Assembly: GCA_017499595.2 (NCBI GenBank)
Contig: CM039007.1
Span: 248,001-312,000, forward strand
Length of the DNA stretch: 64,000 nucleotides
From: Psilocybe cubensis
Taxonomy: Eukaryota
Direction of reading: 5' to 3'
Of the stretch, positions 1 through 64,000 are shown one piece after another; position 1 is the stretch's first letter, and every line of letters starts with the position of its first letter. The notes below the pieces were generated by a model. That model was not told where the DNA came from, searched no databases, and saw only the letters and a program-made list of their open reading frames with translations. Made by a program: the position numbers and the translations under genes.

Positions 1-2
1 AA

Positions 3-3000
3 GATACAGGTGCGAGTGCGCGTGCGCGTGCGAGTACGAGCGCGAGTGCGATTGGACTGTCGCCTATGGAGGGCGTAGAGTCGACTGCACCGACGCCGAT
101 GTCGACAGCGACGCCTGCTCTGACTCAGATAGTTCTCAACTCGCCCACTCCTCCGCCAGCGCCAGTCGCAACGACGACACCGACAGTAGCAGCGATAACG
201 ACGACCTCGACCACGACCACGACCACAACAGCAACGACTTCCACGTCGGCTTCGGGCAGTACACCCACGCCTGTGGCCGCGCCCAAGACGCCTTCGTCGA
301 CTGCGTCCACGCCGACCCCGCCTCCGCCACCTATCACCAACGGCACGGCGAAGCCTGCGTCTGGTACAGTGTCCACAACAAAGCCTGCGGTGCCTGCGGG
401 CAAGAGGGCGGCGATCTTTTTGGGAGATAAAGGGTCGGTCAGTTTTGCGGGCACCAGTGCCAGTGGAAGCAGCGGTGCGGGAAGTTCGGACAGCGCGAGC
501 GCGAATGCGAATGCGATGCAACTCGCAACGGCGTCGCCTGGGCCTAGTGCATCGACTCAGCCAGCTACTGAAGGTGCGGCTACGGCTGCTACTGCTACCG
601 CGACCACGCCAACGCCAATACCAATGCAGAAGCATGCTACTCCAGCTCCACCTGGGGTCGCGCCACAGTCTACCAGTTCCTCTTTAGTTACGAGTGCAGC
701 AAAGCCCAAAGCGGGGCCGTCGCCGCCGCCTCCTGCTGGTTCATCGTCCTCGGCGGCGGCTGGGGTAGGAGGACAGGCGACGCTGGCGGCTATCATCAAC
801 GACGCGCTGATGCGCTCTGTACAGGGCCTACAAGCGCAACTGCAACAGGAAGCTGCGTTGGCTTCTACAACTACCCCGACTTCGACTAACGCTGGTGCTG
901 CTGCTGCTGCTACTACCACTGCGTCTTCCGGCGCGACTGCGACTTCATCTGTGTCAGCGGGAGCAGGCGGACAGGCGGGAAAGAGCAAGCTTACGCTGAC
1001 GCAGGAGCAGCTTGCCACGTTGAATATGATGGCGAAGATTATTGGCACGAGCAGGATGGGTCCGCCGACGCCGACGCCGACGTCGACGCCTGCTCTTGTT
1101 TCTACGCCTGCCCCTGCGCCTGTTTCGACGTCTACGTCTACGTCGGGGGCGAGTGCGGGGTCCAGTGTGGGGTCTAGTGTTGCGCCGGTATCTACTGCTG
1201 GTGCTACACCCGTACTGGGCCCGTCAAATGTAAATGCGAACTTTGGTGCAAGTGCGGGTGGGGGTGGGAGCAGTATACGGGCGAGTCCGGCTGCTCCTAC
1301 ACCCACCCCCACGACGGCGACGGCCACGACGACGACGGTGACGACAGCGACTAGTTCTAGCTCTGGCGCAAAGCCAGCTATCACTACCAGCACCGCTGGC
1401 AAAGCTCCTACAATTTCGAATGCGAATGCGAACGCGAACGCGAGTTCAAGCGGGAAGCCTGCCCCAGCTCCTCTCCCGCGCGTCGGCCTGTCGAACGCGG
1501 CACAGGCGCAGACGGTCGTTTCGTCGACTGCGGTGTTGGCGGGTGTCAGTGCGGCTCATCAGCAATCTTCTTCCTCTTCCTCTTCTTTTTCTGCTGCTGC
1601 TGCTGGACGAGGTGGGACGGCCAATATGGGTCAAGCGCAAGCGCAAGTTCAAGGCAAAGGGCAGCAGACGGTGCCTCTGCCTATGTCGAAGTTGGTTAGG
1701 AGTGCTGTGGATAGTGTTGCCGCTGGAAGTGGAAGTGCGATGCAAGTCGACGGTCCTCCTCCTCCTGTGTCTGCGTCTGCCGGAGCGCCAGCGAGACTCC
1801 CGCAGGCGCCGCAGGATGATGCGATGAAGATGGATGTGGACAATGACAATGACACAGATGTGGGAAGGACGCGTGCGTCTCGGGCTTTGACGTCGACAGC
1901 TGCTAGACCAGGGCGTTTAAATCTGCCTCCCATACCGATACCGATACCGACTCCCGCAAACGCTTCAGCTCCTACGCCGCTTCCCGGCACAACGACGATG
2001 ACGTCGCTGTCGAGTTCGTTTGCGGACGACGCGGCCAATTCGGTAGGGTTGTTGATGACGCCGGGGAATAGGACCAAGTCGCTGCATATGCTGATGTTGT
2101 TGAGGGATCTGCTGCACTTTTTGAGGGTGCCGGGGTGGGGTGGAAATTTGAGGGATGTGTTGGTAGAGATGGGGGTGCATTTGGTCGGACCGGAGGAGAG
2201 CGCGGGTGCGGGTGAGGATGTGTCTTCGTCTTCAGCTCAGGCTGCGGGATCTGCGATGACGACGACGGCAGCCACGACGACCACGACGGCGACTACAACC
2301 AGAACATCAGGAGCCACAACACCACCCACCCAACTGCAGCTCAACGCGGCTCTCTCAGCCGTCCTCGACGCGCGGCGCCCACAGCTGGACGAAGACGAGC
2401 CGTTAACGGTCGACCAGCGCCTCGACATGCTCGCACACGCGTCCGTCGCGCTCGCGAAGGTGCTTTTCCCGTTTCGTGGGGACGAGCTCGAGCTGCGGAT
2501 CGCGTCGCTCGATGGGAGGCTGCAGCAGCAATTCGAGTCGTTGTGGAATTCGGAGGAGAGGGGCGAGGTGGAGGTGGCGCGGGCGTTGGGGAATGGGCAT
2601 GTGTTGTTGGGGGCTGCTTCTGCTGCCGCTGCCGCGGCCCTGACGGGTACACCTGAGCCAGGGTTCCGTCCACCTGCCAGTGCGTTTGCGAACGAGGAGG
2701 TGAGGCAAGAGAGGAGTCTGTTCCAGAGGGGAGTGCAAACGGAAGAAGGGGAGGGGGCACAGGGACATGTTGTTGTGGTTGAGAGAGAGTTTGTTGAGCA
2801 GGATGTGCAAGCGTTTATTGAGGAGGTGATCGAACCTGTTCCGGGGGTTGTAGGCCAGGAAGCTGGGGTGCAGACTGACGAGGTGGAAAAGGAGAAAGAG
2901 AAGGAGGTTGTGTATGTCACTTCGGACGCTTCTGCGCCGCGTCCTGTGGTCCCGCAGACGCCAACAGCAAAAGCGATGAAGCTTATCATGCGGAACATTG

Positions 3001-4082
3001 CAGATCTGCTCGAGTCGACGTCGCTTGATGATTCTGCCAAGGTGTCTGGATCCAGTTCGAGTGTGAAGGGGAAGGACAAGGGTAAAGGCAAAGGCAAAGA
3101 ACGTGAGCGGGCGTTGAGTGTTGGAGATGTGGATATGGTGCCTGTTGGTTCTGCGGCACTGCATGGCACGGTGCCAGTGCCGGTGTCGGTGCCGGTGTCG
3201 TCGGCGTCGCCTGTGGTGGATGCGATTGTGAGCGAGATCAAGGCGATCAAAGACGAACTCAGGCAGAGCCAGCAGCAGACGATTGAGCAGCTGGCGGCGG
3301 TGCATCGGGAGGAGCTGGCGGCGCTGAAGGAGGAGATGAAGGGTCGTGAGGAGAGGGTTCGTGATGAGGCAGAGGAAATAAAGAAGAGATATCGCGAGGA
3401 TGCGGAGAGGGGGCGTGAGGAGATAGAAGAGATGAAGAAAAGGCATCGTGAGGAGGTTGAGAGGTTGCTTGAAAGTGTCCGGATTATGGAGAGGGAACGA
3501 GAGAGATTTGGAGGGAAGGGGAAGGGTAAAGACAGAGAGATGAGCAAGATGGAAGATGATGGAGAAGAGGATGAGGAAGATGAGGAAGGTGGACATGGCA
3601 CGATCCCTGCCCTTGAGTTGCGAGAACTCTGTCGAAGAGTATCGTCGCTGGAAGCCCGGACGTCGTCGCAAGATATTATGAGCTCGGCGTCTGTCGCCTC
3701 GCCGTCCGTGAGCCACTTCTCGCTCGACAACAGCATCAGCCAGAACGGACGACAGCGCCAACACCAACACCAACACCAACAATCACTAGGCGGCTCCCAC
3801 CCACTTGCACATTTGATGACACACGATTTCGAAGATACGCCGAGCGTCGCGAGTCCTGCGCCCATGTCGGCGTCTACGTCCGGGCGCCAGTTTTGGAGGG
3901 AGAATTCGACGCCGAATCCTGGGACGCCCATTTCGAGTTCTGGCGCTGCTCCGTTCAGTCATCCGTATCGGTATGATGGGGGCATGGATCTGGACGATAG
4001 TATCCCGCTGCCTGCGAAATCGCAGAGGAAGATGGCGCTGTTGATGTTCCCGCGACCTTCAACGGGATCGTCAACGGGATAG
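3..4082 (+). CDS. Large low-complexity Ala/Thr/Ser/Pro-rich protein with C-terminal coiled coil; probably 5'-partial
   Basis: The 1338-aa ORF frame is open from position 3, so the gene may start before the window. It has long T/S/A/P tracts, KGKGK motifs and an E/K/R-rich heptad region near 3230-3520. No family recognised. Confidence 0.7.
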   Translation, partial: DTGASARARASTSASAIGLSPMEGVESTAPTPMSTATPALTQIVLNSPTPPPAPVATTTPTVAAITTTSTTTTTTTATTSTSASGSTPTPVAAPKTPSSTASTPTPPPPPITNGTAKPASGTVSTTKPAVPAGKRAAIFLGDKGSVSFAGTSASGSSGAGSSDSASANANAMQLATASPGPSASTQPATEGAATAATATATTPTPIPMQKHATPAPPGVAPQSTSSSLVTSAAKPKAGPSPPPPAGSSSSAAAGVGGQATLAAIINDALMRSVQGLQAQLQQEAALASTTTPTSTNAGAAAAATTTASSGATATSSVSAGAGGQAGKSKLTLTQEQLATLNMMAKIIGTSRMGPPTPTPTSTPALVSTPAPAPVSTSTSTSGASAGSSVGSSVAPVSTAGATPVLGPSNVNANFGASAGGGGSSIRASPAAPTPTPTTATATTTTVTTATSSSSGAKPAITTSTAGKAPTISNANANANASSSGKPAPAPLPRVGLSNAAQAQTVVSSTAVLAGVSAAHQQSSSSSSSFSAAAAGRGGTANMGQAQAQVQGKGQQTVPLPMSKLVRSAVDSVAAGSGSAMQVDGPPPPVSASAGAPARLPQAPQDDAMKMDVDNDNDTDVGRTRASRALTSTAARPGRLNLPPIPIPIPTPANASAPTPLPGTTTMTSLSSSFADDAANSVGLLMTPGNRTKSLHMLMLLRDLLHFLRVPGWGGNLRDVLVEMGVHLVGPEESAGAGEDVSSSSAQAAGSAMTTTAATTTTTATTTRTSGATTPPTQLQLNAALSAVLDARRPQLDEDEPLTVDQRLDMLAHASVALAKVLFPFRGDELELRIASLDGRLQQQFESLWNSEERGEVEVARALGNGHVLLGAASAAAAAALTGTPEPGFRPPASAFANEEVRQERSLFQRGVQTEEGEGAQGHVVVVEREFVEQDVQAFIEEVIEPVPGVVGQEAGVQTDEVEKEKEKEVVYVTSDASAPRPVVPQTPTAKAMKLIMRNIADLLESTSLDDSAKVSGSSSSVKGKDKGKGKGKERERALSVGDVDMVPVGSAALHGTVPVPVSVPVSSASPVVDAIVSEIKAIKDELRQSQQQTIEQLAAVHREELAALKEEMKGREERVRDEAEEIKKRYREDAERGREEIEEMKKRHREEVERLLESVRIMERERERFGGKGKGKDREMSKMEDDGEEDEEDEEGGHGTIPALELRELCRRVSSLEARTSSQDIMSSASVASPSVSHFSLDNSISQNGRQRQHQHQHQQSLGGSHPLAHLMTHDFEDTPSVASPAPMSASTSGRQFWRENSTPNPGTPISSSGAAPFSHPYRYDGGMDLDDSIPLPAKSQRKMALLMFPRPSTGSSTG

Positions 4083-4208
4083 TGCATGAATTTTGCGATG
4101 AAACACAAATAATGTTGAAGATTGATGATGCTGATGCTTGATATACAGACATGGCTTTTTGGGTCTCTGATTTTTTGCATTTCTCTCCTTTCTACTTCTT
4201 CTATAGTT

Positions 4209-4224
4209 TCTCTCTCTCTCTCTC
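4209..4224. repeat. (TC)n microsatellite
   Basis: tctctctctctctctc in the 3' flank of the first gene. Confidence 0.85.
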
Positions 4225-5995
4225 TTTATCTCGCGTGTGTACGCGTGTCGACTCGCTGTTTCACTCGAATGTGTTTCTATTCTTGTTTCTTGTCTCTGTG
4301 AGTTCTTTATGTTCTTTTTGTGTATAATCGGTGTAATCTGAAGCGTCCATTCTTTTTTTTTGTAGGTTTAGTATAGTAGCCTTTATCATGCAACGCTCAT
4401 GTTGATATGTTTTAAAAATGATATATGTCTTTTCTTTTTCTTTTTTTCTCTGTGTTATTCATTTATATCTCGTCAACGATTCAGAGGGGGGTGGCGTGCA
4501 TTCAAAGGTTAAAATTGGTTTTGCACGTGTAGTATGGAAAGGAGGTGCACAGACAGCTACCAAACATTGGCCAGCATAATATGCCGAACGATGGCTGGGC
4601 AACTCATCATCACATGGGATTGCGAATTACGATCCCGCATCGACTCAAGACTTGCGTTATTTCGCTTGAACACGCACACCATTGAGTACATTTGATCGTC
4701 GGGAAACCAAGTCACGCTCAAATAAAATTCAATGGTGCATGTAAAAGGAAGAGTGTCTACATTGAAGGTCAGGTAGTAATAGGGGGATGTGCGAGGGGCT
4801 GTCAAAGAGAAATTATTTCAAGTAGGTGGCAATGATCTGGAGAATAGCTCTGAATAGGTACCGTTCCTATTTGGGTTGTGTGTGGCAATCCATCATAGTG
4901 TTGGATTTCACAGACGATGAAGCCAGAGGTATCATTGTCAATGACGGCCCGCGCGAGTATGATCCAAGTATTTTTTTATTAGCATTTGCTACTACATAGT
5001 ACAGCAGTATGTATTACTCACCGGTATATAATATATATACAGGACAGTTGGTGCAAGTTGGAACCGTGATGGCAGCCAATTGCCGATGGGCGCTTCTTCT
5101 GGGCGATTCATTTCGGTCGTACGACCACTATTGTGCAAATGTGCCATTTAGTTCGATATTTTGGAGACTGATCAATGCTCTGTATCCTCTGTGTTCTGTG
5201 TTTTTTCGATCGCGATCGGGAAGTTGTGGATTGTGCCTGGTATGTGATTCTTTTGGAGTCGTCCGTTTAACTTTAAGCGCTCGAACATACCTTCAAGTTC
5301 TCCGATTTGTCCAGTAGTTGACAAAGTGTGGATAGTACAGAATACTGAATACGACAAGGGAGGACGGGACGGCTTATACATACAGCCCAACACACGTATA
5401 CCGCTACAGTGATCTGTAGCTATACTTACATATCGATAGGCATATTGTCCAAATTTACACATACACGGAAGTTTAGCTTTAGACCCCGGCAACGTGTCGA
5501 GATGTTCGGATTGCATATATATAGAATACAATGTCTACACGGCATAATTGTATAAGAAATAAGAGGTGGAAGGGGATTTTTCTAATAGCATTTAGGGAAG
5601 TTGGCAGCAGGATAAAGAGGAAAGACATACCACTGAGTTGTCGACGCAGCGTTGAAAGATCGTACCATTCAAGTTCAAAATCAACTTGAAAATATAATCG
5701 TAGCCGAACGGCGAAAGAGCGTTTCGAAGTGCGCCTGTGTGGGTATATTTTCAGGTTAGACCTATCGATATGAATGCAGCTGTAACCAGATATACTTGAA
5801 GGTTTGTACTTACTCGACAGGCGTCCAGTTTGTCCATCGCAAGTCCTCCCGATTGCATAAATTGCTGCTATTCGGAGTACAACGAGGAATTCTTATTTTA
5901 CTCACCCCTGCGAGCGCAGCCGAACTTGGCTATTAATATTGCTTATCAGCCATTTCACCCAAAGCACCTCTTTGCATTACATCCTCACCACAAAC

Positions 5996-6010
5996 AGAGA
6001 GAGAGAGAGA
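5996..6010. repeat. (AG)n microsatellite in the 5' leader of the Nudix gene
   Basis: agagagagagagaga ends about 20 nt before the ATG at 6032. Confidence 0.8.
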
Positions 6011-6031
6011 TACACCCGTTCAACGCGCGCG

Positions 6032-6709
6032 ATGGCCGAGTCTACCTACCCAACAACCCAATATCTCGCAGGGGACTTTGTCCTCTCCGCAGGAAGCGTG
6101 CTATTCCGGCGCCGCCCCCGCCTCGGCACATCCACATCCACATCCACTTCCACCTCCAATCCCACCAACACACTCGAGCCCGAGCTCGAAATCTGCATTC
6201 TCCACTACCTCACCCATGACGAGTGGCTCCTGCCCAAGGGCCGCAAAGACCGCGGCGAGCCGATCGAGCGCACCGCCGTGCGCGAGACGTACGAGGAGAC
6301 GGGGTATGTATGCGCGCTGTGGCCACAGCGCATGCCGACGCTCGCGACGGTGCCAGTGCCAGCGCCGGGGCAGGGGGCGGGACAACAGAGCCATGGCCTT
6401 GAGGTGCCAATGGAGGACGGGTACGGGCTGATTGAGCCGATTGCAGTCACTGTGCGCGAAATAGCCCGCGGGCGCGTGAAAATTATATATTGGTATATCA
6501 CGGTCGTGGAGGAAGGCGTGGAGAAGGTTGAGGGATCGCAAATGGAGAACGAGAACTTTGAGTCGATGTTTGTGGATGTGCGCGAGGCGGAGGAGCGGCT
6601 GACGTTTCGGGGCGATCGCGATGTTGTGCGGGTGGCGATTGATATTGTGTGTGGGCGGGGAGTGGTGCAAGGCGCGGATACGCATTCAGGGACTTTGAGT
6701 GCGGTGTAG
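6032..6709 (+). CDS. Nudix hydrolase, intronless
   Basis: WLLPKGRKDRGEPIERTAVRETYEETGY matches the Nudix box GX5EX7REXXEEXG. N-terminal SAGSVLF strand. ATG at 6032 (MAESTYPT). Confidence 0.9.
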   Translation: MAESTYPTTQYLAGDFVLSAGSVLFRRRPRLGTSTSTSTSTSNPTNTLEPELEICILHYLTHDEWLLPKGRKDRGEPIERTAVRETYEETGYVCALWPQRMPTLATVPVPAPGQGAGQQSHGLEVPMEDGYGLIEPIAVTVREIARGRVKIIYWYITVVEEGVEKVEGSQMENENFESMFVDVREAEERLTFRGDRDVVRVAIDIVCGRGVVQGADTHSGTLSAV

Positions 6710-7349
6710 ATGAAAGAGAACGAGAGTGCTGTTTATTCAGGTGCTGTGTTGGTTTTGTGTCTGGTGACAACACGGATATGATGATCCACGGATTCCCCAA
6801 TTTTGCTCCTATTGAAGTATGGATGGGCTGGGAGCTCCTGGTTAATTGATAATGTTAAATTTCAACGCTGATCTTGAGTACTTGATCTTTCATTCTTTCC
6901 CTTCATGTTTCTGCAAATGAACGAGTTCAAAAAAGCAATCAAAAAATGTAACAAGAGGTCGTAGCTATTGATCCTGAATGGTCCATAGCCGTATACAATA
7001 TCCAATGTTGAGTTCACAAATATCGAACGTGGAATCTTGCATGAAGGAAATTTAATCAATGCCCGATGGCAACTTCAAGATCTTCGTCGTCTTTGTCTGC
7101 TCGTTTTCGTTTACAGCTTTGAGGCTTCATTGCAGAACATGAGCAAGTGTGCACTCTTCCTGTATCGTTCTGAATGGTTTCGATCCTTTTCTCTAGCCGT
7201 CGAATTGAAGACACCATCTCGCGCCTCTCTGCCGGAACTTCTGTTAGGAGACGATCAATCTTTTGCTCCAACGAATAAGATTTGCTTAAGTCGCTCTGAT
7301 TACCACATGTGAGACAGGGACAGCCAATGTGTCCTGAATGAACGGAAAA

Positions 7350-10300
7350 TCAAAGGCCTAGGTGAATGAAAGGAACAATATACGTCAGAGGGTAATTTCT
7401 CTTTTGCATGTCAATAAGGGCCTCGTGTAGTGCTTCTGCTCCTTCTCTCATGTTTGCATTTTCCATCCCATTCCTAAAGAAGTGCGAATAGACTTTGGTT
7501 GAAGCTGCGGCTGCCGCTCTGTCCATCACGCTCCACATCGTACCAATCACAGATTGAACCCCGGAGAATTGCATCCCAGCAGCAAGGTGAATGCATTCGT
7601 CAGGAACACTCGCATCTCCAGCAGAGGTAAGGCACGCTGACAAGAAGGCAAACTGTACGCGAGAGAGATCCAACTCCATCAGTTTGGATAGTTTTAGTTT
7701 GCCATTGTTGAGAAAGAATGAGCTGTTGAATGGGTATTCTTCGTCTTGATACGCGTGGCATGATAGATGGATGCAGGAATGATCTGGGAGTTTGCTGATG
7801 ACTGGATAAATATCTGCTTCCTCCCCAATTAGAGTTGTCAATTGATCGGGGACGTAATAAAAGTGTTTCTTCAAAGCCTTAATCTCCTTCTCAACAAACT
7901 TGAGTGGTGCGTAACCGGGGGTGTTTGGCAGCCCAACGGCTAGAGCTTTCACGGGGGAAGAAGGTGACTTTGCAGCACGGATTAGCGACTGGATTGATGG
8001 GATATACGAGGAGACTACGAGGTCGAGCAATCCGAGCTGACCTTTCTCACATGGAGAAGCAGCGTGGAGTGGCAAAAACATCGAAGCGCCGGTTGGATAC
8101 CACCACACACGTTTCTGCTCTCCGGTGCGTTTGAGGTAATCCAGAAGTGGAAGTGCCATCCCTGTCCATAATCCTCGTAGAATGGGCTTAAGATATTCGT
8201 TTTCAAAGTCTTCCGACGACAGTTTACCACGTTCGAATTCATGTGTGGCAGATCGTAGCGTCTCTGCCCAGGCCTGGATCTCGTCTCCAGATAATTCAGG
8301 CAATGGTAAGTGATGGAAAACAAGGCCCTCTCCTCTGGAATGAATAACAATCGCGTCGCATCGAAGAGAGTAGGGACTAAGAATGACAATGCACCCGTTC
8401 GCGATAATACGATTTAGATCATCCTCGTACGTCTCAGAAAGGCCGAGTACATGGCTAGTCCCTTGCAGCTCAGAGTGCAGCGTAGACCATCTATTTGCTG
8501 CACTATGAAGCGATGCATCCATAGAAGTGCTCATAAATTCGGAATTAAAGTCTTCTGATATCACAGACCTCCTTCCAGCAAGGAAGGTTTTTCCTAGGTT
8601 CATGAGTCTTTTGGCAATGTCTTGGAAGGATTCCCTGACAGATTCGTCGGGTAGAGAACCGAAAGGATTATCAGGAACATGCTTCATAAAATCATCCAAC
8701 TCCTCCACGGTCTCTGGCATCGTAGACCCATGACGGGTGCGCATCAAATTCTCTGAAAGGAGTTTGAACTCACGTTGTCGTTCGTCGCCGCCCGGTAGCA
8801 TGTGTCCAGCTTTAAGTTGCAGCGTTTGGGTCCACATAATGTTGCGCCCCTGTTCAAGACGGGAAACTGCGCTGACTATATCACTCGAATTCAACGCGTA
8901 TATGGCCGCTCTGTTTGGGATGGAGGCCTTCTGAGACGACAATACCCGATAATGAGCTGGAATACGGTTGGTGAGAGGGGCTAGCGTTGGCAATATTTCA
9001 AGAGCGAGAACCAGTGCATCCTCAGCGCCCTCTGAGGCTTCAGACAGTTCCACAGCGTTGGCCCATTCAATCGCTGCGTTTAATCGCAAAGAGGGCCATG
9101 TCGAGGATAAAGCTACGGACACAAAATGCGCAATGGCGTCGTCGCATGTTTCGGACCGTCCGGACAGATAGTGCTGAATCAATAACTGGCCTAGTTCCAG
9201 CCCACACTGGTGACGATATGGAGAGTCCTCTGGCGCCTTGTCAAATGCCAGCTGTGCATGATGGAGCGCAGTTTCAAAATCTTCGACGTTTTTACCAAGA
9301 CGGAAACGGCATAACAGTGCTTTGGAAAGCTAGTTCTCGACTCGAGATTCTAAATGCAGAGGACCGGAAAAGTTCTTCCTGGACTTTTGTATAATGGAAA
9401 TCCCTGCATCGACTCCAGACAAATCCCTGTTCACTTCCGAGGAGACAGCAGTGAGAAATCCGATAGTCGATTCAGCGGGAATGCGAGAGTGTCGTCCAAT
9501 ATCGTTATCTGCGGCCGTAATGGCAGTCTGTACACTTTCTAATGCCGTACGCAGATCCACAGTACCGTTTTCAACTGCCAGATGACGAGAATAAAGGATT
9601 GTGGCGAGGTCGACTGTATACGGAACGCGAAGCGGATGAGAAGGGTGAAGAAGCCCTAGTGCCTTAATTCCATGTTTAACAGCCTTGTTCAAGTCATCGA
9701 TGTCCATTGTCATTTTGAAGCGTTCGGATAGCGCCAGAGCATAAAGTCGATGGCCTGCTGCTTTATCGGCAGCGTAATCTTGATGTTCGGTGGCTGGGGG
9801 CACCACAATTTGGCTGCACATTATGCCACGGGCCAAAGCGCGATCTAAATCATCCAGTGCTCCACTGTGCATGAAACGGTCATAGTAGGCTAAACCAAGG
9901 ACGACGGTTGCCGCAGTAGGGGTTGGTTTGTCTTCTGTCAGCGCAAGTAAATGAACAATGCATTCATTTAAGCTATCCAGATTCCCCGTGCAGCGATAAT
10001 GATCTGCGAGACAGAAACCCAGCTCGGTGCGGAGAAATTCCATGACTCGAGATGGAATTTCGGGAAAGTCGTTACAGATGCCCCAGGAATTCTTCAAGAG
10101 AGCCAGAGAAGCTTCCAACCTTTCGATGTTTCCGAGTGTTTGGACGAGTAATCTTTGTCCGTATGCCCAGCATCGTACGAGTATCGGAGCTAATCGCACT
10201 TGTCGAACCTCTGGGAGTTGGGACAACTTCTGCAGTGCCCGAGCTGTCCATTCGCAGCCAAATTCAAGGACATCGTTCTCCCAGTTCACTTCGTACAAGT

Positions 10301-11218
10301 GGAGAAGGGTAATGCCAATTGATGATTCAATCATAGGATAGTTATCGTCATCCTCGGGGACCGTGATGAAGAAGTCAACCAGTTCTTTGAGGTTGGCGTA
10401 GATCATACGCTCGTTTGTCTGATACAGACGAGTAACTGCGTTGAGCTCCACAGCAGCGAGGTCCCTGTGAAGGGGTGGTTGCTCAGACTGAGTGCCTCCG
10501 TTCTCCGTATCCGATAATATAAATGATTTCGCCAATCTCCCTGCAGACGATGTCTCCGGAGAAGAGGTAGATGAAGTAGAATCATGGCCGGCCATTTTGT
10601 CCATCATCAAAAAGGCATCTTTAACCATGCCAAGAAGATCCCCTACGCCCTCTTTTGTGTATTCTAAAGAGTTGTAAAGTGGGCCCTCCGCCGTTGGACG
10701 TTCCACCTTCCGGAAATCGCTTGGAATGGTAGCTGTGGGGATCTCCCGATTGGCGAGTTGAGGTATTTTACTTTGAACGTGCTGCCATTGTCACCGCAAT
10801 AAACAAATGATTAGAATAACAACAAACTGTTGTAAATTTAAAACCACAAATTTACCATCAAGTCGTCGAAGATTTTCAGAAGTTCAGACAGTGCAGTCTC
10901 CGGGGTAGTTTCTGGTGGTTGAGAGCCAGCATTTTCTGCAGCGGTATCACTGGACGCTGTACTGGTGGTATTGAGAGTATTAGAATGGGACATCATCTGC
11001 ATCAGTCTGCCGAGCATCACGAGCTCAGGTGCTTGTGTTGTGGCAGGATCCACGTCACCCGGAGTCGAAACGCTCGTGTCATTTTCGGATCTATGAGAAC
11101 ACGTTCAATGTCGCTAACAAACCGTATGGATGCAAATTCAAACTTACTTCTCGGTCTGGGGCCCGTTGTTGTTGTGCTTCGCGTTGGATTCAGCGTGGTA
11201 GTCGTTGGTGTTGGACAT
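7350..11218 (-). pseudogene. TPR-repeat plus CHAT (caspase-like) protease gene with one in-frame premature TAG at 9330-9332
   Basis: The C-terminal CHAT domain carries VWWYPTG..MFLPLHAA, IHLSCHA, FAFLSAC, HLAAGMQFSG..SVIGTMW and PFIHLG. Upstream are TPR-like repeats (DDLDRAL, DDLNKAV). ATG 11218 (MSNTNDYH) joins through two GT-AG introns (about 11091-11147 and 10782-10855). ORFs 9330..10706 and 7350..9182 are in the same frame, separated only by the TAG. Confidence 0.8.
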
Positions 11219-11676
11219 GCTTGAGGCTTCAGATACAAGTAATGGTACGACACGCGCTCAGTAGCATTTAGTTCAATAAATACCGGCTGCGCTGGTGGAG
11301 TCATATCTGTCAAAGTGGATTTTGGTTGATGCTTGACTATCAGGTGGACAGGTCCGTCGTGATCCCTATCAGAATTGACTTGGTATGGATATCAGGCTTC
11401 AAGCAGTCACAATTATATCGTTGCCAGTGGTTTGATATTCTAGAACTACCATATAGAGCGAAGAGGCGTATCTTTAAGGTCAACGAATCATAATAAGCGT
11501 TTGATGCAGTCGGAAATAGGTATAGAACTCACTCAAGAACATTGATTCGAGTTAATCAAGGCGATTTATCTACCTGAGGAGAATACGTTAACATTTAGAA
11601 AGGGTAAATAGCAGAGACAGCTCGCTTTTGGATAGCATATACTCACAATAAGGGCGCAGTCAAATTTCAACTACGA

Positions 11677-13086
11677 TCAATCATGGACACGAATATCCAG
11701 CTCGGGAAGAAATGGGCCGTGATTAGTACCCATATCTTCGAGTATACGGCTGCGAACACGGTCCTCTACGACTTTGTAATGCATGCCGGATAGACTTTTC
11801 TGATGATCCAGCCTTTGTGGCCAAATGAGTCGTATATCCATACGGAATGTAACTTTGCGAATGCGGGGAAATTTCTCCATTAATTTGTCGATCCTGAGTT
11901 CAACGAGGCATTCGTACGTGATGTCGCTCATGGTGCTCCCACCGGAATAGTGATCGCAAATTCCGTATGCCAAGTGGAGCTCCTCCAAATTTGACTTCTG
12001 TGGTCCGTTGTACAGGAAGCTGACGATTGACGTCAAGTTTCTAGTCGTCTTTCTATCGTGGCTTCCATCTAGCTCTGGATCAATGGGCTTTTGTTCGATG
12101 AAAAGTCGTTGAAGTGCCACCATAGTTCCAAAATCGAGATGTTTTCGCATGAAAAACTCAACGCAGTCGATGTGAAAAATCCTGTACAATGCGATAAATT
12201 TAATTACTGAGCATAATTACATAGAGCAGCTTGCGTACCAATGGCAGGTCTTCACCGACGTATACACGCTTTCATTGAACAGATTGCGGTAGATTTTGAG
12301 GAAGTCCTGTGGTGTCCAGAGATCAGCGTGAATATCGGTAACATTGACAGCGCCATTTGCTGAGTAGCGGATTTGGTATTTACAGTCTGCAGGTATATTC
12401 CCCCAGAGGTCTGTGCATCCTTCAAGTATGAATGACATCTTGGAATGCGAGAGATGCTTCTCGCGTTCAAATGAGGAATCGATGAGGCTGAACGATTTAA
12501 GATGAGGGGATTGAGATATAGTTGGTATGACAGATGGTATCCACACAATTCGCGAGAAGTGCAGATGGTTTATTGGAAGTGACCGACAGAGTGCCCTAAT
12601 GCCTCTATCTATCTGAGTGGGTACATCCTTCCACGAGAGTGGAAAGTGGCTTCGCCCTCGAAAGTGGATTTTCAGAGCGTTGAGGTTATGAGCCTGTTGA
12701 ACCAGGATATTCAGAAGGTTGTGGAGGTTCGATGATTCATGAAGCATGGTGCGGTCGTGATTTACATAGATTTCGAGCCGTCGAATCGCACTGCCAAGGT
12801 TGGTTTGCCCATCGGTCAAAAGATTACAGAAGTTACTGACCCGAAGGGACATCTCCTGCTCTGAACGTAACCTTGGTCTTAACTCCTGCAGATGAAATTG
12901 CCATGCATATTGATCGATATCTATTGCGGAGAATAGATGCTTGCGCGCAGCATAGGAAAATAGTCTTGAGGTCAAACTACAGGCAACAAGGGTGCGAAAT
13001 AGGTTTTTATCCTCCACGATATCCTGACCAGATACGATCAAGTCCACAATTTGCTCGAAAATCTCAAGAGGTATGGTGGTAGCCAT
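11677..13086 (-). CDS. F-box-like protein of an Agaricomycete expanded family, 2 exons
   Basis: N-terminus MATTIPLEIFEQIVDLI...TLVACSLTSRLFSYAARKHLFSAI. An intron TG|GTACGC...TACAG joins the two ORFs in frame (CHW-IFHID). Confidence 0.8.
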
Positions 13087-13814
13087 GAGAATTAGATCTA
13101 GTACTGTTGAGGAAGTTTGGGGTATGTAGCGATAATAGCTGAACAATACAGGAACGATGAATATCGATGGTTGGTCAATTGTGGCCTGTTCCAGCCAAGA
13201 ATGGCCCAGGCACAACAATTTTTTTGTTGATCATAGCTTGTCTTTGCTTGATATGAGTGCCTTCGACAAGCATTCGATATTGAATCGGCTCCATGGCATG
13301 CTTGAACTCCGACAGCGCTCCGGACGGTTGTCACCGCGTGTTTTGTCCCGTTTGACGTCAAGCGCCGTTCACCCTGTGACTTACTCGAACAAAGTTTCGT
13401 GATTTTCAAAGTATCAAGTGCTTAGTGAAGAGTCAGATCATTTCAGCACACAAAGATATTTGGGATGCTCAGTATTCCTCAATGGCTCAACATTACGACT
13501 TTAAATAATAACCAAATGATATTGTCTGATTGGAGATGTACATGAATCTGATACACGACAGTGAAATACACCAAACGAGAGAAAGATAACAATGATTGGC
13601 TGCAACGATTAGTAGATACAATGCGAGTAGATCGAGTAGATAAATGAGATTCCAGAACTTTAAAAAATCTGTAGTGAGGTTGATTAATTTACAGTGAGGA
13701 TAGAATGCTGAAGGGATTGTTTCGTGGATTTATTCCTGGACATTCGTGGATCGTAATTTCCCCAGTGGACAGTTGAAGGTGGTTTGTGGAAACGAGATTC
13801 CACAGTCTGAAGTC

Positions 13815-14844
13815 TCAAAAGTTATCTTCGGAGAATTGGCTGAGGTCGATTATGTCTGTAAAAATCCTATCTAATGTGTCGTCGATATGGTCGTTGAGGG
13901 CTGCGGGAATATCTGATTGCTGTAAATTCAATGAAGGCTCCTGTCCTTCCTGGGATTGTGGAAGCTCTTCCACAACACTGATGGGTGCATCCCTGGGTAA
14001 TGATTCTTTAACTGTAGTTGTAGTCGCCTCCTGGACCTGCACAATGTCGTCTAGGACAGCCTCCTGCACAATATCGTTGACGATAGCCTCCTTCACATTA
14101 TCATCGACGATAACCTTCTCCGCAATGTTGTCGAAGATAGCCTCGGTAGGTGATTGATACCCTCCAGCGGGAACGCTGTCCTGCCTAGAAACCTCGCTAG
14201 AAGACTGCTCTTCTGCAGCTCGTGAAGCCTCCTGCCCGAGGAGATCGTCGGATGTGCCATTGTCGTTGAGTAGATCATTATGATCTGTCTCATTACATGA
14301 TATATTTGCAATTTCCTCAAAAGCTTCCTCAAAGAGTCCGTTACTAGACTGTGCATCGTCCAATGTGTTTGTTGGGATCTGCCAGTGTTGGAATAAACCA
14401 TGATGAGAAACCGCTACAACGATTATTGAACATGCTACTCACAATTACTTCTGTACAATGTCTTGCCTTCTTCTTGGGCCGAGAATTCTCTTTTTCTCCA
14501 TCTATATCAGATCCGGATCTTTTAGACGATGTGGTAGCTTTGGAAGCCATGTCCTTTCTACGACTTTTCGCCAACTCTGCTAATCTTTCGAAATGTAGTT
14601 TTACAGGGTCGTTCTCGGCGAAGCTTTTCCACTCCTCCTTATTGAGTGGTACATGGGTTTTAACGACGTTTCCAACTGCGGCGCCCCTGTGACGTGATCT
14701 CCAAGTGTTAAATAATGTCCACGCATTTGGCCTCGACGATGCGGTAAGGCCTTTCTTCATAACCTCCTCCCATGAGCTTGGGAGAGTGTAAGAGAGGTAT
14801 TTTGTAACTGGAGCAGATCCTCCAGAGAAGGTGAGCATAGACAT
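13815..14844 (-). CDS. Putative divergent HMG-box-like protein with acidic tail, 2 exons
   Basis: RPNAWTLF...EEWKSF...KLHFERLAELAK resembles the HMG-box pattern, followed by an NLS-like RPKKKAR. A phase-0 intron GTGAGT...GCAG joins it to the acidic ORF 13815..14363. Confidence 0.5.
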
Positions 14845-15507
14845 TGTGTCGAATAGTATGTCGCGAACGGTGAATACAGTATTTCAAGAGACGCTACTTG
14901 AGCAAGCGAAGGAAAGGAATATCGCGTACACGTGACCAATGTTGCGCCTGAACTTGTCGCGTTCCGTTTGAGTATGCCACAGTAAGCCATGAAAAATATC
15001 TGCTAATACGAACGAATTAAGGAATTTCAGAGGTGCTAAGTTTCTGGATGTCGCGGAGTATCAGCTAAATCGCATTTTATTGTTGGCAAGTCTAAATTTC
15101 TGCATTGAATTTTTGGATTATTACTATCTGGAAGAACAGTTGGTGAATGATTCTTTACAACTTAATTCTTATGCCAACGTTCTATCACTCAGGTTAGCTA
15201 CCCCTCCAATTGACACCTCATTCTTTGATACCCAAGCTATTGGACTCCGTATTTGAAGTGAAATTGCATTAACATATTTAGGTCAGTCTAGTCGTTCTCT
15301 CCCATACATGCCAATCAATGACAGTATTTTCTCACAACGTTCATGTATTCTGCCTATTTTTACAACTTCAATGCATTTTCTATATATTCACAAATACCCC
15401 GCATGGCCATCAATCTTCTTGGGTGATGTGTAAGATAACTGTCTTCCTACTGAGCTGTCGGTTTCTCTTGACCTTGACCACCGACAAACGGCCAAGGGTC
15501 CTTCGAC

Positions 15508-17316
15508 ATGAATCAGGCTGCGCTTGAGAAGATTACCTTCATTCCAAAGTCTTCTAAGATCATCACCTTCCTTCTCATTACTTGCTCATGCATCACTTCT
15601 ACGGTATGTACAACCTTATACTCAAATTCAATGCTAAACGTTTTCCATGCCACAGACATTCGGATACGATGCCTCAATGATCAATGGGCTCAATATCTTG
15701 CCCTCGTACACGGACTATTTTCACCTTAACACTGCCACCCTTGCACTAAACACAGCGTCAATATGGATAGGCGGGTGCTTAGTTGCCTTTTGTTATGGAC
15801 AGTTCACAGATTGGGTGGGAAGACGTCCTGCCCTGTTATGGGCAGCTCTTATCACTGTTTTCGCAGTGATACTTCAGACGGCCGCACAGAACGTTGCAAT
15901 GTTCGTAATCGCTCGTATTCTCATTGGGTTTGGCACCTCTGCATCTGGCCTCTGCGGCCCTGTTTACCTTGCCGAAACCTTGCCATTTCAGAGGCGAGCT
16001 TGGGGATTAGGTGTTTTCAACGACTTTTACTACGTTGGTACGCAAAATGTCTGTATCTAAGACAAACTTTATTGATTTGTGGCAACAGGAGGCCTCATTG
16101 CCGCTGGAATTACATTCGGTACATCGACAATGAATTCGACTTGGGCCTGGAGGATCCCATCCGCGATCCAGGGTGTCTTCTCCATTATTTGCATTATCAT
16201 CATCCACTTTATCCCCGAATCACCAAGGTGGCTTATATATCAAAATCAGCATGAAGAAGCCCTGAAAGTAATAGCCTACATGTACGCTGACGGAGATCGA
16301 GAGAATCCATTGGTCGTGGCCCAGTTCAAGGAGATCACAGACACCATCGATTACGAGAAAACCTCTGGCGAAACATTGTCCATGATGCAACTCGTAAAAA
16401 CCCCTTCGGCGAGAAAGAGGGTTACTTTGGCTATATCTGCTGCCGTGTTCAGCACTATAGCAGGTAAGATGTTTGGCATTTTTTAAGAAACCCGCGTTTC
16501 TAATCGAACAAAAGGGAATGTCATTGCCTCGTATTATCTGGGGATGATGCTTGGTAACGCTGGAATTACAAACACAACTACGCAATTAGAAATTGTGAAG
16601 AATATTTCGAGCTACTTTACGTCGAGCATAGCTGATTTTCATCTTTGCAGAACATAATTCTAAACGTGTGGTGTCTCGTATGTTCTCTCATTGGGACCTG
16701 GCTAGTGGACCGCATGGGACGAAAATCTCTTGGAATACTGAGCCAAAGCCTGCTCACAGTGTTTCTATTCCTTGTCGGGGCCCTTACAAAAAGTGAGCTT
16801 AGTACATGGTTGATTAAAATAGGTGTGATGTGGCACTAACCCATTCGTTGAAGTATATGGTGCATCCACTTTCAATCCAGGAATATATGCCACCGTGGCG
16901 ATGCTCTTCCTTTTCCAGGGCTCTTACAGCATTGGGTGGACACCGCTGCTGTATCTATACCCCCCTGAGGTTATGAATTACAGTATACGCGCAAACGGCA
17001 TGGCCATCTTCCAATTTGCTTTGAATGGCACCGCGTAAGTCATTGTTACCAGTTCATGCTACCGAGGTGGCTCTTACTTTCTTTATTCAGTCTCTGGTGT
17101 GTCTTCGCGTTTCCCTTTGCACTTGTTGCTATAGGTTGGAAAACCTACATGATCAATGGAGCCTATGATGTCCTGATCATTGGACTTATGGCCTGGTACT
17201 GGGTGGAGACGAAAGGAACTTCGCTGGAGGAAGTCGATAGAGTTATCGATGGTGAAAAGCATAGCAATGTCCCAGACTTGAAGAGCGTGTTGAAGGGTGA
17301 AGGGAAGTTGTTCTAG
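15508..17316 (+). CDS. MFS sugar porter (lactose permease/cellodextrin transporter-like), multi-exon
   Basis: Motifs FGYDASMINGL, DWVGRR, ARILIGFG, YLAE, AWRIP, PESPRWL, DRMGRK, YPPEV, VETKGTSLEE. Confidence 0.92.
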
Positions 17317-17562
17317 CACGAAGGTCAAGATTCCAATCTTTCTAAGCCAGATTGTCAATCAATTACTTCTATGTATCTCCAGACAATTCAGAGTTCCGGT
17401 TGAACTAACGCGGCCAAGAATTCATGGAAAGAGGATAATGATTCTGAACAAACTGATACGTAACACGCGCCGCGATCGCCCTTTTGAAATACGTGATATA
17501 CTATAAAACATTAACGATAGATATAAAAACAAAAAAGGACAAAAAGTGGGATATTGGAACAC

Positions 17563-20500
17563 TTATAGCATCCTGTTCGTATGTACTCCAAGGCCTCTCG
17601 CCAATCGAAGCATGACGATGTTCGCAGAAAGGCTCGAGAACTAGAAGTCAGAGGGCAACATTAGCACATATGGTCTACAGATTGCGAGTGAACAAAACGC
17701 GTACTCCATTTCCAACGAAGATTTCTGCTCGTTCAGCCAGCCCCATATCAATAGCAGCGCTAACCCCCTTCTCCTCTTTATTCAGCCCATGTTCACCTGT
17801 ACAGCGACACGAATTGCCCGCTCTAGCAAGGGCAATCATAGCGTCCGCAGATGTGGTGGGCAGGTCGCCGCTTGCGCTGGATTTGATACAACATTCTTCT
17901 TTCTCATCACTAGTCAAGGTAGTTCGGGCTTCCTGCTGAGTAAGCTCTCCGCGTTCGACGTCAGGGCTCCCGACGACCTTTTCCCATCCATCCTCAAGCA
18001 AAGCCACACGAAGTTCCTCCACGAAGGACGGCCAACCGTTTGTGAGCACATAGACTTCTTTCAGCCTAAACTCATGAGGGTTAGTGTGTTTTGAACTTGG
18101 GGCGACAGTAGTCATTGGAGAATCGCTGCCAGTACGTGTATTGGCAACGGTGGTCTGTTGGCCCGAAGCTGGCGAAACAATATCAGTCGTTGTCCTTGTC
18201 ATCGTTGAAATTACGGATGTTATGGCGCGTTCGTACTCTTCTCTCACTTCTCTCAATCGCTTCACAATCTGAGAAATGGTAGGCAGACAATGCGCAAGGT
18301 AATATGCTTCCAACGGCGTTCTGCGTTTCTGGTCTGCCATATCGATATCGACGACGTCTCTAAGGAGAGTCAGCGACTGACTGGTACCATTGGCCGTATC
18401 CGTATAATCAGGAATTCTCGAATCGTTGTGCTGTTTTAAATACTCCAGCAAGCCACTCTCAAACGACATCTCATGGGAATCAGAGCTATCGTGAACAGTA
18501 TCAGGCAAGACACTCGGAGTTTCAACAAGACGGTTCCAGGCCATGTATCCCGCACGCCAGTGTGCCAGGCGCAAGCAATGTCTCTTATAATCGCCTCTGC
18601 GTAGATGCACGGCTAACATGCCTGGAATGACCTTCCAGTCAATATTTTCCTGAAAACTGATGTTGTCCGTTGTGTTGACCACATCGGATGCTCCTGAAGA
18701 GTACTGACAGTTGGAATCAGTTCCAGAGAGGCAGTCAGCAGATTTCAGGTCAGAATGTGCAATGATATCTCCCGAAGCAGTGCCGACATCCCAAGAAATG
18801 AGTGGTGGGCAATCAGGGCACCTATCTACTTCAACAATTGGGCCTCCAACAGATCCCAGAGGTGTGGAGGGCTTCATTTGCGAGATACCAGATAGGACAG
18901 TTTGTGGGCTCCTGAGAAGAGCGCTGCGTTGACGAGAAGGAAAAAACGTGACCACAGTTTTGTCAATGGCTGTTGTAACGAGGTCCGACCACGCAAAGGA
19001 TGTGAGAATAGGTGATTCTCGGAGAAGTGGAAGCAGGGAAAGTGGTCGAATACTCCCAAAAAAGCTAAGAAACGCATCAAGATGTGCGTCCAGCGAATCT
19101 GGCTTAGAGGAGAGGTGATACACGTACTTGGAATCCCATACCCTTCGTTTCTGCTCTTTTATAACGACGCATGGCTCTCGTCGGACATCTTCATGCTCCA
19201 ACCTTTCTAGCCACCAGTCAAGAATATCGATCCCATCCGCCACGGGATCAGGAGGTCCTTTCAATGATCCAGCAAGGGAATCTAAAGAAAACATACGTCG
19301 GCAAACAGCAACACAACGGATCGTTTGATGAAGTTGTGTCGACTAACCTGCGTTCTCTGGGACATGGTCGGAAGGCCAGTCGTAAACAATTTCTACCCGC
19401 CTGCTTGGAGGGCAAATATGTTCGAAGTATTCCGCTGATATCGAGCTTCTAGAAGCTCTGAGTGACACAGTCATAGTTTTATCCCGAGGCGACGTTGAGG
19501 TGGACGCTGTCCTTGGATTGACAGCTCCAAGATGAAAGTGTGGATCAGGAGAGCTTCCATGTTGATTTAAAAGAGGATATGGTGTTGTTGTCCGATACTG
19601 TGGCTTTTGTTTCTGGATACGTGGGCGTTGCGGTTCAACCCGAAAAACAAACTGCGCACGAGCCCATTTTGACAAATCGCGTACCCTCGCAATCAACGGC
19701 CCGTCTTCCCGATGCTCCTCTGTATCCTCGCGACCTGTTTTTGCGCGTCCGACTTCCTGAAGCTGTAGACGCGGTAGGTCACGTCCTTGAAAAGAATCTT
19801 GCCCAACCAACCATCCACCTAGGAATGCACTCATTGGCATACGCGTAGGTCGCAGAGTGAAATCGTATAAAGTGTATGGAAGTGGTAGATGTGACCAGAC
19901 AAAATCTTCGAATACATAGGATCTGTTGGAATAGTGAGCTAAAAGGCCGTACAGCAGCCTATAAGGACAATTAGTCAAAGAGAAATTTTTGAAAAAAGAA
20001 AGGCTTACGCTTCTTGCAAGACATTATTCAATCCATGTCCCCATAGATGGTCAGGAAACCTCAAATATCGAGCACCTTCAAGTTCGCTTGTTCCTTCTAT
20101 GAAACCTCCTGTATTCACGGCACCTGCCTTTGCAAATCCACCAGGACGATCCAAAATATCATGGCCCCAACGATGCTGTGGAAGTGACCTTTCACTGAGT
20201 CTTACATTCGAATATGACGGTGGTATGCCTCCGTAGAGTAAAACTGCCCCACTGATAACCACGAGCATTATTACAAATATTGCAGTTGTCGCCAGCAGAA
20301 GAGTTACTGCCAAATGCTTGACAGAACGCCGAGTATATGTATCCCAACGTGGATATCGAATTTCGTTGGGCATATTCGATGTCTCCGTCAAGCTTCGATA
20401 ATGCCACACGGAAACGCCAGACAAGGTACCGAATCGAAAAAACCTGGACAAGATGTACACGAAAGTATACGCCCTCATCCGAAGAAGAGTCTGCTTTTTT

Positions 20501-20769
20501 TCGAGCCTTTTGAAGTCGTTGTAGTTGAGTTCTATCCCTGCTTCATCCTCATGGCATGGACTACGTCGAGATACTTCGGGCGGGTATGAGTGATGTGGAG
20601 ATTTCGCATCACTTTTCGGCGCTTCGGTGATTCGAGCAGATAATAGTGAAGTGTAGCTATTATCTTCATCATAGGAAGAATGTGATTCATTCTCGTCGTC
20701 GTTGATGTGCATATTGTGGTAAGTTGCTGCAGCAGAGGGCGCCACAAATGAACAAGATGCAGGGGTCAT
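17563..20769 (-). CDS. Type II membrane GT-B glycosyltransferase, O-fucosyltransferase-like, with long insertions
   Basis: TM segment followed by [37 protein letters not shown] and [22 protein letters not shown]. The last exon ends TNRML* at 17563. The start codon is uncertain. Confidence 0.7.
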
Positions 20770-21873
20770 TATCCTCTTCCTCGGACTGCCTCGAATGAGA
20801 GGCGTGATGGGTTGAGGCGATTGGCACTTTGTGTCTTTCACTCAAATGACTAAATGTGTACAACGCTGTTGATCTGAAGATATTTTCTGCGGGACAGACT
20901 TGAATGGTACTCGCCTTTATGAAATTGAGGGATACTCACGTACAACATCCAAAAGATCCACTCAGGGCACTACCGCTCTAGGGTCTCGCCAGATGCTATG
21001 TTCGGCGGCAAGCACGGACCTTCGTATGGGCTTTCGGCGCTATCTTTCTGAGAATAGCGGAGAGCGAGAGAGATTTCTTCACCAAAGCTGTCCAGGTCCA
21101 CGAACGTAAGTAATGGTTCGAGTTAGAAAAGAAAGGTGTGGAAGACGCGTGCCGGCCTGCCGTTTTTGGTCTATTTGTGCAACAACACCACGCCGCTAAT
21201 GGAAAAGCACTTCAACGGGGACCTATCTACACCACAAATGGTCTACCCCACCAGTAGCAAGTTCATAGCCTTTCAAATATGTTTTAATAGAAAATAAACC
21301 AGTGTTTTAAAAATGTAGCTTCACACTTATCGCAGCCTAATAGCACTCGTCTTCGTTATCAGCTAACATTATCTTTTGACCCAGTCCCGCTCCACACAAA
21401 TGCATCTTGAATCTCACTAGATGTTAATCCGGTGACCATCTGCCTTTTGAAATTTTTGTTGGTAAACTCAAGTGCAGCCTTTAACCTTCAGCATAAGGCT
21501 GGCGGGATATGTTTTCCTTACTTTTGTATGGATGCGCCCGAACACTCGGACAGTATCCATTGATTATTGGACCATGTACTTGCCAACCATCCCCATTTCT
21601 AGAGTATCAAAGGTTGAATAACAACCAACGAGTAGCTGTCCGTGACCAGACCCGAGTCAAGGGCGCTCTATCAATCCGATAGGCGTCAAACATGGGAATG
21701 TCTGTTGTCATACCATGTCACCCCGAGCATTCACAAATCTTCTGCCGGACCTCAAGATTGAAAAAGAAATGTATATATATTACATGAAAGGTCCATACTT
21801 TAGTCCGGCCTCAGTATAGCCTTGAGACTTATTATTAGTACCATAAAATTCTACTTATTCTGCTCTTTCAAAC

Positions 21874-22614
21874 CTACTTTTTCCTCTCTTGCTTCGGTGA
21901 TTGGGCCTTTGGGGACTTGTTTTCATCATTCCCTCCCTTCTTTCTGCTCGAACCACCCCCAGAATCTTTGAATACTAATAGGTGTTTTTCCAGTCCGCGT
22001 TGGTGCCGAAAAAAAATTTTCCTCCCAGTACACTTGCAGCCTCTACTCCGACAGCTCAGGGCAGGTGGGCCATGGATTTTGCTATGCTTCTCCGTGTCTC
22101 CCTTTCTTCTTGACTGATAGTCGCATTTGAGACAATAATAGCGATCCAGTCGATGAACGACTTCCCCGTTTTCATCGGTTTTAAACGTCGAGTAATATTC
22201 ACCAATTGATTGCGCATCTGCTGGCCTGGCTCGAGGACCTCCAACAAGACCATTGGGTTGGAAAACACAGCCGGACGCAAGTTTTACTCTGGTATCAGAG
22301 ATTGATGATTGGTTCTGGTTAGGTTCTTGGTTCTGGTCAGGTTCCGAACCATCGAGCTCAGCAGGTCCAGAGGAATCTTGGATGTTTTTGAAAGCTGCGA
22401 CCCTTTGTGATAGGAGCCAAATTAACGAATTGAGCTTCAATTGCCGAGTGAGTGGCATGACTGCGTCGTCGGAAGCTGCTGGCGGGACAGCGGACTGGGA
22501 GGAGGCTTGGTTCAGATTATTCTTCAGTTTAACATCGTGACTGGGAAGAGCATTAGACGTTATTATTGATATGATGGATGCACATAATGCCATTTTTGTA
22601 CTTACTTCTCGCAA
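21874..22614 (-). CDS. C2H2 zinc-finger protein, 3' exon; upstream exons probably extend to about 22900
   Basis: YYCLKCDYQSRRKGDTEKHSKIH is a C2H2 finger. It is followed by an atypical CRSRGCKC...RHQRGLEKH finger and a basic tail. The 5' exon structure is unresolved. Confidence 0.6.
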   Translation of the reverse strand: MREVSTKMALCASIISIITSNALPSHDVKLKNNLNQASSQSAVPPAASDDAVMPLTRQLKLNSLIWLLSQRVAAFKNIQDSSGPAELDGSEPDQNQEPNQNQSSISDTRVKLASGCVFQPNGLVGGPRARPADAQSIGEYYSTFKTDENGEVVHRLDRYYCLKCDYQSRRKGDTEKHSKIHGPPALSCRSRGCKCTGRKIFFRHQRGLEKHLLVFKDSGGGSSRKKGGNDENKSPKAQSPKQERKK

Positions 22615-24146
22615 CCTGTGGGATATTGGAGGTCCAGGAGGTCCTCTGGAAAGTCTGAGTATATTTCATCGCTTTCTTTTATTGGCTGTTTAACGCCGGT
22701 CGCAAATTCTATAAATTCTGTGTCCAGACTTCGAATCGTTTAGCTATGAGAAATGTCACGGTAGAATGAAGGAAATACGTACCCATTGGTATGTCCTTGT
22801 GACCTCTCCCATTTTCTGTCGTCCATTAAATATGCCTAAAGTGGAAGGTCGCTGTTAGAGCAGTCTAGGTCGATTTCGGGGAACGTATGAGACGAGTCCA
22901 TAGCTGCGTATGAGAGATATATGTACTGAAGTGGACAAAGAAGCTTTTCCAGGGGATAATGGTAACGAGGGATACGAAACTGAAAAGCTTTCCACAACCG
23001 TTTGTGCCTGCTAGGACCGTAAAATATGGCACTATTTGACATTTTGGCCTGACTGAGTCCGAGGTTTAGTGCCACAATGCCACTTAAACCTTCTGGAAAG
23101 ATTAACATCGCTGCTCTGAAGTGCATAGGGTCCAATGAGGCAGATACTAATGAAAGATAAAAGATAAACCATCTGATGAATATGATTTAATGGAAAATGT
23201 GTATCTTAAGTCGCGTAGAATACTTCCTTCATCTGTTGAGCCTTCGGGAGCAAAAGACCATAATAACAGCATATGTGTTTGAAGAAACCACACCTAGTAT
23301 ATAGCTCTTAGTGCCACCGCAGGTCATCAATGCTTTTCTTTGGTTATCAATTGGATGGTTGAACGATCCGGTTGTTCTTACTTCACAACAAAAGCAATTG
23401 CCAGTCAAACAAGACCAACGATAAAGACTCATTCAATTACTGTTATTGTTGAAGACTGAGATACCACTCTTATACACACTTTCAGATCCATAGACCCTCA
23501 ACGTCTACTATATTCATCGTCAGTTGTCTGCAGTCACTGTCAAACACTCTTTTTCGACTGCCAATAGGGGCTATATCTCATCAATAAGGTCACGTGGTAC
23601 TACCGGTTATGGATCTGCCACTCAGTCGCGTCGCGTCCGAATATATCCGACGCGTCGTGCCACAGATTTTTGAAATTCTGGTCAAAACCATTCCGGTTCT
23701 GTTCTGTTCAATCACCACGTTGAGTGTCGAATATTTACTACCGAGGCAGGCTCATTCAATCCTAATCTGAAGCTCTGATCGTGGACATTGATCTTAACTT
23801 TAGGCATCCCTGGAAGAGCCGGAAGATGGTGGTTGACATTCAAATGTATCTACCAGGCGTTCGATTGTATCGGCTTCGAATACAGTCTGACAGCCCGGAA
23901 TTGATTATCGGCAAGTAATCTATCAGTCCAGTCCATTTCCTCAATCCAGCGTGAATAAAAGCCACTTCTTAATGTACTCAGCTTCATATACCTCACATTC
24001 CTTAACAACATTCCTTGCCGTAATCCAACCTCAGGTGCAAACCATACATATTCCGCTCCCTATTTCTTTGCTATATTCTAAAGTTTGTGCCGTTTGAGGG
24101 TTCTACTCTTCACACAAATGCTAATACGTTTTTCTTAGAATTCATC

Positions 24147-24633
24147 ATGCAACTGTTTGCCAACGTTCTTGCCATGATTTTTCTTGCAACCTACGCAATC
24201 CACACTGTGTCAGCCGCTCCCAATGGGCTATCACCGGGAGGTATTCAGTACTTCTCCAAGAGGCACGCTTTGTCCGCCTCAACCTGGAGGTCTGAAGAGG
24301 ACCCACACGCGTTTATGAACGCGAAAAATCTGGTCAAGAACATGCGAAGACAAATTCTCAACGATGCTGAGTCAACGCTGTCCACGGCGGAAGGTCCCTC
24401 TGTAGCCGCCGATGCTGCACAGACAGTAGAGAACAACACTGGTACTGATAGGTAAGTAAAACTTGCGTATTTCCTCCAATTCCTTCACATATTAATCGCT
24501 CTTCTGATTCCGCAGAAGTCAAGCCTCTGTAGGCCCTGTCGGTGCTAACACATCTTCTGTTCCCACCACAATTGGAGAGGCTGCCAATATTGCCCAAGGC
24601 GCAGCGTCATCCCCCCCTACTACCTCTACGTAG
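24147..24633 (+). CDS. Small secreted protein with dibasic sites and an Ala/Ser/Thr-rich tail, 2 exons
   Basis: Signal peptide MQLFANVLAMIFLATYAIHTVSA, then FSKR and MRR. Intron 24452-24515 (GTAAGT...CGCAG). Ends PPTTST*. Confidence 0.65.
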
Positions 24634-25423
24634 GTTACGAGTTCTGTTACTATTGGAATTTCTTTCAGCATGATTTTTTTTTCATTAACACTTGTATTAT
24701 GAATGCTGTCACTTCAGGGATAATGCCATTTCGTTGTCAAATGATTCACCGACCACTTCCGAATCGGCAGCTGTTTCTAGCGTTCGAGTTAGAAGAAAGG
24801 TATTAAAATACTCCAATGTCGCCACCTATAGTACATCCTCTCCGTCATTTTAGCCATTTCGTGGATTGATGGCTTTCACAGAACCTTGACGACGTTAGGG
24901 CTGAGGCACCGGTACGTCTTTCTTCAAGGCGTGTCAAATTGTCCACACAATGATTCTTTTGATGCATCAGAAATCTATCTCTATCGAGAACGCCTATAGT
25001 TTTGAATACCCTGTTAAATATTCGACCGTGGCACTGTAAAACACGCTCTCTGTTTCATTTCATTTCTTGCTTTTGAACTTAATTTAATTTCTTCGCTCGC
25101 ATTTCTTTCAAGTCAACTAAAATTAAGGGGCGACATCGCCCGCGATGGTAACTAACCGCTCTGCGCCGGATTCGAATCTGGTTGTTGACTCTGAAGACGT
25201 CGTTTGATGCGATTATTCACAGTAACATGGTTTAGTTCAAGAATGAACACATTTCAGCTGTTTGGAACCGACATAATAAAGCTGTGCGGGCACCGAGCTC
25301 ACGACAACCGTGGAGAATCACACGACGCTGCATAGCAGTATATTCAAAATGGCGTGACATCAAGGCTAATTTGCATCCTGCGTCAGAGGGACTTAACGTC
25401 TGGGTATACCACAGTTTTTCTAG

Positions 25424-27080
25424 AGTAAGTTCAAGATGCCAATGTGGAGAATTTTGAGAGGAAAATATGACGAGCCATGGTAGTATTACTCCAGGACGAT
25501 GTTGAGTTTCCATCAACAGGCCCCGCTCCGAACCGCAGCAAGCTGGTGTCGGAAGCAATAAGCGGCAAAACGGCTTGACCCTCCAGTGAGGTCAGGTTTC
25601 TCCATCATTCTCTTGTTCCTCATCTTGAGGGCCTCCGCCATGCAACATTTTCCCCGTCAGACCTCTGGAACTTCCTCTTCACCCCCTACGACACCCACAG
25701 ATGCTGGACCATCTTCAAATTCTGTGAGCATGCAGCTACGTCTCTCGTTTCGGCAAATTTTTGTTATTTACACCATTTCTTTCCTCAGACTTCGGTCAAC
25801 GTAGCACAGAACAGTACCTCCATATCTATACCAAGTACCAGCCGCACACTTCCAAGTTCCACTCTGTGAGTGTACTCAAAGCTTTAAGCTTTAACCTGCA
25901 ACTGGTCCTAAAGGAAATGCCGAATCGCAGAACGAGTTTACCACCATCAGTGACGAGTTCTCCCCCTCCAACGTCTGCTCCAGCATCTTCAACTACATCA
26001 GATTCATCTACTAGTTTACCAATCTCTAATTCAACTTCCCTCGATGCTTCTCCGTCCGATACACCGTCGTTGTTAGCCGAGAGTACTTCTCAGCCAGCCT
26101 CGGTTTCCTCAACACAGCCGTTAGAGAACATCACAACTATTGTTACTTCAATCAATGGCCAGATCACTACAGTGAGTAGGTATAACAATCCAATAAACGT
26201 GCTATTCACTGTGATTCCACCCTAGTTTACTTCACTACTCCCGACGTCTCTCGTGAATGCCACTCCCAATAATGACTCAGGAAGTTCGTCACGGACAGCT
26301 GTTATCGCCGGAGCGACCGCAGGGGTGATCGTCCTTCTCTGCCTTGCTCTTTCATCTGTCTTCGCGTACCGGCGGCATCGCCTCCGTCAAATTCTCGCGC
26401 TTACAAATCAGAAAAAGGAGGGGAAAGGCTTGCTGGATGGGGAGGAGTTCGACGAAGATGATGCCAGTATTCCAATACGATGGCAAGGTCGCAACGGTTC
26501 TCCAGCGCCAAGTCTGATAAGGTCGCGGGTTTCGGACACTGGGTCTATCTTCAGGGAGGAAGTGTGGCCACCACCTGGATTTGTGGACCCCATTAAACAA
26601 GGGAGCAGTCAAGTCACACTTTCCCATATCGTGGACGATGTCATGGGGCCAACCCAGTCTCGTTCAACTTCGCGACTGGAACAACAAGATCCAGCCTCTA
26701 GTACGAGCGACCTTTCTCATGGCCACCAGCGGGATACATCTACGACTGGTCTTCTACCACGCTCATCGTCGCCTTTGGACGACCCTTTCAATCCAAATCA
26801 CAATGTACAATCAGTGTACTACTCCCCCGTACTTCCTCCAGGTGCATTACCACCGTCGATGCCTGGCCAAATATCATATCCCCCTTCGCCTCCTCGAAGC
26901 GGTGGAAATGACACAATACCTCGCATTATGGAAACTCCGCCCACACCAGGGCCTGGACCTGGTTCCTTTGAACAACATCAACGTAATAACAGCAATGGCT
27001 CCCAGCCAAGGAAGTCGAGTCCTTTAACACGTCCGCTCTCAGGAGATCTATGGTTAAACCGCAGTCCATATCCTCCATAA
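25424..27080 (+). CDS. Single-pass Ser/Thr-rich membrane protein (Mid2/Wsc-like architecture), multi-exon
   Basis: S/T-rich ectodomain, TM AVIAGATAGVIVLLCLALSSVFAY followed by RRHR, and a Pro-rich cytoplasmic tail with FREEVWPPP. The start is either a split ATG (25424/25587) or the ATG at 25640. Confidence 0.75.
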
Positions 27081-27659
27081 AACGCTCCATCTCTTTCCTT
27101 TATTGATATTTATGTGTGTATTTTCCCTCTGTTGCAACATCTTTCCAATGCTTCTCACGTTACTACTTACACGAAGCTCATCTAACCACTGACATTCATT
27201 AATATCTGGACTTTTATATACCCACTATAGTGCGTTCTAACTTTGTTGTTGTATTTAACGCTATGTTTTATCACATAATTCGACCAAGGGTTTTATCTGA
27301 TTTTCAAATAACAACGACGCTATTCAGATACAGCTCTGCAGCTTGCAGATGGTATAGCTCTCGGAGATATCCTCTTAGTCCCTCAAGTAACAGGTTGGTC
27401 TGTTTCACTGTCGGAGAAAGCGGGGATTCTCTCTTCTGTCAAGAACACGTCTATGGCGCCAAGAAGCGCAGCTAGGCTCAAGTATTGACGCGTTGTCAGC
27501 GACATAACATAGAGCCGTTGGTGGCGAAGACAGGCATGCTCCAAAAACTAGTAATGTCGAAGTGCTAAAGCCATTAGCATATGAAGATGTCTCCACCTAG
27601 TCTCTTATTAGTACAACATCTCTGAGCGCTAAACAAAAACGTGCTTCGACAAGTCCGGG

Positions 27660-27666
27660 TATAAAT
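27660..27666 (+). promoter_or_regulatory. TATA box of His-rich precursor gene 1
   Basis: TATAAAT 80 nt upstream of ATG 27740. Confidence 0.55.
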
Positions 27667-27739
27667 GTCGTTGCAATGTCCTCAATCCACAAAACGAAAT
27701 CCGCACAGTCGATTTCGAACCAGAAGACGAAGCCACAAC

Positions 27740-28627
27740 ATGAAGGCCGTATTCTTTGCATTGGTGGTGGCATTCTTTGCCTCTGAGGCGCTGGCTATTC
27801 CTGTGCAACAGGGAGATACTAACAAGTACGCTTTGCAAGGCCATGGAACTACTTGATGTGCATTAACCAATTCTTCCAGTGCTGTAGGGTTACTCTACTC
27901 GCGTACCGACCCCCCAAAACGACAAGCAGCTGGAACCACCACGACCACGACATCGACTTCCACTACGAACACTGGGGAAGCCAATGACGATTCATTTGCG
28001 CTGGCTGCGCGAAAGGAAAAAACGCCCACCTATGGATATCCGCACAAACACAAGAAGCATCGCCATCATCACAAATACCACTACTCGCGAGCTGTTGAAA
28101 TAATCCCTGATAACGATGTTGTATCCGTTCCCCGGCCCATTGTCCAACCTTCCACCGAAAGCAACGAAGCCGATACAACTACAAGGTACGTCAAAACTAT
28201 CAAGCATTGAACTTATGTCTCTGATGCCTCTCGCTGCAGCGGGGTAACGAACAATGACACTGACAACAATGTCGACCAAGGCGACGAAAACGACATTGAA
28301 AACGAAGATAACAATGTGGGCGACGAGGGGTATGAGAATGATTATGATGACGATGACGACGACGACGACGATGAATATGATGCTTATTATTACGAGGAAG
28401 ACGACTACCACGGCGCTAACGGTAGCCCTATGGGCGGTGATGGCTTTGATGAAGGAACATTGGCTGAACGTGAAGAAGCAACAGTGACTTACGGGCACCC
28501 CCACAAGAAACATCATTGGTGGCACAAGCATCATCGTTACCACTACCGAAGTGACGAGCAGAGCGACGAAGCGCAGGAAAATGAGCACTACAGACGTCCG
28601 CACCGTAAGTATAACAAGAAGCATTGA
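27740..28627 (+). CDS. Secreted precursor with His/Lys/Tyr-rich cores and acidic spacers (KEP-like), 3 exons, 259 aa
   Basis: Signal MKAVFFALVVAFFASEALA. Introns 27826-27879 and 28186-28239 give one open frame. Cores are LAAR-KEKTPTYGYPHKHKKHRHHHKYHYSR, LAER-EEATVTYGHPHKKHHWWHKHHRYHYR and HYRRPHRKYNKKH*. Confidence 0.8.
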
Positions 28628-29124
28628 ATCGCTCAATGTAAACATCTCCCAAATTTTGAAATTTATGTCACGAATAGCTACGTTTGTATATTCAGAATGG
28701 TTCCTCTCTATTAAATGGAAAAATGCGAAAAAAATCATAGAGCATCGTTGTGATAAATAGAATACGATGGGACGTACCCATGTTCAATGTCAAAATTTGA
28801 GCCGAAATTGTATCTAAACTTTTCGAGGTGAACCTTCATCTACCGCGACTGCCAGACGCTCTCTCCCGTCGGTTATGAAAGGTAATTGTTCTTTTAAGTT
28901 GGCAACTCAGACTGAAGTAATCTCATAAGTCGATTTAACTAGTGCAAAGGCAGAAAGGGAGGTTATCATTTAAAATAATCAGTGAAGAACGGAAGTATGA
29001 CAGGGCAGCGCAACGTCGTTTATTCAAAAACAATATTACAAAGTCAATCTCTGGCCAGAAACATGACAGCAATTACGTCCTAGTCATAGTTTTGGATACC
29101 CTAGTGACAATAATAATCCAGACT

Positions 29125-30781
29125 TTACAGGCATTGGCTGTAGAACGGGTTACTGCTTTGGCAAGTGGATCCAGGAGCGCAAACAGTTGGTCCGGACCAC
29201 CCAATTCCACCACTGATATCATTGTAATAAGTTGGGATTCAAATTCAGAATGAGAACATATACGAGACATACCATTGGCCGTATTTAGTCTGGGTAGGTC
29301 CGGGAGCAGTCGAGGTGGTAGTGGTAGTTCCTCCGCCAATGGTCGTACCGGAAGATCCCCCAGTATAGGTGGTTCCAATATCTCCGATCTTAATGTTGGA
29401 GTATGTGACTGAAGCATTTGGACTGTTGGCTTCGACGTCTTTGGGGTCACCAGAGGTAGTGGGACATGATCCGCGCTGCGCTCCAGGGCTGGTAGAGTCG
29501 ACGGGGTAAGTTGAATCGAGCCAGAGCATATTGGCGTGGTGATCGTCCCAGATACTCAAAGCGAGAACCATTCCATTCCTGAGGCCTGCTTCCATGCCGG
29601 CCATTCCTCCCTTGGCCTTGAAGCTGTCGGTATCGCCAAAAGCAACCTTCTGGTCAGTGCAAAATTGCTCGGTGATCGAGTCGTAGCCAGAAACTCCGGC
29701 GATGGTACTCTTGGAATTCTGGATGACTTTACCGTCTTGGACATAAATTCTGCGGATCTCTTTGAGTGATCCAGACGAAGTGCCATCGCTGGTGATGAAT
29801 TGAGTAACGACGGTAAACTTCTTCTTGGTGTCAACGGTGAGTCCAGGACCGTAGAACGTTCTGTCTCCCTGGCGGTAAGAGTTGAAGTCACAACCATCAG
29901 GGTCACAGATACCGCCATAACGATCCGTGGGAGTGTTGCACTCCGTGCCGGAGCAGCGGTAGGGGCCGGTCTTGGTGCAAGGATGAGGGGTGTAGGCGGC
30001 GGAGATAGAGTTAGCCTCCCAAATATCCATTTCGTTGCAGCATGTGCCGTATTTACCGTTGCCGGCGTTGGCGTCGCTGTCTGAAGGGGTCCAACCCTCA
30101 GCATTGGCCTGTAAAAATATAATATGAGACCATATCATTTGTGACAACAAAATAATGGGTGCATACCTCTCCTGAGATCCATTTAATGTCCTTAGGGCAT
30201 TGGGAATCGCAGTAACCCGTTCCATACTTTGCACCAGCTTTGTTGGTTGGGTGCTTAGATAAACCTCCATCGGCGTCCATCTCGGAGAAGTAAAGCGCGC
30301 CATTGAGACCACAGGGAAGGTTGGAGACATCAACGTCGAACGTAAACTCCTGATTAAGAACCTTGAAAAGCTCGTACTTGGAATCGCTGTTCATGAGATA
30401 GACACGAGATCCAATATTCTTTCCATTGGCGTTAGTGGTGACGAATTTTAGGGTAAGAGCGTTTCCGGAGACGGTGATACCGTACGTTTCAGAGTAGTCG
30501 GCACCGTCTATGGCGCAGTTGGCCGCACAACTCTTGTTGTCGGGACAGATGGTGGTGTTCCAAGTGTTACCGGTGTAGCAGTTAGTGTAGCCGTCCTTGT
30601 TATGCGTCCATCGCCAGTTGGAATCCAAAACAACCTGACCAGATGAAACAGTAGTGCATCCCGACCTGGTGCAACGTTGAAAGGGAAGCGCTGGATGATT
30701 TTCAGCCTGGTACGTGCCGACGAGTTGACCCAAGGCAACAGAACCAAAAGTAAGAGCGAGAAGAGCAGTTTTTGGGAACAT
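29125..30781 (-). CDS. cbh1: GH7 cellobiohydrolase I with linker and C-terminal CBM1
   Basis: Signal peptide, [28 protein letters not shown], catalytic [16 protein letters not shown], a T/G linker and CBM1 [35 protein letters not shown]. Two introns. Confidence 0.97.
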
Positions 30782-30851
30782 TCTGAGTGCGAGAGAGCAA
30801 AAGATGACTAGAAAATCTTCTGCGGTGCAGAACTACCTCTCGAAACAGATC

Positions 30852-30858
30852 TTTTATA
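30852..30858 (-). promoter_or_regulatory. TATA box of cbh1
   Basis: TATAAAA on the minus strand about 75 nt upstream of ATG 30781. Confidence 0.55.
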
Positions 30859-33800
30859 CTGACGAAAGTCCCCCAAAAATACGGATGATATCCGGTTGCA
30901 CAAATAGAGCCGTTCTTACAGCACAATGGAATTGACTATATCCAAAGACACCAGACGCAGATCAAAAGGAGGATACAAGTTCTCTAGATTGGCGCCTTTT
31001 CGGAGAGTAGGTGCAAAGTAGATGAAAATGTTAACAAGTACAGCCATCAGAAAGTAGCGCCAAGGTTAATAATACACCTTGGCACTCGCGCACGCGTTAG
31101 GTCTAAAGGAATAAGTCTTGGTTAAGCCAGCGAAACCTTACGAAAGTCGCATTGGTGGTATGGAGCAACACCGAGGACTGAGAAAAACTGTGTTCATAAT
31201 ATTCCGGGATTGTGCCTTGAAATGGAATTAATTCAGTCGATTGCTCCATTGCAGAGGTAGCACAGGTTCGCGTGACCGTCGCTAGACGGTAGCGTTTCTC
31301 ATACACGTCCATCCTCGCAAACTGCCTGGTGAGAGGTACTTTAGCGCCATGAAAAAACATAGTGACATCCTCGACAATAGGGGCCACTATGTACCAATCC
31401 GTGAGGTTAACGTAAGAAAGCGAGAAGCAACATTCGTCCTCAGGTCGAAGAGTCGGGTAAATCTCGATTTTTGGCATTGCTAGAAGATTTTCCGAATCAA
31501 TGGAAATGTATAACAGTATCACCGTAGAGCATCCAGTGGTCCTCGCGTCTGAATGGTACAAACACAAGATGTAAGATCATCAGACACGCTGGAGAATTGA
31601 GCATCGCCTAGCACCAGTTATTAAGAGGAATATCCGGCAAGAAATACAAATCGCGTGGCCTAGCAGAGTCATGTGTAGGAGGCAAGATCATAGTAGGCTC
31701 TAGGGGGGTTCAGAGACCTGTGAATATACCCACGACGTAAATAGATTTGACAGATGAGGCGCGGGAAAAGAATGGCAGAATGCGTCAAACGAGAGGGTTC
31801 GCACCGGGGACACTCGAATCCATCGTTCCAGCATGGAAAAGAGGCGGATAGCACAGGAATATGCCCCGACAGTGGTAGTGCAAGGAAAGCGAGGCGGACA
31901 ACCAGAGTCAAATTTCATTACCTTGCTCAGTATTTATACCATTTTTAATAGTGGCGAACGGTTGTTTATAGTCTTGGTGATGGCCAAGTCAAAGGTTTTG
32001 ACGAAAATGAGCGAGTGCGTACTAAGACCTGCTGAGGGACTTGGAACTCAGAGCTCGGCGCTTGGCGGCGAAGCTCGGCATGGTGCAGAGCGCCAGTGGA
32101 CTTTGGACTTAGAAATATGTGTGGTAGTATCAATACACATACCTAGTATAGTCATAGAAAGCTCACCGAGGAGGGCAGAGGATATGCATCCTTCTAGGCG
32201 TGTACAGATGTTCTGTGATTTAAAGTCAAGTTGATCCTATCGACACCTATCAGATATTTGACGCCTTCGACCAACAGGAAATTTCAATGATCCACATACA
32301 TGAAGTGTGTGATATTAGCGCTGAAGACAGGCAGCTGTAGAAAGGCAGTCTTCTTCCACTCTCTGGTCTTAAATCCCATTTATAAGGGGAGCCACTGGTC
32401 AGGCGAAGTCACTATTTTTGTCACATTGTAGAATTTTCGGAACAATGCATACTACTGCATCTATGTGAAAGATTACACCACTCTAAAATTGATATTCTAT
32501 CCTAATCAAGGCTGGTGACTGTCAATTTAAGTGATCTCATAAATACACACGAACATTTGAAGATGGTTCTGGCGGAAATTTGGATCTCATCCAATGTAGT
32601 CGGTTTTTTTCGACTTGTGAATAGCTATAGAGGACACGGTAAGGAGTCAGATAGCTGATGATACTATATCTGTGGCAAGGGTATGAGGGGAAAGTTTTAA
32701 TTCTAATAAGGCTATGTGATTCTATACATTTTATCCCCAGTCTTAGATCTCACCTATTTAATACTAATAGATTTCGTCCATCGGAATTAGAGATCAGCCC
32801 TGAGATTCCGTTAAAAGATTTTCCATGGTAGCATGTAGGTAAGTAATTCAAATCCGCTGTTGGAATCATGATACACACTTACCTGCGCATCGTAGTTTGT
32901 CTAGTTGAAGAGATAACATACATTACAATACACTGCGTTTTTTGATATTTCCCTAAGTTCCCAAGCACTCCAACTTCTCGTATTCAAACAGGCGGCTAAG
33001 TTGCAGTAGATTATGATGACGTTTTGTTCAAAGTCGGTAGAAGTTGATGCGCGGCCTGTTCAACCAATGTACTTCCAACTCAAGTGCATCGCGGCGCTTG
33101 ACTGTGTATTATGTAACTTGTTGACAGCACGTGATGGGTAATAAGACGCGTTAGGTAACGTTATATGCCATGTTATCTGCTCGGCAGAACTGGAACACTT
33201 TGTTTTGAGACTATCACTGAATGGGAAACCTTTAGGAGCGCTCAGCATTCAATTCGCTACTTAAACACTCACGTATGCACTCGATGCGGCAGCGAAAGAA
33301 CTTTGCACCCAACCGATCAAGGAATTGGGATGTCTGATTTAGATATGCATTTGTATACATCTTCGACGCCCGAAGGGTGTGGGACATATAACTTTTCAGA
33401 ACAGAAATCGCATCAGTAATATGAAGCTAACGGCCGTGCAACGAAAACAACGGAATAAAAAAGTTGGTTAAGAGCAAACTATAATATAGTGCATCCACTA
33501 CTAGCTTCCCGTATACCTGGCGCCCGTGTTCTCAGGCGTCAGCTTTTCTGCGTTAGTGAAGTCTACTTGACCATTTTCGTCGCCGTGGATTACCGCAAGG
33601 CTTACCTGAGTCTTTGAGTTTTTTAGGTGATCGTCGCTGTTATTAATAACTTTCCAATAACATAAAAACCCGACAACGTTTCAACAACCACATTGTCAGC
33701 AGCAAACAAATCCAGTGGAATTGTCCAAAGACGACCTTGAAGATGATACACGGAAGAAAATTTTTCGCCGTAATTGCTGCAGCTGCCTGCAAAGTGACAA

Positions 33801-34444
33801 CAGTATATGCCCAAAACCACTTCGGCGATGGTAAGTGTCTAGTCATTGACAGATAAGCACGCTGCTCACCTCTAACGGAATGTGTCGTGTTGCAATAGCG
33901 ACTTTCTATCATGCTGGAGTACGTATCGGACCAGTTGTAAGCTATTGACTGCTAACATAGAGGAATTTTTAACTTTCAGCTTGGAAGTTGTGGATGGCAA
34001 AGTGTGGATACTGATCTGATTGCCGCTTTATCGTTTCCGGATATCGGTTGGAACAAAGAAAACTGTGGAAGGCACATTACTGTATGGTGTAAGCCTTGTT
34101 CTTTGTTGAGCAGCATAACAGAGGGTTGACATGATTACTGTATAGATCAAGGGAAATCGACGGACGCAACGGTAGTCGACAGTTGCCCTAGTTGTGGACC
34201 CGGTAGCATCGATCTCTCTCCAGCTGCATTTATGGCACTAGCCCCTCTGGACGCAGGAAGGATCCAGGTCGAATGGTACTTCCAGTGACCTAGTGGAAGA
34301 GAAGCCAAGCTCCCGCCACTCAAATGCGCATATTGTTGCCTAACATAGCCCATAATGCTAGCAATAGCGAAATAAATAAATAATGCCGTTAACTTCTGCG
34401 AATGCATCGCTATGAAGAAAAGGACTTTACTGACAAAATGTCCT

Positions 34445-37400
34445 TTAAACCGAGAGCCATCTGCGATACAAGGCGTCTGCTAGAGGAGTAGCTCCCGTGA
34501 ATACGAAAATCAAAGACAAGTTGTACGCAGATTCCCGGGCGAAAAGGTCATCCTGTATAAACTTGTTAGACAGTCCAACGATCCAATGACCAAAAAGAGA
34601 CTCACACCGTGTCTCTCAGCCATTTCAAGAACGCGTTCATAGTGCTTGACTGCATGTGAATACAGGCCTGATAGTTGGATATTAATGGAGTAATGGTACT
34701 GATAAAACGGGTACCGTACCAAGCTGATGAAAAGTCCTAGCAAAGTTAAATTCTACTTCTCGTACTCCGGCGTCATGGGTCCCTCGTAGTTTTCGGTATT
34801 TGGAAAGGAAGGCCATAGCCTGTGCCTATTCAGTCGGTTTCATCAGGTGATCAGTATAAACGAGCTGACCTGGATGACAAGATGGTGCCTGTTGTCGGAC
34901 TGCCGCTGCATTGCACGTCCAATTGAGGCAATAGCTAGGCACAAGCAAATCATGGGGTCATCGGGGCAGTAGTCATAAGCCAGAAGCAAGTAAACTATTA
35001 CACATTCAGTTCATGAGTATATGCACGATGGTGAAAATGAAGGCACATACAAATTGCGCTTTGATAGCTCTTCGCCGCAACGCAGATCTGCCCGTAGATA
35101 GCAACAATCACCGGGTTCTCTTTAGTAGGGATTTCAGGCAGGCCGGATCTGTCATTCAACACGGAAACGTCGTCGACACTAGGAGCGTCATCTTCCTGAT
35201 CGTCATCCTCAGGTTCTGCAGATTTGTTTTGTCCTGTAGGAGCATAGCGCTTATTCAATGGATTCCACTTCAATATTTCAGGATTTTTGGCTGCTGTGTC
35301 TGATAATTTCATTTCGCGGAAAAGGTGTTTCTGCAGGGTAGAAGTGATAAACGCATCTGTGCTTCGCAAACCGCTCGCAAGCGATGACATAAGTATGCGT
35401 AATGGCTCATTATTGAATTGATGATGCGTTATCAGCTTCCTGGCTTGTTCCACGACGATGTCATGGCGTTCACCGGCAATAGCACATGCTAGAAATATAA
35501 TTGAATAAGACGTAGAATGATTCAACATGTAGGCTTACTGATGAGAGCAAGGCGTATCGAGTCCTGGCGTTCTTTGGCTTGATACGCATTTGAGACCATG
35601 ATGTGTCGAAGAATTTCCTCAGCGGTATCGTATTGTCCCCGTCTCGTCAATATAAAGCAATACTTTGATGAAGTTAATAAATGTCTGCGTTTATATATAT
35701 AACACCAAGGCGGTTGGTTAACTGACCTGCATGAAAATACGCAACCAATCATCAAATGATATTCCGCGGAAAATATTCACTCCGACAACTTTTTCACCAC
35801 TTTTGGCTGATTTACGTGCAAGACTGTCACGTTCTACAAATTATTTAGTCAGTACACAAAAAGATGAAGCAGCAGACAGAACAAACCAAGATCAAGTTGA
35901 AGACGAGACGCCATTCGTTCTTCGTCTGCTTCAGTTGCCACTTGCTGTTTCCGCGCCCGACTGCGCGGAAACATGCCACGAAATGGGTTATTCTGGACGA
36001 TATGTCAACAGCTATTTCAATCGAACATGAGCAATAATAACTTACTCGGCTCGTCAGAAACAAATTCCTTGTTTCTCGGAACATGTCTACCAATTTTTCA
36101 GCCTCCATCATCCATTCTCGTTCAGCGTCTGGATCGTCGGCTAGCATAGCAGCCCAAATGGCCCGCATACGTTGATACCCTCTCACCACCTCCTTCTCTT
36201 TTTGCATCTCTAACTCTTTCAACTGTGCGTGCGTCAACCGCGCGGCGCGATTTGAGGTGCCTTTAGTCTTTGAAGTCACTTTGTCCTCAGCAAATAGCGA
36301 GGTCCCGCTTGCATTGGTTGGATCTTCTGGTTGATTACTTGCAGTCGATTTTCCCTTCTTTTTGCGCGAATCGATGACTAGAGGAAGATATCAGTTACAT
36401 CACAACGCAACTAAAATTACCATTACCTTCGTAAACGAGGTCTAGTGCTTTTCGTGGTTCATTCATAATTTCGTATATTTCAGCTAGCTTCATCTTAGCA
36501 TCATTATTGGTGGGATCAGCAAGTCGCACTGTGTTTGGTTTGGTCAGTGGCTTAAGACTAGCTTGCACGGACAGAGTAACCTTGTTCGTAGACTTCGGCC
36601 GCATCCCGTAGTTCGTCTACGTTTCTCATGCAAGCCGCGGTCTGCAGTAAGATATAGATACTCGTGGTCTAATTGGACATTAGTTCAATATATAATAATA
36701 GAAAGGACGTAAATTGGACTTACTGCCAGGTTGCCGCCTAGTAGCTCGTAGATAGGCTTTGCTTCAGCAAACATTCCACGCTCGAAATATGCGTCCGCAA
36801 TTTCTGCGAACAAGACTGAATAATCCAAAACATCTTCAGAAAGTACACAGTTGGCGTGGAGCTGCTGACGTCTAAGTCTATGAGAAATTAGGCCAATGAG
36901 GAATACATACCTTTCCTTCTTCGATATCTCCCATTTTGATTCGTGCCACAGCCAGTCGATGTCTGGCATTCGGATCCAAATCATGGTGTCCTGCTGGTAC
37001 AGCATTACCTTCATCAGGTACAACTCGAGGTGGCCACTCTTCCGTATCATACTCTCTGTCATCTTCGCATAAGTCCCAGTATTTCTGGTCCGACCTTCCC
37101 TGAAGCCATCGAGTACCACGACGAATTGTTTCCACAGCTCGCCCATGCTCTCCCATGACATTGTACAGATCCGCAAGGAGTAACAAATCCATATTGGAGA
37201 AGCAGCCTCCGGATATACCGTCTGTATAACCCGACGGGCAGGTTTGCATGTAAAAATCCATAGCATCTTGAAGGAGAGATGCACAAGTGGGAAAATCGGA
37301 GAGTTCAACGAGAATGGTATGAAGTTCACGAAGTACACTGAGATCGTGCGGAACGCGCTTTAGGATGCCCAGGAACGCGTTGCGTGCCGTCCGCAAATCG

Positions 37401-38309
37401 CCCATTTCCTTCGCCAATGATGCTCGATCCCAGAGTGCGTGGACATTCGTCGGGTCTAAGCTGTAAACTTTGCGATAGCAATACAGTGCTTGTTGTTTGT
37501 ATCCGTGTTCTCTGACGTTGATTCAGCAAAATTACGCCTCAGAGTCGAAAAAGGGCTCACCGTGATTGACGCGCTAGGCGATCCCATTCTTCGGCATCAT
37601 GGCTCAGATGGGCAGCCATGATTCGAAGTTGCAGTGCCTTTTGATCCTCCTTCATATCTTCATAACATTGTGCTAGTACTGACCACGCGGAAGCTGCTCG
37701 AGGCTCAATTCTTATAACCTCTTGCATGATACGAATAGCCTCGGGAATGTTGTTGTCCACATAGGCCTGATTACCTTCGCCGATGAGAGCCTTCACTTGC
37801 TGAGACAAAACAGGACCCGAAGAGCGTCCCTTCTGGACCAGAAATCAAGACCAGTCGTGGAGAAGCTGTGACCAAGATAACTTACCTTCTTTCGCTTTCT
37901 TCCTATTCCCGAGGCCTCCCGTAGATCATCCTTGAACTCTTGATCTCGTTCTGCCAAGTCAAAATCCCAGTCTTTTGACAATAGGCTAGTACCAGACGAC
38001 GCGGATCCATCCCGAAGGCGAATGTTTTGAACGAGGCGGCTGGCTGACACAGTTAAAATACTGGAATATCTCCGAAAACGGAGATACGCACTCAAAGTCA
38101 CCCTCAATCTCTTGCTCCGCTCGAACTTCCGCTACTGTAGGTACTTCCTCGTCAGATCCTGAATCTTCGGACGACTCTTCGCTGGTCTCGTCGTCATTTT
38201 CAGAGTCCTCGGTGAGATCTGCTTCATCTTCCCAGCCTATGTCTTTTGTTTAGCATATAAGCCACACTGATTTTGATATTTACTTGCCTAGTGTCTCTTC
38301 TTCCTGCAT
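34445..38309 (-). CDS. TFC4: RNA polymerase III transcription factor TFIIIC TPR subunit (Tfc4/tau131), many exons
   Basis: Acidic N-terminus, DDLREASGIG, LIGEGNQAYV...EVIRIEP...AWSVLAQCYED...LRIMAAHL, TPR arrays, AMQRQSDNRHHLV and a C-terminal EVEFN.ARTFHQLGL...LYRRWLSV*. Confidence 0.88.
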
Positions 38310-39092
38310 GGCGTGTAGGTTTTGAAGACGTTAATGTCCATCGTATACCCCGCGGTCTGGCCACTGGCCCTTTCCAACGGTTGCATGAAAACTTTCCCAC
38401 GACCGACGCTAACGTAAGCAGAAAATAATTTTTCCCAGTTTTTTCTTCTTTCATTTTAAAAGCAAAACGAACAAGCAATCGAAGTGCTAAGACGATGCAT
38501 GATGAATAAGTGGTGAGTGGTGGTCACCTGTTAATGCTTATAACAGAAATAATCTATTTGAACTTCACGTTCAACGTCAGAGCAGATCATTGACGTTGCG
38601 CAAGTAGGACGTGACGTGAGTGAATTTCAAATGATTATCATCGTAATCCTACTTAGCTGCTTGGTTATAAGACTAGATTTGAAGTCTCCATTACAAGGTC
38701 TGGTGACATGAATTGCACAAGAACGGAAGAAATACGGCAAGTAGCAATACAGATAATCTTCCTTTACATACTTGACTCTACTTGACTACTTTCAAGCAGT
38801 GTTGATGCATTCAGGATGACCAACTGACTCCAGACTACAATGCTTGTGATTTCTCGGATGTGCAATGTGACACAAGAGCCATATATTTCGCAGCTTCTCG
38901 ACCACTTCAATGAAATCCGGGGTGTCCAGCGAGCTTGGATATTTGTGGGGTAGTCAGATGATGATACATATGTTTTTTCGCAGGCCAAGTTAATCACAGA
39001 CCTTGGACCATCACAAAAATATACTCCATATATACAACCGCATGCACTGCTTGTGTTTGTTATTTCTGTTCTTCCCGTTTTCTACGCATCCC

Positions 39093-41666
39093 ATGGTCGT
39101 CATAACTCCAGGTGTCGATTTCATAGCGCGAAGCGTAGCTTCGGTTGGCTTATTCTTCGGGATCGTTGTCAATGTCCACTCTGTAGTGGCCTCCCGGCTT
39201 GGGTACCATGCTCCTACATGGGCCATTGTTGCTGGAGCCATCTTCAGCATACCGACCCTGGCCACTCTAAATATCATGGGTAGGAAGCTGTATAACATGT
39301 ATCAAGCATCTCGCATGGGTGCACAAATTGTACCTGAAGCTCAAGGAAAATGGCCTGGAAACTTGGACATCCTGCTGGAAATGATGAAGAATTTCAAGAC
39401 TGGTTATCCTGGTGCGCCGTTTGTGTTTCTTGTTTTAGACTTTCGGGGCACATTAACGACTTCATTGCGCGGCATGTAGGCGATGGTCTCGTAGAGCTGC
39501 TTGAGAAAAGGGGTCCTGTTGTGAATATGCGTGTGATGTGGTCGGACACCATTTTTACTGCATCTCCTGAGCACATAAAAACCATGCTAGCAACGGACTT
39601 TGAGAACTACGTCAAAGGTGTGATCCTTCGTTCTAAGTAAAAATCATCCATCTCAGGCTACGTGTTTAGGGAAACGGTTTATCTTCAACATGGAGTCGGT
39701 TTTAGGCACAGGGGTTTTTAATTCTGATGGTGAGTCTATATATTGTCCAACGCTACACATCAGCGTTGAGCGCATCATTCAGGCGAAATGTGGAAGTACG
39801 AATGCGACTTGTCAATTTGGCTTCCTAGACAACATTAACATGAATTCCCGGGAATTAGGTTCCATCGATCAATCACAAGGCCTATGTTTACGCGCGAACG
39901 GATCAGTCACTTCGAACTCTTCGATCGTCGAAGTTCCCAGGTTGTTGATAAGCTTCGCGAACGACTTCGTCAGGGTTACGCTGTTGATTTTCAGGTTTGC
40001 GGTCATTTCTTCTTCATGTCGTGCAGAGTCATCAACGCCTTTGTAGGACCTAATGTCTCGATTCACATTGGACGCAGCTACTGAGTTCCTCTTCGGAAGC
40101 AGCGTTGACAGTCTCACTGCTGGGCTTCCTTATCCTGAGAACGCAACCAATGTCCCAACCATTCAACGAACCGCCAAAGGAGATGCCGCTAATGAATTTG
40201 CTACGGCCTTCCTAGAAGCACAAAATGTCATCTCGGTCAGAGAGAGATTTGGTTGGGTATGGCCACTTGCCGAAATAGCAAAGGACAAAAGTTATCAACC
40301 CATGCAAGTTGTGAATGCCTACATCGATCCTATCGTAAAAGATGCTTTGGCAAGGAAGAGAAGTATACCAGTCGAGGAAAGGGGTTTGAAGAACGGCGAA
40401 CATGATACTCTCGTTGACAACTTGGTCAGTGTGACGGACGGTATGGCACCATTATCACTACCACATCAAATTCTGACTGAAACCTCTGATAGATCCAGTG
40501 GTTTTGAAAGATGAGATGTAGGATCTACTCCTTACCCAACTTGCAGCATTTTTTTGACCGATTATCTCGTAATTCAGACTGAATATTATGATTGGTATGC
40601 AAGCATTTACAAGCCGCTCGTTGTTACTCTGACGTCGTACTAACAGCCGGGAAAGATACCACTGCTTCGACACTCACCTTTATTTTCTACTTCCTCTCCA
40701 TATATCCAGAGGTGATGAATCGTCTACGAACAGAAATACTAGATAAGGTAGGCCCTTCACGCCGCCCGGACTACGACGATATCAGAGAAATGAGATACCT
40801 TCGGGCCGTCATCAATGGTATGTTTTTTGATCAGGCTTCAGAAAAATGTTCAACGCTATCTCATGCAATCCACAGAGACACTACGATTATACCCAATCGT
40901 GTAGGTGGATTTTGCACATCATAATGCCTCCCGGCTAATGTATCGTTGTAGGCCTTTCAATATACGCGAAAGTGTCAAAGCTTCGACGTGGAAATCGAGT
41001 GATCCAACTCAAAAACCTTACTTCATCCCAGCAGGAGTCAAGTTGGTGCTCTGCCGAATATACCATTTTTTGCTCCTAACATTATCTGACAGGACGGCGT
41101 ATTCTGTCTTCATGATGCACAGACGTAAAGACCTATGGGGACCTGATGGTATGTCCTATTTTTACTGGTTTACTCCGTTTTGTCGTTTACTTGTCCTCTT
41201 TCCCAAGCCGAGGAATTTGACCCAGACCGCTTCCTTGACGAACGCCTCAAAAAATACTTGTCAAAGAATCCGTTCATTTTCCTTCCATTCAATGCTGGCC
41301 CCCGAATTTGCTTAGGTCAACAAGTATGTGAACCTCGAATGACTATTCAGACTCAAATATCTGATAAATCCCCCGGTGTAGTTTGCATACAACGAAATGT
41401 CATTCATCATCGTCAGGCTTCTGCAGAACTTCTCAAGTGTTGAACTAGACCCCGATTCTGCTCCTGCCGATGCACATCCACCGAAGGAATGGGCTCAAGC
41501 CTCCGGAAGAAAGTCCATAGAGAAACTCTTCCCTAAAATGCATCTAACGATGTATACTAATGTGAGATCCACCTTTCTGATATCATTCCTGTCTTCAGAC
41601 ATATAACGTTTTCACCAGGGTGGTCTATGGGTCAAGATGACCGAGAGCGACAATATTAACAAATAA
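39093..41666 (+). CDS. Cytochrome P450 (CYP63/CYP52-clan-like), many exons
   Basis: [35 protein letters not shown]-helix AGKDTT, ETLR, FDPDRF and heme motif [15 protein letters not shown]. Confidence 0.95.
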
Positions 41667-41862
41667 TTTGTACAATTACTTTAAGATTGTATGCAATATG
41701 TCTCGACAAGTCTGGATTAATGAATAAACCTCTGTATAACATTATAACGGTGTGAAAAGGGCATTAAAAAGATAGTAAGATACATCGAAGGCAGCAAAAG
41801 AAAATTTGAAACAATTGTCGAGTGCCATTCTCTAACGATCGATGATTCCGAAAGATTCCACT

Positions 41863-42875
41863 CTAAACTTCGTGTGTGTGGACAATGGCCGGCCCTTGTA
41901 CCGAATGTCCTTGGATGGCAGTGGCATGTGCTGGGACGGGGTGTCCTGGGACGGTCGTGGGGTGTGCAGGAACGGTAGTGGTGTGTGCTGGGAGAGCCGC
42001 CGTCTGTACAGTGTTTCCTGCAACCCCGGTAGTTCCAGCAGCGACAGGAGTAGATCCAACATTGTGTGCGGTGGGCTGAACATTGTTGTACGCAGTGGTG
42101 GTGGTTCCTCCCCCGGTCGTGGCTCCCACCGAACGGGCCTGACGAGTCTCAGGATATGTACCATACTCATTCCCCCCGTAAACCGGGTCGGAGAGTGTAC
42201 GTTTGCGGGTCAACATGCTGAGGAGACTAGCCAGGATAAGGAAGGTACTCAGAATGAAACACATCCACGAAAATGCCTTGATTGTTTCCAGAATGCGACA
42301 GACTTTGTAATGGCCTCGGCAGTGCTTCAGGTGAAGCCATTTGTGCTATTGTTGACCGCTCAGGTGGATGAATCTTCTAATGGGGGGACAATTACTCACT
42401 GTCATTATAGCGGCCCCGACGAGGAACATGACCCATATAACAAATAAGGACATATGTTCGGATATGTATTTGGAGAGAGGGTTACGAAGTTTCCCAAGAA
42501 TAGAAGCCAAGCTATGATAGAGATTGAGCGAGTGAGGCTCGAAAATTATTTAAATGGACGCACAACCAAGCGGAAATCAACAAGGCCAGGATAGATGTAA
42601 CCAGTAATTCCACGATGATTGGGTCTAGTATCGCGTTCAGCGCTCCCTGTTCGTACCACTACGAACGATAACGTACCGTAAAAGTGACTATTGCTCGTTA
42701 GGATATCGCCATTTCTAAGACTTTTAGTGTAATGAATCCTGTATCCCGTTAATCCGAGCAATACCACAGAAAGCGGGAACTAAACACGGGCATAAGTGAT
42801 GTACGACGACAACGTCAAAGGAACAGTGAAACAAACCAATAGCGCATAAAGCGCGGCGCGGATAGGGTTGAACAT
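41863..42875 (-). CDS. MARVEL-like four-TM membrane protein with Thr/Pro/His-rich tail
   Basis: MFNPIRAALY..., VLLGLTGYRIHYT, FYDPIIVELL, ACRGHYKVCRILETIKAFSWMCF. Tail carries PAH repeats. Confidence 0.7.
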
Positions 42876-43739
42876 GTTGAGGAGATGAGCTTTGTGTAAG
42901 TGGCAAGTGTTGGACGTCGGTCACTTTCAGCGCCTGACGTGAACATCGCAGAAATTCCTCGTTTTATATATTGATCCACATACACCACATCGGTGAACCA
43001 TGGCGGGTAAGTCAAGGCAAAATATCTAGAACATTGCGGCGCACATGAATCAAACGATTGATAACCACGTTTAAAATCTAGTAGATCAAACGATAATGAC
43101 GACATTTAAAGACGACATTTTCCTCCTATGTGCGGAAGTCGGAAGGCAGCTTTCTCTTTCCGAAACATCATATTGAGAAGGCGTAGACATGGTGAAAAAT
43201 AGAGGGAATATCGCAATGTGAAGGATAGGGAAATACCAATGATATTGATGATACCCTTATTATTGACTCCATAAACTAGTATGAATACTTCAGGAGGCTA
43301 TTTAATAGAGAGACGTGGTTGAGACGGCGTGGTGGAAGCATGGAAGGATTTAGTTTGGGAATAAAAATAGATCATAGTGTTCAAAAAATAGATTTTTTTA
43401 AAAAAAAATATGGGCACGTGACTGTATGAAGATAGGGGTTCAACGCTCAACTGGTTCGCATATTGCAAAGCATGATTGCTTGAAGATCAGGTCAGTGTTT
43501 TAGGGGAGTGAATGTTGATAAATTATTACAATTGTTCTTGAGATGAGAGAATGGAATGGGTATTGGTGGGTATATCTAGCTAGTCCTTATACAGATAATT
43601 TACATGCACATCGTGAGCAGCAACAGAAATCAGCAGCGTCAATAACTGTTTAAAAAGACGGTCTGAGTGGATGAAATAGCATAAATAAGCCATCTCTGTA
43701 GACATACTATATCAATTCATTGCCTTCGCTGTCATCGAT

Positions 43740-44512
43740 TTATATACGGGAGACGTTATCGCCATACTGGCTTTGTCGTGGATTCCATCTGCCGTGAAAG
43801 GGTTCGAAAAGGGATTTGTTGGCGAGACTAAAGAGAAGACTGAGTCCAAGGAGGACAGTGATGGTGATCCACCCGAGCCAAGCAAATGCGACTAGGGCAG
43901 AGAGCACACGGCATGCCTCAAATTGTTGACAAAACGACAAATTTCCCCAAGGACCCTGGCAGTGACAAATAGGCTCGGTGAGACTGGGACTGCACAGAAA
44001 TAGAAAATACAACACACCGAAGCTGTGGCTGCCCCAGCGATCCAGAATATCCACAAAACACTAAGCCCAACAATCTCCACAAGGAAGGTAGTGAAAGATT
44101 TATATTCGTATCGTTTGTGTATTGAGTATCCACTAGGCGACGTAAGCACAGGTAGAAAAATTGCCGATAGGCCGAGAACGTACACAAATACCGCCCAAGG
44201 CATGGTTATCAAGGTTGTGAAGAGAATCTCTACGACAACGGGATCTGTGGAAAAAATAGTTTGAGTCAATGGTCAATTATGGTCACTGGGGGAGATCGGC
44301 GAACCCGAAAAGCTGCGACCGTTATTCAGAGGGTCATGGGGGGGTAGGTGGTTTGTATAATTTAGCCTGGCGGCTGAGAGGCAGAATAGGACGAATGTGA
44401 AGAACAGCTTTTTAGTTATAGGAGTTAATCGCGGATGGTCATGCACACTGTTCAATACACTTACCAGTATACAATAGAGTATAATCCTCACAACGGGAAT
44501 ATCGACCTGCAT
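43740..44512 (-). CDS. MARVEL-like four-TM membrane protein, tandem paralogue
   Basis: MQVDIPVVRIILY, VLFCLSAARLNYT, DPVVVEILF, EIVGLSVLWIFW, FCQQFEACRVLSALVAFAWLGW. Confidence 0.75.
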
Positions 44513-46018
44513 TTTCTGGAATGTCCGAATTCGCGACGTACAGTCCTAACTATTTGGGCTCCCTTGGGAAAGAGTGAGGTTTTGAGTGGACAATGAAGTG
44601 GGATGCCGCGTTCAACGCAGACAACAGAGGCCTTGAAAAGAATGTGTGGTATGAGTTGGGAAGAGGGTGTGTCTAAAACTGCAACAGAAAGAGCTGCGAG
44701 GCGATGATGGTGGTGGTGGCAGGTAAAGGGCCAAAAGCCACGCGCTTACACGCGGACCTGCTGCTCAGTGATCGTTGGCCACACGGCATTTTTAGGGTGT
44801 CGCAAAGCGTGATCTGTCGACATCGGCTACTTTAGTCGAAGCCTGGAAGGTGTCTGTCCAATGTCGTGTGAGGAGGCTCGGGCATCTGTGGAATGCCCTA
44901 ACGACACGAGCTTGGCTGGCAACCAGAATATCAAAATCCATCCTTGAGCCTGCAAGCAATTTCTAACGGATGTTTGATACATAAAAGACGTCGAAAGACA
45001 AAAACTTCGGCCACATACCGCTGGTCATGGTGTTTCCCACATCATCATTCTGAATAATTATATAGCCGATCAGCTCTCAGTAGGTGCCAGGGATCAGTTC
45101 AGCATCCAAGCTGTGACTCGTTGTACGTTATGTCTACGCTGAAGTATGACTGCTGCTGACAGGCAACCACCAAATTCCAATAGTAGCCTGCACAGTAGTA
45201 TTCGGCAGTGTGTATATACATGCTACAGTCTTTTGTTCAGCGTTCTTGTGGTATTTGTACGACTCTTTGAATGTCAAAAAAATGGAGTGAGAAAATTTCA
45301 GAGAATGATGGCAACCGGATGGCAACTACTACTAGGCACACAGGATATTTAGCATGCCGAGTTGCCGCATCTGCTCAAGTATCTGAGATTTATCTGAGAT
45401 TGAAATGAGTGTCCCTGATGAGTTGCAATTAAATCTCAGGGTGCGCGAGGCAATGAGCGACAAGTTGTTAGATTTGGTCAAGACATAAAAAATTTGGAAG
45501 AGACGCAGGATGATTTGTAGAAACCATTACTCTCTCAATGCCGGAGTCAGGCTTTTAGCAACGGTGTAGCACGAAGCTAGTGTTGGTTACTAAAATTGTT
45601 TACACCTTCATTCAAGTTGGGGTTGCTGGAAGCTATGTAATATCCACTTAGGCCAACACTAAGCATCTTTTCTTTCTCCAAAAATGTTCTACCAAGTGAT
45701 ATTCTGCTAGTGAAGCTACTGAGCCTTCAATGTACTATCATTTGAGCGTTACTCTAGTCTCCGTCCAGGGATAAATGAAGCCATAGCGTGTAGAATACCC
45801 AATTCTATGGTGTTGGGTTAATAATACAACTTCCTTCTTTTAATCACACAATAAAAATAACCTGATACACAGTTCAGCTTTAGAGTACTTTGGGCAGTTA
45901 CTCCTAACTTTTGCGAGTCAGAGTGCTGGTGCACTTATCCTATCTCAGCGGTTCTCAAACTAGTAGCTTTAGCAGGAGGTGACTAACCTATATTCAACAT
46001 TCAATAGGGTTTTCACGT

Positions 46019-46025
46019 TATAAAA
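46019..46025 (+). promoter_or_regulatory. TATA box of His-rich precursor gene 2
   Basis: TATAAAA 67 nt upstream of ATG 46086. Confidence 0.6.
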
Positions 46026-46085
46026 GCCCTTCTTGTGCTACACGAGTAGCTTCAGAGTCTCTTGAGATTTCATTAGTACGACAAT

Positions 46086-46574
46086 ATGAAGAATATCTTC
46101 AGTATCTTCGCTGTTGCTTGCGCCCTTCTCTTCACTGGAGTCGGAGCCGTTCCGATTTCCTCTGACGAAGTTGAGGCACGCGAAACCGACTACTACCGCC
46201 ACCACTATAGGCACCGCTACCACCACTGGTACCCTCGTGAGGACGAAATTAACAACGAAGTCGCTGCGACTGAGAACAAAGAGGAAGGCGACCTCTTCCC
46301 ATTTGGCTTTGGATACCACCACAGATACGGTTATTACCCCCGCGACACTGACGTTGAATCGAGCGCCGATGAAGATGCTGAAGCTGCCAGCTCCAAGCTC
46401 TGGCCCTTCGGCGGCTACGGGTACGGCCCATTCCGTCACCGTATTTTCCACCGCCCCGGATTCTTCTATCGTCGCGAAGATGAGGACACCGACGACGCTG
46501 GCGCTGTACCATACCATCATCGTTATCGCTACCGTCACCGTCGCCCTTACTACCACCACCACAGGATATACTAA
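46086..46574 (+). CDS. Secreted multi-core His/Tyr/Arg-rich peptide precursor (KEP-like), intronless, 162 aa
   Basis: Signal MKNIFSIFAVACALLFTGVGA, propeptide ending EAR, then four cationic/aromatic cores separated by acidic spacers. Units end in YPR, YPR, YRR and the C-terminus. Confidence 0.88.
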   Translation: MKNIFSIFAVACALLFTGVGAVPISSDEVEARETDYYRHHYRHRYHHWYPREDEINNEVAATENKEEGDLFPFGFGYHHRYGYYPRDTDVESSADEDAEAASSKLWPFGGYGYGPFRHRIFHRPGFFYRREDEDTDDAGAVPYHHRYRYRHRRPYYHHHRIY

Positions 46575-47869
46575 ATATGGTGTTCTAAACCTCGACGGTT
46601 AGTATACAGTTTTGTGATGATTGCTGGGATTGATTGATTTTTAGAAGCCAATTAGGCATGGCTCTTAGTGCCTGATTCAGTTTCTGCTGGTGTATCTGTG
46701 GCGATAACAAATTGTAATATATGAGAAGGCTACAAGATCAATCAAAGATATTGTTGTATTACGACAAAGTTAATGAACCACATCGTATAACATGGAACCC
46801 TGCTAAATCGCATTAACCTCGTCGAAATTATGCGCATTAGACCAAATCACTTTCAGTAGTCTCCGGTTTGAGATCACGCTTCATAATATTTCAAAAGTAC
46901 AGTATCTTTGATCCGTAGATCATCCGAAGGTAATGCGAGAGCATATTCCGGCTTTGTCCGGGCCATCGTTGGGTGAGTGAAACGGTAGGAATCGAAGTGT
47001 TTTGACTGTTGTAATTCGACTTGCGAACAAATTTAGGTATCTTCTCAATATTTTTGAGATTTATGCAACACAGCTATTCTGTGCCTGGGTGATCTTCACT
47101 GATCTCCATGATCAGTTACTAGAAACATTGGCTTCCATCCATCCATACACCGACCGCGGACTTTACATGGCTCAAAGTCCGCATGGCTGTCTTGGCGCAT
47201 GTCACTATCTGCTCTCGACCTCTGATAATAACTTCACAGTTGGTTCCCTCGCTTCTATCTTTGTGCGGCCAACGTACGTCAATTTCTCGGTCAATCTATT
47301 CGCTTCACCAGAATTTTGGATGGTCTGGTGACTCCTAATTTTTGAGTATCTTTAGATCCAGGTGTTCAGAATACATAATGCAGTTAACATCCTATATTCT
47401 GTCCTATATTTTCAATTTGGAAATAGCTTAACTATCATTACACACACCGGATCAGTGATCAGTTGTTTCACTAACATTCGTATCGTTGACACCCGCACCA
47501 CCCAAATCAAATTCAAGAGCACTTCATCACCTGGAATTTTTATCGTCATATACGTATTGGAATCATATACACACTCAAACCATACATTCAAAGTCAAACT
47601 GTGCATCCACTACTGCTCCGTGCTTCAAGGACTTCAACAACGTTACAAAATGCAATCTCTTGGCGACATGTCCCCATCCGTTGTCAGTCAATACCTCCGG
47701 GCCACCCTGCGCAGTCCGTGAAGCAAGTAAAACACGGCGTTTTTGGGCCATTGTTGAGCAGCGATCTGGGTGCGGTAAAGAAATCTAAAAGGCCGGGTAT
47801 GGTCGAAACCCTTCTGTCTTTTTTCTACTTCTACATCCACCTTGAATAATCTAAGATTGACCGACGACG

Positions 47870-49721
47870 ATGAGACTGCTCGCGAGCTCGCCGGTACGGA
47901 TCGCAGCCAGTGTAATGGGCCTCGTGGTATGACAAATATCCTCCTCTTCCTGATAGCCAAGTTTTAAGCTCTACACACGCACCTATCACGTACACAGATT
48001 CTGCTGCACTTTCTAGCCACGTTCACGCATGACGGCTACGCGCGCGCCACCTCCCTTCAGCGGTTCACCCAATCATCATCAGAGACCTCAAAGTCTGTTC
48101 AAAATCCCTCAATCCCTCCTTCACATGACATCGAGCCCCTTCCTGGCTCCGAAGCCTATCCATCATCTTCATACACGCGTGTAAACGCTACGTTCGTCAT
48201 ACTTTGCCGCAATGACCAACTCTGGGACACTATGCGATCTGTGCGAGAGATCGAGGACAAGTTCAACCACAAATATCACTATCCATATGTATTCCTCAAC
48301 GAGGTGCCGTTCACTGAGGAGTTCAAATAGTGAGTTTCTTTAATTTGTTGACTCTTGTTTAGCGTGTTGGTAGAAAACTAACGCTGTGGAAATAATGCTT
48401 AGCCGGTTGAAGACGATGGCATCTGGGAAAGCCGAGTTTGGGCTCATACCGCGGGACCACTGGTTCCAGCCTGACTGGATAGACGAAGCTAAAGCGTCAA
48501 AGTCAAGAGAGAAAATGCAGTCCGAGAACATCATCTACGGAGGCGTGTACATGTTTCCACACATCAGTAATCGCGTTAATTAATCTATCTTGAACTCAGG
48601 CAGCCTCTCGTATCGTAACATGTGTCGCTTCAACTCCGGTGTACGTGAATCCCCCTGACCCCTGTGGCTAAATATATCCTCCACGTTGGACAGAACCTGT
48701 CAATCCGCAGCGCTAATCATCGTCTTCTTAACATCCAGTTCTTCTTCCGGCATCCATTGATGGAGAAGTACAAGTGGTATTGGCGCATCGAGTATGGGTT
48801 CTTCTTCAATCTGACCGTTGTGTGTCGTTGACATGCAATCTAGACCCGACGTTCACTTCCACTGCAACATTCTCTTCGACCCGTTCCGATACATGGAGGA
48901 AAACAATAAGATATACGGTGAGCCTCCCACGTTCTTACCATCCCAAACGTAATAAAACGTTAACTTGAACTTAAACAGCATTCACGATCTCGATGATCGA
49001 GTATGAGGCGACTATACCCACGCTCTGGGGCCATGTCAAAGGTCAGTCCTCGCCCTGCTGCGCGGATTTGTGTTTCTAAACGCTTGTCTCCCTGCTTACC
49101 CACACACCAGATTTCGTCAAGAAATACCCACAATACGTTGCAAAGAACAATGCGATGGGATTCATCTCCGATGATGGGAGCGGTGACCGATATAACCTTT
49201 GCCACTGTACGCCCTCACCCCCATCATCCAGTCACTCAATCTATATCTCACTGATTATTAAATAGTCTGGAGCAACTTTGAGATTGCAAACATGGAGTTC
49301 TGGCGCGGTGAAGCTTACATGAAATTTTTCGAGTACCTTGACTCACAGGGCGGGTTCTACTACGAGGTACATTTTTTGCTTCTCCCACTCCGCCCATAAA
49401 CAGAAAATCTAACCAATGCATTTTGCAAAATAGAGATGGGGTGACGCACCTGTACATTCTATCGCTGCCTCAATCTTCGCACCGCGCGAGCAGATTCACT
49501 TTTTTGACGAGATTGGGTACGAGCACGCGCCGTACACGCATTGTCCAAAGGAAGGGGACAATTGGGAAAAGGGCAAGTGTACGTGTCGGCCGGACAACAA
49601 CTTTGGTACGTTCCTATCACTCTTCATTTTTTCCTTACCGTCTGACTGGATGGGTTTTTGGTGGATAGATTTTGACGGTATATCGTGCCTCAACAAGTTC
49701 CAAAATTTCATGAAATCATGA
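47870..49721 (+). CDS. GT15 alpha-1,2-mannosyltransferase (Kre2/Mnt1/Ktr family), many exons
   Basis: N-terminal anchor MRLLASSPVRIAASVMGLV|ILLHFLA, NATFVILCRN, YPYVFLNE, SYRNMCRFNSG, YWRIEP, EYEATIPTLW, WSNFEI, GGFYYE-RWGDAPVHSI. Confidence 0.93.
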
Positions 49722-49978
49722 ATCATGCGACCCACAACATAACACATATAATATACCCAGCCAATTGAGCTCCTGAGGCATCATTTTGAAACCTCTCCCC
49801 TCAGACTAGTCATCCACTCTTGAGCCATGTACATTAGATATATAAACATTTGAAACAAAAAGAAAGAAAAACTATACCGGATGTTATGATGAGACGTTGG
49901 CGATTTGCGTCCGCTTGCAAGCCTCATAGACGAATAAATGATATCGATAAATGGTGATATAGAAAACAATGTCCAAAA

Positions 49979-49998
49979 GATAGATAGATAGATAGATA
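49979..49998. repeat. (GATA)5 microsatellite
   Basis: gatagatagatagatagata between convergent genes. Confidence 0.85.
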
Positions 49999-50116
49999 GA
50001 CAGGGTAATAGACAGATAAAGTTAGCAGATAGTTGATAAAAAACAATGGGGAAAATACACTCCAACTCCAACCACCTCCCTTTACATTCAATTCATGTCA
50101 GATCCTTAAATTCACG

Positions 50117-53100
50117 TTAGTCCCCTCGCTCCGGACCCAAACAATCCAACGCCGCTCCAGATCTCATGACCAGAGCATTCTCCATACTATACCGTCCCCT
50201 GGCCTTCTTCCCCGCAGGACCGACCTCCAGATGCTTGCCCGACAACACAAGCTCAAGCTCATGTCTCGCCTCCGCTACCCGCCCCTGCGCCGTGAACAGC
50301 CGCGCGAGCTCGTAGTGCGCGTGGTACACCAGCTGGTGATCCAGCTCAATCTGTGGGCCATGTGTAAAGACGAGGCGGAAGGAGGCTTCGGCTTCGCGCG
50401 CGGCGGTTTCAGTGTCCAGCATGCCTTGTATCTTTGTGTCTTCGTTGGGGTCGAGATCGGCGTCGGGGTCCTGTATATCAAGATCAAGTCAAGGGTATAC
50501 TTACGGGTAAGGGAGTACGCACCGGATACGCGATATACCGCATGCACACGCCCCGTAAAAATATGCCGAGGCAGACATCGTCCCAATACCCGCCGCCATG
50601 GGTCTTTGAATACGCTTTCTCAATCTCCTTCCTTTTCTTTGCCTCTTTCAATCCAGTGTCGGTACTGGCACCAGGAGACAAGCATCCATCAATCCACCCA
50701 CACGCCTCGAGCAACCCTTTAACCTCCTGCACCATCTGCGTCCAGATGACGCGGCGCGGGGCATGCGCGATACCCTGGAAGACGTAAGCCATCTCAAGTG
50801 CAGGCACCGCCAGGCGATTTTTCTGCGAGAGGAATTTGCGTGCTTTCCGGGCAACGAGTTTCTAGAGTGAGGTTTAAAGGAAGCGTAGTTGTAGTGCAAT
50901 AAATGGAATTGGACAGGATATTATAAGCATCAATATGAAAATAAATGAATCAAAACGCACTTCAAGCGGAATACTCTTCCCCGCGATTTTCTGCCTGAGG
51001 CTAGGAACCTTTTCCATGAGAGCGACTGCTTCTTTCTTGTTCTTCTCCCTTTCCTTCGGGTCGGCAGTCGGATACTCGAGCAAACAGACGGCCATCCCGT
51101 ACGAGTAAATAGCTTTGGACCACTGTGTGAAGATAGGGGTTAGGGGATTGGGTTATTCAGGGGGACCGCGATATAGATAAACCCAAACCCAAAAAAAAAA
51201 CACTCACAGTCGCCTCCCTCTCAAGCTCCCTCCAACACTCCAAACTTCTCTTCACATCCCAGAGCGCCAGATGTGCGATCGCCATCTCCCAGTAACTGAT
51301 ATGGTGCAGGTTGCGGTACTGCGTCTGCGCGTGCATCGCGCGGGTGTAATAGTCGATCGCGTCAGCCGGGCGGGAGCGCACAAGTGCGAGGCGGCCCGCA
51401 CCGAAGAGGAAGAACACACCTGTCGACTGGGGTGAGAAATTGATTTTAGGAATGGCGGGGGAAAGCAGACGCACCGTTCGGATACCGCTTCAGATTCCAC
51501 TTGAGCACGCGACTCGCAACAGCGATGTCGACGCCCTCAAACGTAAAGCTGGACAGCACCAAGTGGAAAATTAACAGACACATATCGCATATCGAGCGAC
51601 GCACGCCTTCGTCCGCTATATACATGTCATTAACATATTCCAAAAACAAATAGAACAGAAAGACACTCACCAGCCGATATACCTGGCTCATCCCCATCCC
51701 TGTCGGTATCTCCCCACCCACCCGCACGCATCAAACACTCAAGTCCATACTGTCTATCGCCTTTGTAACCAAACAGTTCGACGAGCGCCGCGAGCTTGCC
51801 CGGCATCAAGCTCAAGATGATGTTGCACATCCCCACGCCCAGGAGGACGCCCGACCGGAAATGCACGTCAATAGATGGGTCTTCGAGGCGTTTGGAAGAG
51901 GGGGATGGCGGAGAAGCCTGCGACGCGGCATACACTGCATCCATGTGATCCAAGTACGCGCCCAGCTGGCGGTATATCGAGATCGTGGTTCGCATATTGA
52001 GCCTACACAACACTCAGTAACCCGAGGGCAGCCACTGAAATAAAGAAGTCACTTACGCCTCCTTGATAAACGCGAGCCAGTCCCCGCTGTACACAATCCC
52101 CAATAAAGCCTTCTCAAATAAACTCTCCGCGTACACTAACTCGGCATGGCGCTCGACGTCCGTCATGCTCTTGATCCATTGCACTGTGCTGGCACTTGCA
52201 TGGGGTGCACCCGCGCTCGTCGTAGCCGAAGGTGAATTTGGCGAGGTAGGGTGCGAGGTGGGCGAAGTAGGCGATAGAGCCGAGGAGAACGATGATACGA
52301 CGTACCCAGCAAGACGTGCCCCGCCGCCGAGAAACCCAGCACGCTTACGGTGCTGACCTGCGATGTGGTTCCCGTGTTTAGTGTGCGCGATCCCCGCGAG
52401 GAGGTCCTGGGGAGAGAAAGGTTTATCGTTAGAAATCGATATTTCAAACTAAAGCACACTCACAGCATCATCATAGCTCATTAAACCCTTCACACACTGA
52501 ATTAGCCCATAACCAGTTGCGACATACAGCCTCTCCATTCCATTCCCCTCTCCACCACCACTTCCTTCCTTTCCTTTATCACCCCCGCCTTCCAACTCAA
52601 CCAAATAGCCCTCACTCTCCCGCATCCGGCTCAGCAGGAATAGCTCAAGCGCGTACGACACAGCGTCAATGTCCCCCAGAGCTTCCGCTGGTTCGTATGG
52701 CTGCTGCGCGGCAGGTGGGGAGTTCGAAGGTCCAAAGCGGGATGTGTAAGAGGGGATTGTTGTCGGGGGAGCATCAGTGGACTGAGATGAGGGAGGCAAT
52801 GAAGGTGACGGCATGGAGGACGGCGTAGACGTAGACGAAACCAACACAGCGCCCTCCTCAAACCCCAGTCCTAACCCAAGTTCCGAAGACGGCTCCATCA
52901 CAATCGGCGGCAACAACGGCAGCACTACACTGGTGCTGTTGTTTTCCATAGCCACACTCTCCACTTTAACCGTCTCTTTATCCTTAACGTCTTTACTCCC
53001 CGCTCGATCCTGATCTAAATCCGTGTCCAGGTCAATGCTGATCGTGTCGGCGTCCTTATTCGTCTTCTCTGCGTCTATTGCAGCAGACGATGTCGACGTC

Positions 53101-53141
53101 GATGTGGAGAGTGAGAGACTGGAGAAGAGCGAGCTGAACAT
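50117..53141 (-). CDS. IML2/TTC39-like TPR protein, many exons
   Basis: RLYVATGYGLIQCVKGLMSY, ERHAELVYAESLFEKALLGIVYSGDWLAFIKE, HFRSGVLLGVG, ELFGYKGDR, RYPNGVFFL, RQKIAGKSIPLE, YSMENAL. Confidence 0.85.
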
Positions 53142-54974
53142 AGTTGCGAGTGCGTGGGGTGCGGGGTTACGTTATGTTGAGGAATCGTTTACGGAAATTG
53201 GAGTCGGCGGTGGCGTTGGAAGCACGCGCCAAGTCGTCAGTGGTGAGTAGCAGGAAAACGAAGGGACAACACAGAGGAGATGTTGATATCGATGTCGTGG
53301 CAAGCACCAACGAACGAAACGGACCCAAATCGTCGGGGAAAGCCAGGGGAAACGCAGAGCCGGAGCCGAGATTGAATGATAAATGGATGATTGACGTGGT
53401 GAGGGAAGATGTAGTATGGTTAATTAAAGCCCACACACCCTGTTCATTCAATCCAATCCAATATCCAATAATCTTTCCCCACATTCGCATTCCCCGTATT
53501 CAACCACATCCAACCCCGTTCGCGAAAACAGATGACAATAACCAACCCCACAGGAAACGAAGCGACAACAAAATACAACAGCACCCATAAAATTCACATC
53601 CAAAAATCCACAAATGAGACGAAAAAAGAGTCGCAACCCATTAGCACCCTAATTAGCAACAGCGAAAATTACGACATACAGGGTGGGGCGAGAAGAGTGC
53701 CAATGATACACACAATCCTGATGTATGAATCAGATGAGAAGGATAGGAAATGTTGAAACCACACGCACCATAAGGCGAAATAATTGTACAGCGTTCCGGC
53801 CATCCATTCAATTCAACAACGCAATCCAATGCATAACCACACCCAATCCAATCCCCGCATCCCGTCCGCGAAAAACATATGACAAGAACCAACCCCGCAG
53901 AAAAGAATCAAAAATAGAACCACGTCCACCAATAAGAAAAATCAGCAAATGACAGAGTCGATCAGCACCCGATTTACAGGACAACGACAAAACAGAACAG
54001 ACCTTGTACAGCAAGCGTGGACCAGGCGTCAGCTGACGCAATGCGTGTCAGTCACAGTGTGGATTCGGATCCAGAGTCGGTGATGCGCGCGGTGAAGAGG
54101 TATATCGTCTCGTCTATGCGAATGAATGCGACCGGACCGCGACGCTTTCAAGGTGTAACCCAACCTAGACGTTTCTCCTCAATACAGAGTCAAGGCGGTA
54201 CCACAGCGAGTCTTTCGGTTTCCTGTTTCTTGGTTGATGTTGATAGAATTCTGCAAGAAACAAAGAAAAAGAATGAGAAAAACGTGAAGAAGTAAAGTAA
54301 AAGCGGATCTAAGAAGAAAAGACAAACCGTGACTGAAACGACGACGCGCTTTTCTTCACAGATCAAAGGTGCCATAAATGGAAGTAGCTGCTCACGGGTT
54401 GTGGGTCAATTTCAATGAACTTGACTGGGATAGTGGATAAGCTGGTAGCGCTCGAGCTGATTCTTGTGAGATGAAAGAGGAAATGGAAAGATATTACGAG
54501 TTAAGGATTTATAAAAATCCAAAGTAGAGTGAGAGGTCGTAAATTTTTGTGGTGCACGAGCTCCTGTGGGTGAACAGGGCTTTGGCGGCAAATCGAAACT
54601 TACTAGCCAAGACGAGGAAGTCTCTGGACAAAATTTTGGATCCAAATCAGAAACATGACAAGCACGTTTAAGAAGTAACCTGACTCTCCTCTGGAGATGA
54701 TTGCAGAATGAGATTACGATAAAAGGAGGTGTCAATGGTAGTAGAATTATGTTGTCTGTGGTTTGTCGTCGAAGATGTGTTTAGTATAAGTTAGAAAATA
54801 ATCTGCATTCTGAAATCCTGCAGAAAGTCGTCCAATAAATCACATTAAAATCTAATATCAAGAAAATACAATACAACCACTAACCTAGGACTTATTATTG
54901 TCACCTAAACCGCGCTGTATGTTTAGCAAATAGCCATTGTTATACACGAAGCAATAGACTGAAAGGTTTGGAAT

Positions 54975-55383
54975 ATACGTGGTGACACAAACTTTCGTCG
55001 GTGCGTAGGGCGTTGGTGGCGAGGTAAAACCCATGCAAAAAGATGAAGCAAGAGCCCCACGCGGAAAGACGAAGCAAGAACCCTGATGTGTCTGTACGAA
55101 ACACTGGTATATTCAGAGAGATTTCGCTGTGAGACGGAGGACGCGAAAAAGCGAATTCTCTTAGAGATGAGAGGGAACCGAGAGATGAATAAGAGTGAGT
55201 CTAGCTCGAGCACAATATTTAAAGTCAGTATATTGGAGAAAAACAGAGAAGCCAAGGAACCTTCATGTCAATGGGAGGTCAATATTCAATCATTATCTGT
55301 CAAAGTTCTGATAGGAGTTAATGAAGATCTCCGAGGAAAAGCATTTTTCTCTCTCTTATATTATCCGTAGATGAGTTTGCCTA
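54975..55383 (+). repeat. Dispersed degenerate repeat, copy A
   Basis: Colinear blocks shared with 58105-58452: CGTGGTGACAC, GGTGCGTAG, CTGTAC.AAACACTGGTA, CCGAGAGAT, AAGAGTGAG, CCTTCATGTCA, TCCGTAGATGAG.TTGCCT. Confidence 0.8.
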
Positions 55384-56249
55384 CCCCCTCCGAATCGTTG
55401 GACATGTATGTTTACCGCTGTAAGGAAAACAAACAACACCGGCGCCTATAGTGATCAAATTCTGATTCATCACTACCTGGACCAGGTATTAGTACATAAC
55501 CTTCGTGGCTGCACCAGATACTGGCAAAGGAAGAAGAGGGATGGGATGGGAGGGGAAAATTTGTGATATAATGCAGTAGTACTCTTTCATCCTAGATGTT
55601 AGAATAGTGAGTCCATTCAGGCAGAGGATTAATGATACAAACAGTTAGTCATTTTAAAATCCTTTGCGTCAATCTTTTAGTTGTGCTGAACTGCCTTCTG
55701 AAATGAGTTAATATCTTTAAGACGGATGTAATGAAGGGCTGATGTTCCACAACCCCGAAAGCTAAATTTCCAACAGAAAAGTTTACTTCCACTGAGATTC
55801 CAAGGCAAATTCAGGAACAAAAATAGTACTTAGTTCTGTGAACTGTTTAAGTCCTGGGACCGTCGATGAAACAACGCTAATCCCAAGAGCAATGATTCTC
55901 TACTCGTCCTGTTTCCGTATTACAAGTTACCAAGGACTTCAAATGTAGCGATTATCTCTCACTAATAGTATGATCACAATGAAGATAAAGGCATGTGCTG
56001 TGCTTAAACTTTCAAAAGCCAGGTCGGGCACGGGATCAAATGATTACCCATTGTACGGGTATCTCAGCCTCCGAAGACACTTTATTCAGCGGATGGCGTA
56101 ATTCGTTACCCATGGACAGAGAAAGCTTATATATATCCTGAGTGTGATAAATCTCAAAGGGATACAGTAGTGTTATCCTCCGTATCCACGCGTATCAGCA
56201 TCCCCTTGCAAGGCCGGCCAGAGAGTGCACAAACCACAGATCTGTACAA

Positions 56250-57607
56250 ATGTCGTCCAAACCTGTGCTGTTTACCCCTATCCAAGTTGGCAACGTCCAG
56301 CTGAAGCACCGGATTGTGCTCGCGCCACTTACGCGCAATCGGTCATCGCAGAAGGAGCATGTTCCCACCATACCGCTCATGCAGGAGTACTACGCGCAAC
56401 GTGGGAGCATACCGGGGACACTGTTGATCACGGAGGCGACATTTATCACCGCAGAGGCGGGCGGAGACGACAACATCCCCGGAATATGGAGTCCAGCGCA
56501 GATCGAGGCGTGGAAGAAGGTGAGCGTCGATGTAGAAAGGCATGTACAAAACGATTAATGGGTGTAAATGAGTAGGTCACAGATGCAGTTCACGGGAATA
56601 AATCGTATATTTACCTTCAGCTCTGGGCGCTTGGGCGAGCTGCGACACCCGCCACGCTGCGTGAGGACGGCTACGACTTCGTTGCGCCCTCGCCAATTCC
56701 TATGAAACCGGACGCCAAAGACATCCCTCGCGCGCTGACCGTCCCCGAGATCAAACAGTATGTAAAGTGGTACGCAACCGCCGCACACAACGCGGTGCAC
56801 CTCGCGGGATTCGATGGGGTCGAAGTGCACAACGCAAACGGATATCTCCTCGACCAGTTCGTTCAGGACGTGAGCAACCAGAGAGACGACGAGTACGGTG
56901 GTAGTATCGAGGCGAGGAGCAAGTTCAGCCTTGAAGTCGTCGACGCGGTTGTAAAGGAGGTAGGGGCGGAGAGAGTTGGTATACGCGTCAGCCCATGGAG
57001 TATGTTCCAAGGTATGTCCCGCACTCACCTGAAATGACATTCCAGTGACATTTAGCCTCGAAGCTATGAAAATGGCCGATCCAATTCCTCAGTTTACATA
57101 CTTAATATCCTCGCTCCTAAAATCTCATCCAAACCTTGCGTACCTGCACGCTATTGAGGCACGCGCCGGTGCCCCACCGCACGAGTCGAACGATTTCCTT
57201 CGCCACCTCTGGCGTTCCAAACCCGACGAAGCGTTCAAGCGTGTCTTCATCAGCGCCGACGGATACAAACGCGACACGGCCATTGCACGCGCGGAGAAGG
57301 ACTCGGAGGATGGTTTAGTGGCGTTTGGAAAGGCTTTCCTTGCAAACGTTAGTTCGCTAGTGCACATCCGTGTCGACCACATTGATTTACTCTTTTATAC
57401 CAGCCCGATTTACCTTTCCGGCTTGAAAATGACCTTCCTCTCAATACATGGAACTTTAAGACGTTCTTCAGCCGGGCACACCTTCCTGGGACTGAGATTG
57501 GGTACACGGACTACCCATTTTCGTCAGAGTTTCTTAACTCGGCTATCTCTGGGATAAACCCTACAGTTCAACCTCCGGAAAAAGAACTGGAGAAGAGTAA
57601 TTTGTAG
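56250..57607 (+). CDS. Old yellow enzyme (NADH:flavin oxidoreductase), 4 exons
   Basis: LFTPIQVG..LKHRIVLAPLTR, YYAQR, LITEAT, QLWALGR, AGFDGVEVHNANGYLLDQF, NQRDDEYGGSIE, LAYLH, FLANPDLP, GYTDYPF. Ends EKSNL*. Confidence 0.95.
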
Positions 57608-57726
57608 AATTAAAAAAGACTTACAGACTGATACTGATTCCATAGACAACTTCTAGTAGAATATGGTGAGAGTAGAACATAATAAATTGAAAAATGCCAT
57701 GGTACTTTGAGGACAAAAAACACTGT

Positions 57727-57955
57727 CACTGCCGGCGACGACTACTGTAAGTTAAACAAACAGCTGTTGTTTTACATGTTTTATGTATGTTCAGCTGTAA
57801 GTTCGACATACATCATTACTTACACTCAAATAATTTCCATAAAAGGCGATTATTTGAGTGTAAGTAGACTGTATGTTGAACTTAGAGCTGAACTTACATA
57901 AAACATGTAAAACAATGGCTGTTTGTTCAACTTACAGCAGTCATCTCCCGCAGTG
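57727..57955. mobile_element. Foldback MITE with CACTG termini and TGT target-site duplication (CACTA/CMC-like)
   Basis: Arms 57727-57834 and 57849-57955 are reverse complements (about 87% by eye) around a 14-nt loop. TGT lies at 57724-57726 and 57956-57958. Confidence 0.88.
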
Positions 57956-58104
57956 TGTTTAGACTTGCGCCAGTCGGTCTGAGGCGGCACCCTCCAACTG
58001 ATAAGCTAATCTTGCTCGAATGGATTCTTGCGAGCTGTGAAAAGAGAAGAAGACAGATGTGAGATTGAAAAATGAGAAGTGTTTAGAATGAGCAGAAAAC
58101 CAAA

Positions 58105-58452
58105 TATTCGTGGTGACACGAATTTCCGTAGGTGCGTAGCTTTGGCGGCGAGTCGAAAAGTGTGTGGCTGTACCAAACACTGGTAAAGGAAAAGGGAGAG
58201 GAGGGTGGGATCAAAAAATTTCCCTTGAGAGATTTTGGAGGCGAGGTCAAAGGACAGAGAATACAAAATCTCTGGGAGACGAGAGAGAGCCGAGAGATTG
58301 GAAGAGTGAGCGTACTCGAGAAAGTCTATTAGGAGAGTGCAAAAAATTGAAGAAGGACATTTGAAGCTCAAAAGCCTTCATGTCACAAAGATGACAATCG
58401 TTCTGTCAGAGACTTTATCTCGCTTTTATCTTGTCCGTAGATGAGCTTGCCT
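58105..58452 (+). repeat. Dispersed degenerate repeat, copy B
   Basis: Same ordered blocks as copy A at 54975-55383. Confidence 0.8.
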
Positions 58453-58597
58453 GCGCACACGGCGGGCAAAAGTGCGCACTCATCGTTGAAAAGGTCGGAT
58501 CACGTGATGAGGCGTGAAAGCCGACGCGATAAGTCGCAAACGCGAAAGGAGGATCGAGAAGGAAAGGAAGGACGTCAAAGACCTGAGCGCTTGGGTA

Positions 58598-58932
58598 GAG
58601 CCACGTGGATGCAGAAACAGGAGCCCAACTGTGGCAGTACCAAACACTGGAGACAGAAGGAAAAGGGAGAGGAGGGTGGGAGGATAAAAACTTAGGTGAG
58701 GAGCGAAGGAGAAAAGTGACGAAGCACTTGCAGAGATTCTGGGGAAGAGGCGAAGGCGGTGAAGATCACAGAACGAGGCTCACACTCCAAGTATAGAAAA
58801 ATACGAGGAATAAGATCATGTATATTAGAGAAGATGCGAGAACTAAGATATGGCAGTAAATCAGGGCAATGATTGAGATGGAGGGAGACCATAGATGACA
58901 GCTTATCTTATCCGTGGATAAGTATCGTGCCT
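58598..58932 (+). repeat. Dispersed degenerate repeat, copy C (more diverged)
   Basis: GTACCAAACACTGG...AAGGAAAAGGGAGAGGAGGGTGGGA is shared with copy B. Ends in TTATCCGTGGATAAG, similar to the ends of A and B. Confidence 0.65.
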
Positions 58933-59049
58933 CACTCATCATTGAATGTTGACGTTGAGACGTTGTTTGGTTACAATGACTGCCGGTGCCAAACCGTGTC
59001 CAATGGTAATTTCTCCTCTTCACTCCTCTCCCTCCAACGTCCACGCTGA

Positions 59050-59941
59050 CACGGGGGGCAAAGTCCAGCACGGTAGAATTTCAACCGTGCCCGTCGCGGT
59101 TGAGATTCGAGTGAAAAAGGCGGGCCGGATTTCCGTCGGAGATTTAAATATTTAATCAGCGTAAGATTTGTTATTCTCGACATGACTTCACCTCATATTT
59201 TGCTGTTCAAAAGAGCCATGGTGAATATTATGCAAAACTCCAAAGCTTAACAGATAAATAGGGAGCTAATACATATACTTAAGTTTGTCTCATGCTTCCT
59301 ATTAGTATGTAGATAGCTTAATTTGGAGGCCTATTCAGCAATAACTACCTTAACTACACATACTGCTCTGCAACAACTATCTGTGAGCCGAAAACTTGAT
59401 CATATCCTGTGAAACTATATGGTATTAGTTAGGCAGCTTGTGTCATAGTTTAAATGTATTTTGGAACTTTATTATGCTTTGAAATGGCACCGACAATTAT
59501 ACTGAAGAATATGATAAAATAAAATCAATTGAGGATCAATTGCTCTAGCAGTATTTTTGCCAGTAAAATAATTATATAGAGTGTGTTTAGAATATTATCA
59601 AGGTGTACTACAGTTGGAATTGAGGTTACTGAGATACATCCACTCCTAATTACTTTTAAATGCAGAAGCAATAATATGCCACTGCTAATTGGAACACTAT
59701 CACCAATCCATTGGCACTGTGGGCTTTAAAACTCAAATCAAACTCTTAGAGCATATTTATACTAAAATTTACATGAATAACATTAAGGTGTACATTGTTG
59801 CTACATCTAGAAAATATAATACACACAATTTCGTTGGCAAAGTGTGCTTGTGGAATGACATCAGCTTGATTACGTGGTCCCAAAATCTCAACCGTGACGG
59901 GCACGGTTGAATTTTGACCGTGCTGGACTTTGCCTCCCGTG
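59050..59941. mobile_element. Non-autonomous DNA transposon (MITE), 892 bp, 58-bp TIRs starting CACGG, TGA target-site duplication
   Basis: TIRs 59050-59107 and 59884-59941 match at 53 of 58 positions. TGA lies at 59047-59049 and 59942-59944. The interior is AT-rich with no credible ORF. Confidence 0.9.
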
Positions 59942-60271
59942 TGATGACCCATACTGACTTGCTGGCTTTTCATATATTTTCAGATATTTCTACTCTGTAT
60001 TACTGACTATTTTTTGGTACATTTGCTATGATGCATGTTGTACATATTTGTTTCATTAAAATAATTTTTTGTACAGCTTGTTGATCAAAAACTATTTTTT
60101 GAGCAGATGGAAAGAGACTTTGTATAATGTAGTGAAATTTTGTAAAGTAGAACAGGTTATAGAAGTGCAAAGGTAAAGTTGACTACAAGTACAAATTTTA
60201 ACGTCCAAACCCCAGCAAAGACCGAATTGGCGAAGCCAATCTTTTATTCTTAGAATGATCTGAGAACCGAA

Positions 60272-60331
60272 TGTTCGTGGTGACACGAATTTGAGTAGGT
60301 GCGTAGGGCTTTGACGGCACATCGAAAAGTG
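60272..60331 (+). repeat. Dispersed degenerate repeat, head fragment D
   Basis: TTCGTGGTGACACGAATTTGAGTAGGTGCGTAGGGCTTTG...TCGAAAAGTG matches the 5' end of copy B. Confidence 0.75.
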
Positions 60332-60517
60332 ACCAAATGCAGTGTGACTCAGACCAAGTCAGTGGTCACATCTTCGGACTTTGAAAAAGTGATTAGTCAG
60401 AAACGGTGAGCTACCACGCGTGCCACCACGGATTTTCTGACCTTCACATTCTCAGGATTTTCTATCACTCTTAAGATTCATTATATTTACAGAAACACCC
60501 CAAAAGCCTGCTTCATT

Positions 60518-61919
60518 ATGGGTGCAAACCTTCCACCCGAGCTGTGGGATCAAGTCATAAGCGAGATAGCCCCTGGAAATCGCAGGATCATGGACACGGA
60601 CTCAGATATAATGGCCTTTAAAACCCTCATTGCTTGCACATGTACAGCAAAAGATCTAGCACTTTCGGCACGCAGACGCTTGTTTGCTACCATTGCTATC
60701 GACAAACAGGCGATGCAACTGCATAACGATAGAGAACCTCTGAAAATGCGCACGATAGAAGAAATTGGCGCTCGAGTTGATCAATTAATCAATCTTTTGA
60801 CTAATGATCTATCGCCGATTAGGCTGATGGTTCAAAGGTTCTCCATCTACATCGACTTTGCGCGCGATATGCTGAAGGAGGGGTCGCAACTTTGTCGACT
60901 GTTAGAAATTTTACCTCATCGAGCGGTCAATATCACCTTTCTTACTATGCATACAAGCGTTCTCTCGCTTCCTGTATCATGGAATGAGATACCCACCCTG
61001 ATGCTCAATCATCTTCGAAATCTCTGCATGACCCTTCCAGTATATCAGCTTTCCCTTTACGATAATAAGGATATACCACCTACGATTGTCAACTCTAGAC
61101 AAAGTCCTCACCTTCGATGTATCAAATTTTCATATTCCAGGTTCTCTCAAACCATGGCTAATCCGGAGCAAAGTCAGGTTATATTCCATGATTATCTCCA
61201 CTTGCTCCCCGAATATGGAGTCTATGAAATCAACTTTACAAATGACCTGCTTAACTTTGTTCGTATTCATGCCAGTGTCAACAAGCATCGTGATAATGTG
61301 CAGCGCCTTTCTATGCTCCTAACCAAATCAGACGTTCAGGGATCTCTAACATCTCTTCATTGGTGCGTTTCAGTCTCATTTATTAATATGTGTATATTTA
61401 TTTCTTTTTGCCAGGGGATGTTTTGCACTGGATGAACTACCATCTACCACCAATTTTGGATTATTTCAGGTCCTCCGCCGCATCACTGTAGAGCTTTCTC
61501 TGTTTGAGAAAGACTACAGCTCCGATGTCTTCCTATTACTTCCTGCTAGCCTTCACCACAGTGGGACCTCGAATTGGGAGGTCGAAAACATAAAGATGAT
61601 TTTAAATGTGAGGTGGCATCGATGGTCAGCGAACGTTCTTCCAGTGAATTTTAACAACGTCGACTACTTGGGGATGAAATATTCTATCGACCGACTTCGT
61701 CCACTCTATCCTCAACTCCGCAAATTCAAGTTTTGTCTCTGCGTCGAAGCCCAACCGGACTCTTACGACATTTATTCATCTCGCCTGGAGGGTGTTCGAA
61801 CAAAATTGATGGAAACATTTAGTCTTGACGTCCCACTGGCAGTCTCAGGGGGTTCGCCAACTATGTATACCTCCGTACAGCTGGAAATTGAAACTCGTGT
61901 AGAGGTAAAGTCTACGTAA
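60518..61919 (+). CDS. F-box-like protein, paralogue of 11677-13086, 2 exons
   Basis: MGANLPPELWDQVISEI...FKTLIACTCTAKDLALSARRRLFATI. Intron 61364-61414 (TG|GTGCGT...CCAG) restores the frame into ORF 61596..61919. Confidence 0.8.
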
Positions 61920-62497
61920 GTCTATTTACCGTAACTTCCTGTTTTTGCATCCGATTTGGAAGTAAATTTCACACCAAATGATTTTTTTCCGTGTGAAAGT
62001 ATCAAATATGCCGCAAATTAGTTCAAATCGTTGATCTCGTCTGCTCGCTTCCTGTTATGAGTCTCTTCAAAAGCTTTTGCCAACAGAGATATACCACTCT
62101 AATATTCTCATATCTAGGCAAACAACTCAGCAAACTGCTAGCGGAGTTATTAGGCACCATTAGGCGAACCACGCCAATGCACGAATGAAATACCCCACTT
62201 GCAACTAACATGCGTTCCTTTCGTCCTACCTCCATCGCACTTCCATTTTGTTTCAGACTCAAAATTGGACTCGCATGGGCTATCATCAATTGACTATCGG
62301 AAAATGTCACCATTTCCTTACAGTTGGCCGATAACATTTGCGGGGTTACGATACCCAGAGAGCCAAGCTGCCAGCCAAGACTTCACAACGAGGTTCTCCT
62401 TCAATGTCGTCCTTGTGCGAGCATGTGCACCACTGATTCCTCAACATGAACCATGCACTCCTTGAGATACAGAGCGAGGTGCAAGGACTTCTTTTCG

Positions 62498-62504
62498 TAT
62501 AAAT
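62498..62504 (+). promoter_or_regulatory. TATA box of the OPT gene
   Basis: TATAAAT 87 nt upstream of ATG 62585. Confidence 0.45.
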
Positions 62505-62584
62505 GGGTGGGGGATGGAACTGAATTTTGGTGTACCGTCCCCGTTGCACCTCAAACGGCTCCCTTTTGATTCCTTCGTGTCAAG

Positions 62585-64000
62585 ATGGAGAAGGTAGCCA
62601 CAGCGGTCCCAGCTGCGAATGTCGACCCTGAAAGCAGGTCATCGTACAGCAACGAAAAGTTCGACGAAAAGGACGAGAAACGCAGCGTGCAGGAAGTCAC
62701 TAAGGACTTCGAAGGCGAGGTCTACGATGACCTCCGGGCAGTTGATCTGGACGAAAATGGGAAAGAGCGTCCTATTGGTATGTTCTTTTTTCACTGATTC
62801 TTTGCGATTTTTTAAGCCCAACTTGGTATGCACAGAGACCGATATGGATGTTGCGACTCGTTTGATCTCTCTCGACGACGATCCAACTCTCCCCGCATTC
62901 ACCTTCCGAATGTGGTTCCTTGGTATCGGATTGTCCTGTTTTGGAGCTGTCCTCGGCCAAATCTTCGTGAGTAATATATATATATATTTCTCTGATCCTC
63001 TGGCTAAGTTTCTTTGTAGTACTTTCGCCCGCAGACCGTGTTCGTCAGTCAGCTTTTTATCCAGATTATCGCGTACATACTCGGTCGCGTGCTGGAGGAA
63101 ATTATTCCCGGCCCTGGCAACGAGCGTAAGAACTTGCAAACCAAGGACAACGCGTTCTGGCGCTTCATGAACCCCGGCCCATTCAGTACGCGCTTATTGT
63201 TTATGGAACCTGATTATAGAGGACGTTAAAAGCTGATACTCGACGGTTTTAGATATCAAGGAACATGTCGCCATTACAATCTTCGCGTCTACCGCCGCCG
63301 ATTCGGCGCTTGCGATCAGTATCTTCGCTGCTGATGACCTCTACTATGACATCAAACCCAACGCTGGTATTGGTATTTTCACCCTCATCGGTACGGTCCT
63401 GTCTATCGCATCTTTCAAACCACATTTACTAATTATTTACAGGTTCACAACTCATGGGATACGGCCTTGGTGGTGTGATGCGATCGTTCCTCGTGTACCC
63501 GACCTACATTGTCTTTCCCAACTTGCTTCCCACTGTCCAGCTCTTCGATGCGTTGCACCGTGGCAAGAAAATCTTCATGCAAAAGAAGCGCGTCAAGTTC
63601 TTTTGGTCCGTGTTTATTGGAATCTTTGTCTGGGAATGGTTCCCGGAGTATATTGCCCCGTGAGTTTCTTTTGTTAATGAAAATATCATTTTTTTACTGA
63701 ATGATAATCTCTAGGACCCTTACCGGTATTAGCATCTTCTGTTTGGCCAACAAGAACAGCCCTTGGTTCACTCGTATCTTTGGTACGTAAATAAATTTAC
63801 TCCCCCATGTGTGCCTCAAGTTTCTCACAAAATATTTAATTTAGGTGGTTCGAACGGTAATGAAGGCCTTGGGATGTTTGCGCTCTGTCTTGATTGGAAT
63901 TACGTTGGCTCCGGTGGAGGATCCATGGGTGCCCTCTTCACCCCCTTGTCTACCCAGCTCTCTCTGTACTGCGGTACAGCCATATGCATGTACGTCTTGC
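62585..64000 (+). CDS. OPT-family oligopeptide transporter, 3'-partial
   Basis: DDDPTLPAFTFRMWFLG, FRPQT, FMNPGPF.IKEH, QLMGYGLGG, WEWFPEYIAP, NEGLG...LDW. Runs off the window end. Confidence 0.93.

Follow-up and report, generated by a model that had tools for sequence, protein, structure and literature searches.

The closest described systems are the KEPs (KEX2-processed repeat proteins) of agaric mushrooms; statements on published systems refer throughout to the parts of the cited papers covered here. In Coprinopsis cinerea, the precursors 434504, 446025, 545670, 481379, and 503649 combine an acidic spacer with an LxAR motif and a cationic core, and in KDQ28763.1 from Pleurotus ostreatus the repeats follow LVAR or LAAR plus Lys (PMC9769878, Tables S1 and S2). 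The same work (Vogt et al., 2022) notes repeats parted by a single Arg and reports that the products of three C. cinerea KEPs expressed in Pichia were cut after single Arg residues. None of the synthetic C. cinerea KEP peptides tested there acted against bacteria, and the knockout of six kep genes, 434504 among them, gave no phenotype (PMC9769878). The motif of Kex2 in its extended form is LxxR, in which P1 is Arg, P4 is aliphatic, and P2 is tolerant, with Glu among the residues accepted there (Outram et al., PMC8528282). KEP pipelines accept only precursors with at least three repeats that are flanked by dibasic sites (Le Marquer et al., 2019, PMC6339444; Umemura, 2020, PMC7329392). In the latter survey, 2560 of 7878 KEPs are stand-alone, di-His motifs occur in some KEP types, and the tables give accessions only, with 19 KEPs from Psilocybe cyanescens (PMC7329392). 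A His-rich peptide of a different kind is histatin-5 of human saliva, which consists of 24 residues with seven His and two Tyr, is disordered, and binds Zn and Cu (PMC6872563).

The precursor described here is encoded by Psilocybe cubensis in a 64,000-nucleotide stretch of DNA, the window (C10:248,001–312,000; genome of 46.6 Mb on 21 contigs), and its gene starts at C10:275,740. Like the Agaricomycete KEPs described by Vogt et al., it has a signal peptide, acidic spacers leading to LxxR, repeated basic cores, and single-Arg sites, and it lacks a folded domain. Compared with them, it exhibits only two homologous cores, which lie ~135 residues apart and lack a closing KR or RR. Its cores are His/Tyr-rich and hydrophilic, whereas theirs are amphipathic or Gly/Arg-rich. 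Four His-core motifs gave no match in the parts of the Vogt supplement searched, compared with 10 matches for a control motif (PMC9769878). The layout is already known from Coprinopsis and Pleurotus KEPs, and the His-rich core is not among the covered parts of those tables. With KEPs in the sense of Le Marquer and Umemura, the protein shares a secreted precursor with internal repeats. However, its similar repeats number two instead of at least three and are bounded by single Arg instead of KR, RR, KK (or RK); hence, the published pipelines would miss it. A motif search of the Le Marquer supplement is void, as three control motifs gave no match there either (PMC6339444).

Gene structure, transcription, and strain differences

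The sequence-only reading had proposed that removal of two canonical introns yields a protein of 259 residues. This gene model was confirmed. Joining the three exons (Table 1) gives 780 nt, coding for 259 residues plus stop, and a single 529-nt contig of run X1 jumps exactly both introns, whereas both introns are retained in the DNA-like runs X2 and X4. Because both introns carry in-frame stops, the gene appears only as fragments in the list of ORFs; retention ends translation at codon 39 (intron 1) or codon 139 (intron 2). Short GT–AG introns are found in the genome.

Table 1. Features of the precursor gene and of a neighboring precursor (positions within the window)
Feature	Position	Strand	Basis or remark
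TATA-like box (candidate)	27660..27665	+	pattern match, 80 nt upstream of ATG
Exon 1: signal peptide (residues 1–19, 27740–27796) and start of pro-region	27740..27825	+	splicing, X1 contig, hydropathy
Intron 1, 54 nt, GT..AG, in-frame TGA	27826..27879	+	absent from X1 contig, present in X2/X4
Exon 2: pro-region, Thr-rich spacer 1, LAAR, core 1, start of spacer 2	27880..28185	+	
LYSR	27893..27904	+	pro-region, exon 2
PPKR	27911..27922	+	pro-region, exon 2
LAAR, residues 70–73, before core 1	28001..28012	+	predicted kexin cut
Core 1, residues 74–99	28013..28090	+	
Acidic spacer 2, spans intron 2	28091..28459	+	109 aa, net −36 including the LAER end
Intron 2, 54 nt, GT..AG, in-frame TGA	28186..28239	+	absent from X1 contig
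Exon 3: acidic spacer 2 with Asp run, LAER, core 2, spacer 3, basic tail, stop	28240..28627	+	
LAER, residues 205–208, before core 2	28460..28471	+	predicted kexin cut
Core 2, residues 209–234	28472..28549	+	
Acidic spacer 3, short	28550..28585	+	12 aa, net −6
Basic C-terminal tail, 13 aa, residues 247–259	28586..28624	+	no cut motif ahead
Intronless 162-aa secreted His/Tyr/Arg precursor, alike in design	46086..46574	+	18 kb from the gene; homology not detectable

Intron skipping was seen in one of the two runs guessed to be RNA (X1 and X5) and in neither of the two DNA-like runs. No run is on record as RNA; X1 is taken as such because it skips three GT–AG introns, one of them in the neighboring GH7 gene, and leaves the flanks uncovered. 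Its cover at the locus is confined to 27742–28652 and includes 27742–27825 of exon 1. In X5, the gene is uncovered and the GH7 neighbor covered, where contigs prove presence, not absence. The gene is real and, with X1 counted as RNA by guess, expressed; it is single-copy in its own genome.

A 248-aa antisense ORF (27992–28738), which is missing from the protein collection, was regarded as a shadow ORF opposite the coding sequence. The neighboring GH7 cellobiohydrolase gene (29045–30781, minus strand) converges on the 3′ end of the gene, and its intron 29213–29272 is skipped in both RNA-guess runs.

The gene is under purifying selection. Exon 2 of the X1 allele exhibits 10 differences in a complete list, 8 of them silent, whereas 66 to 75% would be expected to change an amino acid (P 0.0004–0.004, depending on transition weighting). 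For exons 2 and 3 together, a residue is changed by 6 of the 16 differences listed, a count that leaves out 28326–28408 (P 0.0005–0.015). All three differences in core 1 are silent. Core 2 contains one silent and one Val/Ala difference, both within its first six residues, and the His-rich parts of the cores show no strain change among the differences listed. Spacer 2 carries substitutions and a 6-nt (two-codon) in-frame insertion. Residue-changing differences are not significantly rarer in the cores (1 of 5) than in the spacers (5 of 11; Fisher P 0.59).

These data bear on whether the gene is a young, functionless orphan transcript, its pattern having arisen from simple repeats. Such an orphan would fit the lack of a homologue in the collections searched and the detection in just one of two RNA-guess runs. 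It is nevertheless very improbable, since two clean, stop-containing introns are spliced, a signal peptide is present, and the reading frame is intact in all alleles compared, with an insertion that is in-frame only; the excess of silent changes already largely refutes it.

Architecture of the precursor and its predicted cut sites

Residues 1 to 19 form the sole hydrophobic stretch of the protein (11-residue Kyte–Doolittle value of 3.0, compared with at most 0.71 downstream). By this hydropathy heuristic, used instead of SignalP, the precursor has a secretion signal without a membrane segment, as expected for the secreted product originally proposed. The 259-residue product is free of cysteine. 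The pro-region closes with PPKR, followed by Gln, and leads into spacer 1, which closes with LAAR. Core 1 consists of 26 residues with 7 His, 4 Tyr, 6 Lys, and 2 Arg (net +7, pI 10.2, 3379.75 Da), and core 2 contains 8 His, 3 Tyr, and 2 Trp (net +3, pI 9.7, 3456.68 Da). Spacer 2, which closes with LAER, lies between them, and the chain ends with spacer 3 and a tail of net +6 with 3 His. Cores and tail (65 residues) hold 18 of the 19 His. The description of the spacers as very acidic applies to spacers 2 and 3, whereas spacer 1 is Thr-rich with a net charge of −2.

The duplicated cores lie where the sequence-only reading had placed them, directly after LAAR and LAER. Their alignment score of 90 was matched by none of 5000 whole-core shuffles and by 5, 3, and 0 of 5000 shuffles of blocks of 6, 8, and 10 residues. 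Since shuffles seldom reach this score, the likeness of the cores exceeds their shared composition. Including the cut sites, they are 48% identical over 45 residues, with TYGxPHK kept in both copies, as are LA and R ahead of the core. A third, terminal core had also been claimed; the tail is indeed present, but it is only compositionally alike and has no cut motif ahead. Own-genome searches with the cores return the two cores only, the tail not being among them. Within the first ten core residues (28013–28042 and 28472–28501), every second position is kept (Glu, Thr, Thr, Gly, Pro) in a dipeptide-like manner, and three stepwise dipeptide removals would give core 2 an x-x-His start.

The mature chain contains four Leu and twelve Arg. 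Its three LxxR motifs are located in the pro-region, immediately ahead of core 1, and immediately ahead of core 2. Three of the four Leu sit in LxxR, and three LxxR were reached in 78 of 200,000 shuffles. Hence, each core is directly preceded, after an acidic or disordered spacer, by an Arg site with an aliphatic P4 residue. The genome itself contains three kexin P-domain matches, and kexin cutting at the LxxR sites is likely, as judged from the motifs. Dibasic sites are arranged differently. The only KR occupies residues 42 and 43, and neither KR nor RR stands at the core ends. Both cores have KK in their interior, core 1 alone has an RK at its start, and the residue after RR is Pro. A literal KR/KK/RR digest splits both cores and thereby destroys the repeats. 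Of the monobasic or dibasic release first suggested, the LxxR enrichment thus points to monobasic cutting before the cores, whereas KK inside the cores and RR–Pro argue against the dibasic variant.

The Arg closing each core is conserved in position; its P4 residue is His or Tyr, and its P2 residue is Ser or Tyr. Since Leu is missing at P4 and a basic residue at P2, free 26-mers are less certain than originally implied, and release at the C-terminal ends of the cores would be an unsupported assumption. Cuts at LxxR and KR alone would give the fragments 74–208 (net −29, 8 His) and 209–259 (net +3, 11 His).

Signaling peptides like alpha-pheromone, which Ste13 trims and a receptor perceives, would be routed in the same KEP-like way, and TYGxPHK in both cores loosely recalls the Pleosporales pheromone motif PYGXPXG (PMC6339444). 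However, counting dipeptides from each LxxR, the first three close with Glu, Thr, and Thr, so that no in-register X-Ala or X-Pro for Ste13 directly follows either site. The cores are also long, of low complexity, and 48% identical as opposed to the near-identical repeats of pheromones, and a signaling role is quite unlikely.

Charge segregation along the chain is strong (approximate kappa 0.39, or 0.51 counting His). The mature chain has a net charge of −27 with neutral His and −8 with all His protonated; hence, at acidic pH, the charges of spacers and cores roughly cancel. Neither core is amphipathic (helical moment 0.05 and 0.23, GRAVY −2.7 and −2.2), and this low hydrophobic moment makes membrane lysis or pore formation unlikely. 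In a single-sequence structure model, which is weak evidence as it lacks an alignment, exon 3 is without secondary structure (pTM 0.13). In addition, the chain contains a Thr run and two N-glycosylation sequons.

A chain of this kind might, uncut or partly cut, act as a polyampholyte of the extracellular matrix or cell surface that condenses on His protonation or metal binding, possibly with oxidative Tyr/His cross-links, and serves as a coat or an adhesive for hyphae, primordia, or spores. Among the rivals to the reading as a defence-peptide precursor, this is the main one, a real though clearly lesser possibility. It is favored by the segregated charges and their near balance at low pH, by the missing C-terminal cut motifs of the cores, and by the Thr run and the sequons. 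The Thr-rich part matches a Pfam glue family at 20.6 bits, below the cut-off of 31 and likely owing to composition. Elsewhere in the genome (C3:2,652,505), a motif that we take to be fasciclin-like precedes a block rich in His and Lys and then an acidic end, a similar charge pattern, presumably in a surface protein. On the other hand, the rare Leu residues stand almost only at P4 of the Arg before the cores, which argues for designed cuts; the spacers tolerate substitutions and an insertion; and only two core copies are present, whereas structural repeat proteins typically have more than two. A matrix role would be compatible with cutting. The repellents derived from Rep1 of Ustilago maydis, likewise a Kex2-cut basidiomycete repeat precursor, are surface-active peptides that form a coat on the hyphal surface (PMC8528282); they are amphipathic and water-repelling, whereas the cores here are strongly hydrophilic.

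Compared with histatin-5, the cores are similar in length, in having at least seven His, an excess of Lys/Arg, Tyr, and His–His pairs, and in disorder, a composition analogy only. Core 1 has a histatin-like make-up, with 7 His, 4 Tyr, and 8 Lys/Arg in 26 residues; Pfam and PDB gave no match that would indicate histatin homology. Unlike histatin-5, the cores contain neither an HExxH zinc motif nor an N-terminal ATCUN (Cu/Ni) site, and they stem from a multicore precursor with acidic spacers. With 7 or 8 His each, spaced as HH, HxH, and HxxxH, metal chelation by the cores, as already suggested by the sequence-only reading, is plausible.

The same clusters could also serve the metal handling of the fungus itself, with secreted His-rich fragments scavenging Zn or Cu or binding an excess outside the cell, and the acidic spacers could bind Ca. 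Yet chelation needs no Lys/Arg or aromatic residues, the gene appears lineage-restricted, and no metal transporter was found among the 34 window ORFs compared with Pfam (exon fragments, and hence incomplete). Such a use is unlikely.

Signal peptide and Tyr-containing cores are shared with the dikaritin precursors of ustiloxin and phomopsin; the cores here are, however, long and not near-identical. A dikaritin RiPP was rejected, as no DUF3328/UstYa gene lies within ~15 genes and the nearest is ~377 kb off at C10:653,527, compared with a mean distance of 3.09 genes in the survey (PMC7329392). At least 21 DUF3328/UstYa matches occur genome-wide. Near-identical UstYa/DUF3328 trios are located at C10:653,527–655,886 and 1,133,491–1,135,850, ~480 kb apart, which suggests a segmental duplication. 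A Tyr–His cross-link made by a P450 was dropped by reasoning, the precursor being luminal; the pieces at 39–41 kb of the window that we take to be P450-like are exon fragments without a Pfam match.

Relatives and neighboring genes

Searches for relatives returned mostly blanks, which are weak for short, low-complexity, and fast-changing cores. None of 250 longer proteins considered for exon 3 was homologous, and among proteins of 178 to 2000 residues no candidate shared three words with the core-1 region. A two-core profile compared with 1,835,955,588 representatives gave one match and did not recover the protein itself; this match (P0002, E 1e-4) was judged to be due to chance, being an unrelated Ser-rich repeat protein. 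In metagenome contigs, none of 593 pattern matches was confirmed and none of five exact motif matches lay in a similar frame. The core profile had no PDB match at E 1, exon 3 had no Pfam family at E 0.1, Rfam gave no match, and Atlas showed no usable feature match for exon 3 or for the neighboring precursor at 46086–46574. Two other genes of the window do occur in the protein collection. Since the protein itself was not found there, public gene sets probably lack this gene, which is the simplest reading. As far as searched, the gene appears lineage-restricted.

The genome DNA searched was that of P. cubensis itself, in which protein searches for paralogues found the internal repeat only. With a His-run pattern, CAC repeats drowned any signal (395 matches, compared with 329 for the control), and narrower patterns matched about as often as their controls. 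Of 67 pattern loci translated, 38 with an open frame of at least 55 residues were read and 29 were dropped as short, where short exons may hide; none of the 38 showed the spacer–LxxR–core layout. The pattern HH[RK]Y[HRG]Y has four matches in the two precursor genes and 18 genome-wide, compared with 15 for the control, an enrichment that is circular as the pattern was drawn from the same two genes. The literature searched, which misses most subscription papers, held no His-rich mushroom precursor, and its mushroom-defence part held nothing relevant on zinc, histidine, or sequestration.

The neighboring precursor consists of four His/Tyr/Arg(/Gly/Phe) blocks, three of which close with YPR, YPR, and YRR before acidic spacers. 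It is predicted to be disordered and forms a singleton cluster in the collection, where the only one of 31 candidate relatives to hold was the precursor itself. A composition scan of 264 kb (the window plus 100 kb per side) gave six matches, four of them in the two precursor genes and two without signal or spacer context. Homology of the two precursors is not detectable beyond block composition: their alignment score of 65 was reached by 14 of 1000 whole shuffles, and by 461, 322, and 358 of 1000 block shuffles.

Further genes of the window include a small secreted protein (24147–24455, plus strand) with KR after a short pro-region, an apparent 3′-end intron, and no Pfam match; a CHAT-domain (caspase-like) gene with a long front resembling helical repeats (7350–10628, minus strand); and a 1338-aa intron-free low-complexity ORF (66–4082, plus strand) that is rich in Ala, Thr, Ser, and Pro and has a charged, coiled-coil-like end. 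The exact sequence of the latter was not in the protein collection. P. cubensis grows on dung. On the same contig, at C10:1,673,894–1,677,237, a PF05971 methyltransferase gene and a PF12588 (PSDC) decarboxylase gene lie 2 kb apart, presumably in the PsiM/PsiD arrangement of psilocybin clusters; further PF12588 copies are found on C1 and C9.

Proposed processing, use, and meaning

Beyond splicing and selection, we infer the following course. The precursor would be secreted as a disordered chain, from which the signal peptide is removed first. In the Golgi, kexin would then cut after KR (residue 43) and after the LxxR before each core, giving the two fragments 74–208 and 209–259. Further trimming at the core-ending Arg, by kexin or another protease, would probably release 26-residue His/Tyr/Lys peptides. 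Herein, the acidic spacers may shield the cationic cores within the secretory path. Outside the cell, the cores would bind Zn or Cu via their His clusters, and in addition anionic surfaces. Their most likely use would be a non-lytic, histatin-like defence against microbial competitors, by metal-dependent toxicity or metal withholding.

The reading as a kexin-cut precursor of histatin-like, metal-binding defence peptides is held at a probability of roughly 0.45, somewhat short of an even chance. Given that cutting takes place, a defence role is somewhat favored. Several points weigh against the reading as a whole, among them KK inside both cores, the lack of HExxH and ATCUN, and the insignificant contrast between cores and spacers. 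After cuts at LxxR and KR alone, core 1 would stay joined to a tail that leaves the fragment strongly acidic. The KEP peptides without antibacterial activity and the knockouts without phenotype of Vogt et al. likewise speak against it. In addition, the collections searched gave no homologue that would show conservation across species. The wider idea of linear, cysteine-free mushroom metallopeptides of the histatin kind, which would stem from precursors cut at LxxR and equipped with charge-cancelling spacers, in a fungal convergence on the salivary histatins of mammals and here with two unrelated-looking neighbor genes, is doubtful.

Most fungal KEP-derived peptides are without known function. 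The gene described here encodes a real, apparently unannotated KEP-like precursor, with a histatin-like core that is undescribed in the literature searched. It is a precursor under selection that lies outside the three-repeat and dibasic-site rules of the KEP surveys (PMC6339444, PMC7329392) and apparently outside public proteomes; the number of low-copy precursors with single-Arg sites has therefore probably been underestimated. Being short and free of cysteine, the cores can be synthesized at low cost. A positive result for metal binding or antimicrobial activity would place a histatin-like class in mushroom defence, whereas a negative one would favor a matrix protein that is switched by pH or metal. 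If the histatin-like reading is true, a class of defence peptides has been missed by KEP surveys and gene annotation alike.

What the first reader, a model, noticed from the sequence alone, without database searches (positions are those of the whole stretch)
46086..46574. Multi-core precursor of histatin-like His/Tyr/Arg peptides
Seen: an intronless gene with a TATA box. It reads signal / VPISSDEVEAR / ETD-YYRHHYRHRYHHWYPR / EDEINNEVAATENKEEGD-LFPFGFGYHHRYGYYPR / DTDVESSADEDAEAASSK-LWPFGGYGYGPFRHRIFHRPGFFYRR / EDEDTDDAGAVP-YHHRYRYRHRRPYYHHHRIY. It has no Cys and strictly alternates acidic and cationic segments. Known: fungal Kex2-processed repeat proteins (KEPs) release peptides at Arg sites, and Ste13-type aminopeptidases trim X-Ala/X-Pro dipeptides. 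Acidic pro-segments neutralise cationic antimicrobial peptides, and histatins are His/Tyr/Arg/Lys-rich Zn/Cu-binding antifungals. Inference: a mushroom polyprotein that yields four non-identical metal-binding or defence peptides. I do not recognise it as a described family.
Basis: partly seen in the sequence, partly recalled or inferred. Interest (0 to 1): 0.82.

Follow-up and report, generated by a model that had tools for sequence, protein, structure and literature searches.

The report
Mushroom precursor of charge-masked cationic peptides
A small mushroom gene encodes a secreted chain of four positively charged, tyrosine- and arginine-rich peptides, each behind an acidic spacer; it belongs to a known but mostly untested class of fungal peptide precursors, and what its peptides do is still unknown.

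Summary
The ORF is real: 162 aa, hydrophobic signal, TATA box, strong codon bias, frame intact in two other DNA runs of the species, and acidic/cationic blocks far beyond chance. One relative was found, Psilocybe cyanescens PPQ91120.1, already listed as a stand-alone Kex2-processed repeat protein (KEP) by Umemura 2020. Its three unit ends are Arg-Arg where this protein has Pro-Arg, Pro-Arg, Arg-Arg, each followed here by acidic residues, which supports kexin cleavage. Corrections: kexin cuts after the cores, so products are spacer+core fragments, and Ste13 cannot start on them. His-richness is not conserved (15 vs 6 His); Tyr/Arg/Gly/aromatic content, L[FW]PF starts and 18-aa spacers are. A Pleurotus KEP has the same spacer/core design. 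No DUF3328 oxidase lies within 264 kb here. No transcript, peptide or activity is shown. Best reading: a KEP secreting cationic aromatic peptides masked by acidic pro-segments, probably for defence; a cross-linked matrix material is the main rival. A second gene of similar design lies 18 kb upstream. The scan had no sequence look-alike elsewhere. New member of a known kind.

The parts
46019..46026 (+). TATA box (TATAAAAG), 67 nt before ATG
   Evidence: sequence; function inferred
46086..46574 (+). intronless ORF, 162 aa (P0001), single copy
   Evidence: in UniRef as a one-member cluster
46086..46148 (+). signal peptide, residues 1-21 (cleavage after Ala21 inferred from the small -3/-1 residues)
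   Evidence: hydropathy up to 3.0 in 9-mers; SignalP not run here; the orthologue passed the SignalP-4.1 filter of PMC7329392
46149..46190 (+). short acidic pro-piece ending in EAR (Arg32, possible monobasic site) plus three residues
   Evidence: xEAR/xDAR-ended acidic spacers are common in the agaric KEP tables
46191..46238 (+). core 1 (16 aa; 5 His, 5 Tyr, 4 Arg), ends Pro-Arg; no counterpart in the orthologue
46239..46292 (+). acidic spacer 1 (18 aa, 8 Asp/Glu)
46293..46343 (+). core 2 (17 aa, starts LFPF, ends Pro-Arg); 12 of 17 identical to orthologue core 1, which ends Arg-Arg
   Evidence: 0 of 400 shuffles
46344..46397 (+). acidic spacer 2 (18 aa, 7 Asp/Glu, ends in Lys); 10 of 18 identical to orthologue spacer
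   Evidence: 0 of 400 shuffles
46398..46475 (+). core 3 (26 aa, starts LWPF, ends Arg-Arg); 18 of 26 identical to orthologue core 3
   Evidence: 0 of 400 shuffles
46476..46511 (+). acidic spacer 3 (12 aa, 6 Asp/Glu)
46512..46571 (+). core 4 (20 aa; 6 His, 6 Tyr, 6 Arg); internal Arg-Arg followed by Pro in both species
   Evidence: match to orthologue core 4 not beyond composition (151 of 400 shuffles)
27740..28627 (+). second secreted gene of similar design (predicted exons 27740-27825, 27880-28185, 28240-28627; 259 aa; TATA at 27660): acidic spacers and three His/Lys/Tyr-rich segments; homology to the finding not established
   Evidence: BLASTP of last exon E 0.003 and 0.014 only

Best explanation
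A KEP-type secreted precursor of a Psilocybe mushroom. (Shown) signal-like N-terminus, four cationic aromatic cores each behind an acidic piece, basic sites at the C-terminal end of each internal core. (Inferred, about 0.75) In the Golgi a kexin cuts after Arg51 and Arg86 (Pro-Arg), Arg130 (Arg-Arg) and perhaps Arg32, and Kex1 trims the basic ends; the Arg-Arg-Pro inside core 4 is spared. This gives four fragments in which an acidic N-terminal part is still joined to the core (Lys+Arg minus Asp+Glu: +2, -5, -1, 0), so the spacers work as built-in neutralisers or solubilisers during secretion. (Inferred, weak) The cores are unmasked outside the cell by acid pH (15 His move the mature chain from -6 towards +9), by metal binding, or by a second unknown protease at the spacer/core junction (Lys|Leu or Asp|Leu in the five L[FW]PF units of the two species). 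(Inferred, about 0.5 if processed) They act as a small cocktail of cationic aromatic peptides against competing microbes or grazers; Zn/Cu binding would be a side property of the two His-rich cores of this lineage, not the conserved function.
For: Orthologue P0003 (E 3.6e-25; 47% identity over the alignment) ends its three internal units in Arg-Arg and is listed as a KEP. Pro-Arg is a known Kex2 site (PMC6624476 passages). Cleaved Kex2 sites are enriched in acidic P1', P2', P4' residues (PMC2515848 passages): the four proposed sites have 2-4 acidic residues in P1'-P4', whereas 13 of the other 14 Arg have none and the 14th is the first Arg of the Arg-Arg site. Agaric KEPs expressed in yeast were cut at single Arg (PMC9769878). 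Three kexin loci in the genome. Charge segregation and near balance are kept in both species. Units are gained, lost or duplicated between the species, as expected for a modular peptide precursor. Precedent for companion segments that shield a secreted fungal peptide: Ece1 (PMC12153327 passages).
Against: No transcript, peptide or activity is shown. Ste13 cannot start on any fragment and no enzyme is identified for the spacer/core junction. This protein has only two dibasic sites and would fail the dibasic-only KEP filter. Synthetic agaric KEP peptides tested by Vogt et al. had no antibacterial activity and six kep knockouts had no phenotype (different peptides). His content is not conserved. 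Strain variation gives no sign of selection: 3 SNPs in 489 coding bases (2 change a residue, conservatively) vs 4 in 1122 upstream and 11 in 726 downstream. Only one relative was found, so conservation rests on two sequences.
Confidence: 0.45

Rival explanations
1. Structural or adhesive matrix material: the disordered polyampholyte, whole or kexin-cut, self-associates through Tyr/Arg/His contacts and is cross-linked by laccase, tyrosinase or peroxidase into hyphal sheath, fruiting-body matrix or spore wall.
For: 18 Tyr, 10 Phe/Trp, 10 Gly, 15 His, no Cys in the mature chain; predicted disordered (Atlas pTM 0.12, pLDDT 0.46); Tyr/Arg/Gly, not His, is what the orthologue keeps; Tyr-rich proteins are cross-linked in coccidian oocyst walls (PMC3278417 passages); a Pleurotus KEP has many Gly/Tyr cores in tandem; codon bias suggests bulk synthesis.
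Against: Single copy, found in one other species only, whereas a wall material would be expected more widely; conserved specific starts (L[FW]PF) and ends look like peptide termini; no fungal precedent surfaced in one search.
Confidence: 0.25
2. Metal-scavenging or detoxifying peptides (Zn/Cu/Ni) are the main purpose.
For: Cores 1 and 4 have 5 and 6 His; core 4 would carry His at position 3 (ATCUN-type) if cut exactly before Tyr143; the second gene at 27740-28627 also has His-rich segments.
Against: Orthologue has 6 His and no His-His pair; its last core has no His at position 3; no HExxH.
Confidence: 0.1
3. Signalling peptides (hormone-like KEP products) recognised by a receptor through the conserved L[FW]PF start or aromatic end.
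For: Conserved termini; signalling is proposed for basidiomycete KEPs (PMC6339444 passages).
Against: That proposal concerns KEPs with Ste13 signatures and short near-identical cores; these cores are long, unlike each other and lack the signature; neighbours are a mannosyltransferase, an Iml2/TPR protein and a P450.
Confidence: 0.08
4. Dikaritin-type RiPP precursor whose Tyr residues are cyclised by a DUF3328 (UstYa) oxidase.
For: The orthologue is marked 'DUF3328 within 15 genes'; cores are Tyr-rich; the genome has 21 UstYa matches.
Against: No DUF3328 homologue in C10:148-412 kb by tblastn with 15 own-genome motif ORFs (0 hits; 52 cross-locus control pairs); nearest match 360 kb away; in P. 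cyanescens another KEP, PPQ91128.1, eight accession numbers away, carries the same mark and may be the true client.
Confidence: 0.06
5. Silent or decaying gene.
For: No expression evidence was obtained.
Against: Intact frame in the window and in runs X2 and X3, intact orthologue, TATA box, strong codon bias.
Confidence: 0.06

Closest known systems
Psilocybe cyanescens PPQ91120.1 / CVT25_013158 (KEP type 0, stand-alone, Umemura 2020 Table S2)
   Same: Only sequence relative found; signal, four cores, 18-aa acidic spacers, L[FW]PF starts, Arg-Arg-Pro in the last core
   Different: All unit ends Arg-Arg; 6 His instead of 15; lacks core 1 and has the LWPF unit twice; DUF3328 within 15 genes there, none within 264 kb here; synteny not tested; a table entry only, no function
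Pleurotus ostreatus KEP JGI 1112933 (Le Marquer list, reprinted in Vogt 2022 Table S2)
   Same: Kex2 site, then acidic Ala-rich spacer, then Gly/Tyr/Arg-rich core
   Different: Lys-Arg sites, many more and more similar cores, almost no His; homology not tested; no function known in what I read
Coprinopsis cinerea KEPs 434504 and 481379 (Vogt 2022 Table S1)
   Same: Acidic spacers alternating with basic hydrophobic cores; single-Arg sites
   Different: Cores are near-identical and aliphatic, and each spacer ends in its own Arg site followed by X-Pro, so the core can be freed; here no such site precedes cores 2-4
Candida albicans Ece1 precursor
   Same: Non-identical kexin-released segments; companion segments shield the active peptide in the secretory pathway
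   Different: No sequence link tested or expected; Lys-Arg sites; hydrophobic helical active peptide; nothing here indicates a cytolysin
Histatins (human salivary His-rich peptides)
   Same: Composition of cores 1 and 4 (His, Tyr, Arg)
   Different: Mammalian genes without spacer/core repeats (recalled); ATCUN and HExxH motifs absent or only conditional here; no Pfam match
Frog-skin and bee multi-peptide antimicrobial precursors (magainin, apidaecin types; recalled, search listing only)
   Same: Acidic pro-segments between cationic peptides
   Different: Animal, unrelated sequence; their spacers are removed by dipeptidyl peptidases (recalled), which does not fit these spacers

Membership tests
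KEP (Kex2-processed repeat protein) | N-terminal signal peptide | tested here: met
   hydropathy and small -3/-1 residues; SignalP itself not run; orthologue passed SignalP-4.1 in PMC7329392
KEP (Kex2-processed repeat protein) | three or more similar units | tested here: inconclusive
   within P0001 only cores 2 and 3 align beyond composition (4 of 400 shuffles); no DNA-level repeat of units; in the orthologue three cores do (0-1 of 400)
KEP (Kex2-processed repeat protein) | units delimited by dibasic sites (KR, RR, KK, RK), the filter of the published surveys | tested here: not met
   only Arg129-Arg130 and Arg152-Arg153; the other two unit ends are Pro-Arg. Met in the orthologue. Filed as orthologue of a listed KEP, in the wider sense of Vogt et al., who accept single-Arg sites
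KEP (Kex2-processed repeat protein) | kexin-type site context and a kexin in the genome | tested here: met
   Pro-Arg/Arg-Arg with acidic P' residues; three P-domain loci
KEP (Kex2-processed repeat protein) | actual cleavage in vivo | not testable with these tools
   needs peptidomics
alpha-factor-like KEPs with Ste13 signature | X-Ala/X-Pro dipeptides right after the Kex2 site | tested here: not met
   0 of 4 post-Arg fragments here, 0 of 3 in the orthologue; a DPPIV_N gene is present in the genome
dikaritin precursors | DUF3328/UstYa gene close by | tested here: not met
   met for the orthologue within 15 genes
dikaritin precursors | short near-identical Tyr-containing cores | tested here: not met
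   cores 16-26 aa, at most 10 of 26 or 9 of 20 identical to each other
histatins | sequence homology | tested here: not met
   no Pfam family at E up to 1; no histatin among hits
histatins | HExxH zinc motif and N-terminal ATCUN motif | tested here: not met
   no Glu in any core; His at position 3 only for core 4 and only if cut before Tyr143; not in the orthologue
histatins | Zn/Cu binding and antifungal activity | not testable with these tools
   needs synthesis and assays

The most novel reading that the evidence does not exclude
Agarics have an overlooked class of 'charge-masked' defence precursors: kexin releases spacer+core fragments that stay inert until acid pH, metal or a second extracellular protease unmasks His/Tyr/Arg cores, which then work like histatins by convergence. 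The two genes in this window (46086-46574 and 27740-28627) would be separate instances, missed by dibasic-only KEP surveys because they use Pro-Arg and single-Arg sites.
Probability: 0.2. Interest if true: 0.72.

Novelty: new member of a known kind. Interest (0 to 1): 0.4.

Why it matters
Most fungal KEPs have no known function, and the agaric KEP peptides tested so far were inactive in antibacterial assays. These cores are strongly cationic and aromatic, short and Cys-free, so they can be synthesised and assayed cheaply; a positive result would give mushroom KEPs a first defence role and new peptide scaffolds. The Pro-Arg/Arg-Arg exchange between two species also shows that dibasic-only surveys undercount this class. 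The class, the orthologue's listing and the spacer/core design are already in print, which limits the surprise.

Tried and rejected
Homologue searches: word-indexed search with P0001 returned only itself among 31 candidates; with the two-sequence alignment only the two inputs among 1170 (lengths 89-310 only); exhaustive phmmer gave 2 proteins at E up to 0.001, itself and P0003. Pfam, PDB sequences (best E 0.12) and Atlas features: nothing usable. Metagenome scans: 339 pattern stretches, none confirmed; 5 DNA-pattern loci, all 5 without precursor context. Paralogues in the own genome: protein searches (the extra hit L004 at E 0.1 has a stop and lies antisense to another gene) and five DNA patterns found none; of the 52 matches only the first 30 came as loci and were read, 22 were not (two of these 22 are this gene and the second gene); L081 is a chance match in another gene. 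A composition scan of 264 kb found three cores of this gene and one chance hit; with its Tyr threshold it missed the second gene. Expression: no RNA holder listed; runs X4 and X5 are spliced RNA (five intron-sized joints in the upstream gene) and have no contig on the ORF; one study, contigs only, so this is no evidence either way. Strain SNPs are too few to test selection. Second gene: no homologue among 250 longer candidates, no paralogue; 1 of 24 core pairs beat 400 shuffles, too weak for homology. Synteny with P. cyanescens could not be tested. No structure prediction was run because the Atlas model is already of very low confidence. Literature searches showed no paper on this protein's function; supplement searches for its motifs were blank in PMC7329392 (which lists accessions, not sequences), PMC6339444 (4 files held as text; picture tables unseen) and, but for one Gly-Tyr motif, PMC9769878. 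Only the first 300,000 characters of PMC10282164 were searchable; subscription papers and bioRxiv supplements were not visible.

Full report
Observation. A TATA box lies at 46019-46026 and no splice-donor match lies inside the frame. The only Cys is residue 12, in the hydrophobic N-terminus. The mature chain has 20 Lys/Arg, 26 Asp/Glu, 15 His and 18 Tyr; its charges are in blocks (11 sign changes vs 29.8 +/- 3.8; 0 of 20000 shuffles). Codon use is strongly biased to C-ending codons (48 of 60 vs 393 of 790 in 14 hand-picked ORFs of the window). Contigs of two other DNA runs of the same species (X2, X3) keep the frame, with Ala11Val, Tyr77Phe and one silent change and no indel; these three changes are too few to show selection. 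The gene is therefore very probably real, but no transcript was seen.

Context. The gene stands alone between a spliced membrane-protein gene on the minus strand (43600-44963) and a GT15 mannosyltransferase, followed by an Iml2/TPR gene; a P450, a GH7 cellulase and a flavin oxidoreductase are further off. It is single copy. The genome has three kexin P-domain loci, one DPPIV_N locus and 21 UstYa/DUF3328 matches, the nearest 360 kb away; a tblastn with 15 own-genome motif ORFs found none in the 264 kb around the gene, with 52 control pairs positive.

Relatives. An exhaustive search of 1.84 billion representatives found one relative, P0003 (E 3.6e-25), which is Psilocybe cyanescens PPQ91120.1. 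PPQ91120.1 is row 6251 of Table S2 of Umemura 2020 (PMC7329392; abstract, sections 6, 7, Methods and the 19 P. cyanescens rows read), KEP type 0, i.e. stand-alone, marked as having a DUF3328 gene within 15 genes. Unit by unit: core 2 matches orthologue core 1 (12 of 17), core 3 matches its cores 2 and 3 (15 and 18 of 26), spacer 2 matches its spacers 1 and 2 (9 and 10 of 18); core 1 has no counterpart and core 4 matches only by composition. One unit was thus gained or lost and one duplicated or lost; without an outgroup the direction is open. Kept in both species: L[FW]PF starts, aromatic residues before the terminal Arg, 18-residue spacers, cores nearly free of acid (0 and 1 Asp/Glu in 79 aa), an Arg-Arg-Pro in the last core and a mature net charge of about -5 to -6. 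Not kept: histidine (15 vs 6).

Processing. The orthologue ends its three internal units in Arg-Arg; here the unit ends are Pro-Arg, Pro-Arg and Arg-Arg. Pro-Arg is a documented Kex2 site (PMC6624476, passages), acidic P1', P2' and P4' residues mark cleaved sites (PMC2515848, passages), and agaric KEPs were cut at single Arg in yeast (PMC9769878, parts 1-3 of 9 and passages). The four proposed sites have 2-4 acidic residues after them; 13 of the other 14 Arg have none. That Pro at P1' blocks kexins, sparing core 4, is recalled, not tested. Because the sites lie after the cores, kexin yields fragments 33-51, 52-86, 87-130 and 131-162 with net +2, -5, -1 and 0 (His neutral). Free cores 2-4 would need another protease, or the fragments are the products. 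The first fragment is nearly a free core, and it is the one without a counterpart in the other species.

Function. The best-supported reading is a KEP whose acidic segments neutralise and solubilise cationic aromatic cores during secretion, as companion segments shield the active peptide in Ece1 (PMC12153327, passages), with the cores acting outside the cell, most likely against competitors (0.45 overall; processing alone about 0.75). Against it: no activity data, no junction protease, and the agaric KEP peptides and knockouts of Vogt et al. gave no antibacterial effect or phenotype (other peptides). The main rival is a Tyr/His cross-linked or self-associating matrix material (0.25), by analogy with Tyr-rich oocyst wall proteins (PMC3278417, passages) and in line with the predicted disorder. 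Metal scavenging (0.10), signalling (0.08), dikaritin-type cyclisation (0.06) and a silent gene (0.06) are less likely. The histatin likeness is compositional: no HExxH, an ATCUN-type start only under one assumed cut (PMC7559477, passages), and it is absent from the orthologue.

Comparison with known systems. The design Kex2 site / acidic spacer / Gly-Tyr-Arg core is in Pleurotus ostreatus KEP 1112933, and acidic spacers with basic cores and single-Arg sites are in several Coprinopsis KEPs (supplement of PMC9769878, parts 3 and 4 of 9). By the dibasic-only filters of the surveys this protein itself would not be called a KEP, although its orthologue is. I file it as a new member of the KEP class in the wider sense, not as an alpha-factor-like KEP, a dikaritin or a histatin. 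Nine literature searches showed no functional study of it; subscription papers and unseen supplements could hold one.

Beyond the coordinates. A second gene, 27740-28627 (+), with TATA box, signal, two predicted introns that keep the frame (780 nt), long acidic stretches and three His/Lys/Tyr-rich segments, the first two ending in a single Arg, has the same logic. Its homology to the finding is not established and no relative was found. Two such genes in 64 kb keep open the bolder reading of an overlooked class of charge-masked His/Tyr precursors (probability 0.2, interest 0.72). Overall interest 0.4.

Noticed in passing
window 27740-28627 (+): Second secreted precursor-like gene: signal, Lys-Arg site, Thr-rich and acidic spacers, three His/Lys/Tyr-rich segments (the first two 13 of 23 identical); no homologue or paralogue found.
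   Followed up: partly
window 43600-44963 (-): Spliced membrane-protein gene covered by contigs of RNA runs X4 and X5, four GT-AG introns plus one more joint; looks MARVEL-like by recall, no Pfam hit on the piece tested.
   Followed up: partly
window 41863-42345 (-): Small protein with a hydrophobic segment and a Thr/Ala/His-rich repetitive tail; no Pfam family over cut-off.
   Followed up: no
window 24024-24452 (+): ORF with a signal-like stretch followed by a Lys-Arg site; no Pfam hit.
   Followed up: no
window 46866-47002: Runs X2 and X3 each show two alternative contigs here, with SNPs and small deletions; the 3' flank of the gene is much more variable than the 5' side.
   Followed up: no
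G000:C10 653-656 kb and 1133-1136 kb: Two three-match DUF3328 groups with the same layout and scores, apparently a duplicated module.
   Followed up: no
P. cyanescens PPQ91128.1: KEP of the widespread type 24, eight accession numbers from the orthologue and also marked with DUF3328 nearby; its counterpart in this genome was not located.
   Followed up: no
L060:1100-1700: His/Tyr-rich repeat reading is the antisense frame of an acidic ten-residue tandem repeat ORF; chance match.
   Followed up: yes
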